A stretch of DNA of 64,000 nucleotides, from assembly GCA_963843555.1 (NCBI GenBank), contig CAWJKV010000003.1, forward strand, positions 229,800-293,799. Reading direction: 5' to 3'. Below, piece by piece: positions 1 to 64,000 of this stretch. Each line of letters starts with the position of its first letter. Positions within the stretch are counted from its first letter, which is position 1. This DNA comes from an uncultured Methanosarcinales archaeon (GTDB lineage: Archaea > Halobacteriota > Methanosarcinia > Methanotrichales > Methanotrichaceae). The position numbers were made by a program, and so were the translations under genes. The notes under the pieces are model-generated. The model searched no databases. It was given only the letters and a program-made list of their open reading frames with translations, and had not been told where the DNA came from.

Positions 1-1365
1 TTTGCGAATGTTGACAAGAAAATTAAGATAGACGGCCTGCAGAGGACATATGTGCACGGCAGCGGCGATATTGCCCTTGAGGAGAGCATAGGTGAGGAAG
101 CTAACAGCATCGAAAAGAGCATAAGCCTAACTTATAAGCCCATAGAATTTGCCGTCAATCCAGAAAATTCTCTCAATCTATCCTCCAAATGGAGTGAAGG
201 AGTATCATCTCAGACAGAGAATAATATCCTGCTGAGCGAGAGCTTTACAGACCTGGTGCTCATGGATAAGGAGACGAAGGTCTCAGATCTGACCAATGCC
301 GAAACAAGAGTCAACTTCACTGGCAGAGGAGAATTCGTAGTTGCGGGAGACAACTATACTCTGGATGATGTCTACATAGGCAACTACAGCGTGGCAAGAA
401 AGGTAGCCATCGTCCAGCTTCCCAAATACGATAAGCCTCACGTAACAGTGACTAAACAGCTCTACATAGATCGCGCAAACTGCAAAATAGCCGATTACAA
501 CATAACTATAACGAATGATGGCAATACGGCGCTCGGGCCGGTCTTTATCAGAGACACCTTCCCAACAGGTACATCCTTCCTGGGATCGTCAAGGCCGCCC
601 ATTGAACTGACCACCAGAATTGCGAACTGGTCCATAGAAGATCTTTACCCCGGCGAAATAGAGCACATCCGGCTCAAGCTAAAGATCGAAAAAGAGGTCG
701 ATAAGCTGACCAACCGTGTGAGGGCTACGGCCTATTACGTGGATGCGAGCAATAAACTCACCAGGACAACCTCGAATTACAACTCAACCGTCTTGCTTGA
801 CAAGAACATATGCATGCCAGGAAAGCTATCTGTAGCCACGACATCCACCCTGGATAAGAAAGGCACTGGCATTATACGCTTCAGGTCGACGGTAGAGAAC
901 CTGGCGGATTACAATGTGAGTGTGAACCTCACCAGTTATCTTCCTGAAGGTGCCTCCTTCCTGAACTCAACGCCGAAAACTAAAATTATAGGCGACGGTA
1001 ATGTCACCTGGTCGTTCAAACTGGCCACAGGGAAGAAGAGATCCATAACCTATTATGTGCAATATAATGAGAGCGGCCTTATTGAGAGCAGAGCAGTAGC
1101 ACACGCCGTTTCAGCAGAAGGGTACGAGAATTTGACCGCAGAAACCAGCGCATCGGTATTAATTCCTGAACCCAAGGCCATCTATGTGGATAGAATTATC
1201 GATGACTGGCTGCCGGAGGATTTATCCGATCCGCTGTTGCCGGCGTGCGGATCCGACGACGGACAATGCCTGTTGGTACCATCTGAAAATACAATTTTAT
1301 ATCCAGCGCCTATAAGAATCGTGCCGCCCTCACCTGGGTACAGCAGTGAATTATCATGCTGCTGA
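1..1365 (+). CDS. DUF11-like Ig-fold repeat surface protein (5' end outside window)
   Basis: Frame is open from base 1. Two DUF11-type modules (YNITITNDGNTALGPVFIRDTFPTG...; FRSTVENLADYNVSVNLTSYLPEGASF...) and many NxS/T sequons; ends in LSCC. Confidence 0.7.
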   Translation, partial: FANVDKKIKIDGLQRTYVHGSGDIALEESIGEEANSIEKSISLTYKPIEFAVNPENSLNLSSKWSEGVSSQTENNILLSESFTDLVLMDKETKVSDLTNAETRVNFTGRGEFVVAGDNYTLDDVYIGNYSVARKVAIVQLPKYDKPHVTVTKQLYIDRANCKIADYNITITNDGNTALGPVFIRDTFPTGTSFLGSSRPPIELTTRIANWSIEDLYPGEIEHIRLKLKIEKEVDKLTNRVRATAYYVDASNKLTRTTSNYNSTVLLDKNICMPGKLSVATTSTLDKKGTGIIRFRSTVENLADYNVSVNLTSYLPEGASFLNSTPKTKIIGDGNVTWSFKLATGKKRSITYYVQYNESGLIESRAVAHAVSAEGYENLTAETSASVLIPEPKAIYVDRIIDDWLPEDLSDPLLPACGSDDGQCLLVPSENTILYPAPIRIVPPSPGYSSELSCC

Positions 1366-1374
1366 CATTCAATT

Positions 1375-2871
1375 TTAGTTAATATAATATTTTCCGCCCG
1401 TGAGATCGGTAAGGACAGGTGTTTGGCTGATGAAGCGGCCCCGAGACCATTTGATTGTATCATTGTATGCTTTGTCGAAACATTCCTGCAAGAGAACCTT
1501 TTTGTTTCTTGCCCTCTCTTCTTTAATGGCCTTAATTAAGTTTGAGGTGAATATGCTCAAGGAACCGGTCCATTCCTCATTGCTGGATTCGTTATACCTG
1601 GAAGAAGCTAATATGAGCTGACCTTCTCCTATTGCCGGGCTCAAGCCTTCACTATTGCAGGCATCGATAATCACTGCCAGGTTTTTAAGATCCTTTATTT
1701 GCTGCTTGAGTTCATACTCGCTGATATAAGATGATATACTGCCATCAGCATCCTGGGGGATCAGATAGAAGGTGTCATTGTTGGCCCTAATTCCATGTCC
1801 TGAAAAGTAAAAGATAACATTTCCTAATTCCGTCTCATCTTTGATCTCTTTTAAGGCCACCTCCAGGATGTTGCGTTTTGTCGGCTTTCTTTCCGTTTGG
1901 TCGCTGAGCAAAACTACCGTATATCCAAGCGTGCTCATGAGGTCTGCGACCGATCTGGCATCATTAGCGCATGTATGCAAGCTCATTCGATCTTTGTATT
2001 CGTCGATTCCCACAATAATCGCATAGTTCTTGGAGTTCCTCGTCTCTTTCTTTAGATTTGGGAGCTTTTCCGGAATATATGTAAAATCGGTGCTCGAAAG
2101 ACTGCTGATAGAAAACGGATCAACTGGGTCCAAAGTTGGACGAGATGGGTTTCCGTCAGCCAGACTCCTCGTCGCGGAGGGGGCACCTCCAGTGGTAGCC
2201 CCCAATAGTTCCAAGAAAAGTTCCCCACCTGATAGATGACTGCGAAGAGATGTGCTGGTCTTAAGCTCATTATTTTCTGTAATATTTGAATAAGGCACAA
2301 CATTCTTGATCCAATCCAGGGAATTCTCAGCCATTGAATGATCCTGATATGAGGTTTGATGCTCATCATCAGGCTTGCGGAATTGATAACCGAAGTCTAT
2401 TCTATCCTGTATTGCCCTATCTTTTTCATATATATATTTTAATCCTGCTGCACTCGCCTCCAGATCTCCGCCACGTTCTTCTATCTCGAATACATTATTA
2501 TCTATAGTCGACAAGAACTCGTTTGACCGGCCAGGATCATAGCGGCCAACATCATAGAATTGAATACCACTATTATGTTCGGGTATCTCTTTCATAATCG
2601 ATTCCTTTTTCAGGAATATCTCCGAGTCGAAGACTGTGAGGTTCTCAGAAAAGGAATGGCGATCTGAGAAATCCTGTTTCTGCAACGATGCAAGTCTATC
2701 CCATTCAATATTTAATTGTTCTTTAGGTATGGAAAGGGGCTCATTGGAACTTTCAGCTTCTGCCAGTATCTTTAGATAATTTTCAGTCCTGGTTACAGGA
2801 TCTGGCACAGCCCCAGCTAAAGACGCAATTAAAATGAAGAGCAGCAGGATGCTGGGATACTTCGCATTCAA
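1375..2871 (-). CDS. Secreted caspase-family (peptidase C14, metacaspase-like) protease
   Basis: Signal peptide MNAKYPSILLLFILIASLAGA. C-terminal C14 domain: YAIIVGIDEY..L....NDA, catalytic FYFSGHG and IIDACNS, then p10-like LILASS..ESS..SIFTSNLIKAI. Confidence 0.9.
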   Translation of the reverse strand: MNAKYPSILLLFILIASLAGAVPDPVTRTENYLKILAEAESSNEPLSIPKEQLNIEWDRLASLQKQDFSDRHSFSENLTVFDSEIFLKKESIMKEIPEHNSGIQFYDVGRYDPGRSNEFLSTIDNNVFEIEERGGDLEASAAGLKYIYEKDRAIQDRIDFGYQFRKPDDEHQTSYQDHSMAENSLDWIKNVVPYSNITENNELKTSTSLRSHLSGGELFLELLGATTGGAPSATRSLADGNPSRPTLDPVDPFSISSLSSTDFTYIPEKLPNLKKETRNSKNYAIIVGIDEYKDRMSLHTCANDARSVADLMSTLGYTVVLLSDQTERKPTKRNILEVALKEIKDETELGNVIFYFSGHGIRANNDTFYLIPQDADGSISSYISEYELKQQIKDLKNLAVIIDACNSEGLSPAIGEGQLILASSRYNESSNEEWTGSLSIFTSNLIKAIKEERARNKKVLLQECFDKAYNDTIKWSRGRFISQTPVLTDLTGGKYYIN

Positions 2872-3108
2872 CTACATCACAGTCTATTTATCGATTTGTT
2901 ACAATCTTCGCATAATCCTATATATAAAAGATCCATATTTTTTGTACTTAGTGGCATTACTTATCATTCTTTCCGAGATGCAACTCTTACGCTTGATTCC
3001 TATCCCTTTAATAAATTACAGGGATATGTTAATAGTAGACCTGCCTGGAGAGGGCAAATTTCCTTTCCAAGGATTGGGGAAGAATTACATAAAGGAGGCA
3101 AAAAAGCA

Positions 3109-3780
3109 ATGTTGAAATATATTGGAGTATTGATGCTGGTTCTCCTGGCAATGGGAGCCGCTAGCGCACAGCCAAAGGTTTGCGATGTATGCTATGCAAA
3201 CATCATCACCCAAACAGATACCCAAACCATCGAAAACGTGAAACTTGGGATGTCTGATGTCGGCAAGGAAACCGTTGGCGTCGTAAATGAAGGTCTGTCC
3301 GCTGCTATCATAGTTACACCTCCCTACGAGGACAATGAAACCGGCAGTATGTTCGCGGTCGCTGGCTTCGCGAGAATCGACCAGGCCATGACCCAGACCA
3401 TCAACGGACTTGGAACCGATGACCCAGCACTCATTGAACTTGGTGCAGAGGGTGCAAAGGGCCTCGTACTTAACAAGGCTATTCAGGCTGCCTGGATCAC
3501 CAATCAGGGCCTTAAAGAGAGAGAGAATCTCACCTGGGTAAAAGAGGGCGCCTACATCGGTCAGACCACGAACCAGAATGTCAAGAATGTATGGGATTTC
3601 GACAGCCGCGAGGGAGCCAAGATTCTGAACCTCGACAACAAGGTAGCCTTGATTGTTGATGATCTGAACACAGTTATTAACCTCACCGCCAGCGCAGATT
3701 CCGACACAACCGACAATGCGACCTCTTCCGGAAACTTCTACGATGATGTTAACATCACCGTTGCCGCAAAGGATCCTTAG
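3109..3780 (+). CDS. Secreted protein with three imperfect Q/N-patterned beta-repeats (putative fibre/amyloid subunit)
   Basis: AGGAGG RBS upstream of ATG 3109; signal peptide MLKYIGVLMLVLLAMGAASA; repeats I-x-Q-x3-Q-x-(I/V) and N-x5-A-x-I. Confidence 0.75.
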   Translation: MLKYIGVLMLVLLAMGAASAQPKVCDVCYANIITQTDTQTIENVKLGMSDVGKETVGVVNEGLSAAIIVTPPYEDNETGSMFAVAGFARIDQAMTQTINGLGTDDPALIELGAEGAKGLVLNKAIQAAWITNQGLKERENLTWVKEGAYIGQTTNQNVKNVWDFDSREGAKILNLDNKVALIVDDLNTVINLTASADSDTTDNATSSGNFYDDVNITVAAKDP

Positions 3781-3830
3781 AGAACTGGTTAGTCGCTGAA
3801 ACGCCATAAAGAATAAAAAAAAGCAGGTGG

Positions 3831-3862
3831 ATAAGGCGCAGGCATGAAAACCCGCGCCTTAT
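3831..3862 (+). terminator. Stem-loop downstream of the 3109-3780 gene (terminator or mRNA-stabilising hairpin)
   Basis: ataaggcgc (3831-3839) pairs with gcgccttat (3854-3862). Confidence 0.45.
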
Positions 3863-3875
3863 TCCCAAATATTAT

Positions 3876-4782
3876 TTGATGATTATGTCTCAGATTGCCA
3901 GAGTTTCCAGATCGTATCCCTTGTTGATAACGATCGTTGTTCTATTGATGAGTCTATCATTAGAAACTAGCTTATGCCAGGTTCCTGATAACAATACTGC
4001 AGACTATAAATTAGAGAACGTCACACCTACCCAGATTCTCGAAGATCAAAAGATAATATCAGACGAAATTAATCCGTCCAATATAAAATTTGTCACCACC
4101 CGGGATTCATATCAGTTGTCCTCGTTTAGCAACCTCCCTAAAATGGGTTTGTTCAGCAATTTGAATACGTCACTAATGTCGACAGAAGATGGTTGGAAAA
4201 GATCGCGCCAATTTAGCGTGTTTTCCTACGGATCAGAATTGATGGAGCTAAGTGAGTTCTCATGGATGAAGAGTGAAGGGTTTAATAGTGAAGACGAGCT
4301 AGAAAGTTTTATACGAAGGGGGTTATGACCGATCGGCCACCCTTAAGGATGCCTCATATCCCTTTGTTGCTATTAGAGAAGATCTCGCAGAGCTATCAGA
4401 TGCACTAACCCTGGTGAACTCAACTTCAAAAATTTGTTATATATTATTTGATGATCCCTTATTAAACTATGATATTACCGCCCTGAACAGGGCTTTTGGA
4501 AATTCGAGCCAGTTCGAAACGTTTAAATACAATCCAAATTATGATCCAGAAATGGCTAATTTAACCAGAACATCAGGACTCGACTTGAGTTTGTTCTTAA
4601 ATGACGATATATGGGCACAATTTGGGTCGATATTTAATAACAAAGAGATCATGAAATTGTTTCACGATGCGGCATTGAAACAACGAGACGGGAATAACCA
4701 GCCACCTAATACAGAAAGATCGCGACATTGGTTTGAGGAATCAGACGGCGGAGTATACTGCAGATGGGGTGCCACACCATAA
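3876..4782 (+). CDS. Secreted hypothetical protein, probably one gene split by an indel in a G-run at about 4318-4322
   Basis: Signal-like N-terminus (LLITIVVLLMSLSLETSLC). Removing one G joins ORF 3876-4328 to the open frame GYDRSATLKDASY... that leads into ORF 4414-4782. Confidence 0.55.
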
Positions 4783-4808
4783 ATTGCCATGAAAAAGAAC
4801 GTGTGTAC

Positions 4809-5354
4809 ATGAAGTTCTTTTATTTATATATCTGTATCTTATTCGCAATCGTTACATCCACAGCCGTAGCAGATGAGTCAACTCTGGGGTCATTTTCCGA
4901 GAATGAGAGTTCAGGGAATATGTTGCTTGCCAATGATACTGGAAAGCTAATAAACGAATCAAGATCGATTCTCGAGGGGTTGGAGTCGTCGAATGCACCC
5001 TCCAAAGGAGGAAAGCTATTCGTGATAGGCGAGGTTGCCCTATCTCTGGCCTCGAAAAATCTGGATAGACTGTCCAACGATCCGGCTTTAAAGATCGAAA
5101 CCGGAGAATTCACGGAGCTGTACAGCGAAATGAGTTCTGCCTTCGGAATAAAAAAAATTCCTATTCAATTCATCAAGTACGAACCCCAGGAAAGACAAAT
5201 ATCCATAGATAATAACTTTTCTTCAGAAATCGGGCCTATTAACATCATAATTCAGGATCAACTTGAACCAAATCCTACCACGTTTTTTATGTATGATATT
5301 TCAAATGGGCACAGAGAAGCCTCCGGTGGAGTTGAAGTTATATGGGATTATTAG
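4809..5354 (+). CDS. Secreted hypothetical protein
   Basis: Signal peptide MKFFYLYICILFAIVTSTAVA; operon-like spacing. Confidence 0.65.
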   Translation: MKFFYLYICILFAIVTSTAVADESTLGSFSENESSGNMLLANDTGKLINESRSILEGLESSNAPSKGGKLFVIGEVALSLASKNLDRLSNDPALKIETGEFTELYSEMSSAFGIKKIPIQFIKYEPQERQISIDNNFSSEIGPINIIIQDQLEPNPTTFFMYDISNGHREASGGVEVIWDY

Positions 5355-5365
5355 GATGCTTGCCA

Positions 5366-6250
5366 ATGATGCAGGATCTCAGGGTGCAGGTGCTGGTCAT
5401 GGTCCTGATATTTGCCATCTCCATTGCGTCGGGTGACGTCAGTCTTCAGAACAGCTATTATACCACAGGCAGCGATAGCCGCGAACAAATATACTTGCAT
5501 GAAATGGATTATTCAAATTCAGCGAGTGTTTCTTCAATCTCGTATTATGCCAGTTCACAAGCCAGTCCTGCGAATCAATCCAAGGATAGCAGTTTTGAAG
5601 ATGCTGCCTATATGCATTCAATTGATGGAGCGCAAGGTGCAAGCCTTAAAATCGATGCTGAGGATCCGGAATACTCTCGATCGATAAGTGGCGGCGAATC
5701 CAATTCAATAACGTTCTCCTATTCTAATGGACCTGGCATTGTCCAGGCGGATTACTTTACGCCTTCTACTAAATATAGCGAAGACATTTCCCTTATCAAT
5801 AGCACATATTATGCTGACTTTGGCGTATACGATTCAAATTCGCATTCCTATGGGATCGGAGACTCTATGGGCGATAATCAGAGCAGCTTTAAACAAGATA
5901 TTTATATGGCGTTTTCGGATAAATTTTGTAGCATAAAAACTGTCTTGAACACAGGTAGTAAAAACAACGGAACCAATCCAGTGAATTACACCTGGGATGC
6001 CTTCAGCGGTCAGAGGCAATATGCTTATGCTGGGACAAATCTGCAAGTCTTTCCAGGTAATAGAACCGTCGAATTCTGGATTGATGGCACAAGCTCTATA
6101 TTGGAGGATAAATTTTCCCCGGACAAGAAAAATGATACATATCCTGCCAAATTCGATAAGGATGGATATTTAGTATTAAAAAATAATAGTTTGACACGAG
6201 TATCAAGCAAGACCATCCTCATGCAGTATCGGCTGAACCAAACAAGCTAG
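5366..6250 (+). CDS. Secreted Ser/Tyr/Asn-rich beta-strand protein
   Basis: Signal peptide (VQVLVMVLIFAISIASG), many NxS/T sequons, alternating polar/hydrophobic pattern. Confidence 0.7.
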   Translation: MMQDLRVQVLVMVLIFAISIASGDVSLQNSYYTTGSDSREQIYLHEMDYSNSASVSSISYYASSQASPANQSKDSSFEDAAYMHSIDGAQGASLKIDAEDPEYSRSISGGESNSITFSYSNGPGIVQADYFTPSTKYSEDISLINSTYYADFGVYDSNSHSYGIGDSMGDNQSSFKQDIYMAFSDKFCSIKTVLNTGSKNNGTNPVNYTWDAFSGQRQYAYAGTNLQVFPGNRTVEFWIDGTSSILEDKFSPDKKNDTYPAKFDKDGYLVLKNNSLTRVSSKTILMQYRLNQTS

Positions 6251-6506
6251 ATGTGATAATTCTTTAAATCAAATTTGGCGTGCTGCCCTGCCCCGCCTGA
6301 GAATAAGGTATGATCGGGCGCACACCCAGTTTTCAGGAACTCAGCAGGCCTCGAGTCTTCGTTTGCCCAGATCCCCTTGAATCACATCTTAGCCATAGGT
6401 GGATGGCACCGTCTGTGGCTTAGGTGCGAAATAACAACCACATTTTTTTGAAAAGATGAATGGTTTGTAGATCTCGGATAGCGTAAAAGAACGTGGGGGG
6501 AGAGGG

Positions 6507-7481
6507 TCATGATGTAATAATTCTCACGCAATAGTCTTCCACCTCTCCATCGGGTGCCAGCCCGTCGAAGGACAATCCTTTTTCACTGCTGAAGCGGAAA
6601 CGGGAATAGGTATCGCCTTGCAACGCCTTTGCCGGAACAATAAAGGAAACATGATTGATGCCGATATCCAGGTCCAGGTCGGAGAAGATCTTCTCCTCCC
6701 CGTCGGCCCAATCGCCATCTCCGTTAAAATCCATCCAGGCATTCAGAAAACCAGGGCATGAAGCAGTTATTTCGATGAGAGCCTTCGCTCCAGGATGGAG
6801 GGGCCCTGCAAAAGCGACGCCGTCTTCGTCATCAGTCTCATTGATATCATCCCCTGCAGCATTTGCGTGCGGCTGTCCATCCAATTCGGCATCAATTTTT
6901 TTGCCTATATAAATGCCGGGCACGATCAGATGTCTCGCACCCCGGGAAGCCAGAAGCGTGTGATACTGCGGATCCGGGGCATCCCCGAAGTCCCACTTTC
7001 CTTCAGTTAGAATTATGGTATATTCGTAAAGTTCGGTGTCATTTATTGTTCTCAGTTCGTGGGGCTCTTCTAGCGTCTCATTCGATAAGTCACCCGACCT
7101 TTCACTTATTAATGGAAAATTCATTTTGCAGAAGACTATTCCTGGTTTATCATCATCTTTGCTTCTGATTTCATCAACGACTTTAATGATATCTTCAGGG
7201 ATGTTGCTCTCTGTCACTACCGGACCACTAACTTCTATTATCGCCATTTCGCTGATATCCAAATCATTCACTCCAGCCTCTTGCACTATGTGTTGGACTA
7301 TGAAGACGTCATCATAAGGGGCACCTGCTACCTGTATGCTATTTTGCAGACCAGGAGAAACGTCATTTGCACTCACTTCCTGGCTGATGCTCTGCATGAT
7401 CCAGCTCCCGGTTGCCAGTGGCATTGCGAGACAAAATAATATGAACGCAGCACACAATATTGATCTAATGGTGAACCTCAT
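6507..7481 (-). CDS. Secreted GEVED-domain protein with N-terminal Q-patterned repeats
   Basis: Signal peptide MRFTIRSILCAAFILFCLAMPLATG; DFGDAP..Y.TL, DEDGV, AWMDFNGDGDW, RFRFSS and DGEVEDY motifs. Confidence 0.8.
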   Translation of the reverse strand: MRFTIRSILCAAFILFCLAMPLATGSWIMQSISQEVSANDVSPGLQNSIQVAGAPYDDVFIVQHIVQEAGVNDLDISEMAIIEVSGPVVTESNIPEDIIKVVDEIRSKDDDKPGIVFCKMNFPLISERSGDLSNETLEEPHELRTINDTELYEYTIILTEGKWDFGDAPDPQYHTLLASRGARHLIVPGIYIGKKIDAELDGQPHANAAGDDINETDDEDGVAFAGPLHPGAKALIEITASCPGFLNAWMDFNGDGDWADGEEKIFSDLDLDIGINHVSFIVPAKALQGDTYSRFRFSSEKGLSFDGLAPDGEVEDYCVRIITS

Positions 7482-7726
7482 TTGGATAATCCTCTGGAGG
7501 ATGATAATTTTTTGGGGATACATTTACTATGATGAGAGATCTTTTTGGCGTATAAATGGTACGGAATATTGAGACCTGAGATGTGATCAATATTTCGGAT
7601 CAGTAATTGGTATGTCTTATCAAATCGCACCATCATTCTAATAGAAAGGAATTTAACGAGGAGCAGCCCAATTTATCTAGAAATTGGCGTCATAAAGCAA
7701 TATTAAGAAAGCAAGGACGATGATAT

Positions 7727-8716
7727 ATGTCAGAACTCAAATTGATAGCCGGGAGCAATATACGGGCGTTTTGCATAATTATAATAGCGATGACTATCCT
7801 TTGTGCATCTGCAAGCGCTGAATGCTCTCCCTGCACCTTTGTGAATAATTGGATAAAGGAAACGATCAACAGGATCCTTCCAGGTGATTCCCAACCTGAC
7901 AAGGAGATGACTTTTGCAGCCAGTTCAGAGATCTTGGAGGTAAAATCGGCTACACCAGAGAGTTCCTCTCAGAGCGAATTGGCCAATGACATGCTGGTGC
8001 CTGTTTCCGGAGTCGGCAAAGATGACATAATCCTCGATGTAAGCGAAAATACAAAATCCTACATACCCGGTGCAATTCATATTTCGTATGTGAATTTTAT
8101 AGATAATAACAATACAGCTCAGATCAAGACTCTGCCGGAAATTGCCAAGATCCTGGGAGATGCAGGCATTGGAAGCAGCGATTCTGTGGTCGTATACGGC
8201 GAATGTAAGCCCTGTGGGGGAGGGCCCTCGGCAACATCCTATGTTTACTGGCTGCTTCGCTACATCGGCCACGATAAAGTCAAAGTGCTGGATGGTGGGA
8301 TCGATGCCTGGACTGGGGCAGGAATGCCCGTTGAGAATTCTTCGTCTGTCAGGCCGGCCACAACTTATTCACCCTCTCTGAGACCGGAACTGTATGCGAC
8401 ATATGATTATGTCAAGAGCGGGGCCGCTCAGATAGTTGATGCCAGGTCCGCCCGGGAGTTCGAGTCCAGAACGATACCTGGTGCCATCAACATTCCCTAC
8501 GATGAGGTATTGAAAGGAAAGATGTTCAAGGATAGGGCCGGGATTGAGGATGTCTTCCGCAATTTGACGAGCGATAAACCTGTGGTTGTATTTACCACGA
8601 CGGGCACCAAAGCGTCCCTGGCATGGTTCGCTCTTATGATGACGGGCCATGATGCCAAGATGTACACATGGCGCGATTGGATCAAGAGCAATAGTACGAG
8701 GACGAGCACAGGATGA
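7727..8716 (+). CDS. Tandem rhodanese (sulfurtransferase-like) protein with signal peptide
   Basis: YIPGAIHI, VKVLDGGIDAW, IVDARSAREF..TIPGAINIP motifs; hydrophobic N-terminus ending ASA. Confidence 0.85.
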   Translation: MSELKLIAGSNIRAFCIIIIAMTILCASASAECSPCTFVNNWIKETINRILPGDSQPDKEMTFAASSEILEVKSATPESSSQSELANDMLVPVSGVGKDDIILDVSENTKSYIPGAIHISYVNFIDNNNTAQIKTLPEIAKILGDAGIGSSDSVVVYGECKPCGGGPSATSYVYWLLRYIGHDKVKVLDGGIDAWTGAGMPVENSSSVRPATTYSPSLRPELYATYDYVKSGAAQIVDARSAREFESRTIPGAINIPYDEVLKGKMFKDRAGIEDVFRNLTSDKPVVVFTTTGTKASLAWFALMMTGHDAKMYTWRDWIKSNSTRTSTG

Positions 8717-8826
8717 ATCAATCTTAACCTGTCTAATTAATAAAATATATTTTTTTATTTTCATTTATTTCATTGTCCTGTTCTTTTCGCCAATAGTTTT
8801 ATGCTTTATGCCTCTATCCTATTTCT

Positions 8827-10227
8827 ATGAGAATTATTTCAGCGGAAGAGATGCAGGCCCTTGATTCTAATTGCAGGTATTTTGGCCTGCTTCCTCTCCA
8901 GCTCATGGAGAATGCAGGTGCGGCTTTAGCTCGCGAGGTGATGGGGCAAAGATCGGGAAAGAGGATCAAAATTGTCGCCGGCCGGGGCAATAACGGCGGC
9001 GATGCCTTCGTCGCCGCGCGCCATCTGGTCGGCCTCGATGTAACGGTCTATCTTCTGGGCCGTATCCCGGGATATCATCCACAGAAGAGGCGAAGAGGAA
9101 CTGGGAAATTCTGGAGAAGATGGACTACGATCTGCAGGAGATAAAGGACCCCATGGATATGTCGTTGGGGGAATGCGACCTGATCGTAGATGCCATTTTC
9201 GGAACGGGCGTGCGAGGCAGCGTCAAGGGACTGGAGGCCGGGGCAATCGATGCCATCAACTCCTCAGGAAAAACCGTGATCTCTGTGGATGTTCCGAGCG
9301 GTCTGGGCACCAATAAGGTCGTGCGGGCTGATGTTGTCGTAACATTTCACCGGCCCAAGCCCGATATGACCGGCAATGTCGTGGTTGCGGATATAGGCAT
9401 ACCACCTAGCGCGGAGTTCTTTGTGGGACCGGGCGATCTATGGCTGATGGGAAAAAGGACTCCCGGAGAGCCACAAGGGAGACAGCGGCAGGATTCTGGT
9501 AATTGGCGGCGGGCCATACACCGGCGCTCCGGCACTCTCGGCCCTGGCGGCTCTGCGGGCCGGAGCGGACATTGTCACTGTGGCCGCGCCCAGGACTGCA
9601 GCCAGGACCATCTCAGGCTATTCTCCCAACTTGATCGTTCAGGAGCTGTCGGCAGATCACCTCTGTCCTGAAGACATGACAGTTCTCAAGGAGCAGATCG
9701 CCAGGCATGATGTGGTGGTCATGGGCATGGGACTGGGAAGGCATCCGGAGACGATGGCAGCATTGGCCCAGATAATTCCTCTCGGCCAAGAAGTCGTCAT
9801 CGATGCCGATGCCCTGCAGCCGGATCTTCCTCTGAAGGGCATTGTGACGCCTCATGCAGGCGAGTTTAAGAGAATCAGCGGCATCTCTCTGGTCGATCTG
9901 GACTACCGGGAGCGAGTAGAGCCGCTGAAGGGCTATGCCCGCGAGAAGGGTCTGGTGGTTCTGCTCAAGGGGAAGGTCGATCTGATCTCGGATGGAGAGG
10001 TGGTGCGGGCCAATACCACAGGAAATCCAGGCATGACCGTTGGCGGAACGGGAGACGTTCTGGCCGGAGTTACAGCCGCTTTTTACGCTCGAACCTCCGC
10101 CCTACGGGCCGCGACTGCTGCAGCATTCGTCAACGGAAGGGCAGGCGATCTGGTCTACACGGAATTGGACTTTGGCATGGTGGCCACCGATGTGATCGAG
10201 AAGATTCCCCAGGCAATGAGGCTGTGA
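8827..10227 (+). CDS. nnr: Bifunctional NAD(P)H-hydrate epimerase/dehydratase (frameshifted)
   Basis: LMENAG, GRGNNGGD, DAIFGTG, VDVPSG, VIDADAL, TPHAGEF and GGTGDVLAG motifs across three ORFs. Confidence 0.9.
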
Positions 10228-10238
10228 GACCTTGACCG

Positions 10239-10705
10239 ATGATGGAGAAGCTGGCCGGAATGGTGGATATCACTGCCAAGCCGCCTCTTTTCAGGAAAGG
10301 CCACCGCCACGGGCACAATCCGGCTCAAGAGAGTCCACAATCGAGGCCATAAAAGCCGGGCAGGTGAAGAAAGGAGACGTCCTCGGCACGGCCAGGCTCG
10401 CTGCCATCCTGGCAGTCAAGGACACGCCCCGTTTGATTCCCACTCTGCCATCCCATCCCCATCACCGGGCTGGAGGTGAACTTCGAGCTGGAGGGGAGAG
10501 AGTGCGGGCCACAGTCACTGTGACATCAGTGGGCAAGACGGGCGTGGAGATGGAGGCCCTGACAGGGGTGGCCGTAGCGTTGCTCAATGTCTGGGATATG
10601 GTCAAGTACCTGGAGAAGGACGAGACGGGAAACTATCCGGAGACGGAGATAGAGGAAATCCGGGTGTTGCAGAAAAAGAAAGTGCGCAAAAGAATTGAGC
10701 CATGA
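10239..10705 (+). CDS. moaC: Cyclic pyranopterin monophosphate synthase MoaC (frameshifted)
   Basis: MVDITAK start region, KKGDVL, KTGVEMEALTG and WDMVK motifs. Confidence 0.88.
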
Positions 10706-10803
10706 GTTCTTTCACAGCATCTCTTGTCCTGCAGCAAGATCTGGCAGCTTCTCGCCTGACTCCGATCAGACATGATGATTATCAACAGTGTCTATGAACA
10801 AGG

Positions 10804-11042
10804 TCAATTCAAGAGCTGAGTAAACTCCTCTCTTGACATATTTGCTTGCTGAAGAATCGATAATAGCACGCCTTTTGGCATCTTATCCCTTTTTGGAATT
10901 ATGACCAAAGCTTTCGTCCCTTCTCATCGAGCTTAAAAAGCGCCGTATGACTACCTTTTCCTCTCTTGGGTGCGATATCGAATCCCGCCTTTCGAAGGGC
11001 TTTGATAATCTCCTGCGAGGAAAGAGCGGGGAGCCTCGTTAT
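10804..11042 (-). pseudogene. hicA: HicA-family toxin (no ATG start, one frameshift as assembled)
   Basis: Manual translation: (I)TRLPALSSQEIIKALRKAGFDIAPKRGKGSHTALFK... then, after a shift, LVIIPKRDKMPKGVLLSILQQANMSREEF. The GSH motif is present and the gene overlaps the hicB stop. Confidence 0.75.
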
Positions 11043-11275
11043 GCGAATACCTCTATCTGGGCGGTGAATTTGTGGGATGAGTTCAGGGCAGCATTAAGAT
11101 CTTCCAGCATCCCCAACTCCTTTGCATTTTCCAAATAAAGCTCCACAGCCTCCTTCAGGTTGCACAGGGCCTCATCTGGGGTGTCGCCACAGCTTGCGAC
11201 TCCCGTTTCCGGAGACTTGGCTACGTAGACTCCCTCCTCTTCCCAAATTGTAGCCGCCAAGCTTAGTTTCTTCAT
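11039..11275 (-). CDS. hicB: HicB-family antitoxin
   Basis: EEEGVYVAKSPETGVASCGDTPDEALCNLKEAVELYLE is the HicB N-terminal signature. Confidence 0.85.
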   Translation of the reverse strand: MKKLSLAATIWEEEGVYVAKSPETGVASCGDTPDEALCNLKEAVELYLENAKELGMLEDLNAALNSSHKFTAQIEVFA

Positions 11276-11412
11276 CCTTACCGACCTCGTTTACACATTG
11301 GAATAATTATAGACACTCTAGCTTCTTCAATCCTTCGCATTGCTTGATCCTAAATCCTCAAAATCGATCCATATGAATACAATTAAGGTTCCGCCTTAGA
11401 TTGGTAAAGCAC

Positions 11413-12754
11413 TCAGGCTTTTATCCCAAACTCCGGCAGCCTCTCTCTCGCCGCCTCGCGGGCCTGCTGGTGCTCGCGCAGGAATCTTTCGATTCTCTCC
11501 GCCACATCCTTCTTGCAGGTTCCGCACATGCGCCTGCCGCTGCGGCATTCTGCGTCCAGCTCCAGGAGTTCTTTGTCGTCGTCAGAGAGATGGAAGACCA
11601 GAAACTCGTAGATGGAGCACTTTTCCGGCTCGCCTCCCAGCTTCTTTTGCTCTGCCAGGCTCTGTCGGCCACCTGTGATGGCCCGCATGATCTTCTTGGC
11701 CGCCTCTTTGGGATCTTCCGTCAGAGCGATATGGCTCTCCGGCTTGGAGGAGGACATCTTTCCTCCGGTCAGGCCCGTCATGAACCGGTGGTAGATGGAG
11801 GCAGGAGGTATGAAGCCGTAATGCCCATGCTCAATTTCCAATTTTATTATGAGCCGGTCGATCTGCTTCCAGAAGACGCATCTGATGCCAGGCCATTCAT
11901 CGATCTCGGAGATCTCTGTGACATCGATGTGCTCCTCGTACCGCTTCACCCTTCCCAATCCCATTTCCTTCAGGGCCGATTCCGCCGCCTGCATCAGCTC
12001 CTGGCTGGCCGCTTTGCCCCGGATGCTGATGTAATCTTCTCGTCAGCTCCACCAGAAACTTTCTCATGCGATAGGCCAGGTCGCGGGTGAGCTTGATATG
12101 AGGATCTTGATCAGCCCCTACCGGGATGACGACTGGCTTTGGTCCGCCGAATTCCTCTAATTGAGGATGAAGGATGTCTGCACTCTGGGCCATGACGCTC
12201 TCCATGTGAGAGATATGGGTCTCGCCGGAAAATCCATAGATGGCACTGACCTCGGAGAAGTTGGCCTCTCTGCCCAGCTCAAAGGCCAGATTCCTCATCT
12301 TGTAGTTCTCCGACTGGAAGTAGATATGGCTGTTCTCTTTTGGCTCAAAGCCCAGGGCGATGAGGCTGAGGATATACTCGTTGATGCCCAGGATTCTGCA
12401 TTTCTCCCAGCTTATGCCCCGCACGGCATGAGCTTCCATATCGGCGATAGCTGCAAAAGCGTCCCCTCCCTGCTGCTGGTGCCAGATGATCTCGTTCATG
12501 ACCATCATGTGGCCGAAATGAGCTCTGCCGGAGGGCATGAAGCCGCTCATGACGGCAAAGGGCTCATGCCTTTGCATGGCACGAAGAACTGAGTCGTAGT
12601 TTCTGTGGCCGAAGATGATCTTGCGCGCCATGTAGGGATGAGGCTCTTTAAGCTCGGGAAGGATATCATCAAAGCTCGATATGCCAAACTCCTCAAAGAG
12701 CTTGGTGTAATCGTCTACATGAACTGCGCCCCAGGGATCAAGCTTCAATTCCAT
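11413..12754 (-). CDS. trpS: Tryptophanyl-tRNA synthetase, archaeal type (frameshifted near 12040)
   Basis: [25 protein letters not shown] and GKMSSS motifs. Confidence 0.95.
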
Positions 12755-13216
12755 GGCCCAAGGGAGTGAAAACGATGATATATCTATCTTCTCATTGTTA
12801 TTTTGAGGCTTGATCCCTGTCATAGTCAAGATTGAAATAGCAATATTATTAAGTGTATCTTTATGCGCGACTGGTCAGTAATATATTCTAGCATTATTTC
12901 ATAATATCTATGCTACCTGTATCATTCCAATATTATTACTGTATTATTATAATATTATTTGATATTTTCCTATATTATATTATCTATTACAGATATTTAT
13001 GAATGATATTCACCCCCCTTACGAATGAGCAGGTCGAGAATTCCATTTTTTTGGATCTATGAATTGAAAGATATATTATCATTATGCTGAAGGAATATCT
13101 TTACGCAGTTGCATATTTATAGCATAATCTTAGGCTCAAGAAACAATAAGTAGTCGAGAAATAAACTATTTATATCATAGGGTATTTGTTATATCTAAAA
13201 ATAGAATGAGGTCGTT

Positions 13217-13612
13217 ATGAGACAATTCTCTGTAAAAGTTCTGGATGATGCAGACAGGGAGTTCGTAGAGGTTCTGCGAGAACTCAGCATTCCCAGAAAT
13301 GTGGCCAGTATGATCACCTATCTAGCCAATGTGGAGGAGGCCACCTCTCGGGAGATAGAGATCGGCTCGAACCTGCGTCAACCAGAGGTGAGCATTGCTA
13401 TGCGCACGCTGCGCAACAACAACTGGGTGGAGGAAAGAGAGATCAAGAAGGACGGAAAAGGCCGGCCCATGAAGGTCTACAGGCTTACTATATCCTTAGA
13501 CGAGATCATAAAGCACTTTGAGGATGAGAAGCGAAAAGAGTCGGCCAAGACCCAGGAGAGCATCGAAAAGCTCAAGGAGCTAAGTCGGGGCTTGAGCGTA
13601 ACGCCAACATAA
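13217..13612 (+). CDS. Winged-helix (ArsR/MarR-like) transcriptional regulator
   Basis: ATSREIEIGSNLRQPEVSIAMRTL..GKGRPMKVY helix-turn-helix with wing; TATA-like tttatata upstream. Confidence 0.85.
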   Translation: MRQFSVKVLDDADREFVEVLRELSIPRNVASMITYLANVEEATSREIEIGSNLRQPEVSIAMRTLRNNNWVEEREIKKDGKGRPMKVYRLTISLDEIIKHFEDEKRKESAKTQESIEKLKELSRGLSVTPT

Positions 13613-13744
13613 TGCAAAGCAAAATAGCAAAAATGTAATGAGAATTTCTAAGAGATGAGATGGCAAAAAGGCATCCCATCTCCATAATCGTTCCTGTGCT
13701 TCATGAGAGCTCTGCTTTGGCCAGCGATAAACACTACGAAGGAT

Positions 13745-13867
13745 TTATTTCTCTTCTTCTCCCCTACCCCGGAGGTCATCGAGGTTCTCTTCCATGAGCT
13801 TCTTGCTTTTGGTCTCTTCCTTTTTGCCACCCTTTCTCTCGGTATTTCTTTTCTTAAAATCAGCCAA
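13745..13867 (-). CDS. Small highly charged protein (40 aa), not in ORF track
   Basis: TTG start preceded by AGGTGA; MADFKKRNTERKGGKKEETKSKKLMEENLDDLRGRGEEEK*. Confidence 0.5.
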   Translation of the reverse strand: MADFKKRNTERKGGKKEETKSKKLMEENLDDLRGRGEEEK

Positions 13868-13917
13868 GAATCTCACCTATATCTCATCCACTCCGGGAAC
13901 TGTAATTAACCTTTCCA

Positions 13918-14807
13918 TCATTCTTCCATCACTGCCAAATAGGCCCACTGGTCATAAATTCCCCTGGAGTCGCGATTATCGATTACCCTGCCCTTCCAGC
14001 CGGCTTCCCCAAGCGCCTTCGCGATGAGTTCCGCTTCTTTTTGCGTGTAAACGGTAAATAGAACCCTCTTTTTCGCGAGGCTGGAGGCTTTGAGGAGAAT
14101 GTCCCTCCAGAGAGGCCAGTTGAAATCATCTATCAGTCCCACCATGAATCCCAGAACGGTATGAAACGACCGGGCTGGAAAGATGTCGGGCAAGAGCCTG
14201 GCATCCAGGACGAAGCATCTTTTGGGATCCAAAAGTTCGCTCTTCAAGGACCAGGCACAGATCGCAGCGATCGGAGTCCATGGAGAGAGGATGCTGCCCC
14301 AGGCGAACAAGCGCCTGTGTGGCCATGCCGCTGCCGCAGCAGATCTCCAGGATGCTTTCATCTTTGGGCAGTATCGGTTGCAGGAAAGCTGATTAGCCTC
14401 TCGATTCTCTCTTCTACGTAAAGAGGCGCTCCTTTCAGAGAGCAGCTCTCGCAGAAAAGCTCTCCTGCCAGAGAATTGGAAAAGTATTCCGTCAGAGCCA
14501 GGAAAAAATCGTCCTCATTTGCCTGCACCGTCTTGATGATCTTCGATCTCCATTTCCCGGCATGATCCTGCAAAATTTTGCGGGAGGAATATTTATCCGT
14601 CAGCAGCAGCCAGAACTCTGCCGGCTCGGATAGGTGCAGGGCAAAGCCCAGATCTTTGATCTCGATGCAGGCATCTGCATCCAGCCCCTCCTGCAGTATC
14701 TCGGTAGTGACGGGCAGCTCCAGCAGATCTTGCCAGGACTCTTCTGCGAGAAATATACTCTCCTCTTCTCCCAGGTCCAGTAGACGATTTAGTAGCACGA
14801 GACCCAT
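13918..14807 (-). CDS. Class I SAM-dependent methyltransferase-like protein (frameshifted)
   Basis: Fragments join; LEICCGSGMATQAL SAM-binding-like motif read across the shift. Confidence 0.6.
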
Positions 14808-14899
14808 CTCTTTTGGCCCCCGGAATATCAAGCTTCTCACTTCATGCCGCCTCATGCCGCCGGAACAGATATATTATATTCCTGGCAAAATGGGGCTGT

Positions 14900-16909
14900 T
14901 TGAAACTGGTAGATCTGCCCGGCGTGGGCTCTCGCATAAGAGAGCGCCTCTTGGAGCAATACGGGGACGAGGAAAAAGCCCTGCAGGCGGTCTTGAATGC
15001 AGATGTGGCCGGCCTGTGCAGGGCCTTGAGCGAACGCCAGGCACTCTCCTCTTGGTGCAGCATGCCAGGGGTTTGAAGTATGCCGTCACGCCCGAGCAGT
15101 TCCTGGCCACGGATGAGGCGGCCAGGATCCAACAGATGCTCATCTCCCGCCTGGCAGGCTATGCACATACCGAATATGCCCGGCTCAAGATCGGCACTCT
15201 GTTTGCCTCTTCGTCAATGGAGCTTCTGGCCGAGAACCGCAAGTTGCGTCCGGCAGCGCTTGAGACGGCAAAGAAGGTGCAGGGACAGGGCCTGGAGGAG
15301 CTGCTGAAAAAAATCCGGCCGCTGCGGGAGAAGGCATCTTCCAGGGTCAGGGAGAGGGCGGTGGCCGCCACCTCGGCCGAGGCCTTTCAGAGGCTGAAAG
15401 CGCGAGGGTCTGGATAGATTGATAGATCTTCATTTGGCAGAAAGCCCGGCGGAATTGATGGACCTGGCCAGGAGCTACAGCCACGTCTGCCTGGTGGGCG
15501 AGGATATGGAGGGACCCGCAGGAGCTGGAGCTGGCCGAGTCTTTGGAGGAGTGGTATCTGGTGCCCGAGGCGGTCCTGGGATTTTATAAGGAAAATTTAG
15601 AGTACTCTGCTGGCCGCAGTCGAGGCGGCTTCCAGGCTGCAGGCTGCGGGGATTGACTGATTTTCGGAATGGGAGGACTTGCAGAAGCTGATCTCGCAGA
15701 TTGAATGAGAGCGGGGACGGTGAAGGAGAACGTCTGGACAGATTGGCGGCGCGGCTGGGCGGGTGCGTGAGCGAGGCCGTCTCCTGGGCCAATGAGGAGC
15801 TGAAGAGAAAGATCGAGAAGAGCTCGCTGACCTTGGGCGGGACGGATCTGCTCCTGGTCATGAGCCGGGGAGAAGGCGTGCGGGAGCTCTTGGAGGTGCA
15901 GATGAAGGGCGTCTTTGCAGGAGGTCTTGCGGGAGGCAAAATTGCGCGCTGCCCGGCGATCTGGAGCTGCAGGGAGTCGGAGACGGTGTGGCTGGATGAG
16001 ATCTTCTCGGCTGAGGTCAGCTATCCTCTGGAGCTGGACCGACAGGCTTTGCGCTCCTTTGAGCAGGATCTAAGAAGCCGGAGGGAAGGACGGGGCTTGA
16101 GGGCAAGAAGGGAGACTGGCCCGGGGCCTGGACGGCCAGAAGGATAAGGCCAGCGGCACTGGTCCATGCGCTGATGGAGTTTGACTTCGCCTATGCCCTG
16201 GGCTGCTTTGCCCTGGCGGAGAATCTCACCTTTCCCGAGATCGCCGAGGAGCCGTGCCTCTGTTTTGAGGAGGGCCACCATCTCTTTTTGGAGAAGCCGG
16301 ATGCCGGTGAGCTACTCCCTGGGCGCGGCCGAGCACAAGGAGACGGTGGCCCTGCTCAGCGGCGTCAACTCGGGCGGCAAGACCTCGTTGCTGGATCTGA
16401 TCGCCCAGATCGTCATCCTGGCGCACATGGGCCTGCCCGTGCCTGCCCGAGCCTGCAGGCTCTGTCTCTTTGAGGAGATGTACTACTTCAGCAAGAGCCG
16501 TGGCACTCTCTCTGCCGGGGCCTTCGAGACGGCCATGAAGAAGTTTGCCGTGGTGGAGAATCAGAAGAGAAAGCTGGTCCTGGCGGACGAGCTGGAGGCC
16601 ATCACCGAGCCGGGAGCCTCGGCGCGCATCATCGCCTGCATGCTGGACGAGCTGAACCGGCGCGACTGCGTGGCCATCTTCGTCAGCCACCTGGCCGAGG
16701 ATGTGCGCCGCTTTGCCGAGACACCGGTGCGGGTGGACGGGATAGAGGCGGAAGGGCTGGATGAGAACAACTGCCTTGTGGTGAACCGAAGCCCGCGATA
16801 CAATTATCTGGCGCGCAGCACTCCCGAGCTGATACTGGACAGGCTGGTGCGCTCCACCAAAGGGCCGGAGCGGGAGTTTTATGCCAGACTGCTGGCGAAG
16901 TTTAAGTGA
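14900..16909 (+). CDS. Archaeal MutS-related protein with N-terminal helix-hairpin-helix and C-terminal MutS ATPase (several frameshifts)
   Basis: LVDLPGVG HhH; LSGVNSGGKTSLL Walker A, SAGAFE, LVLADELEAITEPG Walker B, FVSH. Confidence 0.8.
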
Positions 16910-17004
16910 AGCATAAAGAAATTGATGGCGGTGCACGGGCGAAGTTTGTTGTTGCGGATCGGCTCAAGGTGCTCCTTTTATATTCTTGAGACCAGGCTAT
17001 TTTT

Positions 17005-17222
17005 ATGGAAATCTGGCAGATAGTCGTGATCTGTATTCTCATGATCCCCCTCTTCCTGGTCGCCAACTACATCATCGTCAAGAAGATGGCCGCGAACAGA
17101 AGAGTCGCGACGACCGGATCGAGCGGGCCGTCTCCGACAGCGTGGCGGCGAGCTATGCTGACAAGGGGCTGCCCCGCCAGAGCTGGCCCAAGTATAAGGC
17201 GGCGAGGAAGAGGAAAAAATAG
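17005..17222 (+). CDS. Small single-TM membrane protein with basic tail (frameshifted)
   Basis: MEIWQIVVICILMIPLFLVANYIIVKK joins DDRIERAVSDS...KAARKRKK in the adjacent frame. Confidence 0.45.
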
Positions 17223-17585
17223 CAATTTGGCCGCAGGATTTGACCGATAGATATATAGTCCAGAAGGTATCTCTTTAATAGGCTTCATTGCATTGATTTG
17301 GAAATGGCAGAGGCAGCAACACTTGGTCTCAAGAATGATGACCAACATGAGGCTCCCTTAAACGAGACGGATCTTATTAAAACGACTTGATCATTATATT
17401 ATCACTTCAGTTTTAAAAATAGCATTCTTCGTTTAGCGCCTCTGCATCCGGTTGGAGTATCTATCTGGAAGGCTTTACAGCAGATAGACTCAACTTGTTT
17501 TCAGATCCTCGCTCAGTAGAGCTTCAACCAAAATTGAGGGCATCGCCCTATAGGGCATCGCTCTAATATCATTAAGAGGCAATAA

Positions 17586-18854
17586 ATGTCATTTGGAAAT
17601 TTAAATATCATAGATCCGCTCTTGCGAGCGCTGGCCAAAGAAGGATACACCACACCCACGCCGATTCAGATGCTGGCCATACCTCCTCTGCTGGATGGAA
17701 AAGACCTGGTGGGCATCGCTCAGACGGGCACGGGCAAGACGGCAGCATTCGTCCTGCCCATACTGCAGAAGATGATGGAGGTGCGCAAGTCTTCTCCACC
17801 GGGAGTTCCACGCGTACTTGTGCTCGCGCCTACCCGTGAGCTGGCTGCCCAGATAGGTCAGAGCTTTGCCACATATGGTCAGTTTCTCCGCTTCAGGCAA
17901 TTGGTCATATTCGGCGGGGTCCGCCAGGGGCCGCAGGTCCAGACGCTCTCCCGGGGAGTCGATATCCTCATCGCCACACCAGGGCGGCTGCTCGACCTGA
18001 TGAATCAGGGTTACATACAACTGAAGGGCGTGGAGTTCTTCGTCCTGGACGAGATCGACCGTATGCTTGACATGGGTTTCATCAAGGATGTGCGCCGGGT
18101 GGTCTCAGCGTTGCCTGAGAAGCGCAATTCACTATTCTTCTCAGCCACAATGTCTCCCCAGACCAGCGAGTTTGCGGAGAGCTTTCTCCATAATCCTGTG
18201 CATGTAGAGGCAGCCCATACTACGTGCACTCTGGACTGTATCGATCAGAGCGTCTTCTTTGTGGATCAGAACTCCAAGAATTCCCTGTTGCTGGAGCTTC
18301 TCAGAGATGGAGATATGGACCGCGTTCTGGTCTTCGCCCGCACGAAACACCGGGCGGACAAAGTTGCCATGATGCTGGAAAAGAACCGGGTCCGGGCGGA
18401 TGCCATTCACGGCAACAAGTCGCAAAACCAGCGCACCAAGGCCATGCATAACTTCAAATCCGGTCACATCCAGGTACTTGTGGCAACGGATATTGCGGCG
18501 CGCGGTATCGATATCGATGACATTACTCATGTCGTAAATTACGATCTGCCCAACGAGCCGGAGAGCTATGTTCACCGCATCGGCCGCACCGGGCGGGCAG
18601 GCGCGAGCGGCACGGCATTCTCGTTCTGCGCTGCAGATGAGCGCAGCTTCCTGAGGGATATCGAGAGGCTCACCCGGGAACAGATAAAGGTGGCAGAGCA
18701 CCAGTTCCATTCCGAAAAAGCCAAGATGGCGACGGGTTTGGCTGCAAAGCCGGTCCCACCCGGCAGATCGAGGGTCACACAGAGATCGATCCAGACGAAG
18801 AGCATGGGAAAATCTGCTCCTCGCAGATCGCACTCTGCCAGAGTAGCCTGCTGA
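17586..18854 (+). CDS. DEAD-box ATP-dependent RNA helicase (RhlE-like)
   Basis: Q motif, AQTGTGKT, PTRELA, TPGRL, DEID, SAT, ARGID and HRIGRTGRAG. Confidence 0.95.
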   Translation: MSFGNLNIIDPLLRALAKEGYTTPTPIQMLAIPPLLDGKDLVGIAQTGTGKTAAFVLPILQKMMEVRKSSPPGVPRVLVLAPTRELAAQIGQSFATYGQFLRFRQLVIFGGVRQGPQVQTLSRGVDILIATPGRLLDLMNQGYIQLKGVEFFVLDEIDRMLDMGFIKDVRRVVSALPEKRNSLFFSATMSPQTSEFAESFLHNPVHVEAAHTTCTLDCIDQSVFFVDQNSKNSLLLELLRDGDMDRVLVFARTKHRADKVAMMLEKNRVRADAIHGNKSQNQRTKAMHNFKSGHIQVLVATDIAARGIDIDDITHVVNYDLPNEPESYVHRIGRTGRAGASGTAFSFCAADERSFLRDIERLTREQIKVAEHQFHSEKAKMATGLAAKPVPPGRSRVTQRSIQTKSMGKSAPRRSHSARVAC

Positions 18855-18869
18855 TTGGGCTGTTGGATA

Positions 18870-18918
18870 GGGCTATTTTGTGATAGAAAAATAGCCCGCT
18901 ATTTTTTTAAATTTTTGA
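18870..18918 (+). terminator. Hairpin plus T-tract terminator after the helicase
   Basis: gggctatttt...aaaatagccc followed by T runs. Confidence 0.6.
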
Positions 18919-19028
18919 TTACGGGCCTCGCATGTGCGCATACGGTACGGGCGTGCGCATGTGGGCGCGGCCCCGCCCGGGCGAGCGTGGCGGGCTGCGT
19001 GCAGATGGCTGCACTTACGAGCCTGGGT

Positions 19029-19116
19029 TCAGTTTGCCTCCAGCTCCTTGGCCCTGGCGAAGGCGGCCTCGGCTTCTGTCGGTCCTTCCGAGGGCCTCAA
19101 GAGCAATGGCTTTGTT
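19029..19116 (-). pseudogene. Orphan C-terminal TPR-protein fragment
   Basis: Reads NKAIALEALGRT(T)EAEAAFARAKELEAN* with one indel. Resembles a final TPR capping helix; no upstream gene body. Confidence 0.5.
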
Positions 19117-19353
19117 TTGAACTCTTCAATATCTTTGCCTTAGCAGAATTTCGGGGAAATCTTCCCGATTCACCTAGATATTCTAGCCATCCCAATCGCC
19201 GAATTGGTTTGAGCCTAATCCAGTAAAAGTCTTGTATGTAGCCAAATCAGGCTTTTCGGCATCACCTATGCATTTTTCCTGTTATCCGCTGGCATGATTG
19301 CAACAAAAATGTGCTTTAATCCAAAGCGACCATAATAGGAAAGAGGCTTTTGT

Positions 19354-20393
19354 ATGAAACTTATGAAACTGATCTTAGTGGCCATGCTCATTGGCACGAT
19401 GATGCCTGTGGCTCTATCTCAAGGAAGTTATCTCAGTCCCTACATAGGCCAAATATACCCAACCGACTGGCTGGAAGGCGGGTACGTTAGCAGTTTCGAC
19501 CGTTCAACGATGATGGACCCGGGGATAGCTGGCATGGTTCATTGGCTCGACGCTCCTGTTCCATACGTCTCCGGGTACAGTTCCGATGCTTCCTTCTATA
19601 AGCAAATGGTACCGGCCTCGACGTTCTCGCCTTTCAGCAGAGTATTATGGAACCGCAAGTGCACCCATTGGGGGTGAGATAATTAGCGATCCTGTAAGAT
19701 TCGATATCACCCAGGCGACACCATCCAGCGTGTACTACGGAGCCGGCCAGGGTTTGCCTTACTCTCAGTATCTATCCATTGTGCCCTCCAAGACCAATGA
19801 TCTCTGGATCCGGGGGACAAGAAAATTGGACACAGTATCTGGTGAGCCCTGTGGGAATGACTCTGGAGCTGATTGCCGATGTTCCTGGTGGTGGGGTGGG
19901 AAGCTTCTATCATACTATTCAGACGGAAACAAGCCGCCAAGAGTCCAAAATAGTTCAGTTCAACGCAGGCTATAACACCATGAAATTCAATGCTGACCAG
20001 ATAGGAAGACATATCCTATACTTCGTAGCAGGCAACCAGCCGAGCAATGTGGTCATTGTGGATGTGTTTGCCCAGGCGCCGCAGGCTCAGCCTTCTACTT
20101 ATCCTTTGACAGATTCAGCAAATGCTCCGCAGTACTTATCTCCATCACAAATGCCGGCAACAGCGCCTTCTTCTGGAGAAGTGCCAGTGACAATAAGCTA
20201 TCCCAATCCGGGTAGCTTCCAGGTTTACGTCGACGGTGCCTACGTGGGCACTGGCGCAAATGGAGACTTCACCTTCAAAGCCAAAGGTGGCATGTCTCAT
20301 GTGATAAGCATTTGGGATGGCTTCTGGATGTACCAGAAGAGCATTTACTTCGAGAGCGGATTGCCAAAAGTGATCAATGTTGAGGCAATTTAG
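19354..20393 (+). CDS. Secreted Pro/Ser-rich protein with C-terminal PEGA-like beta domain (two frameshifts)
   Basis: Signal peptide MKLMKLILVAMLIGTMMPVALS; three abutting ORFs; FQVYVDGAYVG motif. Confidence 0.6.
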
Positions 20394-20408
20394 CGGTGAA
20401 AATACCGA

Positions 20409-22608
20409 TCAAGAATGTGATGGTTGATACCTGTTCAGCACCTCGGCCAGTTCATTCATTTTTACGGGCTTGGTGATGTAGGCGTCCATCCCGGCACCCA
20501 GACACTTGTCCCGGTCGCCTTCCAGAGCATAGGCAGTGATGGCTATCACCTTCGGCCCATCGACAGGCCAGCGCTGGCGGATAATCCGGGTGGCTTCATG
20601 CCCGTCCATCTCAGGCATTCTCACGTCCATGAGCACAATGTCGTAACGCTGGCGTTCCAGCGCCTGGCATACTTCAATTCCATTAGCAGCCGCGTCCGCG
20701 CTGTAGCCCAGGTGTTTGAGCATCTGCAGAATGACTTTCTGGCTTGATACATTATCCTCGGCCAGGAGTATCCGCAGAGGATTGGCCTCTGCCTTCTTAT
20801 CGACATTGCCGGGCCGGGTTGCTTCTTGAGCATTTCCTCTCGATATGATCTCCATCAACATCTTATGCAGTTGGGACGGCTTGATGGGCGTCGTCAGGTG
20901 GAAGGCATGATTGGCTGGAATACGCCGTCCCAAAGTGGTCAGCATCACCAGTGGCAGAGACTTGTTGTATTTGCTGATCTCCCCGGCCAGAGCCAGGCCA
21001 TCCATATCCGGCATATCCATATCCAGAATGGCCACATCGAAAGCATCTCCTCTCCTGACCCAGTCCAGAGCCTCCTGGCTCAAGGATGCGATCCGAGGAA
21101 CCATGCCCCAGGTGTAGGCATAGGCTCCCAGGATGCGGCGGTTGGTCTTGTTGCCATCGACTATGAGCACATGCTTTCCCACAAGCTCTGGCTGAACTCC
21201 ATTCAAATCAGCGGTCTGCTCTTCAGGAACGGCAACAGCAAGGATAGTGAAATGGAAGGTTGAGCCCTTTCCAGGTCTGCTCTCAACCCAGATCCTGCCT
21301 CCCATCAGCTCCACAAGCTTCTTACTTATGGCCAGACCCAGGCCAGTTCCACCCTCGGAACGAAAGGATAAGGGCTCTACCTGGCTGAAGGATTGGAAGA
21401 GCAGGTCCAGCTTGTCACCGGGAATGCCTATTCCCGTATCCTGAACAGCAAAGTGAATTTCGCGATCATTGCCCTGATTGCGGGACACGGACAGCTTGAC
21501 CTCACCCCTATCTGTAAACCTTATGGCGTTGCTCAGCAGATTGCCCAGGATCTGGCGAAGCCTGGCAGGATCAGAGATGATGTGCCCGGGAACACTGGTG
21601 TCAATGGTGTAAGCCAGGTTCAGACCCTTCTCCACAGCCTTGACGTTTACCAGTTCGAGGGCTTCTTCGATGGTGGACCGGAGGTCGAAGGGCTGCTCCT
21701 CCAGCACCACCCTATTGCTTTCCATCTTGGAGAAATCCAGGATATCGTTTATGACGACCATCAGGGCATCACCGCTGAGCCGGATGGTCTCTACGAAGTC
21801 CTTCTGCTCCTCCGTCAGAGTATCATCATAAAGGAGCAGGCTGGTCATACCTATGACGGAGTTCATGGGCGTGCGAATCTCGTGGCTCATGCTGGCCATG
21901 AAAGCGGATTTGGCCTCGACAGCGACCTCGGCCGCCTCTTTGGCCCTCAATAGATCCAGGTTGATTCTCTCAAGATCTGCCGTTCTCTCCTGAACCCTCT
22001 GCTCCAGATCGTTCTTCAATTGTATCAGAGCCTTTTCGGCAAGCTTTGTCTCGGTTATATCGATGACGGCGATCCGGCACTCTCTCTCTTGCCTTTTCGG
22101 GAGGTCTTCCGTGGCCGTGCCCTTCAAGGCGGGCATAGAATGGAGGCCCATTTTTTTTGAGAAGGAACAATTCGCACATTTGCTTGACAGAGGTCTCAAA
22201 TGCTTTTTGGGAGAAATCTTCAAAAGAAGGACGGTCTTTTGGCGCAACAAACCTCTGGAAACTTTTTTTTGTAAGATTGCGCCTCTCCACGCCGAGGAGA
22301 GTGGCACCCGCCAGATTGGACTCCAGGATCTGCCCTCGCTCATCCAGAGTGAACAATCCGATGGGCGCAAAGTCGTAGAGGTCGGAGTACTTCGCAAACG
22401 CCTCTTCCGCCTCCAGCCTGGCACGCTTCAGCTCCTCGTTCTGCATCTCCAGTTCTATCTGATGGACCTGCAGCTCGTGAACCAGAGCCAGAGCGTTTAT
22501 GCTCTCCTCTTCCCCGGGGTCGAGCTACCTCTTCTATCCTTCAGGCTCTCCTCTGCCAATCTGGCGCAGATCACTTTCATTGTTTAGCTTGGTTTTTTCC
22601 TTCTTCAT
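20409..22608 (-). CDS. PAS-domain hybrid sensor histidine kinase with two receiver domains (frameshifted)
   Basis: [12 protein letters not shown] coil, [17 protein letters not shown]-box, NLLSNA, DTGIG, GGTGLGL and two REC domains. Confidence 0.9.
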
Positions 22609-22612
22609 GACC

Positions 22613-25567
22613 TTACCCGTCTGTAATTGGGGACTGCTCTTTGCGATTCGTGATGTCTTCTATGGCGAGGAGGATAAGCTCTTTACGGGAGGCCTCCTGA
22701 GCAGATGCGTCGTGCATTGAGGAGCATTCTTCTCTTGCCGATGGCTGGAAACTCATGCTCCATCTGGAACCCCTCGATTGGAGTGTTTCTGGGAAGCAGT
22801 TCCTCCAGAAGCTTTCTTAAGGCAGGAATGTTCCACTGCCCGTTTCCGAGATCGTAAAGAGTTTTGCCCTCGGTCTCTTCGGGCGTTACCTGGAACGTCC
22901 GGTAGAATGAGGGATTGGCCGATACAATTTTTAGATCGTTGTTCAGCACCAAAAGCGATTCCCGAACCGTGCGGATTATCCCCTCGGCGTACTCGGCCCG
23001 GTCGATCATGCGCTCCCCCATCCGTTTGAAATCGGTAATGTCGGAAAAGGTGACCACAACTCCGTCGATGATGTTGTCGGTGGTTCGATAGGGAACGATC
23101 CTCATCAGGTACCACGACCCCCTTTGGTCTGCACCTCTATCTCCTTGAAGACCAGCGACTTCAGCACCTCATTTGCATCTCTGGCCAGACCATCGTATTG
23201 CAGGTTGCTGACTATGTCAGTGATCGGACGGCCTATGTCGCTCTGTATCAGACTGATTATCTTCGTCGCATACGGCGTGAACCTTTTGATTTTGAGGTTG
23301 TTGTCCAGGAATAATGTCGGAACTTGCGTGCTGTCGAGGAGGTTCTTCACATCGTTGTTGATCTCCGAGAGCTCTTCATTCTTAGACTGCAGCTCATAAT
23401 TGAGGGTTGTCAGCTCCTCATTGAGGGATTGAAGCTCCTCTTTGGAGGTAACCATCTCTTCATTGGTGCTCTGCATCTCCTCATTGGTCGATTGAAGCTC
23501 CTCGTTCGCGGATTTCAGCTCTTCCTGGCTGGTCTCCATCTCTTCGACGACGGTCTGAAGGTGCTCCTTCGTGTACTGTAGCTCCTTTTCGAGCTCTTCG
23601 TTGATGACCTTCAGCCGGGAAGTGGATCTTGATTTTCCACGGGCTGATCGAGCCCCTTCGACGGGCATGGCTACATCCTCGAACAGGACTATCATCAGCC
23701 CGCGCATCACATCTGGCTTGTCGAAAGGAGTGACTGTGAGGTTGATGGTCTGCAAGGCCCCATTCGTCATAACCCTCAGTCCCTCAATAGTTATCTTCCT
23801 CTTCTCGGCCTTTGCTTTGCGGATGGCGATTCCCAGCTCCGCCCTCAACCCCTCGCGGGCCATGGCGTAGATGTTCATGTTTGCTTTCCCAACAGGCGGT
23901 TCCAGATACTTCCCGGTTTGCCGGGTCAGGTAGAGGATATCTCCCAGGTCATTGATGAGCACAACCGGAGGAGCGATGGTCTGGAGGATGAGAGTTTGGG
24001 CCGTCTCGATGATGCTGGCACTTGGGCCTCTTGGTTCTGCTTTCGGCTTCTGCATTTGGTCTTCATAGGGGAGAGGCAAGGTGGGGAATTCGACCAGTGA
24101 CCTGCGGGCGACTAGATTTTCCCTGCGTTCGAAGAGCTTCCATTTGTTGTCCAGAGGGAGAAGAGGTCTGTGAAGCCTCCAATGGATTCCGATGAGCCGA
24201 GGAGGAGAAGGCCTCCGGGATTCAGGGTGTAATGGAATAACGGCATCAGCTTCTTTTGCGTCTCAGGGCTCAGGTAGATGAGAAGATTTCGGCAACTGAG
24301 CAGATCCAGCCTGGTGAATGGAGGGTCCGTGAGAACGTTCTGCTGCGCAAAGACGATCATCTCCCGGATCTCGCTTCTGATGCGGTAACACTGCTGTCTT
24401 CTTTTATGAAAAACCGCTGCAAACGCTCCTCGGATACGTCCTGGGCGATGTTGGCAGGGTAAGTTCCAGTGCGAGCTATGTCAATGGCCTCTTTGTCTAT
24501 GTCGGTGGCGTAGATCTGGATCTTGAAATTGCCTTTCGGCCTTTGCTCATCCAGGCATTCTCTGAAGACGATGGCAATGGAGTATGCCTCTTCGCCGGTG
24601 GAGCATCCGACCACCCAGACGCGGATGGTCTCTTTTCCGTTCTTGCTCTTCAAGAGACGCGATTTGAGTTTATCTTTCAGGGCTTCATAGGAATCCGGTT
24701 CCCTGAAAAAGCTGGTCACGCCGATGAGGAGCTCTTTGAAGAGCAGATCGATCTCATGAGAATTTTCAGACAGGTAACGAACATACTGATTAATATTGCT
24801 GATTTGATGGATATTCAACCGCCTTTCAATACGGCGGTTAACAGTGCTCTTCTTGTAGAGGCTGAAGTCATTTCCGGTTTGAGCCCGGAGAAGGGCAAAT
24901 ATCTTGTTCAGTGCGCCGGTAGTCTTCTTTTCCGCAGCATCGGCAGCCTTCTGGTCAGGCTGGGAGAGTGATTCACATAGCTTTGCAGCCTGGCCGGCAG
25001 CTCATTCACCGGAGCCACAATATCGGCAATGCCCGTATTGATGGCGCTCTGGGGCATTCCGTCGTACTTGGCCGAGCTTATGTCCTGCACCATCACCAAA
25101 CCCATCTTCTCTTTGATGGCCTTCAGGCCTAAAGTCCCGTCCGTACCCATTCCGGAGAGGATGATGCCGATGCCCAACTCCTTCTGGTCATCGGCCAGGT
25201 GCCTGAAGAAGAAGTCGATGGGCATCCGAAATCCTCTGGGCATGGAAGGCTCCAGAAGCTGAAGGGTTCCGTGCATGATGGACATGTCCTTATTGGGCGG
25301 AATCACATAGACAGAGTTCGGCAGGACCTTCATCCCATCCGCTACCTCAATTACCTTCATGGTGGTGACACGCTGGAGCAGCTCGGCCAGGAGAGCCTTA
25401 TGTGTTGGGTCGAGATGAGAGACCAGCACAAAGGCCATTCCGGTGTCAACTGGCATGTTGCGGAAGAACTCTTCAAATGCCTCCAGAGAACCGGCCGACC
25501 CGCCGATTCCTGCGATGTAGAAAGGCTTCTTTCGTTTTTTCTCAATTTTGAGACTATCGGAAGGCAT
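22613..25567 (-). CDS. CheB-CheR fusion with coiled coil and PAS domains (several frameshifts)
   Basis: GIGGSAG, SHLDP, ILSGMGTDG (CheB); GVTSFFR, WVVGCSTGEEAYS, YATDID, SCRNLLIY (CheR); EELQSTNEE heptads; PAS. Confidence 0.9.
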
Positions 25568-25849
25568 GTCTATCGCACCAGTGCAACTCATCATTAATTT
25601 GATTTCGACCCGTGATTGGAAGAGAGAAGAGCCATAGTCCCAAAAAGGAAGCTTCGATATGGCAATCGGCACCGCACGCTTGCACCAATTGCGTCCGTAG
25701 CCGCCTCACCACTTTGTGGATTTTGGGATTAATTCTAGCTTTGGGCGCAATAGATAACGGCTTTAGTATAAGAATTTATTTAAGAACCTATACTTAAAAG
25801 ATACAAAGAGGGAAAATTAAAAAGAGATTTTACTTTTATGAAGCTTTAC

Positions 25850-25966
25850 TCACAGGTATCGAGAAGGCTCTTTTTTCTTGCCGCCCCTCTTGTCTCCAAG
25901 CTTAATGGGCTCGACCTTCACTTCTGTCTCTTCCTTTTTCTCTTTCTTTTCTTCGTGGTGTGTCAT
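25850..25966 (-). CDS. Small highly charged protein (38 aa), not in ORF track
   Basis: ATG preceded by GAGGA; MTHHEEKKEKKEETEVKVEPIKLGDKRGGKKKEPSRYL* (the C-terminus may be affected by an A-run indel). Confidence 0.5.
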   Translation of the reverse strand: MTHHEEKKEKKEETEVKVEPIKLGDKRGGKKKEPSRYL

Positions 25967-26083
25967 TTCATTCCTCAATCTATTATTGCAGCTGATCTTA
26001 AATATATCTTCCGGTGAGCATCATTCGCGCAATCGTTAGCGAATTTGATCATAAAAAAGTGAATTTGAATTTCATCCCAGGAC

Positions 26084-27247
26084 TCAGGTGCCCTTCTGCT
26101 CCAGAATACAGGTGGGGTCCTCTGCCAGCAGGTCACCGTGATAGTAGTAGGCTTTCTGGCGGCATCCACCACATAGTTCCAGATAGTCGCATTTTCCGCA
26201 TGCTCCTTTGAGGCTGGATTTGATCTCTCGCAGTGCTTGCAGCTCGGCAATAGGATGATCGATCCAGATGTCCCGGAAAGAGCGCTCCCGGACGTTGCCC
26301 ACCACGACCTGGGGCATGAAGTGGCAGGGATGGACATCTCCCTGGTGGTTGATGTTGGCCACCTTCACCCCGGTCGAGCAGCCGCCTGCATTGGTCAGAA
26401 GCTTTCGCACGTACTCCTGACGGATAGGGTCATCCTTTAACAGCTCCAGCAGATAGGCTCCATCCATGGGTGAATCCGTGGTCAGGATCTCGATATTCCG
26501 ATCTTTCAGCTCCACTGCGGCCTCTGCCAGCAGGCGGATAACGCTGCGACGCTGCTCAGGCGTGACGTCCCTGTCGGCCATCCCCGCTCCCCGGCCCGTA
26601 GGGACGAGGTGATAGAGACAGAATCGAGGAATATTCTCCGCCACGGCCAGGTTGAGCAGAGCCGGGACATCCTGCCAATTGTCGCGGGTTAAGGTTATGC
26701 GCAGGCCCGTCTTGAGGCCGGCATCACGGGCGTTCTTCAAGCCCTGCAAAGCCCGGGCATAGGCTCCGGAGACGCCCCGGAACTCGTCGTGGCGCTCGGG
26801 CCTTGCCGAGTCCAGGCTCACTCCCACGTACCTGATCCTGGCCTCGGCCAGAAGCCTGGCCACTTCAGGAGTTATCAGGGTTCCATTGGTGGAGATGACG
26901 GTGCGCAGGCCCACTTCGCGGGCGTGGAAGGCCAGAGCGTAGAAGTTGCGGCTGAGGAGGGGCTCTCCGCCGGTGAATATGAGGATGGGTATTTCGAGCT
27001 TGGCGAGGTCGTCCACCAGATGAATGCCCTCTTCCAGAGTCATCTCGTCGCTGGCCTCGTGGCTGGCATCCATGTAGCAATGCTGGCAGGCCAGGTTGCA
27101 GCGCCTTGTCAAATTCCACATCACTACTGGTTTTGTCTGGGCGGAGAACCTGAGCAGATCGGCGGGCAGATTCTGGCAGGATTCGCTTGCCCTGAGGGCC
27201 TCCCACACTGTGGCCTGATCGGCCAGCGCTTTGGAAAATATGATCAT
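26084..27247 (-). CDS. ahbC: Radical SAM/SPASM heme biosynthesis protein (AhbC/NirJ1-like)
   Basis: KPVVMWNLTRRCNLACQHCY, FTGGEPL and SPASM cysteines; last gene of the hem operon. Confidence 0.8.
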   Translation of the reverse strand: MIIFSKALADQATVWEALRASESCQNLPADLLRFSAQTKPVVMWNLTRRCNLACQHCYMDASHEASDEMTLEEGIHLVDDLAKLEIPILIFTGGEPLLSRNFYALAFHAREVGLRTVISTNGTLITPEVARLLAEARIRYVGVSLDSARPERHDEFRGVSGAYARALQGLKNARDAGLKTGLRITLTRDNWQDVPALLNLAVAENIPRFCLYHLVPTGRGAGMADRDVTPEQRRSVIRLLAEAAVELKDRNIEILTTDSPMDGAYLLELLKDDPIRQEYVRKLLTNAGGCSTGVKVANINHQGDVHPCHFMPQVVVGNVRERSFRDIWIDHPIAELQALREIKSSLKGACGKCDYLELCGGCRQKAYYYHGDLLAEDPTCILEQKGT

Positions 27248-28716
27248 TTTGATTGCTCCTGCTCCCTCTTGGCCAGGGCCCGAAGCATGGCCTCAAAAGT
27301 GAATTTCTCGGGCACACTGTCCACTCTTACCCCCAGCCGGTCGAGCTCCTCACAGGTCGGTTTGCCGATGGCAGCCACAGTGGCACCCCTCAGAGCTTCG
27401 CGTAGCTCCGGCTCCAGCCCCAGGGCTCTGGCCCTCTCCAGCAGATTTCGGGCCGTAGAGGAGCTGGTGAAGGCAAAGATGTCCACGCTCCTCGCCCTCT
27501 TTATCAATTCGTCCAGCCTGACGTCCCCAGAGTTTACGACGTCATATAGGGGAATGTCGTCTACCTGAAGCCCGGCGGCCTTCAAACCCGCGGAGAGGTA
27601 CTGGCTCCCTTGAGCGCTGCGCAGAAAGAGAATTCTGCGAGATTGGCCTTTCAGCATCCTCTCCAATCCCGCTGAGCTGTACTCCAGAGGCACCTCAGAC
27701 TTCAGACCATATCCGGCCAGGGCCTGCTCTGTCTTGGGTCCAATGGCGACAATTCTCTTCTCTCTCAGGGCACTCTGGATGGTCTGGTCTTTCAGGGCGG
27801 TCTTCACTCCGTTGGCGCTGGTGAAGACCACGCATTCCGCATCATTCAGCCTCCTCTGCAGATCTTCGGGCAGGGGCTTTTCCAAAATTGCGATTGCAGG
27901 AGCCATAATCGCCTGAAAGCCAAAGAGCTCTGCCTGCCTTGCCGACTCCGCCTGTTGGCCCTCAGGCCGGAGGATGGCGATCTTCTTGTGCCCCAGAGTC
28001 GGGGCCAACCGGACCACATCGCCCACCACCAATATGGCGGGCGACTCGATTTGCAGTGATCTTGCTTTTTCTGCTATGTCGGCCAGAGTTCCGCATATGG
28101 TTCTCTGCTCAGGCCAGCCTCCCTTCTCCACCATGGCCGCAGGCGTCTGGGGCGATTTGCCTGCCTCGATGAGGGCAGCGATATTCTGCTCCAGGCGGGA
28201 TACCCCCATCAGAACAACAAGAGTTCCATCCAGTCCTGCAATGGCCCTCCAGTCCAAAGGCGCATCCTTTCCCGGCTCCTCGTGGCCGGTGACGACTGTA
28301 AGCGAAGATGCCAGGCCGCGGTGAGTTACGGGAATTCCGGCCAGCTCCGGCGCTGCGATGGCTGAGGTTACGCCCGGAACAACCTCAAAAGGTATGCCCT
28401 TTTCCCGGCAGGCAATTGCCTCTTCGCCACCCCGGCCGAAGAGGTAAGGGTCGCCACCCTTCAGGCGAACCACAATGTTGCCCTCTTCTGCCTTCTTGAT
28501 GAGCAGCTGGTTGATGCCTTCCTGGTTCAGCTTATGCCTTCCTGCATTCTTGCCCACATCGATCAATTCCGCTTTGACTCCTTCCAGCGCCTTTGGATCG
28601 AGCAGCCGGTCGAACAATACGACGTCTGCTTCCATTAACAATCGTCTGGCCTTTATGGTCATGAGCTCGGGATCACCGGGACCTGCTCCCACCAGATAAA
28701 CCTTACCGATCGCCAA
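27244..28716 (-). CDS. cobA: Uroporphyrinogen-III C-methyltransferase / uroporphyrinogen-III synthase fusion
   Basis: VYLVGAGPGDPEL, RLKGGDPYLFGRGGEE; HemD motifs FTSANGV and FTSSST. Confidence 0.93.
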   Translation of the reverse strand: MAIGKVYLVGAGPGDPELMTIKARRLLMEADVVLFDRLLDPKALEGVKAELIDVGKNAGRHKLNQEGINQLLIKKAEEGNIVVRLKGGDPYLFGRGGEEAIACREKGIPFEVVPGVTSAIAAPELAGIPVTHRGLASSLTVVTGHEEPGKDAPLDWRAIAGLDGTLVVLMGVSRLEQNIAALIEAGKSPQTPAAMVEKGGWPEQRTICGTLADIAEKARSLQIESPAILVVGDVVRLAPTLGHKKIAILRPEGQQAESARQAELFGFQAIMAPAIAILEKPLPEDLQRRLNDAECVVFTSANGVKTALKDQTIQSALREKRIVAIGPKTEQALAGYGLKSEVPLEYSSAGLERMLKGQSRRILFLRSAQGSQYLSAGLKAAGLQVDDIPLYDVVNSGDVRLDELIKRARSVDIFAFTSSSTARNLLERARALGLEPELREALRGATVAAIGKPTCEELDRLGVRVDSVPEKFTFEAMLRALAKREQEQSK

Positions 28717-29638
28717 AAACCTTCACCGCCTCTTCCACCAGCTCTCGCCCACCCATCTTCATGAGCCTCTGTCCCATAGCCGCCGCCAGACTCAGATAAT
28801 CATCTTCTATTGAGATCAACTCATTCACTCGCACAAACCTCTTGCCGTCCAGAGAGAGAACCTCTGCCAGAACTCGCGCCTCGCCTTCATAAACATCGGC
28901 ATGAACGGCCATGGGCACAATGCAGCCTCCGCCAACGGTCTCCAGGATCTGGCGTTCGATCATGGTCTCCGTCCTGGTGTGCATATCATCCAGCGATTGG
29001 GAATAAATTTCGGCCTTAGATCCCTTTTTGGCCACTACTATTATCGTTCCCTGGTTGGCGGATGGAACGAACCGATCACCGTCCAGCCGCTCGTAATCCA
29101 GGTCCAGGCCCATGCGCTGCAGACCGGCCTCGGCCATGACTATGGCATCGTAGTCGCCATTGTTTAACTTGCGCAACCTGGTCTGCAGATTTCCGCGCAG
29201 GCTTTTTACTTCCAGATCGGGCCGGGCCCGGCGCAGCTGTGCTGTTCGCCGCATGCTCGAGGTACCAATAATCGCCCCCTCTTTCAGCTCTTCCAGCGTT
29301 TGAGCCCGATCGTTCCGGCTCAGCAGAGCATCATAGGGCGAGTCGCGCTTCAAGATGGCAGAGATGGTCAGCTCCTCCGGCCTTTTGGTGGGAAGGTCCT
29401 TCATGCTGTGCACAGCCAGATCGATCTCGCCGGAGAGCATGCGTTCGTCTATCTCTGCCACGAAGACCCCGAATCCGCTGAGCTGGTGCAAAGGCTTGTC
29501 CAGGAAGACGTCCCCGCTTGTCTTCACTTTCCGTAGCTCCATCTCTATGCCCAGCGGCTTCATTCCATCCAGCACAATCTCCGTCTGGCGCAGGGCCAGA
29601 GGGCTGCCCCGGCTCCCTACTATCAGCTTTTCAGGCAG
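28703..29638 (-). CDS. hemC: Hydroxymethylbilane synthase (start approximate)
   Basis: Frame extends upstream to [40 protein letters not shown] and GGGCIVP. Confidence 0.93.
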
Positions 29639-30891
29639 GAGCGAAACGCCTCCAGAGTGGTTTCAATTACGACGTCGGAATGTGCAGCGGATATGAAATC
29701 CGTCTCGTACTGGCTGGGGGTGAGGAATATGCCCATTTTGAGCATGCGGCGGAAGAAGGCCAGATAGGCCAATTTATCGCATTGCAGAGCCTCGGCATAG
29801 TTATGCGGCTCCGGACCGAAGAATATCTTGAACATGGAGGCGATGCCGACCACGCTGTAGTCCAGTCTCAGTTCGTCCACCATCTCTTGCAGCCTTTTTC
29901 GCATCTCGTTTCCGGTGTTGTTCAGCTTTGCCAGGACGTTCTCCTTTTCCAGGACATCCAGTGTGGCCATGCCGGAAGCCAGTGAGACCGGACTGCCGTT
30001 GAAGGTTCCTGCCTGGTAGATGCCGCCGCTGGGCGCCACCTGCTCCATCAGATCGCGGCGGCCGCCAAAGACGCCCACCGGAAATCCTCCGCCGATGATC
30101 TTGCCCAGAGTCGTCAGATCGGGCTTGACGCCAAAGAGCTCCTGCGCTCCGCCCAGGGACAACCGGAAGCCGGTTATGACCTCGTCGAAGATAAGCAGGA
30201 CACCGTGCTCGCGGGTTAGCCGCCGCGCAGCCTGAAGATAATCCTTCTCCGGCAGCACGGGACCGATGTTCCCCATAACGGGCTCCATGATCAGGCAGGC
30301 GATCTGGTCCGGGAAGTTCTTTAAGACCTTTTCCAGGGCATCCAGATCGTTGTAGGGCACCTGCAAAGTGTTCTTGGCCGTGTCCACCGGTACCCCTCGC
30401 GAGTCCGGGATTCCCAACGTTGTGGCTCCCGAGCCCGCCTTCACGAGAACGCTGTCATGGGCACCGTGAAATCCGCCTTCGATCTTGATGATCTTATCCC
30501 GGCCGGTATTGCCGCGCGCCACGCGTATGGCGGCCATGGTGGCCTCGGTGCCTGTGCTCACGAATCGGAGCTGCTCCATGCTGGGGTAGAGGCCGGAGAT
30601 CCTCTCTGCCAGCCGGACCTCCAGTTCCGAGGGCGTTCCATAAAGCCAGCCGCGACTCATCTGGTCCGTGACTGCCTGAATGATGGCCGGGTGGCGATGG
30701 CCCAGGATCATGGGGCCATAAGCCAGACAGTAATCGATGAATCTGTTCCCGTCGCTATCCCATAGATACGGGCCGTCAGCTTTGGCCGTGTAAAAGGGAT
30801 AGGGCGAGATGGCGCGCACCGGGCTGGAGACGCCTCCGGGCATGATCCTTTGGGCTCGATCGAAGAGCTTGATGGATGAGTCAAAACGCAT
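29623..30891 (-). CDS. hemL: Glutamate-1-semialdehyde 2,1-aminomutase
   Basis: [28 protein letters not shown] and YQAGTFNG. Confidence 0.95.
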
Positions 30892-31180
30892 TGGAAGAGC
30901 ACCTCGTTTTGTCAGATTAATCAAACTTGCGATTCGTCCGATGAGATCTGCAGACACGCTTCGTCTTTATGCGATCGGGAGCTATTCCGCATCCGGCTTT
31001 CGTCTTTCGGTCTCAGCTACTATTATTATTTTCAAAAGGTTTATATAATAGTAGCAACAATCTTAACTGTATTAGTATCATCAAACAGTAATGATGATTA
31101 ATGCAGTTGAAGAAGCGCGAGTAAGTTGTAGGGCTTCAGAGAAATAAAAAGAAAAAATATATTAGAAGGGATGGCACGAT

Positions 31181-32396
31181 TCACAGCTCTGTAGCCCGCC
31201 ACCCTGCCTCTTCCACTTTTTTTATGACCATGCGCAAGGGCAGCCCTGTCTCTTCAGCGATCTTGATGCAGTCTTCGTACTCTGCTTTGATGTTCAAGAG
31301 AGCGCCATCCATCCGGCTAACCTTTATGCTGGCATTGTAGCTCTGGCCAGATATCTCCAGCTCTACCGACACAATCTCGCGCTCGGCCACGAAGCGGTGC
31401 AGGCTGGGGAAAACGCGAACTCCTAAAGAGCCCGTCTCCCGGACGATTATCCTGGCCAGACTCTCCATCTCCTCATGCCGGGTTAAGGCCCGGATCACGT
31501 TGCCGCTGCGCCCTTTCTTCATCAGGGCCGGCAGAACTGAGACATCCAGGGCGCCGGCCTGCATAAGCAGCTCTATCAGATGGCCCAGGACCTCGCCGGT
31601 GACATCATCGACATTGGTCTCCAGCTGCACCACGCGCTCGCCATGCGGGCGCATGATCTTTGCCCGCGGATTCGTCTCCTGCGCGGGAATCATCTCTGCA
31701 ATTACGCCCCGCAGGACGTTGGGAAGATTGTGATCTCTCTTCCCTGCTCCATAGCCCACCCTTTCCGCCCGGATGAGAGGAAATTCGGGCACGAATTCGT
31801 CGACGAGCGCCGCCAGCAACGCCGCGCCCGTGGGCGTGAGAAGCTCCTCATCCACCGGCCCCCCCTTCCAGGGGATATGGTGAGCGCGCATGATCTCCAG
31901 GGCAGCCGGCCCCGGAACAGGAAGAAGGCCGTGCGCCGATTGTACATAGCCCCCGCCCACAGATACCGGCCGGGAGAATACGCGCTCCGCTTCCAGGCTT
32001 TGCCGCGCGGCGCATGATCCGGCGATGTCAGCCAGCGCATCCAGGGCGCCTATCTCATGAAACCTGGCCTCGGCCTTCGGCTACGCCATGCACCCGGCTC
32101 TCCGCCTCGGCCAAGATATTCAGGGCACTAAGTGCGTTTTCCAGGGCTCTGCCCTCGAGGCAGGAGCCCTGCAGAATGGATACCGCCTCCTCCAGGGACT
32201 GGTACCTCCGGTCCGAGACCACCTTGGCCCGGGTGGCCATGATGTGGCTTCTCTCCTCACGTGATATCTCCAGCATGCATCCCACGGACTCGACCGCCTG
32301 GCGGACGGCGGCGGGATCCGCCCCCAGGTCCAGGAGAGAGGCCATGATCATATCTCCGGCGGCGCCGGCGCTGGGGTCGAAGAGGAGGGCTTTCAT
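31181..32396 (-). CDS. larC: Nickel pincer cofactor biosynthesis protein LarC (frameshifted)
   Basis: GAAGDM, AESRVHG, AHGLLPVPGPA, TPTGAA, ETNVDDVTGE and MKKGR. Confidence 0.88.
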
Positions 32397-32444
32397 CGCC
32401 CACAATTATTGCTTATGCCGTTAAATACAAATTGGTCCCTGGAT

Positions 32445-34013
32445 TCACTTCTTCCAGAACTCCGGAACCAGCAAAACCAGTGCGGTCATTATCTCCAGCC
32501 GGCCGATCCACATGCATAAGAAGAGGAGCATCTTTCCGGCGGGATGAAGCTCGGCAAAACTGTACATCGGCCCCACCATTCCCAAGCCCGGCCCGGCGTT
32601 GCCCAGGGTCGTAGCTACCGCGGAAATGGTGGTCTCAATGTTCATCCTTGGATCGTCGTAGGAGATGATGGCTAAAAGCAGTGCAGCCACGGCGAAGATG
32701 ATGATATACATGGCCACGAAGATATTGCTCGGCCTGAGGATTTCATCCTTGACAGGGACGCCGCCCAGTTTCACCGCGATGACCGCATGGGGGTGCAGAG
32801 CACGAAACAGCTCCCTGTATCCGCTTTTTAGAACCAATAGTAATCGTACCACCTTGATAGCTCCACCAGTTGAGCCCGCGCAGGCGCCAATGATCATGAG
32901 CAGAATTAAGGTGAATTTGGCTGCGGCAGTCCATCCATCAAAATCCGCCGTGGCAAAGCCCGTTGTGGTCATAACGGAGACCACCTGGAAGCCCGCCAGC
33001 TGGATTTTGCGGAAGATATCCCCCTCCAGTCCGCCCCAGAGGATGATTATCGATGTCATCGCCAGCAGGATCAGGGTATAGAATCTGAACTCCTGGTCCC
33101 TGATCAGGGCCTTTCGGTCGGAGGTGAGCACTTTGTAGTGCAGGGCGAAGTTGGCCCCGGCCAGGAACATGAAGAGCGTGATTATGGCATCGATTATCCA
33201 GCTCCTGTAAGCCGCTATGCTCAAGCCTTGCGGCGAGAAGCCGCCCGTGGCCATGGTGGCAAAGGTATTGCAGAGAGAGTCGAAGAGGGGCATTCCCGCC
33301 AGGTAAAGAAGCACGATCTCGACGATGGTCAGGGCGATGTAAACCACCCAGAGCACTCGGGCCGTCTGCTTGATGCGCGGCGTCAGTGCATCTTTGTCGG
33401 GGCCAGGAACCTCGGCCCGGTAGAGCTGGCGGCCGGCGACACCGAGGCGCGGCAGTATGGCCACGAATAATAGTATTATCCCCATTCCGCCCAGCCACTG
33501 GGCAAACGACCTCCAGAAGAGCAGTCCCATGAAGGTCTCATCCATACTGCCTCTCATCTGAAATGGAGCAGTGTTTGCGGTCAGGTTTTGCAGCCTCAGC
33601 TCCAGATTATGTGCCAGGCTGCTATCGGCAAGAGTCGAGTTTAGAATCCAGTACCCCTGGGCATTTGTCTCTGTGAGTATGGATGAGCCGGTTGTGGTAA
33701 AGGCGGACATGGACTCGAACAGGCCATCGATCAGGCTTGTTCCCAGGAAGACATAAGGCAGTGCGCCAAAGAATGCGGCACCAAGCCACCCCAGAGCTAC
33801 AAGAGCAAAACCCTCTTTCAAGCCCGGTTCCTCCTTGACTGGAGAGCCGTCCCAGGACGATTCCTGTGGCCAGGGTGAGAAGAGATGTTACTGCAAAGGC
33901 AATGACGCCTCCGTCTCTCCATAGAAGGCAGCGACAGCACCCGGAACCAGCAGCAAAACCGCCAGGATCTTCAGAAGCGACGCAAACAGCCTGAGAAATA
34001 CTCTGATCCTCAT
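32445..34013 (-). CDS. trkH: Trk K+ uptake membrane subunit TrkH (5' part frameshifted)
   Basis: FESMSAFTTTG, QWLGGMG, ATGGFS, GSTGGAIK and GRLEI. Confidence 0.92.
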
Positions 34014-34094
34014 CCTACAAATGCCGCTCCGAAGGTGGAGAGCATCCTCCCGTAGGACGGACTTTCCTCTCCTATTGCTATAAAAGTTATATGC

Positions 34095-35410
34095 TCAGGG
34101 AATGAAGAGCTTCTTCACCTTGGAGACGACATCCGGCATGGACATCACGAATACGCGGTCTCCGGCAGCCACTTTGAAGTCGTTTGCCGGCACTATTGGC
34201 ATACCGTCTCTCAAGACCATTCCCGCCAGCGAGTCCCGTGGAAGCTCTTTGGAGACGCTCTTGCCGATGATCTTGGCTCCCGGCCTGGCTATGAAATCCA
34301 CCAGCTCCATCCTCTCGTCGCTCAGGGTGATCACCTCTTCGCCTCCTATCACCCTCTGCAGCACGGCATCGGCGGTCACCTGTCCCGGGCTGACTGCCCT
34401 GTCCACTCCCACCATCTCAAAGAGCTTAATATAGACGTTCCTGTTGACCCGAGAGAGGATCTTCTTGGCGCCGAGCTGTTTTACCAGCAGAGAACAGAGC
34501 AGGTTCTTATCATCCAGTCCAGTCACAGCGAAGACCACATCCATCTTGCCCAGCCCCCTCCTCCTGGAGAAGGGCCAGGTCAGAGCCGTCGCCGTTGAGA
34601 ATCATGGTGCCTGAGAGCTTATCCGCAATCTCTGCACAACGTTCTGCGCTCTGTTCTATGAGCTTGACGTCCATATTCATCTTTTCCAGCCTGTGGGCAA
34701 GATAGAACCCCACCATCCCTCCGCCCACGATCATAACCCTGGGAGAGGTTTGAGCTTCGTGTAGCATCTGCCTTAAGTCGGGAAGGGATTTGGAGTCGCA
34801 GAGCAGCATGAGGTGATCATCCAGCTGTATCTGATCGCCTTTTTTTGGTATGAAGATATCACCTGCCCGGTTTATGGCGATTAAATTGCAGTTCCTGGGA
34901 AGGCTGATCTCTTCGACGGGCCCCAGGATGTTCATGCCAGGCGTTACCTTGAACTCGATCAGCTCAACCAATCCTTTAGCTAGATCCCGGTTCATGAGCA
35001 TGGACGAGAAGTAGAGGGATCTCGCCATCTCCTCGGCCATGGCCAGCTCCGGACATATCATGTAGCTTATGCCTATCTCTTTTCGATCCTGAACAGGCTG
35101 ATCGATATACTCGGGATTGCTGACTCTGGCAATGGTCTGGCGCACTCCGAGGTGACTGGCTATGATACAGGTTATCACGTTCACCTCGTCGTTCCCGGTC
35201 ACGGCTACTACGATATCGGCCTTCTTGACTTCTGCCTGCAGGAGCAGACGGGCATTAGCAGAATTGCCCTGCAGAGACTTTTACATCCATATCCTGAAGC
35301 CTGGCACATGCCACGGGATCTTTGTCTATAACGGTTACATCATGATCCGCATAAAGCTCGCTGGCTATGAGAAAACCCACTTCGCCAGCTCCGGTGATCA
35401 ATATACGCAT
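34095..35410 (-). CDS. trkA: Trk K+ uptake regulatory subunit TrkA (frameshifted)
   Basis: MRILITGAGEVG and VMIVGGGMVG Rossmann motifs; two RCK pairs. Confidence 0.9.
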
Positions 35411-35411
35411 A

Positions 35412-36971
35412 TCATTTCCTCCATAATTCTGGAATAAGCAATAGGAATATTGGCATCATCTCCAGCCGGCCGATGTACATGGCGAAGAAGCCTATCATCT
35501 TGCCGGCATTCGAGATCTGGGACCAGTCGAAGGCTATGATGCCAAAAGCCCGGACCCACGCCGCCCATGCAGGAGGCGATGCCTGATGCCACTACGTGCA
35601 GATCCACCCGCGGGTCGCCGGCGGAGACCATGGCCAGGGCCAGGGAGAGTGCAAACCATACTGCCAGGTAGAAGAATGAGTAAAAGAGTATCGGGCGGAG
35701 AATATCCTCTTTCACCCGGGCCTCACCCAGCCTTACCGACATGAGCGCATGGGGATGGAGCATGTGGAAGAGCTCGTTGTAGGCGTATTTTAGGTCTACT
35801 AGCAATCGCCCCACCTTAATCCCGCCGGCTGTCGAGCCGATGCAGCCTCCTATGAGCATGACCATGATCAGAGCCATCTTGGCCGCCGTGGTCCAATTAT
35901 CGTAGTCCAGGGAATTGACGAATCCGCACGTTCCCATGAATGATATGACCTGGAAGGATGCAAACCGGAAGCGATCCACTATCTGGCCGTCTATCCCGCC
36001 GAAGAACATGAGGACCAGGGTGGCGACGGCCAGGATGGTGATCATGAACTTGAACTCCTCATCCTTAAACCAGCCCAAGCGGTCTGAGGTGAGAACCTTG
36101 TAGTGCAATGTGAAGCTCGACATGCCCAGGATGATGAAGAGGGCAACTATAGCATCGATAATTGGGCTGTGATAGGCGACGAGGCTCGAGGCCTGGGGGG
36201 AGAAGCCGCCCGTCGCAAGAGTCGAGAATGCCGTGCAAACTGCATCGTAAAGCGGCATTCCTGCCGCCACGAGCAGAATGATCTCCAGGGCGTTAAAGAG
36301 CAGATACACTCTCCAAAGGATTCTGGCGGTGCCAGTGGCTCGAGGTGTGATGGTGTCCTTGGTCGGCCCGACAGTCTCGGCCCTGTAAAGCTGGCGGCCT
36401 GCGACCCGCAGCTGCGGGAAGACGGCGACTACGAGCAGGATGATGCCCAGGCCCCCGATGAGCTGCTGGAAGGACCTCCAGAAGAGAAGACCGTAGTACG
36501 TATGAGCATGGGCGATGTGGAGCGCCATATCGTTTCCAGCCATGCGGATGATAGAGCCCGCCAGAGTGAGTGCGAGGCTTTATCGGTAAGGGTAGCATTC
36601 ACTACGTAGTAACCCAAAGGATTGGACTCGACGAGAATCGTCGCCCCGGTAGCCGAAAAGCCTGATACGGATTCAAATAAAGCGTCGACAAGGCTCAGGC
36701 CCTGAAATACGAAGGGCAGCGATCCAAGAGCTGTTGCAAATAGCCAGCCCAGGGTAACGGCAGCGAAAGCCTCTTTGTTGCCAACTATGCCTTTTTCACC
36801 CAGGCGCTTCAGTATGATGCCTGCAGACACCGAGAGCAGAGACGTCAAGGCAAAAGCCACAATTCCGTCCGTCTCATGATAAAGTGCGGCAACAATTCCC
36901 GGAACTAAGAGTAACAGGCCGAGGATCTTCAGAACAGTGCCGATAATGTCAAGGACGATTCTAACTCTCAT
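35412..36971 (-). CDS. trkH: Second TrkH paralogue (frameshifted)
   Basis: FESVSGFSATG, GLLFWRS, ATGGFSP and GSTAGGIK. Confidence 0.88.
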
Positions 36972-37280
36972 GGAAATCTCTCGTCTTAAGCCCGGTTTCA
37001 GACGCCGGGCAAAGGAGCCCAGGGTATCAGAATTGATCCGCCAACTGGGTGCATCGTTGGTTTCCTGAATGGGACTGGACCTGGGCAAGCTCGGGCATGG
37101 CAAAGATAATGGCTGCAAATCTCGGATAGTCACCCGGTGGGCAGACCACCAGCCGTCGGCCCGAGGGCACGAGATTTGGCCACCCTATTCTTCCGAGATT
37201 TGTTGTGATTTTCTCAAGGACCACGACTCCCTCCCAAACAGGTCACATATCCCTTTGAGGTCAGCTCATCTATGAGAGGA

Positions 37281-37575
37281 CTAATTCACAAAAAAGGATA
37301 GTTGAATTATGTCCTTCGGACCTTCTCGACTCTGCATGAAGCTCACCGTAGTGACGATCACCAGGATATAAATGTTTCCATTTATTTTCTTATCACCATT
37401 TTTGCCAGTGGAGTTTTGGGACTCGATATTTCCTGCCATTTTGAATACGATTCGAGAGATCACCTCCTATCACCAACAGAGTGACGGAAAATATGAGCTT
37501 ATCAAGTTTCTCAAACAATAAATTGCTACAGTCAGGGGCCGATTGCCTCTCGATCGTTCTTGATTCTTCCGGCAT
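37281..37575 (-). CDS. Small hypothetical membrane protein (frameshifted)
   Basis: Two overlapping minus-strand ORFs with hydrophobic segments. Confidence 0.35.
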
Positions 37576-38044
37576 TTGAGATTGTAAAGAAGCATCAACC
37601 TCAGACAGAAGTATGGTGGGTATATGCCAAGTCTCTCAAAGGAGATCAATAAGGGGCGGAACTTCAGGATTTCGAGTGGCTGGTCTTTTGCAATGAATAT
37701 TCGCTCTTGCAGATAGGCACTTTATATTCATAGTGGATGTCGGTAGGTGATGACCCATAGAAAATATTTACTATGAAAAGTTACTCAATTAAAGATCCAT
37801 GACTAGACTAATTTATGGCAAATCGTGCAGGCCTCTATAATTTCATCTTCCCAAGCGAAATAAGCTTGTAGATATTGATCCGTATTCTGAAATTGCAGTT
37901 TTCCATGTTTGATGAACATCTTTTAATACTTAGAATATACTAATATAAACATATGGAATAGTAGTTTGTTTTCTTAGCAGAATATAAAGAATTCTCAAAT
38001 CAAGATATGGATCAGATCTGACAATTAAGACTGTAAGTGGGGAT

Positions 38045-40392
38045 GTGAAAAGTATGAAAATTGATAGAAAACTAATCGGAGCGTTATTGATGGGGATACT
38101 TGTATTGTCTTCATCAGCTTACAGTATTTCGATTTCTGTTGGGAGCAATGCAGGCGGATTTACAGAAAATATCAACGCCGGCGACAAAGACGCAGTTTAT
38201 GGCAGTACAGTCATTGCGGCAAACAGCTTATCGCATTCCATCGAAGGCAGCGGGAGCTTGAAAGAGAGCCACTCGGTCTCCAATACCGCAGGGGCTAATG
38301 CCGAGGTGGGCGTCAACATCCGCCAGGCGGAATGGTATTCTTACAGTTACGACCTATGGCCGGGCCAGGGCTCTTCCTGGCCAGCATCCAAATTTGCCCA
38401 GGTCGCAGCCAGTGAGCAATTGGATGTCCTCAATGCCAAATACATCCAGGCCTACGCCAATGCCCGCAACTCGAAAGGATATACGGCAGGCGTGAGCACC
38501 GTGGTCTCTGATCCTGGAAATGAGGCATCTTTAACCGGCTACCGCAATCTGGCCATGGCCTCCAAGAATGAGGCATTCGCATCACAGACGGCCGAGAGTG
38601 CGTTCTCTCTGGACGGATATATCCAGGCCGATTCAGGAGCCGATTTTACGCAATTGAAGTCGAAACCTCTGCAGTTCAGGGAAGATTCGGCGGATGCGAG
38701 CATAAGAGGTTGATAGTGGGACCATGGAAGGATACTCTGACCTGGCCTCGGCTTCAGCCAGCGGAGTAACGGCATCGCAGCAGATGGATGCAGCGACGGG
38801 CGAGCAGATCCGGACCAAGTCGGAGTCTGCGTCGTGGACTGCATCGCTCTTCCAGGGCTTGAAGAAGACTGCAGGCGCAAAGGTGAGTACCAGTGCAGAG
38901 GGTACTTTGACCGGGTACAACGCCGGTGCCGAGATCTCCAAGGACTATGCTCAGGCAGATCAGGCTGGTCACATAGTCGGGACCTTCACAAGCACCGCTG
39001 TCTCTGGCAAGGCGAGCAAGACCAGGACTTCGAACTATGGCACTGAATATGACTTCAATATGCAGGCCAAAAAGGATGCTTCCGGATCTTACGCGACCGG
39101 TAACCTGGGTTACTATGTTGATAATGTCAGCCCTATCGCTAACCGCATTCAAGGCGCAGTGGATGCCTCAGAATCAGGCGATGTCATCAACGTTGCACCT
39201 GGCACCTATTTTGAGAATGTGCAGATCGACAAGTCGTTGAATGTTTAAGGGTGCCGGGGCCAGTGATACCATAGTCGATGGCCAGCAAAATGGCACAGTC
39301 TTCACCATCGGCAGCCAGGATAATACAGGGCTGGATGTGGCTCTATCGGGGATGAAGGTACAGAATGGTTCAGGGACAACGGTTGAGATGGGTATTCATG
39401 GCGATGTCTACAGCCATGGCGGCGGAATTCTCAACCACGCAAATCTAACGGTAGAAGACAGCATCATCTCTGGAAACACCGCGAACTGGCAAGGCAAGGC
39501 GTATGGATCAGCATTAGGCGGTGGAATCTATAACTCCGGCACCCTTTATACGAATAACAGCTCCATTTCAGGCAATATGGCAAAAGCGTCAGGATACGGG
39601 GATTATGGATATGGTGCCGCCTGGGGTGGAGGCATATTTAATATCGGTAGGGCGAGCCTAGACAACAGCGACATTTACGGTAATGCTGCTATAGGGGAAG
39701 GTTCTGGGATCGACTATGGCGATGGTTATGCAAACGGCGGAGGAATTTACAATGAAGGCAATCTGAACATAAACGACAGCTACATATGCGGCAATACTGC
39801 GACAGGATACGGCTCTGGTGTTATTCAAGGACTGGGTAGTGGAGGAGGAGGAGGAATTTTAAGCTTAGGCAATCTGAACATAAACGACAGCTATATCTGC
39901 AGCAATACTGCGACAGGATACGGCTCTGGGATCTCTGGCTTTGGTAGTGGAGATGGGGGAGGAATTTTCGGCTTTGGCACATTGAATATAGCCGGAAGCT
40001 GCATTTCCGGCAACATTGCAAAAGGATACGGCTCTGGGTCTGGCTTTGCTGATGGAGCGGGAGGAGGAATTTTCAGCTTTGGCACATTGAATATTGTCGA
40101 AAGCTCTATTTTCGGCAACATCGCAGAAGGATACAGCACAGGGGAAGGTTTTGAAGGATCAGGCGGAGGAATTTTCAACTTGGACACGTTGAATCTGGAA
40201 GGCGTATCTATATTCGATAATAGGGCATTCCGCGGCGGAGGTATCTACAACTGGGGCATGGTGAACCTGGAAAGCGGCTCCATTGACAATAACAATGCGA
40301 CCCAGAATGGTGGCGGCATCTTCAATGAGGGCTCCATAATTGGCAACAGGAGCATAGTACACGATAACAGCCCTGACGACATATTGCCATAG
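38045..40392 (+). CDS. Large secreted surface protein with GGGI(F/Y)-repeat right-handed beta-helix (Pmp/pectate-lyase-like), two frameshifts
   Basis: Signal peptide; IQGAVDAS..GDVINVAPGTYFENV..KSL cap motif; about ten GN.A...GGGI(F/Y/L) repeats. Fragments join at about 38710 and 39243. Confidence 0.8.
39757..39930 (+). repeat. Near-identical intragenic tandem duplication, 111-bp period
   Basis: ggcaatctgaacataaacgacagcta..at.tgc.gcaatactgcgacaggatacggctctgg at 39757 and 39868. Confidence 0.85.
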
Positions 40393-40705
40393 CTCCCATA
40401 GGTTTAGGCAGAGATCGAAGAGAATAGTCAAGCTGCTGCAAATTGGCGAGATAGCATTGTGCCAACTCGTGAGGTGGGAATGGTATCCCTCCATCACAAT
40501 TCTTTTTTGGCACAGATTCACCATGAACCTATGAAGGTTGAACGGCTGTGACTGACTTGCATTCATATGCGAGGTTCTGTTGTCGGCAGTTCCACCGCAC
40601 TCAAATTATCCTTCAAAATTCGTGCCGGAGCGATGCGATTAAGACCAAAAAAAATTGCCCTTGCTCGTCGATTGTTCGCCGGGCAAAAATTGGCCGTGGC
40701 CTCAT

Positions 40706-41500
40706 CTACTTCTTGGGATTACTCTCAATCTTCGTCAGAGCTGCTTGCTGGTCTTCTGTCAGGTCTGCCTGATAAAACTCCTCGTTGTCCGGCAATGCCA
40801 TCTCGAACTCAGAGAGGCTGTCAACTTTTACGCTGGCGTTCTCCAGCTTGAAGTCCAGGATGTGGCCGCCTGCAGACCTGTCCAGGGTGATGAAGTGCAG
40901 GTGGTAGCCTGGGACATTCACTCCATTAACATAGTCCGGGCATCTGAAACCTACTATCGTTCCATTGACGCTATGGAACTCGAATATCTTCTGGTCTTTT
41001 ACAGCCTCAGATAGGGGAGGATACGGCTTGCTCTGCATGGGCACACTCCTGGTTTTGACATAATCGAATGTGCCGTCGATCCTGATGCCGTAGAAGATGT
41101 TCTTGGTGGCGAGACTGCCATCCAGGCGGCTCTGGAACTCGGTCAGGTTGGAGGTGCCATTCAAGGTTACCGTCTCCTCAGGCTTGAAGAAAGCGACCTC
41201 TGCAAATGGTGTCTTCATGGAGTCGCTCACCCGGCTGGCTTTGCCATCTGATTTTATCTGGTAGAACTGGCCGTCAAGCCCCACCATTTCGCCATCAAGG
41301 GCCTGGACGGTTCCCAGACCGAAATCTCCATGGGCTCCAAGATCTTTGAAAGTCATGGTGCCATCATAAACGCCCTGCATGAGGGCACTTATGGTTGAGG
41401 TCTGAAACAATGTGTCGTTCTCAGAGGCGAGCGTCCCTGGTATCAGGAATGCCAGGACCAGGAAGGATGCCATGCAAATAAATCCCGCAATGTTCTTCAT
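40706..41500 (-). CDS. budA: Alpha-acetolactate decarboxylase with signal peptide
   Basis: LFQTSTISALMQGVYDG, HGDFGLGT..LDGEM and GYHLHF...GGH Zn ligands. Confidence 0.9.
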   Translation of the reverse strand: MKNIAGFICMASFLVLAFLIPGTLASENDTLFQTSTISALMQGVYDGTMTFKDLGAHGDFGLGTVQALDGEMVGLDGQFYQIKSDGKASRVSDSMKTPFAEVAFFKPEETVTLNGTSNLTEFQSRLDGSLATKNIFYGIRIDGTFDYVKTRSVPMQSKPYPPLSEAVKDQKIFEFHSVNGTIVGFRCPDYVNGVNVPGYHLHFITLDRSAGGHILDFKLENASVKVDSLSEFEMALPDNEEFYQADLTEDQQAALTKIESNPKK

Positions 41501-41670
41501 AAATTAAATTCACCTGATATCTCTTTAAAATAATTTATAAGCTAAATACCCATCGCCAATATAGTGAATTGGAAGAGATATGATTGATGGGATCGTGTAC
41601 GGATTAGGAAAAAGGCCAGAAATCGACCAAGGCCACATATTTTTAAAGCCGGAATCCAAAAGCCCAACCA

Positions 41671-42851
41671 ATGACCGAGATCCGAGATCCTGTGCACGGC
41701 TATGTTTTGCTGGAAGGCCTGGCATTGGAGCTGGCAGACACGCCCCAGATGCAGCGGCTGCGCTGGATAAAGCAGCTCGGCCTGGCAAGCCTGGTCTACC
41801 CCGGCGCCAATCACACCCGATTCGAGCACAGCCTGGGGGCCTACCATATGGCCGCGCTCCTCACCGATCATCTTGGCCTGGAAGAGGAAGATAGGCTGCT
41901 GGTAGGGGCGGCTGCTCTCCTGCATGATGTCGGCCACGGGCCGCTCTCCCATGCCACCGAAGCGGCCCTGGCCCCATTTCTCAGAACGGAGCACGAGAGC
42001 ATCATCGAACTCCTGAAGAAAGGGGAATTGAGAGAGGTTCTGGACAGGCATGGCCTGCAGAGCTCAGGATATCCAGGCCTTCATCAATGGATCCGGGCTG
42101 GGCCAGATCGTGAGCGGCGAGATAGACGTGGACCGAATGGATTACCTGATTCGAGATGCACATTACACCGGGGTGGCCTACGGGGTGATAGATCGATTGC
42201 GCCTCTTGCAGAAGATGACCCTTCATCAGGGACAGCTCGTGGTGGAGGCGGGAGGTGTGCAGGCTGCGACGTCCCTGCTCATCTCGCGGCTTCTTATGCA
42301 TCCATCCGTCTATTACCATCATGTCTGCCGCATTTCGGAGTGCATGATCGCCGCGGGGATCCGCAGCATGATTGAAGATGGTGCCAGTGCCGCAGATATA
42401 AAAGAGATGGACGACATTCAGCTCTTTACCGCTCTGGAACCAGGCGGGCGGCTATGCCGCAGAGATGAATTCCCGCATCAGGTCTCGCAAGCTCTTCAAG
42501 AGAGCCGTCTATACAGGCGTCGAAAACCTGGAGCCCTCCCTTCTCCGGGTCAGCGATAGGATACTGGCCCAGGAGATAGCGGCTGAGGCGGACGTCGATG
42601 TGGACTATATTCTGGTGGACAATCCTCCCCTGCCGGATACCATAGAAGGCAGCTTTCCCGTGTTAGTGGGTGAAGAAGTAAGACCACTGCGAGAGGTCTC
42701 GCCGTTGGTCAGCATCCTGGAGAGAGCGCACCGGGCTACCTGGCGTTTTGGCGTATATGCCCCGGCAGAACTGCGGGAAAGTGTAGCCAGAAGCCGCCAA
42801 AAGGTGCTTGAACCTGAAGAAGAACACAGTGCAGCACACATTTTCAGATGA
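41671..42851 (+). CDS. HD-domain phosphohydrolase (dNTPase/SAMHD1-like; frameshifted)
   Basis: IRDPVHG, QRLRWIKQLG, HTRFEHSLG, LLHDVGH, DVDRMDY and VYYH. Confidence 0.9.
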
Positions 42852-42896
42852 TCGATAACGGTTACCTTTAAGTTGCAATAGAACAGAATGACCTGA

Positions 42897-43346
42897 ATGG
42901 CATTTTCCGGAGAAGGGCAGGCGATCGACAAGAATCTGCTGGTCAAGACCATCCAGACCATGAACCAGCACCTGCCAAATAGACGAATCAATTTGACCGA
43001 TCTCATGAGTATGGAAAAGCCCGGCATCAAGGGAAAAGATAACACCTTTTTCATCATCGATAAAGCCGAGCTGGATCTGATCTCACAATCCTTCCCCAGA
43101 TTCATGTGGAGCCGCCTCCGGCTACCCATGCTCATTGAGATGTCACCCGATTATGGCAACGGCGCAGCTCGCATTCAGGGCGAGGCTGAGGTAGAGGTGG
43201 TCAGCAAGATCCTGGGCAAAGAGCGACCCCAGGGAAAACAGATAATAATCTATCTCCCCGAAGTAAGGGAGCTGCGCCGAAAGCTTCCTACCACCACCCA
43301 GTATGCCTTCATGACCAATCTCCGGGATAGGGGTATTGGGGACTGA
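42897..43346 (+). CDS. DUF61-like archaeal protein
   Basis: MNQHLP..R..L.DL, LRLPMLIE and LRRKLPTTTQYAF. Confidence 0.7.
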   Translation: MAFSGEGQAIDKNLLVKTIQTMNQHLPNRRINLTDLMSMEKPGIKGKDNTFFIIDKAELDLISQSFPRFMWSRLRLPMLIEMSPDYGNGAARIQGEAEVEVVSKILGKERPQGKQIIIYLPEVRELRRKLPTTTQYAFMTNLRDRGIGD

Positions 43347-43401
43347 AGGTTTATATTCCAGGGACTGCAGATATTACTAGTAGAATTATTATGGAGGATC
43401 C

Positions 43402-43957
43402 ATGGCAGATAATACGCTGGCCGAAGGTGCGAGGCAGTTCGCAATAAAGATGAACCTGGGAGCTTACAAGGAGGCGGCCAAGATCAAGTCGGATTTCGGC
43501 CTCCCCAATGAAATGCTTCTGGATGCGGTCAAGAATGCATACAACGTTAACATGAAAAAAGGAGACTATTCTCTTGCTGCCGAACTGGCCAAGCAGTATG
43601 ACCTTCCCAGCGACCTCCGTCTGGATGCTGCCCAGAGATCCTTTCACAGAAAGGTCGACAGCGAGGCTTCTTCCGGGCGGCAGCCGATTATGCCAAGGAA
43701 TTCGGCCTGCCCGAGGATATGGTCAGAGAAGCAGCTATGCAGGCCTTCAACAAGAGCATGAGCTTTGGTCTGGTCAAGAATGCCGCAGAGATCGCCGAGG
43801 ATTTTGATCTTCCCGCAGAGATGAAACGAGGAGGCGGCCACGAAATCCTTTGAGCAGCATATGGAGGCCGGCCTCTATCGCAAAGCCCTCAAGATCGCTC
43901 AAAAGTACAATCTTTCTGAAGAGATGGATAGACGCCGCAGAAAAAAAGATATCTTGA
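43402..43957 (+). CDS. Alpha-helical repeat hypothetical protein (frameshifted)
   Basis: GGAGG RBS; repeated A..IA..(F/Y).LP.(E/D)M units across three frames. Confidence 0.55.
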
Positions 43958-43970
43958 GCCCGGGGGGGCC

Positions 43971-45281
43971 ATGCAGCAAGTCGTGCTTACTATAGGTGGC
44001 TCGGATTCGGGAGGCGGAGCCGGAATCCAGGCAGACCTCAAGACATTCTCAGTCCTGGGATTGCATGGAACCTCTGCCATCACGGCCATTACCGCCCAAA
44101 ACACTCTTGGTGTGCAGCATGTATTTGGGCTGGAGCCGGAGATAGTTTCGGCGCAGCTCAAGTCTATTACGGATGATTTCTCCGTCGCCTATGCCAAGAC
44201 GGGCATGCTCCATTCGGCAGAGATCGTCGTCGTGGTGGCAGATCACCTCCGAAGGACAGGGATTCCCTTCGTCCTGGACCCGGTGATCGAGGCGGAGGCG
44301 GGCGGCAGGCTGCTTCGACCCGAGGCGGTGGAAGCCGTAAAAGAGCATCTTCTTCCCCTGGCCAGAGTTGCGACACCCAACATCTTCGAGGCAGAGGCTC
44401 TGACGGGAATTCGGGTTCGCGACATGGATAGCGCAAATCTTGCCGCCCAGAAGATCCTGGGTCTAGGATCCAGGGCTGTAATTGTCAAAGGAGGGCATCT
44501 GGACTGCACTGATCTATTGGCGGAAGGGTTTATGGTCTGCCATCTTTCGTCAGAGAGGGTCGAAGGCCAGAATCATGGCGTAGGGTGCACCTTTTCTGCG
44601 GCATTAACCTCCTATCTCGCCATGGGCTGTTCTCTGAAAGAGGCGGCCCATAAAGGCCAAGGAGTTCGTAAAAAGGGCTCTACGCGGGAGCTTTCATGTG
44701 GGAAAGGGGGTCGGGCCGGTGAACCAGGCCGCGTTCCTGCGGGAAGAGGCGAGTCGCTACCATGTTTTATGCGATATCCGAGATGCCGTGGATCTGCTGG
44801 GGAATGAACTGAAGATCTTCGAAGTGGTTTTGGATATGGGATCAAATCTAGGCATGGCCATTCCGGGCGCTGCAACGCCTGACGACGTGGCCTCTGTGGA
44901 AGGAGGGCTGGTGAAAGATGGAAAACGGGTGCGCCCGTCAGGCTGCATCAGGTTTGGGACTACATAGCGATATTGCCTGCATCATCCTGGCAGCAATGAG
45001 GTTTGAATCCTCGGGCCAGAGCGGCCATGAATCTGAGCCCGTAGGCCCTGCCTGCCTGTAAGGCCCTGGGTCTGGTGATAATGGAGTTGAATCGGTTTGC
45101 CGATTGGGAAGCAGATACCGACATTGAGGCCTCAGGTCTGCTGCCTGATGTGATCCTGGTCGAGGGTGCCCCGGGGGAAGGGCCCAGGCTGTATCTATTG
45201 GGAGCTTCCGCCACTCTGCTGGCTCGGAAGGGCAGCAGGTCTGGCACGTGGCTTGGAGGATCGGAAGATATAAATTGGTGA
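43971..45281 (+). CDS. thiD: Bifunctional ThiD-ThiN (HMP-P kinase/thiamine-phosphate synthase); frameshifts and an in-frame TAG in the ThiN part
   Basis: [33 protein letters not shown]; ThiN motifs GSNLGMA, RFG..S and AAMNL. Confidence 0.85.
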
Positions 45282-45323
45282 AGCAAGGATGCACAAAGGA
45301 TTGTTCTAGCTGGAGTGTTGATT

Positions 45324-45542
45324 ATGGGAAGTGTAAAACCTAGTTATATCAAGAATTTCGCAATGGATCTGTTGAGGACTTACGAGAGCTTATTTAGCCC
45401 TGACTTTGAACAAAATAAGCTAATAGTATCTGAGTACACTGACATCAAGAATAAGACCATCCGCAACCGCGTGGCCGGCTACATATCCAATGTGATGAGG
45501 CAGAGGAGCACTCGCAGAGGAGAGGTCGAGGTTGATGTTTAG
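45324..45542 (+). CDS. rps17e: 30S ribosomal protein S17e
   Basis: MGSVKPSYIK...FEQNK...KTIRNRVAGYI. Confidence 0.93.
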   Translation: MGSVKPSYIKNFAMDLLRTYESLFSPDFEQNKLIVSEYTDIKNKTIRNRVAGYISNVMRQRSTRRGEVEVDV

Positions 45543-46410
45543 CGGTGTGTTTCCTGCATTAATCACGCCATTCAAAGAAGACGAAAGCCTGGATGAGGAG
45601 GGACTGAAGAGGAACATCGAGTACCTGAGTAAAACAGGCATAGCAGGCATTGTTCCCTGCGGCACCACTGGTGAATCGGCCACTTTGACCTTTGAAGAGC
45701 ATAAAAAAGTGGTTGAGATTGCCGTGGAGGCTTCAAAGGTGCCGGTAATTGCCGGTACAGGCTCCAATAATACCCGTGAAGCTCTGGAGCTGACCCGTCA
45801 CGCAGCAAGAGCAGGCGCAAACGCTGCTCTTTTGATCACGCCGTACTACAATAAACCCAACGATCGCGGCATGTTCGAGCACTTCAAGACCATCGCTGAG
45901 AAGTGCGACATTCCCATTGTGCTTTATAACGTTCCCAAGAGGACCGGAATCGACCTCAAACCGGAATTGGTGGCAAAACTGTCCAGGGTAAAGAATATCG
46001 TGGCCATAAAAGAAGCCAGCGGAAGCCTATCTCAAATGTCTCAAATCATCGAGCAGACCAAAGGGAGCGATTTCTCATTGCTCTCGGGAGATGACGATTT
46101 GACACTGCCTGCCATGGCTCTGGGAGCTCGTGGTGTAGTCTCGGTGGTGGCTAACGTTGCACCGCGCAAGACCGTGGCCATGGTGGATGCCATGGCTAAG
46201 GGAGACCTGGAAAAGGCCAGATCGCTGCACTATGAGCTGGCACCCCTGGTTCGGGCCATGTTCCTGGAGACCAATCCCATTCCTGTGAAGACCTCTCACA
46301 AATACATCGGGCTAGCTGACGGCCCATTGCGTCTTCCTCTGGCGCCAATGGCTGCGGAGAAAGAGAAGATCCTGAAAGATATCCTGGAAAAACTGGGCGA
46401 AAAAGCATGA
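45532..46410 (+). CDS. dapA: 4-hydroxy-tetrahydrodipicolinate synthase
   Basis: ALITPF, CGTTGE, TPYYNKP, LYNVP and IKEASG. Confidence 0.96.
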   Translation: MMFSGVFPALITPFKEDESLDEEGLKRNIEYLSKTGIAGIVPCGTTGESATLTFEEHKKVVEIAVEASKVPVIAGTGSNNTREALELTRHAARAGANAALLITPYYNKPNDRGMFEHFKTIAEKCDIPIVLYNVPKRTGIDLKPELVAKLSRVKNIVAIKEASGSLSQMSQIIEQTKGSDFSLLSGDDDLTLPAMALGARGVVSVVANVAPRKTVAMVDAMAKGDLEKARSLHYELAPLVRAMFLETNPIPVKTSHKYIGLADGPLRLPLAPMAAEKEKILKDILEKLGEKA

Positions 46411-47183
46411 CTCGCATTGCGGTTACCGGAGCTCTGGGACGCATGGGCACCCTGGTCATCCAGGAGGCTGCCAAAGTGGAAGGCATGCAGCTGGTGGCAG
46501 GCCTGGATGCCGTTGGTGCCGGAAAACCGCTCCTGGGCGGCATTCTGGCCACGGATGTATCGCAAATGGAGTCGGTCTTGAGAGAGACCAAACCCGATGT
46601 TCTCATCGACTTTACCATTGCCAAAGCGGCAGTTGAAAACGTACGCACGGCTGCGGCTCTTGGAATCGACCTGGTGGTGGGAACCACGGGCTTTTCCCCT
46701 GATCAGCATTCCCAGATGAAAGAGGCAATAGATGGCCATGTGGCAGCAGTGATATCGCCCAATTTCATGGTGGGGGTTAACCTCTTCTGGAAGCTGGTAG
46801 CAGACTGCGCCGCGGCCCTCAAGGATTACGACTACGACATCGAGATCATTGAAGCCCATCACAATCAAAAGAAAGATGCGCCCAGCGGCACCGCTCTGGC
46901 CACAGTTGATGCGATAAAGAAGGCCCGGGGCGAGATGGATGTCGTTTATGGCAGGAAAGGCATCATGCCGCGGGGAAAGGAGATTGGTGTGCATGCCGTG
47001 CGGGGTGGAGATATCGTCGGTGATCATACTGTGCTCTTCGCAGGACCCGGCGAGAGGCTGGAGATAAAGCACCAGGCTCACAGCAGAACCGCTTTCGCTA
47101 GCGGAGCAGTGCGAGCCAGTCAATGGGTGGCCGGCAAAGAACCCGGAATTTACAGCATGGCGGATGTCCTGAAATCAAGATGA
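46407..47183 (+). CDS. dapB: 4-hydroxy-tetrahydrodipicolinate reductase
   Basis: GALGRMG, VGTTG and EAHHNQKKDAPSGTA. Confidence 0.96.
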   Translation: MTRIAVTGALGRMGTLVIQEAAKVEGMQLVAGLDAVGAGKPLLGGILATDVSQMESVLRETKPDVLIDFTIAKAAVENVRTAAALGIDLVVGTTGFSPDQHSQMKEAIDGHVAAVISPNFMVGVNLFWKLVADCAAALKDYDYDIEIIEAHHNQKKDAPSGTALATVDAIKKARGEMDVVYGRKGIMPRGKEIGVHAVRGGDIVGDHTVLFAGPGERLEIKHQAHSRTAFASGAVRASQWVAGKEPGIYSMADVLKSR

Positions 47184-47605
47184 ATCAATTGGAGGAGAAA
47201 AGCTTCGCCCTTCTCTTCGAAGGAAAACGGCTGGATCCGGTTTCAATGGATCGAAACATGGTCGGCTTTTGCAGCAAATGCGACTCTGATCTGGAGAGCT
47301 TGGCTTATCACTCTATTGAGTCGGGCTGGCTGGTCTCGGCGCGCTGCCAGAAAGAGCACCTGGTTCTGCTCCGCTACGACAAAGAATGGAACTGGCTGGG
47401 TGACCTGGAGCTGCAGATAGCCCAGGAGAAAATAAGCATCGGCGAACTCTCCAGGGAGAAGCTGGAGGCGGTCTTCACGCAGGCTGAGATCAGAGATATG
47501 CTAGCCTGCCAGCAGGGCTTGCCCTATATCCGGCAAAACGTTTATCGCGCCAGGGCGAAGTACGAAAAATTCGAGAAGCTATTTGGGATAAAGATAGATA
47601 TCTGA
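47180..47605 (+). CDS. Hypothetical protein with CxxC (possible Zn ribbon)
   Basis: ATGA overlap with dapB stop; FCSKC...RC..EH. Confidence 0.65.
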   Translation: MNQLEEKSFALLFEGKRLDPVSMDRNMVGFCSKCDSDLESLAYHSIESGWLVSARCQKEHLVLLRYDKEWNWLGDLELQIAQEKISIGELSREKLEAVFTQAEIRDMLACQQGLPYIRQNVYRARAKYEKFEKLFGIKIDI

Positions 47606-47801
47606 GTAGGGATTCCTATTATCTACTGAAAGAGGAAACGATTTCGAGAATGGAGTGATCAGATCTCAATCCAGGTCAACCCTAGACCATCTTTCAGTAA
47701 ATACCGGAAAACAAATAGACGGCAGTATTGAATTCAAACACCAATTTTATCTATTGGATTTGATGGACAGGGAGAGAAATAACATATTTGGGAAGAAATG
47801 A

Positions 47802-48941
47802 ATGGTTACTCCAGCCTGGTCCCCCCGCTTCACCCTCACTCCAGCCATCGCCCGCGGCCTGATGCAGATCGAGGCAGCCCGAGCTTTAGTGGACCACACG
47901 CCCCTGCCGCCAACAGCCGAGGCCGAGCTTCGGGCGCACGCCCGAGTGCGGGCGGTGCACTACTCAACCTTCATTGAAGGAAACCGTCTCACTATGGCCC
48001 AGGCAAAGGCGGTAATGGCCGACCCAAAGGTGCAAATTGCCGGCCGGGAGCGGGACGTCTCCGAGGTTCGAAACTACTGGAACGCCCTCCTGCGCATTGA
48101 GGAGTGGGCCGAAAAGAAAAAGCCTCTCACCGAGGAGCTGATCAAAAGGCTGCACGTCCTGGTGGAGAATGGCCCCCGAGCTAGGCCCACCCCCTACCGG
48201 GAAGGCCAGAATGCCATCAAGAACAGCGCAACAGGCACTTTGATCTACCTGCCGCCGGAGGCAAAGGACGTCCCAGCCCTCATGGCCTCTTTGGTGGCCT
48301 GGACCGCCGAGGCCGAAAGATCCGGGCTGCCCGTTCCCCTCATCGCCGGACTGGTCCACTACCAGTTCGTGACCATCCACCCCTATTACGACGGCAACGG
48401 CCGCACAGCTCGCCTGCTTGCCACCTTCATCCTGCACAAAGGCGGCTACGGCCTGAACGGCTTTTTCTCCCTGGAGGAGCACCACGCCCGCGACCTGCCG
48501 GGCTACTATCAGGCTCTGACCGTCCATCCGCACCATAACTACTATTTTGGCAGAGGCGAGGCCGATCTAACGCCCTGGCTGGAGTACTTCATCTCCACCT
48601 TGGCCGCGGTCTTTGAGGCCGTCCGTCTCAGCGCCCAAAAGTGCGCCGCAGATGGCCTGCAGGCCGAGCCGGAAGAGCTGCGCCGCCTGGATCATCGGGC
48701 AAGGGTAGTGCTCGGCCTCTTTGCCGGAAAAGAGACCATCACCGCTCCCCTGGTGGCCGCCGAGCTGGGCCTCTCCGAGCGCATGGCCAGAAACCTTCTA
48801 AAAGATTGGGTGGAAGCCGGATGGCTGGAGATTACGAATCCATCCCGCCGCGCCCGATCCTACAGTTTATCGGCAAAATATCGGCAATACGTCGGCAGCT
48901 TATCGGCAATAGTTCAGGGAGTAGAGAAAAACGAGCAGTGA
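47802..48941 (+). CDS. Fic family protein with C-terminal winged HTH
   Basis: HPYYDGNGRTAR Fic motif; STFIEGN inhibitory motif; C-terminal HTH. Confidence 0.92.
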   Translation: MVTPAWSPRFTLTPAIARGLMQIEAARALVDHTPLPPTAEAELRAHARVRAVHYSTFIEGNRLTMAQAKAVMADPKVQIAGRERDVSEVRNYWNALLRIEEWAEKKKPLTEELIKRLHVLVENGPRARPTPYREGQNAIKNSATGTLIYLPPEAKDVPALMASLVAWTAEAERSGLPVPLIAGLVHYQFVTIHPYYDGNGRTARLLATFILHKGGYGLNGFFSLEEHHARDLPGYYQALTVHPHHNYYFGRGEADLTPWLEYFISTLAAVFEAVRLSAQKCAADGLQAEPEELRRLDHRARVVLGLFAGKETITAPLVAAELGLSERMARNLLKDWVEAGWLEITNPSRRARSYSLSAKYRQYVGSLSAIVQGVEKNEQ

Positions 48942-49030
48942 GTACAACGATTATTCCGAAGAATGCGTTGGCGAGGAGAAAGGAAGCTCATCCCAGTGCT
49001 GCTTACTGGAATCTGCCCTTTGAACAAATT

Positions 49031-49112
49031 CTAAGGCAGCTCCAGATTAGTCCAGGAGGGCTCCACCTTGCGCATCAGACCGCACTCAAAGCAATCAGCG
49101 ATATTCTTTCAA
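49031..49112 (-). pseudogene. Truncated HEPN-toxin-like N-terminus
   Basis: KNIADCFECGLMRKVEPSWTNLELP* overlaps the end of the nucleotidyltransferase gene, the usual position of the HEPN partner. Confidence 0.45.
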
Positions 49113-49637
49113 TAGGCTCACCTTCAGCGTTACTGAATTCAGAACCAGGGAATTATAGAAGGGCTTATCCTCTTTCTTGAGCCTCTCAAGCTTTTCGGGC
49201 GTCAGCACCAGCAGATTGACTTCGCTGTCAGCCTGCTGGCTCAAATCCCTCTGCAGCCTCGCTAACATGCTCTCCGGAGGCAGGCTATCTGCTCTTATCC
49301 AAACATCCAGATCGCTTTCCTGGTGATTCGTGCCCCTGGCCCAGCTTCCGTAAAGGCCCATGCCCCTGGCAGAGCCCAGGAAAGAGCCGAGAGGTCTATT
49401 CTCTCCAGATTGAGCAGGAGTTTGACGGCCCGAAAAAGAGCTCCATCATAAGGAGAATACTCTCGACCCTCCTTTTGCAGCAAATCATGCATCTCCAGGA
49501 GGCGCAGATAGCGAGAAACAAGCCCTTTGGTAACTTCTGTGGCCCTCGAAACTTCGGCCACGCTGAAGGAACTGCGAAACATCACATATTGCAGGACCCT
49601 GGCCCGCTCCTCTGTCTTGAAACAGCTCAGTGAGCAT
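49095..49637 (-). CDS. HTH plus minimal nucleotidyltransferase (MNT/MntA-like antitoxin; frameshifted)
   Basis: N-terminal HTH (SVAEVSRATEVTKGLVSRYL) and GLYGSWARG...SDLDVWI polbeta motif. Confidence 0.8.
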
Positions 49638-49773
49638 GCATAGCATTGTGTTTACATGCTATAAACATTTTGTTTATGATCTGAAAACAATTAGTTTACA
49701 GGGGGAACTTGCATGCTGTCATCGGTCTCCTGCCTGTACTGGGCGCACCAGGTCTATCTCGAAGGGGCCTCTC

Positions 49774-50095
49774 TCACCTACCGCCTTGCACCACCTGTCC
49801 CTTCGCCAACTGTGTTGCCTCGTGCAGCAGCAATTCCTTTTGCAGCAACTCCACCAGATACTCAGCCACCCAGATCCCCCCTGTCGAGCTGCAGCAGCTC
49901 TATATGCTCCCGATTCTTCTCGCCGCATAGTATCAGGTCGATGGACGGCTCCTGCAAGATAAACACCTCTCGGAGTGCATTGTTGCGTTTCCAGCGGAGA
50001 ACTTCGTCTTTGACGCTGGTATAACTTATTTTATGACCCATCCTAGAAGAGAAGCTCACATATTCTTTTGGTTGTGAGTCGTTGTTTTTTTGCAT
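49774..50095 (-). CDS. Hypothetical protein (possibly degraded)
   Basis: ORF 49862-50095 continues after a G-run shift as VAEYLVELLQKELLLHE...GGR*. Confidence 0.3.
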
Positions 50096-50337
50096 ACAGG
50101 TCGATGATTTCTACGTACATCTGCCATCGTTTTCACATTACTGCCCCACATCTCGGATGCTTGAAGAGGAAGGCTTTCCTTCTTTGGGGTTAAAAAACGA
50201 ATCTGCGTTTCCTTAAAGGGGGGGGTCAAAATTGAGTCGGCGAAAACAGCTCTCCGCAAAATATCGCAAAATCCTTGGAGGAATTTCCCCTCTAAAATCT
50301 GGCGAAAAAAAGTAGGTTTCCTGTCAGTGCTGGCGGC

Positions 50338-51525
50338 TCACAGGAAACGATATGCTATGGGGCAGTTTACGACTATGCCCACAGAGCCGAATGCTCCTCC
50401 CGCAGGCCCGGTGATCCAGCCTTTCTCGGCCATTCCCAGAATCTGGAACTCCTCGATCATTCTGGACCTGTAACCGTTGTCAATGGCGTCCGTTGTCCAC
50501 ATGCCCAAGTTCATGTCCCACAATGGGCTGTAGTCTGTAGCAACAGTGGGAATACCACCCAGGACGTTAAGCGGTGACTCGCCGTCCACTATCGCACTGT
50601 TCAAACCCTGACGCTGCGGGTTGTCTTTACCCATCGGACCGTTGATGAAGACGAAGATCCTCTCAATCGCGCTGAAGGCGCTATCATCGCCGCCTACAGG
50701 TATGTCTTTCATCGCCGGGGCAAAGGTCGCACCTTCCAGGGTGGCGGCCAATGGATCACTGGCATCGGTGCTGAGGTAGAGCACGGGTTTTGCGAAGCTG
50801 AAGCCCTGCGTGAGCTTCAGAGTGACCGTCATACCCTCAGGATCGATGCTCACGACTTTATCTTCCACCTTACTGTAGTCCGGGTTGCCGTCGGGGAACG
50901 AGATCTCACTGGCATCTACATCGAATGCGATCATGGGTGCATTGTAGATGTGGCCCCCCGCATTTTCGATGCGGACCAGCGGACTGTAGTCTTCATCTCC
51001 TATCGATCCCGGTGTGGCGTTCTTGGGCGGGAATGGGTTGGGCTCATCGCCAGGGACAAGGCTTCTCTCTGAATTGAAATCCACCGTGCCACTGTCAAAT
51101 GTCAGCGTGGCATTCTTCTCCAGAGTTGCTGTGCGTGCTCCTTTGCCCACTGCCGCATAGGTCAGCTTTGCAGCATAGTTCAGGCCAAGTGCATCTGCAT
51201 TGCCCTTATCGTCGGTGTCTGTCAGTATGTACCAGACTTTTCTGCCGTCCGTCATCTGCCCCTGGTAAAGCGGCAGGGTTATCGTACCTGCGTTCAGATC
51301 GATCATTCCGGATTTCAACAGTTGATAAGGACCGACCAGTTCACGTTGAACTGTTGAAGGTGCAGGCCCAAAGTAAGTTAACGGTACATCTGCGCCAATC
51401 GATGGCGGTGCCGGTGCCACGCTATCTGATTCAACTGCCACTCCTTGCATTTCCTGCGCAAAGGCGGAGGTGCTCAAGAGCACAATAGCTGCCAGCACCA
51501 GAACGAAATAAATCTTTGGTCTCAT
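50338..51525 (-). CDS. Secreted acidic Pro/Gly-rich hypothetical protein
   Basis: Signal peptide ending AFA; duplicated DYSPL motif; intact 395-aa ORF. Confidence 0.8.
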   Translation of the reverse strand: MRPKIYFVLVLAAIVLLSTSAFAQEMQGVAVESDSVAPAPPSIGADVPLTYFGPAPSTVQRELVGPYQLLKSGMIDLNAGTITLPLYQGQMTDGRKVWYILTDTDDKGNADALGLNYAAKLTYAAVGKGARTATLEKNATLTFDSGTVDFNSERSLVPGDEPNPFPPKNATPGSIGDEDYSPLVRIENAGGHIYNAPMIAFDVDASEISFPDGNPDYSKVEDKVVSIDPEGMTVTLKLTQGFSFAKPVLYLSTDASDPLAATLEGATFAPAMKDIPVGGDDSAFSAIERIFVFINGPMGKDNPQRQGLNSAIVDGESPLNVLGGIPTVATDYSPLWDMNLGMWTTDAIDNGYRSRMIEEFQILGMAEKGWITGPAGGAFGSVGIVVNCPIAYRFL

Positions 51526-52094
51526 AAGTCTACCCTTTTATTATATCTGTTTATTCGCAATACATTCGCAATACTATACAGGAGACGTAGGAAAATTCAT
51601 TATCTCCATAGAACATCATAATCTGCCCCAATCCTATTTAATTATTCGCTTCTGCACAACCAGCAATTATAGTTGCTTGCAGCTCATGGAATCTTTCAGC
51701 CATAAAGCTCCTTCAGCCTTCAGCCATATCTAGCGAGGACGCTATTGCACCAGCGAATTGAGAAAATGCCTCAAGAAGAGCCTATTGAATACTACTCGCA
51801 TTAGCTGATAGACGATCTCCGGAATACCTCTCAGGCTACTGTGCAATTACCCAGGCCCCTGCCATTGCCATATGCGATCCCTGCCCTGTAATTTACGAAC
51901 GCAATCCGCTTCTCTCTGGCAGATGGCCGACGTCATCGTGGCAAAAGATGTATGCTGCATACTATGATAGGCCGTATCTATCATTTTCCCTTTAAAAAGG
52001 CAAAGCGTACTATAATTGCACCTAATCGGCATACTGCGGTTTCTTATATCTAAGAAATGTGAGCTTAGGACGCATATCTCACTTCAGCTCTTTC

Positions 52095-52940
52095 CTAATC
52101 CGCCGCCATCCTCTCGTAGACCTTCTCCATCATCGCCATCGGCGACACAGCGTTCATATTCAGCCCCAGCTCATCCGGCCCGAGGCCGAGGGCGATGCCC
52201 ACCAGTTGTGTCACATAGAGCACAGGAATCTCTATCTTCGTGCCGTGCTTCTGCTCCAGAGACCTCTGCTTGGCGTCGAGCATGAGCTGGCAGAGAGGGC
52301 ACACAGTCACGATGACCTCAGCCCCTGATTTCTTGGCCTCAGCAAGAATCCTGAAGGCGATGTCATCCGCGGCCGTCTCCTGGGACATGAAGATGGGCCC
52401 GCCGCAGCAGAAGGTCTTGAGCCGGAAATCGATAGGGTCCGCCTGCAGAGTCTTGATCAATTTTTCCAGGATGGTGGGAAACTCCGGACTGTAGATGCCC
52501 ACTGGTCGCGTGAGCAGGCAGCCGTAATAGGGCGCAACCTTCAGTCCTTTAAGGGGCACCACTATCCTTTCGTCGTTCTCGGCCAAAGCCTCCAGGATGA
52601 CGTCCAGTGCATGCCGGATTCTGGCTCCGCTGTACTTCTTATCGAGGACAGCGTTCACCTTTTTTCGGGTTTCGAGATCCTCCAGATTCAGAACGGCCGT
52701 CCGAAGGTTGCTATAGCAGATCGAGCAGGCGGTCATGATATCGAGGTCCGTCTGAGCCATGTTGCGGGCGGCAAGGCCCGTGGCGACCAATTCATTGGAA
52801 ACGTGCGTCGCACCGCAGCAGTTCCAGTCCTCCAGCTCTTCCAGCTCTATGCCCAGGGCTCTGCAGACGGCCCGGGTGGAGACGTCCATATCCTTTCCCG
52901 TCGACCGGGAGACGCAGCCTGGATAGTAAGCCAGCTTCAT
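52095..52940 (-). CDS. hdrB: Heterodisulfide reductase subunit B
   Basis: YYPGC, WNCCGA, YYGCLL, CCGG and TVCPLC CCG domains. Confidence 0.93.
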   Translation of the reverse strand: MKLAYYPGCVSRSTGKDMDVSTRAVCRALGIELEELEDWNCCGATHVSNELVATGLAARNMAQTDLDIMTACSICYSNLRTAVLNLEDLETRKKVNAVLDKKYSGARIRHALDVILEALAENDERIVVPLKGLKVAPYYGCLLTRPVGIYSPEFPTILEKLIKTLQADPIDFRLKTFCCGGPIFMSQETAADDIAFRILAEAKKSGAEVIVTVCPLCQLMLDAKQRSLEQKHGTKIEIPVLYVTQLVGIALGLGPDELGLNMNAVSPMAMMEKVYERMAAD

Positions 52941-53461
52941 TTGCTTAACTCCTCGACGATTCTTTTGACCTCATCCCGGCCCCGGATTTTTTCGACCACC
53001 AGGCTGATCTTTCCTTTGGGAGCGAGCTCGAGGCCCATCTGCATGGACTGCACCGCCCCCTGGGGAAATACGAGCAGGAACTCGCCGGTGAGGGGAAGCT
53101 CGCTGATCCGGCCGAAATCCCTGATCTGCTTTGTGAAAAGCTGCTCGTAGGCCAGATCCTTGCCAGGGACGCTCTCTCGTTCCGCCAGAAATTTCAGTGC
53201 AGAGACGACGGCTTTGGGCCGGATGCCCCGTGGGCAGCGCACAGTGCATAGAAGGCAGGAGGTGCACAGCCCCAGTGTATCGTTATGCAGAGCCTCCTCT
53301 TTCTTTCCCTCCAGGCAGAGCTTGATCAATTTTCGGATGCTGGGATTCATAAGATTGGCCGTTGGACAGCTGGCGGAGCAGGTGCCACACTGAAAGCAGG
53401 TCAGGACCTCCTGCCCGGCCAGCCGCAGGACTTCACTTTTGAACTCTTCATCCTTTGCCAT
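52937..53461 (-). CDS. hdrC: Heterodisulfide reductase subunit C
   Basis: CFQCGTCSASCP and CTSCLLCTVRCP. Confidence 0.92.
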   Translation of the reverse strand: MAKDEEFKSEVLRLAGQEVLTCFQCGTCSASCPTANLMNPSIRKLIKLCLEGKKEEALHNDTLGLCTSCLLCTVRCPRGIRPKAVVSALKFLAERESVPGKDLAYEQLFTKQIRDFGRISELPLTGEFLLVFPQGAVQSMQMGLELAPKGKISLVVEKIRGRDEVKRIVEELSK

Positions 53462-53463
53462 TT

Positions 53464-54945
53464 TTATTTTGCCTCCGCCGATTCATCTGCCACAGTTGCA
53501 TCCGATGCCGTCGCATTCTCGACAGCCGACTTCTTCGTCTTTTCTTTATGGAGCCGCTCCACGATCTTCATGCTCGCCTGCTCTGCCGTCTCTCGCTCCA
53601 TGATCTGCCTGATCTTGGGCTTTTTGAGCAGAGGCAGGAGAGGCTTCAGGGCCTCGTCCACCAGTTTGAGGAGCTCGGGATCGATCTTTGGGATCTCGGG
53701 CGCAGGCAGAGGCAGACGCTCAATATCAGGCGGAGCTATGGCGCCGCTCACATCCGGCCGCCTGCGCTCGCCTGTCTTAATGGCGGAGATGGCCTCTTTC
53801 CACTCCTCGGCCCAGGGAGTACCCTTTATCTCCGTATGTCTGACATCAGTCCTCTGCACCTCAATGGCCTTGACTGGACAGGCCTTCTCGCAGGCTCCGC
53901 AGAAGATGCACTGGTCCTGGACGGGAGCCGCTTTGCCCCGTTCGTCCACATACCAGCATTTGGCAGGGCAGACATTGAAGCAGGCCTGGCAGCCCAGGGG
54001 ATCGCATCGCACCAGGTTCTTCTCAACGAGCTTTATCTCGCCAACAAAAGGCTTTTTGATCTCCATGGCCTCATATGGACAGACCTGAGAACATCTGCCG
54101 CAGCCGATGCATAGATCCGGATCGATCTCGATCTTTCCCGGGAACTCTTTTTCGGCCTCGGGCACCTCTAAGGGCTCACCCTCCACTTTTATTGCCTCTT
54201 CCGGACAAAGGGGCACACACAGGCCGCAGTAATCGCATAGCTCCTCATCCACAAGCAACTGCTCATAGGGCACCAGATTGCGGGGATCTTTCTCTTTCTC
54301 CCCCTTCTCGACCAGAAGGAAGGCCTTGCAAAATTTTGCACATCTCCCGCAGAGGTTGCATTTCTCCTGATCTATAGAGATCTTGCCTTTTATTCCGGTG
54401 ACGCAGCGGCCCATAGTCCTCGCGGGTCTTGTTGAAGGTCGCTTTGATGGCCTTGGTGGGGCAGACAGGCTCGCAGAGCATGCAGGGCAGGCACTTCTCG
54501 TTGGGCACGGCTTCAGCCACCAGCCTAGGATACTCATCCCGCTTCCTGAAGTCGACTGGCTTTTCTATCGATTCAGCCTCACCTGTCACTTCAGTCTCAC
54601 CTGTCACTTCGGTCATGTCTGTGTTGCTGCAGCGTTTGCCTCTTCGGGCAATGGCTTCTTCTCCAATACCGTCATCTGGAAGGCCTTCAAGGGACAGAAA
54701 TTCACGCACATCCCGCAAAAGACGCAGGCATCCAGGTCAATCAGCACGGGCGGCGCGTCCAAGCCTTTGGCAATCTCCGGCAGGGGCCCCTCCTGCAGGG
54801 CCTTTTTGGGACAGAGCGCGACGCAAATGGAGCACCCAGCGCATTTCTTATAATCATAATCCAGGATCTTCTCACTCTCTGGGGTCTTCTGCCTGGCCAG
54901 GATGTGGGAGCCTTCCACGTCCATATCTTTCTCAATCTCCATCAT
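53464..54945 (-). CDS. Polyferredoxin (FwdF/FmdF-like; frameshifted)
   Basis: Many CxxCxxCxxxCP motifs over three joined ORFs; EVTGET-EVTGEA 18-bp tandem repeat in the linker. Confidence 0.85.
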
Positions 54946-54948
54946 GGC

Positions 54949-57375
54949 TCACGAGCTCCTGATGTCATCCTCTGTCTTCATCTCACCCGGCCGTTCGCTG
55001 CTATCTTTTGCGGTCCCGGCTTCGGGCTCCAGGCCCTCCTTCTTCAGCTCCGTTCCGATGGGACCGATGGCCTTCAGCTCGCCGATGAAATCTCGCAGAT
55101 CCTTGGCAAAGATCTCGCCCTCGCTAGCCGCGCACCAGACGATCTTGACGCGTCCCGGATCCAGGCCGATCTTCTCCAGGACGCCTTTGAGCACATTCAC
55201 CCTCTGCAGGGCCTGGTAGTTCCCATTTTGGTAGTGGCATTCGCCCAGACGGCAGCCGGCGATTAAGACGCCGTCTGCGCCCCTCTGTAAGGCCTCCAGG
55301 ACGAAGCTGGGGTCCACGCGGGCCGAACACATGACGCGGATGTTGCGGGCGTTGGTGGGATACTGGATGCGAGAGGTTCCCGCCAGGTCCGCAGCACCAT
55401 AGCTGCACCAGTTGCAGAGGAAGGCCACGATCAGGGGAAACTCCCTCTTCACAGCCGTCGCCGCTCTGACCTGAGCTATGATCTGCTCGTCCGAGAAGAG
55501 GCGCATATTGATGGCATCGACGGGACAGGCGGCAGCGCAGGAGCCGCATCCTTTGCAGGCCGCCTCATCCACGTAGGCCGGGCTCTTCACAGCTATGGCC
55601 CTCTTGGGGCAGACGTCAACGCATAGCTTGCACTTGACGCATAGATCGGGGTCAACATAGGCCGAGGTGGGCTCCAGCTCCAGGACGCCTTTATGCAAGA
55701 GCTTGATGGCTTTGGCTGCAGACGCGCTCCCCTGGGCGATGGAGATGGGAATCTCTTTGGGACCGGAGGCGCATCCGGCGATGAAGACGCCGTCAATATG
55801 CGCTTCCACGGGCCTCATCTTGGGGTGGGCGATCTCAAAAAACCTGTCCGGCCGCCGGGACAGGCCGAGCAGGTTGCCCAGAACATCCGCATTCCGGTCG
55901 GGCTCGAGGCCGATGGAGAGGACGGCCATATCGTGTTTGACGCGTTTTATCCCGCCCGTTTGGGTATCCTCATAGATCAGAAAGATCTCGCCGTCCACCT
56001 GATCGATGCGGGAGATGCGGGCCCTGACGAAATTTATGCCCAGCCTCTGCGCTCGCACATAAAACTCTTCATATCCTTCCCCCCCGGCTCTGATGTCGAT
56101 GTAATAGATGGTGATATCCGTGTCCGGATACTTCTCCTTCACAAGCTGCGCATTCTTGAGCGAGGCCATGCAGCAGATGCGAGAGCAGTAGATGTTGCCC
56201 ACTGTTGCATCGCGCGAGCCTACGCACTGCAAGAAGGCTATGGACCTGGCGATCTGGCCGGTGCTCGGGCGTACAACCTCTCCCTTTGTCGGCCCGGAGG
56301 CGTTCAGCATTCTCTCCATCTGCAATGTGGTGATCACATCCCTGTACCTTCCGAAGCCATACTCCTCCTTTCGGGTGGCATCGAATGGCTGCCAGCCCGT
56401 GGCCACGATTATGGCACCCACATTTATTTTGAAGTCCTCAGGCACCTGTTCGAGATTGATGGCCTTGGTGGGACATGCCTCCACGCAGCGCGCGCAGCCG
56501 ATGCAGGCTTTGGGATCGACGCAGGCCACCAGTGGGACAGCCTGCGGATAGGGAACATAGACGGCCTTCCTCTTGCCAATGCCAAAGTCGTATTCGCTGG
56601 GAACTTCCACGGGACAGACGCCCGCGCATTCGTTAATGCAGCCTTTGCAGAGCAACGGGTCCACATAGCGCGCACGGCGAACGCCTGAGACTGTGAAGTT
56701 TCCCACGCTCCCTTCCACACCCAGAACCTCGGCGTAAGTATAGAGAGTGATATTGGGGTGATTGAAGACCTCGGACATCTTGGGCCCCAGAACGCAGATG
56801 GAGCAGTCGTTGGTGGGGAAGACATCCGTCAAGAGTGCCATGTGCCCGCCGATGGTAGGCCGGCGCTCTACCAGATAAACATGCAGGCCAGCGTCTGCCA
56901 GATCCAATGCGGCAGCGATCCCGGCCACGCCTCCACCGATGACCAGCACGTCTTTGCTAACGGGTATGCTCTCCGGCTCCAGCGGTCGCAAGAGTGCTGC
57001 TTTGGCCACGGCCATGGCTATCAGGTCTTTGGCCTTCTCTGTGGCCATGGCCGGCTGGTCCATGTGCACCCAGGAGCATTGCTCCCGGATGTTGGCCATC
57101 TCCAGCATGTAAGGGTTCAGTCCGGCCTTGGTTATGGCTCGTCGGAAGGTGGGCTCGTGCAGACGCGGCGAGCAGGCGGCCACGACGATCCGGTCAAGCT
57201 TGAGCTCTGCAATATCCTTCTGGATCTGCTCCTGTCCAGTGTCAGAACAGGAGAACTGCAGATCGCGGGCGACTGCCACATCGGGCAGCTTTTCCGCGAA
57301 GCTTTTCAGCTCCTCCATGTTCAGGACACCGGCGATGTTCAGGCCGCAGTGACAGACGTAAACACCTATAGGCAT
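54949..57375 (-). CDS. hdrA: Heterodisulfide reductase subunit A fused to an MvhD domain
   Basis: GVYVCHCG, ACSPRLHE, GGGVAG FAD site, QCVGSRD, YCSRICC; C-terminal FLCNWCSY..RVMCS..GC..GECHY (MvhD). Confidence 0.95.
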   Translation of the reverse strand: MPIGVYVCHCGLNIAGVLNMEELKSFAEKLPDVAVARDLQFSCSDTGQEQIQKDIAELKLDRIVVAACSPRLHEPTFRRAITKAGLNPYMLEMANIREQCSWVHMDQPAMATEKAKDLIAMAVAKAALLRPLEPESIPVSKDVLVIGGGVAGIAAALDLADAGLHVYLVERRPTIGGHMALLTDVFPTNDCSICVLGPKMSEVFNHPNITLYTYAEVLGVEGSVGNFTVSGVRRARYVDPLLCKGCINECAGVCPVEVPSEYDFGIGKRKAVYVPYPQAVPLVACVDPKACIGCARCVEACPTKAINLEQVPEDFKINVGAIIVATGWQPFDATRKEEYGFGRYRDVITTLQMERMLNASGPTKGEVVRPSTGQIARSIAFLQCVGSRDATVGNIYCSRICCMASLKNAQLVKEKYPDTDITIYYIDIRAGGEGYEEFYVRAQRLGINFVRARISRIDQVDGEIFLIYEDTQTGGIKRVKHDMAVLSIGLEPDRNADVLGNLLGLSRRPDRFFEIAHPKMRPVEAHIDGVFIAGCASGPKEIPISIAQGSASAAKAIKLLHKGVLELEPTSAYVDPDLCVKCKLCVDVCPKRAIAVKSPAYVDEAACKGCGSCAAACPVDAINMRLFSDEQIIAQVRAATAVKREFPLIVAFLCNWCSYGAADLAGTSRIQYPTNARNIRVMCSARVDPSFVLEALQRGADGVLIAGCRLGECHYQNGNYQALQRVNVLKGVLEKIGLDPGRVKIVWCAASEGEIFAKDLRDFIGELKAIGPIGTELKKEGLEPEAGTAKDSSERPGEMKTEDDIRSS

Positions 57376-57653
57376 GAGACTCCTGATAGTATGATCGCCT
57401 TAATTCACTTAAACCTATGCAATAATTGTATTACTCTTGGCATTTTTTATTTTCGATTCCCATCGTTGAGCTTGATAAGCGGTGATCTAATGCCTTTAAG
57501 AACATATTCTTCCCATTCGGTTCACCATTTTACCAACCAGGTCGCAGGTCTTGGCAACCAACAATCTGCCCTGGCCTTCGACGGAAAAACAAAGAAACCA
57601 CTGCTCATGACAAAAATAGTAGCGGGACATCTTCTGCAGAAGCCCCATGATTT

Positions 57654-59477
57654 TTATAGCTCGGCAACTCCCGTATGCTGCAGATTTTGCCTGATCATCG
57701 GCCAGGAGAGGTTTCCGTAATTATCCGAGATTCTCCAGGCATATAGCTGGCCATCATTGGACCCGACAACCAGTTCGAGAGTTCCATCATCCTCCATATC
57801 TGCCAGAGTGGGGGCAGTCTCAATATCGTCAAAGGTCACCTTGGGAAATCCTTCGACTTCAGTTCCATTCTGCCTCCAGGCATGAACCCTGTTGTCGCTC
57901 GATCCTCCCAGGATCTCTTCAAGCCCATCTCCATCTACGTCACCTAGGGTAACCTGGCGGACATAGCCACCTGTCTGTATAGGGAATCCTTTCAAATAAC
58001 TGCCATCAGATCGCCAGACGTACAATCTGCCGTCGGTTGAGCCAGCTGCGATCTCAGGCTTACCGTCGTTATCGATATCCCCCACAGCAATCTGGCTGTC
58101 TTGGAGGCTGCCGTCCACCTTCTTGGGGAAACCTCGATAGTCATCCCTGTTCTCGTCGGCGGTCTTTACATATAGGTCTCGGGTGCCGGCTATTGCGACT
58201 TCCATTTGTCCGTCTTGATCGATATCAGAGAGGGCGGGAGAGGAGTATCCGATATTATCTGTTTGCGATAGGTATTTCGGAAATCCCGGGAGGGCTTCTC
58301 CCTCATAATTGAGAGAATAGATCTTGCCTCCGCTGCCTCCCAGAAGATACTGGAACATGCATTCATCCATTCCTCTGCAGATAAATTCATCTCCCACGAT
58401 AATATCCAGATTGCCATCGCCGAGCATGTCTCCAAGGGCAGGTGAGGACCAGACCTCTCCACCGGTTACTATGGGAAAGCCACATAAATTTGAGCCATCG
58501 CTATGCCAGGCGTATATGCCTCCGTCCGTTGATCCGACCATGATTTCAGGCACTTTGTCTCCATCTATATCCCCAATAGACGGAGAGGAGGTTATGGAGT
58601 CGGCCGTTTCTTGGGGAAATCCGGATAGCATAGAACCATTCCCGCTTAGTGCATAGAGCATACCATCATCACAACCAACAACGATATCCAGATCGCCATC
58701 TGCATTCAGATCACCAATGGCGGGAGACGATCTAATGACGTCTCTCAACTGCACCGGGAATCCGGCAATATCCTTCCCATCGAGGCCTACTGCGTGGAGA
58801 TTGCCATTGTCAGTCCCAAAAATGGCTTCTTTTTTGCCGTCACCATTTACATCTGCCAGAGCTGGAGACGACCTGATACTGTCTCCTGTTAATACCGGGA
58901 AGCCTGGCAAATTGGCCTCGATCTCTTCGTCTATGGCAAAGGTCTCAAAAGAGGAGATCATTTTGCTGAAATAGGTCAGATTGGTCCGTCTGAAATCACT
59001 ATCAAGGGCCCGGCAAGAAATCTGGTAGACTTTATCTCCGCTCTCGATGAAGACATCCCTTATCTTCACAACTTCTCCGTCTTTATTCTCGAGAAGCGAA
59101 TCCATAGACAATGCCCGGGTTTCATTGAAATCGAACTCGTTTGTTCCCAATAAGGTAAAATTGGCGCCGTCTTCGGAATTGGCAGTATCTTCATAGCTGG
59201 ACTGGACCAGTAATGCAATATCATCAACCGGTCTTTGGCTGCTTTCAGAGACGCTGATATGTACAAACATGGTGCTGGGGCCGTAAATACTTACCACAGG
59301 ATTGTCCAATCCGATGATAGATCCGAGGTTGTAGGCGATGACATTTGCTTCCTTTGGGTAGTCGACGGCGAATCCGTATTCAAGGCTCCTGAAGGTCTCA
59401 TCTGCAGCCTGGCACGGCAGAAGAACCATCATTGAAGCCAGCACAAATAAATATAGCCATTTGACCATTTTAACCAT
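57654..59477 (-). CDS. Secreted protein: PsbP-like N-domain plus FG-GAP/VCBS-type beta-propeller repeats
   Basis: Signal peptide; YGFAVDYPKE PsbP-like start; about seven GFP...SSP..GD.DGDG..EI.VG repeats. Confidence 0.85.
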   Translation of the reverse strand: MVKMVKWLYLFVLASMMVLLPCQAADETFRSLEYGFAVDYPKEANVIAYNLGSIIGLDNPVVSIYGPSTMFVHISVSESSQRPVDDIALLVQSSYEDTANSEDGANFTLLGTNEFDFNETRALSMDSLLENKDGEVVKIRDVFIESGDKVYQISCRALDSDFRRTNLTYFSKMISSFETFAIDEEIEANLPGFPVLTGDSIRSSPALADVNGDGKKEAIFGTDNGNLHAVGLDGKDIAGFPVQLRDVIRSSPAIGDLNADGDLDIVVGCDDGMLYALSGNGSMLSGFPQETADSITSSPSIGDIDGDKVPEIMVGSTDGGIYAWHSDGSNLCGFPIVTGGEVWSSPALGDMLGDGNLDIIVGDEFICRGMDECMFQYLLGGSGGKIYSLNYEGEALPGFPKYLSQTDNIGYSSPALSDIDQDGQMEVAIAGTRDLYVKTADENRDDYRGFPKKVDGSLQDSQIAVGDIDNDGKPEIAAGSTDGRLYVWRSDGSYLKGFPIQTGGYVRQVTLGDVDGDGLEEILGGSSDNRVHAWRQNGTEVEGFPKVTFDDIETAPTLADMEDDGTLELVVGSNDGQLYAWRISDNYGNLSWPMIRQNLQHTGVAEL

Positions 59478-59482
59478 TCCAC

Positions 59483-60955
59483 CTATAAATTTACAAAGCT
59501 CTTGAGGTTTATCAGCCCGTAACCATATCCATTATCCAAACCATGTGGGCCTAAATCCATGGCACTATTTCGAAGCAATTGCTCTATTTCAGCATCCTGC
59601 AGACCGAGCTTGCGCCCTTTCTCCAGAGCCAGGGCAAAGATTCCTGCCGCATAGGGTACTGAGGCGGAACTTCCTCTAAATTTTTCTGGCAGGTATGATG
59701 CCGTTGTAACATTATCCGGGGCCACAAACTCGGGCTTCAATCTGCCATCGATCGTTGGCCCCATGGAGCTATAGTTCTCCAACTGTAGGGTTGATGCATC
59801 AACAGCTCCTACGGTTATGGCCTCAGGACAGCTTGCCAGAGTCCCCAGGCTGGAATTCTCAATATTGTATTTCGAGAGATTTTGAGAGGCAAATAGCTGA
59901 AACGCAATATCTTCCCTCAAAGCACTGTACTTTTTTATCTTTATACTATAATTGCCGCTGACAGGGGCAAACATAAATACCATTTCTATTGGCTCTTGGC
60001 CAGCGTAGCCCTCTTGTGGGTTTTTGGATATGGCATAGGTGCCGTCTGGAGCAAAGACATAAAGATCATAATCCTGGCTGGCATTGCTCCAACTATCATT
60101 CCAGCTCAGCCGTACCTGCAGGGGCATTCCCCTTTGCAGTGTCAGGTTCAATGCCTCATCGCCCGAACCAAACTCATTGAATCCATTGTCGTTCTCATCC
60201 CAAAAGGTTCCCCGCCAATGGCACTGGCCTTCATCACCGGCAGCTGTGATCCAAATTGTTCCATTCTCAGTGAGGTTTCGAACCGCTCTGCAGATGGTGT
60301 CGCCCTCATCAAAGAGGCCGTAAGAGAAATCTATGGAGCAACTGACGATATCTATTCGTTTATTCAAGTGATGAAGCTTGTCTACAGCTTCTCTGAATCC
60401 GTTCTCGGATGATTCCTCAAGGCCGACCATATACAGTGTCACATTCGGAGCCACATCGCCTATTATCTCAGCACAGGCAGTGCCATGACGGCTGTCTTCG
60501 GAAAATGTACCGTTGAATAACTGGATTCTGTTCTTTGGCAGCTCTCTTTCGGAAAGCCTGTCTACATAGTACTCGGAATCGATGATAGCCATGGTGATGT
60601 TCTGCCCGGAAAAATTCTGGGATCTAAGGGCGCATATGCCCAGAAGGTCTGTGCCGCCGGCGCAATTCACGGGCTCGGAGATGACGACATTTGACCTATT
60701 GCTCTTCGATGAGGAGCGCATAAGCGGAGGTCTGGCTTCGCTGGCCTCTTCTTTGGTCGTAAGCTCACGGTTCTGGTCCGGATAGACCCCGGACGGGCTC
60801 GATCCTCTGCGAAATAGGTCATCGGACGGAACGGCAGACATTTTCTCTATGGCGGCATACGATGGCTCGTTGCTCTCAGGGGACTTGAACTGTCCGGCTG
60901 GGCAGGGGCTTATCATGACAAAGAATATAATAAGGAGATACATTTTGCGCATCAA
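59483..60955 (-). CDS. Secreted subtilisin-family (S8) serine protease
   Basis: AIIDS, HGTACAE, TAAGD, FRGSSAS..YAAG and YGYG; signal peptide. Confidence 0.88.
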   Translation of the reverse strand: MMRKMYLLIIFFVMISPCPAGQFKSPESNEPSYAAIEKMSAVPSDDLFRRGSSPSGVYPDQNRELTTKEEASEARPPLMRSSSKSNRSNVVISEPVNCAGGTDLLGICALRSQNFSGQNITMAIIDSEYYVDRLSERELPKNRIQLFNGTFSEDSRHGTACAEIIGDVAPNVTLYMVGLEESSENGFREAVDKLHHLNKRIDIVSCSIDFSYGLFDEGDTICRAVRNLTENGTIWITAAGDEGQCHWRGTFWDENDNGFNEFGSGDEALNLTLQRGMPLQVRLSWNDSWSNASQDYDLYVFAPDGTYAISKNPQEGYAGQEPIEMVFMFAPVSGNYSIKIKKYSALREDIAFQLFASQNLSKYNIENSSLGTLASCPEAITVGAVDASTLQLENYSSMGPTIDGRLKPEFVAPDNVTTASYLPEKFRGSSASVPYAAGIFALALEKGRKLGLQDAEIEQLLRNSAMDLGPHGLDNGYGYGLINLKSFVNL

Positions 60956-61334
60956 TTTATTCCATCCCGATCGGTTCCATTTCTTTATTTAATTGATCTG
61001 TTGAGCACTTATATCTTGTTATCCTTGCATCCATCAGTCGTAATATGAGACGTTTCTGTTGAGGCTCTCCAGATCCAGGGGTACGACAGAGAATGAATAA
61101 TAGTATCAATTTTCTTTGGGTGCCCACCATCAAATCCGAGAGATTCATCCTGGCGGCAGCGATTTTGCCGGCGAGCCTGTCGCGAACTTGTTCTCTGGCG
61201 CATCAGATGCTCTGACTGAAGTGGAGTCCTGCCGTCGATGCGGTCCCTTCCGTCTTTGGATCTTGCCAATCCTTTTATAATGATATGGACTTAAATTAGT
61301 ATAAAGAGAATTCCGCAGATTACGAGATGCCAGG

Positions 61335-62039
61335 GTGATTCTAGTGCCTGCAAAAGTGATTGAAGACCACAGATTACACAATCGTTCGGGAGTATATCGG
61401 GATCGAGATGATGCAGGAGAATATCTGGCCAGAGCCCTGGAGCAGTTTCGGGGAAAGGATGCATTCGTCCTGGCCATACCTTCAGGAGGAGTGCCGGTGG
61501 GTCTGGTCGTCTCCTCTCGGCTCGGGCTTCCATTCGATCTCCTGATAATAAGGAAGATTCCCGTTCCAGGCAACACAGAGTCTGGTTTTGGGGCCGTCAG
61601 CCTGGAGGGAGATATGCTGCTGAACGAACCCATGGTCAGAATGCTCCGCCTCTCTCCCTCCGAGATAGAAGAGCTGGCCGAGCCGGTGCATGAGGAACTG
61701 CGGGCGAGGAATAGAATCTTTCGAGGAGACCGTCCCTGGCCTGATGTCAGGGGAAGGATAGTGATAATAGTGGACGATGGGCTGGCCTCCGGCTACACCA
61801 TGATGACAGCAATAAGAATGGTGCAGAGAAGCGGCCCTTCCCAGATAGTAGTGGCGGTTCCTACTGCCTCGGCCAGCACAATCGAGCTGCTTGTCCCCGA
61901 GGTGGACCTGATCGTGTGCCCTAATGTGCGAACAGGCTACAGCTTTGCTGTCGCTGATGCTTATCAAGACTGGTATGATCTCGATAAAGATGAAGTTATA
62001 AATTTGCTTAAGTCTCATAGCCATCTGCCCAGAAGGTAG
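61335..62039 (+). CDS. Type I phosphoribosyltransferase-family protein
   Basis: YRDRDDAG, LAIPSGGVPVG and IIVDDGLASGYTM PRPP loop. Confidence 0.9.
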   Translation: MILVPAKVIEDHRLHNRSGVYRDRDDAGEYLARALEQFRGKDAFVLAIPSGGVPVGLVVSSRLGLPFDLLIIRKIPVPGNTESGFGAVSLEGDMLLNEPMVRMLRLSPSEIEELAEPVHEELRARNRIFRGDRPWPDVRGRIVIIVDDGLASGYTMMTAIRMVQRSGPSQIVVAVPTASASTIELLVPEVDLIVCPNVRTGYSFAVADAYQDWYDLDKDEVINLLKSHSHLPRR

Positions 62040-62158
62040 GCAGATCAGCCTCTTGTTTTTATCCGCCTATTTCTTTAATACCACCAAAGGTTTATATCTA
62101 ACTTATTTTAATTATTGTGTAGTTAGAAAAAATGTAGAGCAAAAGGGGGTTAGAAAGG

Positions 62159-62530
62159 ATGAACGCTTTGCAGGTGATTTCCATCTTGCTGGAAGTGTTG
62201 GTGGTGGCTCTTGGCATAATGCTGGTCGTAGGCAAGAAGAAAATGTACGGCTGGTGTATTGCACTCACTTTTGTCCTTTATATATTCTACGACCTGGTAG
62301 ATCTCCTGTCTTTGCACATCTCCCAGGATTCGCTGGGCATTTTATTCTTCATGGCCACTATATCCATCCTCTGGGCAGTCTGGAACATCTTCCTGGAGGC
62401 TTTGGGGCCGGGCTCGATTGCTGCTGCGCCGGTAGAAGATCGCGGGAAAGATCCTCTTCGGACCCGGTCGGACGGTCAAATGGACCGATGGGCAAATGGA
62501 CTGATGAGCAATGGACAGATGGGCAAATGA
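62159..62530 (+). CDS. Small 3-TM membrane protein
   Basis: Three hydrophobic segments; AGGA RBS. Confidence 0.7.
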   Translation: MNALQVISILLEVLVVALGIMLVVGKKKMYGWCIALTFVLYIFYDLVDLLSLHISQDSLGILFFMATISILWAVWNIFLEALGPGSIAAAPVEDRGKDPLRTRSDGQMDRWANGLMSNGQMGK

Positions 62531-62580
62531 AGGGATGGTCAGAGTCAGCTTTTTGAAGGAAGGCATATGTTGCAAGAGCG

Positions 62581-63153
62581 ATGATCTCTCGAGTTTACAT
62601 CTCTCATGCCCCTATTGATGAGGATATGGCCCTGCAGCTCTCCCGGGCTTTATGGCGGGTGGGCCTGGAGAGCTATGTTGCTCTCTACAATCTGTCCCCA
62701 GCCATCTCTCTAGCCGAGCGGGTATCTTTTGGCATAAGAAATTCCGAGGCCATGGTCGCTCTTCTGACCCGGGTGGGCTGCCAGTCGCCTGCGGTGAGCC
62801 AGGAGATCGGCCTGGCTCGCGGCATAGATCTAATGATCATCCCCTTGCAAGAAGATGGCGCCAGGCTACCCTTTCTCATCGATCACCTGCGACCCCTGGT
62901 TTTCAGGGAGGAGAATTATAGAGATGCCATTGGCCTATTGATCAAGACCATTCGAGACCTGAGCCATCTCGAGTGGCTGAAGGTGACCTGTCCCAAATGC
63001 GAAGAAGAGATGACCCAGTATCTAACAGACCAGGAAGAGGTCGACGAAGCGCTTGAAAAGGGAACATATCTTGAGACTGTCTGCAGCTACTGCCAGAACA
63101 AGATCTCTCTGGATGCGAGGACGTTTGAGCCGATAGGATTGATGGAAAAGTGA
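62581..63153 (+). CDS. TIR-domain protein with C-terminal Zn ribbon
   Basis: RVYISHA, SPAVSQEIGLA, IIPL; CPKC and CSYC pairs. Confidence 0.8.
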   Translation: MISRVYISHAPIDEDMALQLSRALWRVGLESYVALYNLSPAISLAERVSFGIRNSEAMVALLTRVGCQSPAVSQEIGLARGIDLMIIPLQEDGARLPFLIDHLRPLVFREENYRDAIGLLIKTIRDLSHLEWLKVTCPKCEEEMTQYLTDQEEVDEALEKGTYLETVCSYCQNKISLDARTFEPIGLMEK

Positions 63154-63261
63154 TAGATCGAACTCGTTTTCATCTCTGATGCGTGCCGGCTATTCAGAGA
63201 TCCTATTTATGAATTTCGCATTTCAGAAAGATATTAATAAATTAAGAACTTACAATATTTC

Positions 63262-64000
63262 ATGAGCGAAAAGGTAATCGATATAATGGGTCCCATCGAA
63301 TTCGGCTGGAACACCCTGAAGGTTAACCTGAAGTTCTATGTCGTCTTGATGGCCATCGTGGGAATCGCGTCTTTTCTTCCTCAATTGGCCTCATTTATAT
63401 TACCATCCGGAGAAAGTTCATCCTGGTGGCCGTTACCCTTGCTGATATTTGCTCTTCTAATTATTCTCTTCATCATTATAAATATCGTGTTCCAGGTTGG
63501 ACTGATCAATATCTCCATTATCTTTCGGAATGGCGGGACGCCCCAGATCCGGGATCTCTACAGCAGCAAACCTATCGTCCTTTTGAATTATGTGATAGCT
63601 AGCTTTTTTTATGGTCTGATGGTTATGGTTGGTCTCTTGTTATTTATAATTCCTGGCATCTTCCTGGCACTGAAGTACCAGTTCTATGGTTACCTCACAA
63701 CAGACCGGGGAATGGGTCCGATTGAGGCCCTGAAAGAGAGCGGCAGATTGACTGCTGGAGCGAAAAAAGATCTATTCGTGTTTTGGCTCGCCTTTTTTTG
63801 CGGCATACTTGTGATAATGATCATACTTGGATTGTTTATCGCTCTTCCCGTCGGCCTGATAATGGCCGTAATCTCTGAGGATCTCGTCCCTATCTTCGTT
63901 ATTGTGGTCAGCCTTGTCACAACGATCATTGACATCATGGTCATTGCACCCATGACAAATCTTGCCATGGCTGATATCTATAAAACCCTGCAAACGCGAT
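63262..64000 (+). CDS. Multi-pass membrane protein (DUF975/glycerophosphodiesterase membrane-domain-like), runs off the 3' end
   Basis: Open frame from ATG 63262 (MSEKVIDIMGPIEFGWNTLK...); LLLFIIPGIFLAL and GPIEALKES motifs. Confidence 0.7.
   Translation, partial: MSEKVIDIMGPIEFGWNTLKVNLKFYVVLMAIVGIASFLPQLASFILPSGESSSWWPLPLLIFALLIILFIIINIVFQVGLINISIIFRNGGTPQIRDLYSSKPIVLLNYVIASFFYGLMVMVGLLLFIIPGIFLALKYQFYGYLTTDRGMGPIEALKESGRLTAGAKKDLFVFWLAFFCGILVIMIILGLFIALPVGLIMAVISEDLVPIFVIVVSLVTTIIDIMVIAPMTNLAMADIYKTLQTR

Follow-up and report, generated by a model that had tools for sequence, protein, structure and literature searches.

A conserved secreted-protein cassette of Methanotrichaceae as a candidate locus for a curli/Fap-like surface fibre

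We analysed a stretch of 64,000 nucleotides (the window) from a Methanotrichaceae (Methanothrix-type) genome, in which eight adjacent genes for predicted secreted proteins are present at 1..8716. The genes at 1375–6250 are the core of a conserved cassette, and we give a probability of roughly 55% to the reading that sheathed Methanotrichaceae use this cassette to build a curli/Fap-like amyloid fibre on their surface, separate from the sheath. Methanothrix relatives, which have no archaella, are major acetate-using methane producers and act as scaffolds for partner bacteria, and we know of no surface fibre protein from them. Thin appendages of unknown nature are reported for one Methanocrinis strain (PMC10598746). 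No description of the cassette was found in the literature searched, whose scope excluded subscription papers and preprint supplements. The features of the block are listed below with the evidence for each.

1..1365, plus strand: gene 1, 3' part, with two sheath (SH)-type cores and two DUF11 Ig domains (Pfam; profile family)
1375..2871, minus strand: secreted C14 caspase-like protease, 498 aa (Pfam E 7e-20; orthologue alignment; synteny)
2872..3108, no strand: divergent control region, 237 bp (alignment of nine caspase-adjacent regions)
3109..3780, plus strand: Q/N repeat protein, class A, 223 aa (repeat analysis, alignments, structure model)
3885..4782, plus strand: g4, secreted, one gene split by a frame change (loci comparison; profile-profile)
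4809..5354, plus strand: g5, secreted, no known family (Pfam; loci comparison)
5369..6250, plus strand: g6, secreted protein, all-beta and internally duplicated, with a predicted LptA-like beta-jellyroll (model, fold search)
6507..7523, minus strand: secreted GEVED-domain protein (Pfam; loci comparison)
7727..8716, plus strand: exported two-domain rhodanese (Pfam; paralogue search)

As the preliminary description had proposed, the block encodes eight predicted secreted or surface proteins and is AT-rich. All eight products, gene 1 included, have a hydrophobic N-terminal segment (13-residue Kyte–Doolittle maximum 2.1–3.2, against 0.1–0.8 in three housekeeping neighbours), and GC content is 44.6%, compared with 53.3% in the rest of the window and 51.5% in the genome; it was equally low in 16 of 1272 overlapping 8.7-kb windows of a genome scan. 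Pfam identified DUF11 (E 5e-12), Peptidase_C14 (7e-20), GEVED (1e-13) and rhodanese (2e-22) domains and no family in the remaining block genes (the Q/N gene, g4, g5 and g6). The run of secreted genes reaches about 13.5 kb further upstream, beyond the window start, and the region holds many adhesin-type and matrixin genes. The suggestion that all eight genes form one system did not hold: the DUF11 gene adjoins the cassette in two and the rhodanese gene in four of eight other loci, and neither of these two products, a sheath adhesin and a rhodanese, belongs to the core, of which both genes are inconstant neighbours. The conserved core is smaller than the block and consists of the caspase gene and, divergent from it, the Q/N gene, g4, g5 and g6.

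This core order was found in nine of nine genomes carrying the full Q/N gene and holds while g6 identity reaches 33–49% at its low end, so that the synteny, whose absence from relatives had been named as counter-evidence, proved to be conserved. In the g6 tree the nine class A cassettes group together as a single clade (99/98) and therefore represent one origin, not nine. A remnant locus (L094) has kept g5, g6 and the GEVED gene, with neither a Q/N gene nor a caspase. Across loci, a secreted slot gene precedes g6 in 30 of 33 cases, 24 of them of Q/N type; in other genera the slot holds curli-like proteins, followed by g4 and g6 homologues and usually then by a sheath-family gene. Class B slot proteins contain the motif [IVLA]xGxxN 5.2 times per protein, versus 0.9 when shuffled (n = 37), and range from 163 to 797 aa, with the length set by repeat number; QxGxxN occurs in 8/37. 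Class C and D slot proteins, which are not of Q/N type, account for six cassettes. Classes A and B are alignable across the signal peptide, CxxC and strand 1 only (probability 68%, at most 30% after trimming) and may for this reason be analogues. Outside the family, g6 was found in one of 384 sampled genomes, from another order of the phylum, and no second genome with this protein was found among 94 genomes of that order. The cassette is thus family-wide, with a swappable first gene.

The Q/N protein comprises a signal peptide, then CxxC, three [A/N]xIxQxxxQ repeats at residues 31, 88 and 148 (spacing about 58 residues) and a C-terminal tail ending in DP. Its earlier description as a Q/N-repeat protein needs two qualifications: Q + N makes up just 13% of the protein, and the repeats are visible as conserved columns and not as tandem copies. 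Q or N occupies eight of the ten invariant columns in an alignment of 31 diverse homologues. At least two copies of the repeat are present in 113 of the 120 homologues, compared with 0.01 per shuffled protein, a post hoc statistic since the motif was derived from the family in which it was counted. The gene is present in two or three tandem copies in 4/9 full-gene genomes. The structure model, which leaves out residues 194–223, has six long strands (pLDDT 70.8) and a helix at 186–194 past the last strand. FapC, a Greek-key solenoid, ranked first in both of two fold searches (Z 5.5, rmsd 3.9, 94/150 aligned; best Foldseek E 0.066) and CsgA, a two-sided parallel beta-solenoid, second in one (Z 5.0, rmsd 7.4, 70 aligned), scores that are middling, as Z below 8 can reflect a mere common arrangement. 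The matches were parallel solenoids in every case. The protein is predicted to be a three-rung parallel beta-solenoid with one rung per repeat, not the globular, non-stacking fold that would have spoken against a fibre, and is likely the major subunit. Prediction of a three-copy complex scored 0.18, 0.38 and 0.07 against a mark of 0.42. Pfam, NCBIfam and a PDB sequence search gave no sequence link to FapC or CsgA; the PDB search returned nothing meaningful, with no Fap chain among 12 matches at E ≤ 10, and a protein atlas gave no return for the Q/N protein or one class B protein.

A CxxC is also ascribed to FapC, though it did not turn up in the Fap text searched, and FapD is a C39 peptidase for which trimming of Fap proteins is a proposed role. 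Like a Fap subunit, the Q/N protein is small and secreted and has three imperfect Q/N repeats, with paired strands in the predicted model and one layer predicted for each; FapC itself has three repeats that form one layer each and are held by Asn/Gln (PMC12392863). The cassette also resembles Fap in its linked cysteine protease and fixed small partner genes. It differs in showing no sequence homology, in having a C14 protease that is divergent and outside the operon, and in that no FapF-type barrel was seen (best g6 match LptA; Pfam on genes), so the fapABCDEF layout, with its FapD protease and FapF barrel, is not matched. Fap is reported only from Proteobacteria (PMC3792158). With curli, the Q/N protein shares the AxIxQ strand motif, and CsgA is its second fold match; class B shares evenly spaced Q/N/G repeats and a wide variation in repeat number. 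By contrast, class A has no QxGxxN (0/120 proteins) and thus not the minimal repeat X6QXGX2NX10, in class B a hydrophobic residue mostly replaces the Q of QxGxxN, and the cassette genes include neither a Pfam curlin match nor CsgE/F/G. One archaeal protein whose repeats resemble those of curli was mentioned, without context, in a survey of 2012 (PMC3521004).

The predicted solenoid could instead be an adhesin, monomeric or in small oligomers and capped by the C-terminal helix and tail, within an adhesin/protease island, which we consider unlikely. The helix after the last strand is consistent with such a protein, as are the model's matches to the non-amyloid SufB/SufD and RTX solenoids (Z 2–3.7) and the occurrence of the first rung elsewhere, fused to an ordinary beta-helix protein. 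However, a polymer subunit accords better with the in-register invariant Gln/Asn, the tandem duplication of a small subunit gene, the strong ribosome site and the fixed set of small partner genes, and the length range of class B is a curlin-like variation. It is similarly doubtful that variable Ig, DUF11, GEVED and Big_9 adhesins are shed or matured by the caspase and matrixins of such an island, to which the low-GC region with its adhesin-type and matrixin genes and the change of slot class between close kin at one nnr-linked site would point.

The g4 gene reads as two ORFs (3876–4328 and 4414–4782) but is one gene, whose frame changes somewhere from about 4277 to 4312; in 8/8 related loci it is intact as a single ORF of 264–323 aa. 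An assembly indel is likely because the housekeeping nnr gene is also split in the present assembly; no contig covering the break site was found among the DNA contigs (four sequencing runs). Profile–profile comparison showed that g4 and the second gene in class B cassettes are homologues (probability 96.4%, E 1e-9, 116 columns), whereas g5 showed no homology to class B second genes (probability 1.7%) and is confined to class A cassettes and the remnant locus. The most conserved gene of the cassette is g6, whose model (pLDDT 93.3) predicts an LptA-like antiparallel beta-jellyroll. Its best fold matches were LptA (Z 9.6, rmsd 3.7, 129/135 aligned) and LptH (Z 8.9), and Foldseek gave none at E ≤ 0.001. 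Compared with these, g6 is twice as long, has 4–5% identity and comes from a host without LPS; the shared LptA fold reveals no g6 function.

A probable sheath-family gene, X802, lies 7 kb upstream of the window. Its alignment to the sheath-type core spans 158 columns (profile probability 82.9%, E 9e-6); by eye it resembles one SH-like sequence in the supplement of PMC11576556, and in most cassettes of classes B, C and D it stands behind g6. Gene 1 starts 833 nt before the window and encodes in whole 732 aa ending in CC. Its two cores fall in a multi-copy family to which the main sheath-type genes also belong, a profile seeded with it collects proteins that by eye resemble SH-like sequences of the same supplement, and it reads as a sheath adhesin of known type, with SH cores and an Ig-like extension. 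SH proteins are reported in all Methanotrichales, an order reported as wholly sheathed, and a 2024 survey found no conserved gene context for SH genes, unlike that of X802 (PMC11576556). The cassette locus is distinct from the main sheath locus, contrary to one earlier suggestion: the main SH-type genes lie on other contigs (C5:115968–121324, C14:43881 and C11 at 67 kb), and the cassette was detected in 28 of 105 genomes of this sheathed order. The Q/N protein is not an SH protein either. It was not matched by a profile of 27 sheath-type domains, and in place of the SH core of two sheets and six antiparallel strands its model has six strands and parallel-solenoid matches. No sheath protein appeared in the fold lists; the data statement of the sheath paper names density maps only.

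The cassette might nevertheless supply the sheath envelope with an accessory component (a surface coat, a cross-link or a reinforcement of the plugs), with solenoids in or on the sheath via X802. The similarity and position of X802 favour this, the antiparallel two-sheet fold of g6 resembles the described sheath core, and the plug proteins are unknown (PMC11576556). We judge it improbable, given that the cassette was not found in several near-complete genomes, against SH proteins in the whole order, and that the Q/N protein falls outside the sheath-type profile. It is far less probable still that unrelated secreted genes accumulated at an insertion hotspot next to nnr-moaC and inherited their order without shared function, for although class A is a single clade and DUF11, rhodanese and Big_9 genes come and go, the slot–g4–g6–X802 order recurs across many genera and once in another order of the phylum, is also present where nnr is not nearby and occurs several times within a genome, which largely refutes this.

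A further comparison concerns MspA/MspB of Methanothrix thermoacetophila (Mthe_1069), a secreted amyloid-like envelope protein from the same organism family. It has 575 aa, 60.9 kDa and 10.7% aromatic residues and lies among polysaccharide-export genes, whereas the Q/N protein has 223 aa and 5.4% aromatic residues, a comparison of size, composition and gene context. The mspA locus was ruled out as the slot, as Mthe_1061–1071 holds iscA, sugar-export genes and a rhodanese and the term 'caspase' had no match in the mspA-locus supplement, a file of differentially expressed genes only. Filtering the genome by composition for an MspA-like gene yielded four candidates, none of them convincing.

The secreted caspase had been described correctly, and its catalytic site is intact. 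Its product consists of a signal segment, a variable N-terminal region of about 250 aa and a catalytic domain assigned to Peptidase C14 (PF00656 above cut-off), with SGHG at 1803–1792 and DAC at 1665–1657; the catalytic His–Cys pair and an Asn-Asp motif are invariant in 17/17 aligned orthologues. From two invariant Asp residues and knowledge of metacaspases, we presume a preference for Arg/Lys. The gene is divergent from the Q/N gene at 9/9 loci, an orthologue is present in 21/28 cassette genomes compared with 7/77 others, and caspase and slot gene share one stretch at 19 loci in five genera. Seven of the 28 cassette genomes have no caspase, including two that are 99% complete (G001 and G003); the caspase is therefore linked to the cassette without being obligatory, and the epithet "dedicated" is not supported. 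A C-terminal DP was rejected as a caspase sorting signal: it ends 94/120 class A and 7/37 class B proteins and those of no other cassette family. The divergent intergenic region, estimated earlier at about 240 bp, measures 237 bp (2872–3108). It contains two conserved AT-rich boxes, at about 2916–2938, presumably the caspase TATA box on the minus strand, and at about 2997–3022, which we take to be the TATA box of the Q/N operon, as well as GGAGG at 3094–3098.

If the cassette builds a curli/Fap-like fibre, the Q/N subunit would be exported by Sec, lose its signal peptide and stack head to tail via Gln/Asn ladders, with the CxxC as a possible cross-link. Judged by position and fold alone, g4, g5 and g6 could act as nucleator, chaperone and adaptor, and X802 could anchor the base of the fibre in the sheath. 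The caspase, encoded divergently, may trim cassette proteins, by analogy with the proposal for FapD, and would be dispensable in some lineages. More speculatively, and with considerable doubt, this would be the first archaeal curli/Fap-type system. Its parallel beta-solenoid fibre would be rooted in an antiparallel amyloid sheath by way of an LptA-like adaptor and a protein of the SH family and would be matured by a secreted caspase; the major subunit, with its four unrelated-looking classes, would be exchangeable, and beta-helix tips would be loaded by a shared first-rung module. Such a fibre would explain the unidentified fimbria-like filaments of Methanotrichaceae and would be relevant to how granules form and cells make contact in methanogenic consortia. 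Amyloid fibres of the curli/Fap type would then extend to archaea, a secreted prokaryotic caspase would have a structural role, and an SH-family gene would have a conserved gene context that the 2024 survey missed. The subunit, partner-protein and protease candidates that the cassette provides are open to direct testing.

Downstream of g6, the GEVED protein is possibly an accessory cassette member. Homologues follow g6 at class A loci only, in 7/8 other loci, two of them without the GEVED half, and large proteins with a GEVED domain are encoded as well by genomes that have no Q/N gene. The rhodanese has many paralogues, with strong ones on contigs C2, C5, C6 and C14.

The secreted proteins encoded at the start of the window belong to a real, conserved cassette that occurs across the family, varies in its first gene and is linked to an intact caspase. 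The window corresponds to G000:C3:229800-293799; the source genome (G000) is 2.68 Mb and 82% complete, and its proteins have their named relatives in Methanothrix and Methanotrichaceae. The eight secreted-protein genes and the Pfam labels of the preliminary description were all borne out, the low GC of the block was confirmed by measurement, and the divergent intergenic region, put at about 240 bp, measured 237 bp. Gene 1, whose start lies 833 nt ahead of the window, likewise begins with a signal-type segment. Frameshifts in the assembly reach even housekeeping genes: nnr, a single ORF of ~465-500 aa in relatives, is broken into three here, a sign of assembly indels, and g4 is a single gene broken by a frame change.

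1-1365: gene 1, DUF11 protein (732 aa)
1375-2871, minus strand: divergent caspase
3109-3780: Q/N protein
3885-4782: g4
4809-5354: g5
5369-6250: g6
8827-10227: nnr, beside the cassette
C3:222802, upstream of the window: X802, secreted, probably SH-like (sheath protein family)
C3:223634, upstream of the window: X634, secreted, helical-looking, no family
L001:10803-12174 (L001, the stretch around this cassette) = G000:C3:222802-224173: X802-X634
L001:4280-9102 and L001:12452-16763, upstream of the cassette: matrixin (M10) and Big_9 genes

Of 105 genomes from the order, nine carry the full Q/N gene, and all nine belong to one genus of 59. Synteny in relatives upheld the core of the proposed eight-gene unit, with the divergent caspase, g4, g5 and g6 at all eight other class A (Q/N) loci, but not its flanks, the rhodanese being present at four and the DUF11 gene at two. 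A GEVED-gene homologue occurs at seven (the remaining locus ends) and X802-X634 upstream at six (the other two end early). The Q/N gene stands in 2-3 tandem copies at four loci, and two AT-rich boxes and a GGAGG are conserved in the caspase-Q/N gap. Class A genomes also carry two to three tandem secreted matrixin genes and very Cys-rich, adhesin-type Big_9 genes ahead of the cassette. In the g6 tree (30 rows; three short pieces omitted, and two rows whose available DNA contains no slot gene labelled B by default) class A cassettes form one clade (support 99/98) and were therefore counted as one origin.

The survey also took in the surroundings of another 19 caspase orthologues and another 15 g6 homologues. 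A secreted gene occupies the slot, the exchangeable first position ahead of g6, at 30 of 33 g6 loci (nine class A, 15 B, four C and two D); two of the remaining three stop at a contig edge and one (L094) lacks it. Class B slot proteins have curli-like repeats and class C proteins are small and Ala/Ser-rich. Fourteen class B second genes, chosen on position alone, matched g4 (probability 96.4%), and g6 is followed by X802 and often also X634. The class B profile has matches in 36 of 105 genomes and 15 of 16 genera, stand-alone copies and clusters without g6 included. Profile comparison of classes A and B did not establish homology; some members of both share an N-terminal CxxC and a terminal DP. 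The nnr tree (15 rows) pairs a class C with a class A genome as sisters (98/94), which suggests that the cassette was swapped at one genomic site. Class C/D slot proteins are secreted and beta-rich, have no Pfam family and sit at the putative major-subunit position; their cassettes carry their own second gene and g6 homologue.

L056:12021-14899; L066:12888-13799; L071:10854-11732: class C/D slot genes

The caspase, a C14 protease, starts with a signal-type segment; its His, Cys and Asn-Asp are invariant in all 17 aligned sequences, taken from 28 orthologues. Orthologues (E<1e-50) occur in 28 of 105 genomes: 21 have both caspase and cassette, seven the cassette only, seven the caspase only and 70 neither, where cassette-bearing means a g6 match at E<1e-25 (26 genomes) or a syntenic class D cassette (two genomes), and seven genomes with weaker g6 matches are scored as cassette-free. 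Because kin are non-independent and many genomes incomplete, no statistical test was applied. Together with these counts, the finding that 19 loci, spread over five genera and all four classes, have the caspase in the same stretch as a slot gene makes it a regular cassette member, not a required one. Its nearest fixed neighbour is often X634, even at loci without a slot gene in the stretch, so the slot protein may not be the substrate of the predicted caspase.

Sequence search returned 153 relatives of the Q/N protein, all unnamed or hypothetical among the matches listed, and its profile gave only 35 matches against 1.84 billion representatives. Eight of the ten invariant columns in 31 diverse members are Q or N. 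The motif [A/N]xIxQxxxQ is placed at residues 31, 88 and 148, with an N-led strand about 30 residues after each copy, and occurs at least twice in 113 of 120 homologues; as it was derived from the family itself, the shuffle control shows only a non-compositional origin. One CxxC is found in 116/120 and a C-terminal DP in 94/120. Five N-x-S/T sequons (residues 76, 140, 191, 203 and 215; three in the C-terminal tail) indicate that the subunit may be glycosylated.

The AlphaFold2 model (pLDDT 70.8, pTM 0.61) has six long strands, residues 194-223 being without resolved structure. Among 48,161 chains, 13 matched at Z >=2, and every one is a parallel beta-solenoid or roll. FapC ranks first (Z 5.5, rmsd 3.9, 94 aligned), followed by CsgA (Z 5.0, rmsd 7.4, 70 aligned); Foldseek again placed FapC first, yet with E 0.066. 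These matches support the modelled topology, not kinship. FapC is described, in the available parts of two papers, as three Asn/Gln-shaped repeats of one layer apiece (PMC12392863, PMC12459412). A secreted beta-helix-type protein (410-442 aa; CxxC in most copies) carries the Q/N protein's first rung at its start. Its gene lies apart from the cassette and also occurs in genomes where the full Q/N gene was not found; the protein may serve as a tip or cap subunit, or be what remains of a fusion.

L048:9842-11170 = G000:C2:148841-150169, also L047 and L049-L053: beta-helix protein with first Q/N rung

The g6 model (pLDDT 93.3) has about 20 strands and is internally duplicated; its closest fold is LptA (Z 9.6, rmsd 3.7, 129 aligned), and LptH scores Z 8.9 (rmsd 4.9, 132 aligned). 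The cassette is predicted to combine FapC/curli-like and LptA-like folds.

The suggestion that this is a sheath assembly locus did not hold, the likely main sheath genes lying on other contigs. A profile seeded on gene 1 gathers a multi-copy family in G000, whose likely main sheath genes are near-identical paralogues, two groups of them near S-layer genes.

G000:C5:115968-121324: three likely main sheath genes
C14:43881-44609: likely main sheath gene
C11:66934-67753: likely main sheath gene

The accessible sections of PMC11576556 define the SH family, describe Ig-extended sheath adhesins and repeated cores, report no conserved gene context for SH genes and regard the older MspA as misassigned. 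By eye, the C5 and C11 members resemble SH-like sequences in its supplement, which places the main sheath genes elsewhere and makes gene 1, as judged from sequence, a known type (Ig-extended sheath adhesin). The Q/N protein is not SH, and size, composition and gene context set it apart from MspA as portrayed in the consulted parts of PMC6242892 and PMC10470525.

Curli and Fap surveys, in the portions available, cover bacteria and mention, only in passing, one archaeal protein bearing repeats like those of curli (PMC3521004, PMC3792158), and thin appendages of unknown nature were, according to the part seen of PMC10598746, first reported for Methanotrichaceae in 2023. No description of the cassette was found in the literature searched. 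The cassette proteins would assemble a fibre anchored to the sheath, with proteolytic maturation within the system; g6, an open-edged antiparallel sandwich, could bridge the antiparallel sheath and the parallel fibre, or alternatively shield unfolded subunits. On present evidence we put slightly better than even odds (about 0.55) on the putative fibre cassette functioning like Fap or curli; it is a member of neither.

Very regular curli-like repeat proteins of ~240 aa also stand alone, as single copies in several genera, and their genes also form tandem clusters that lack g6 and contain five copies at most. A short, AT-rich contig of one genome from another order encodes a curli-like protein ending LDP, followed by a second gene, a g6-like and an X802-like gene; this four-gene cassette may reflect transfer or a binning error.

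L098:9765-10493; L113:9464-10240; L107:9397-10116; L108:5890-12290: stand-alone or clustered curli-like genes
L118:375-3246: four-gene cassette in another order
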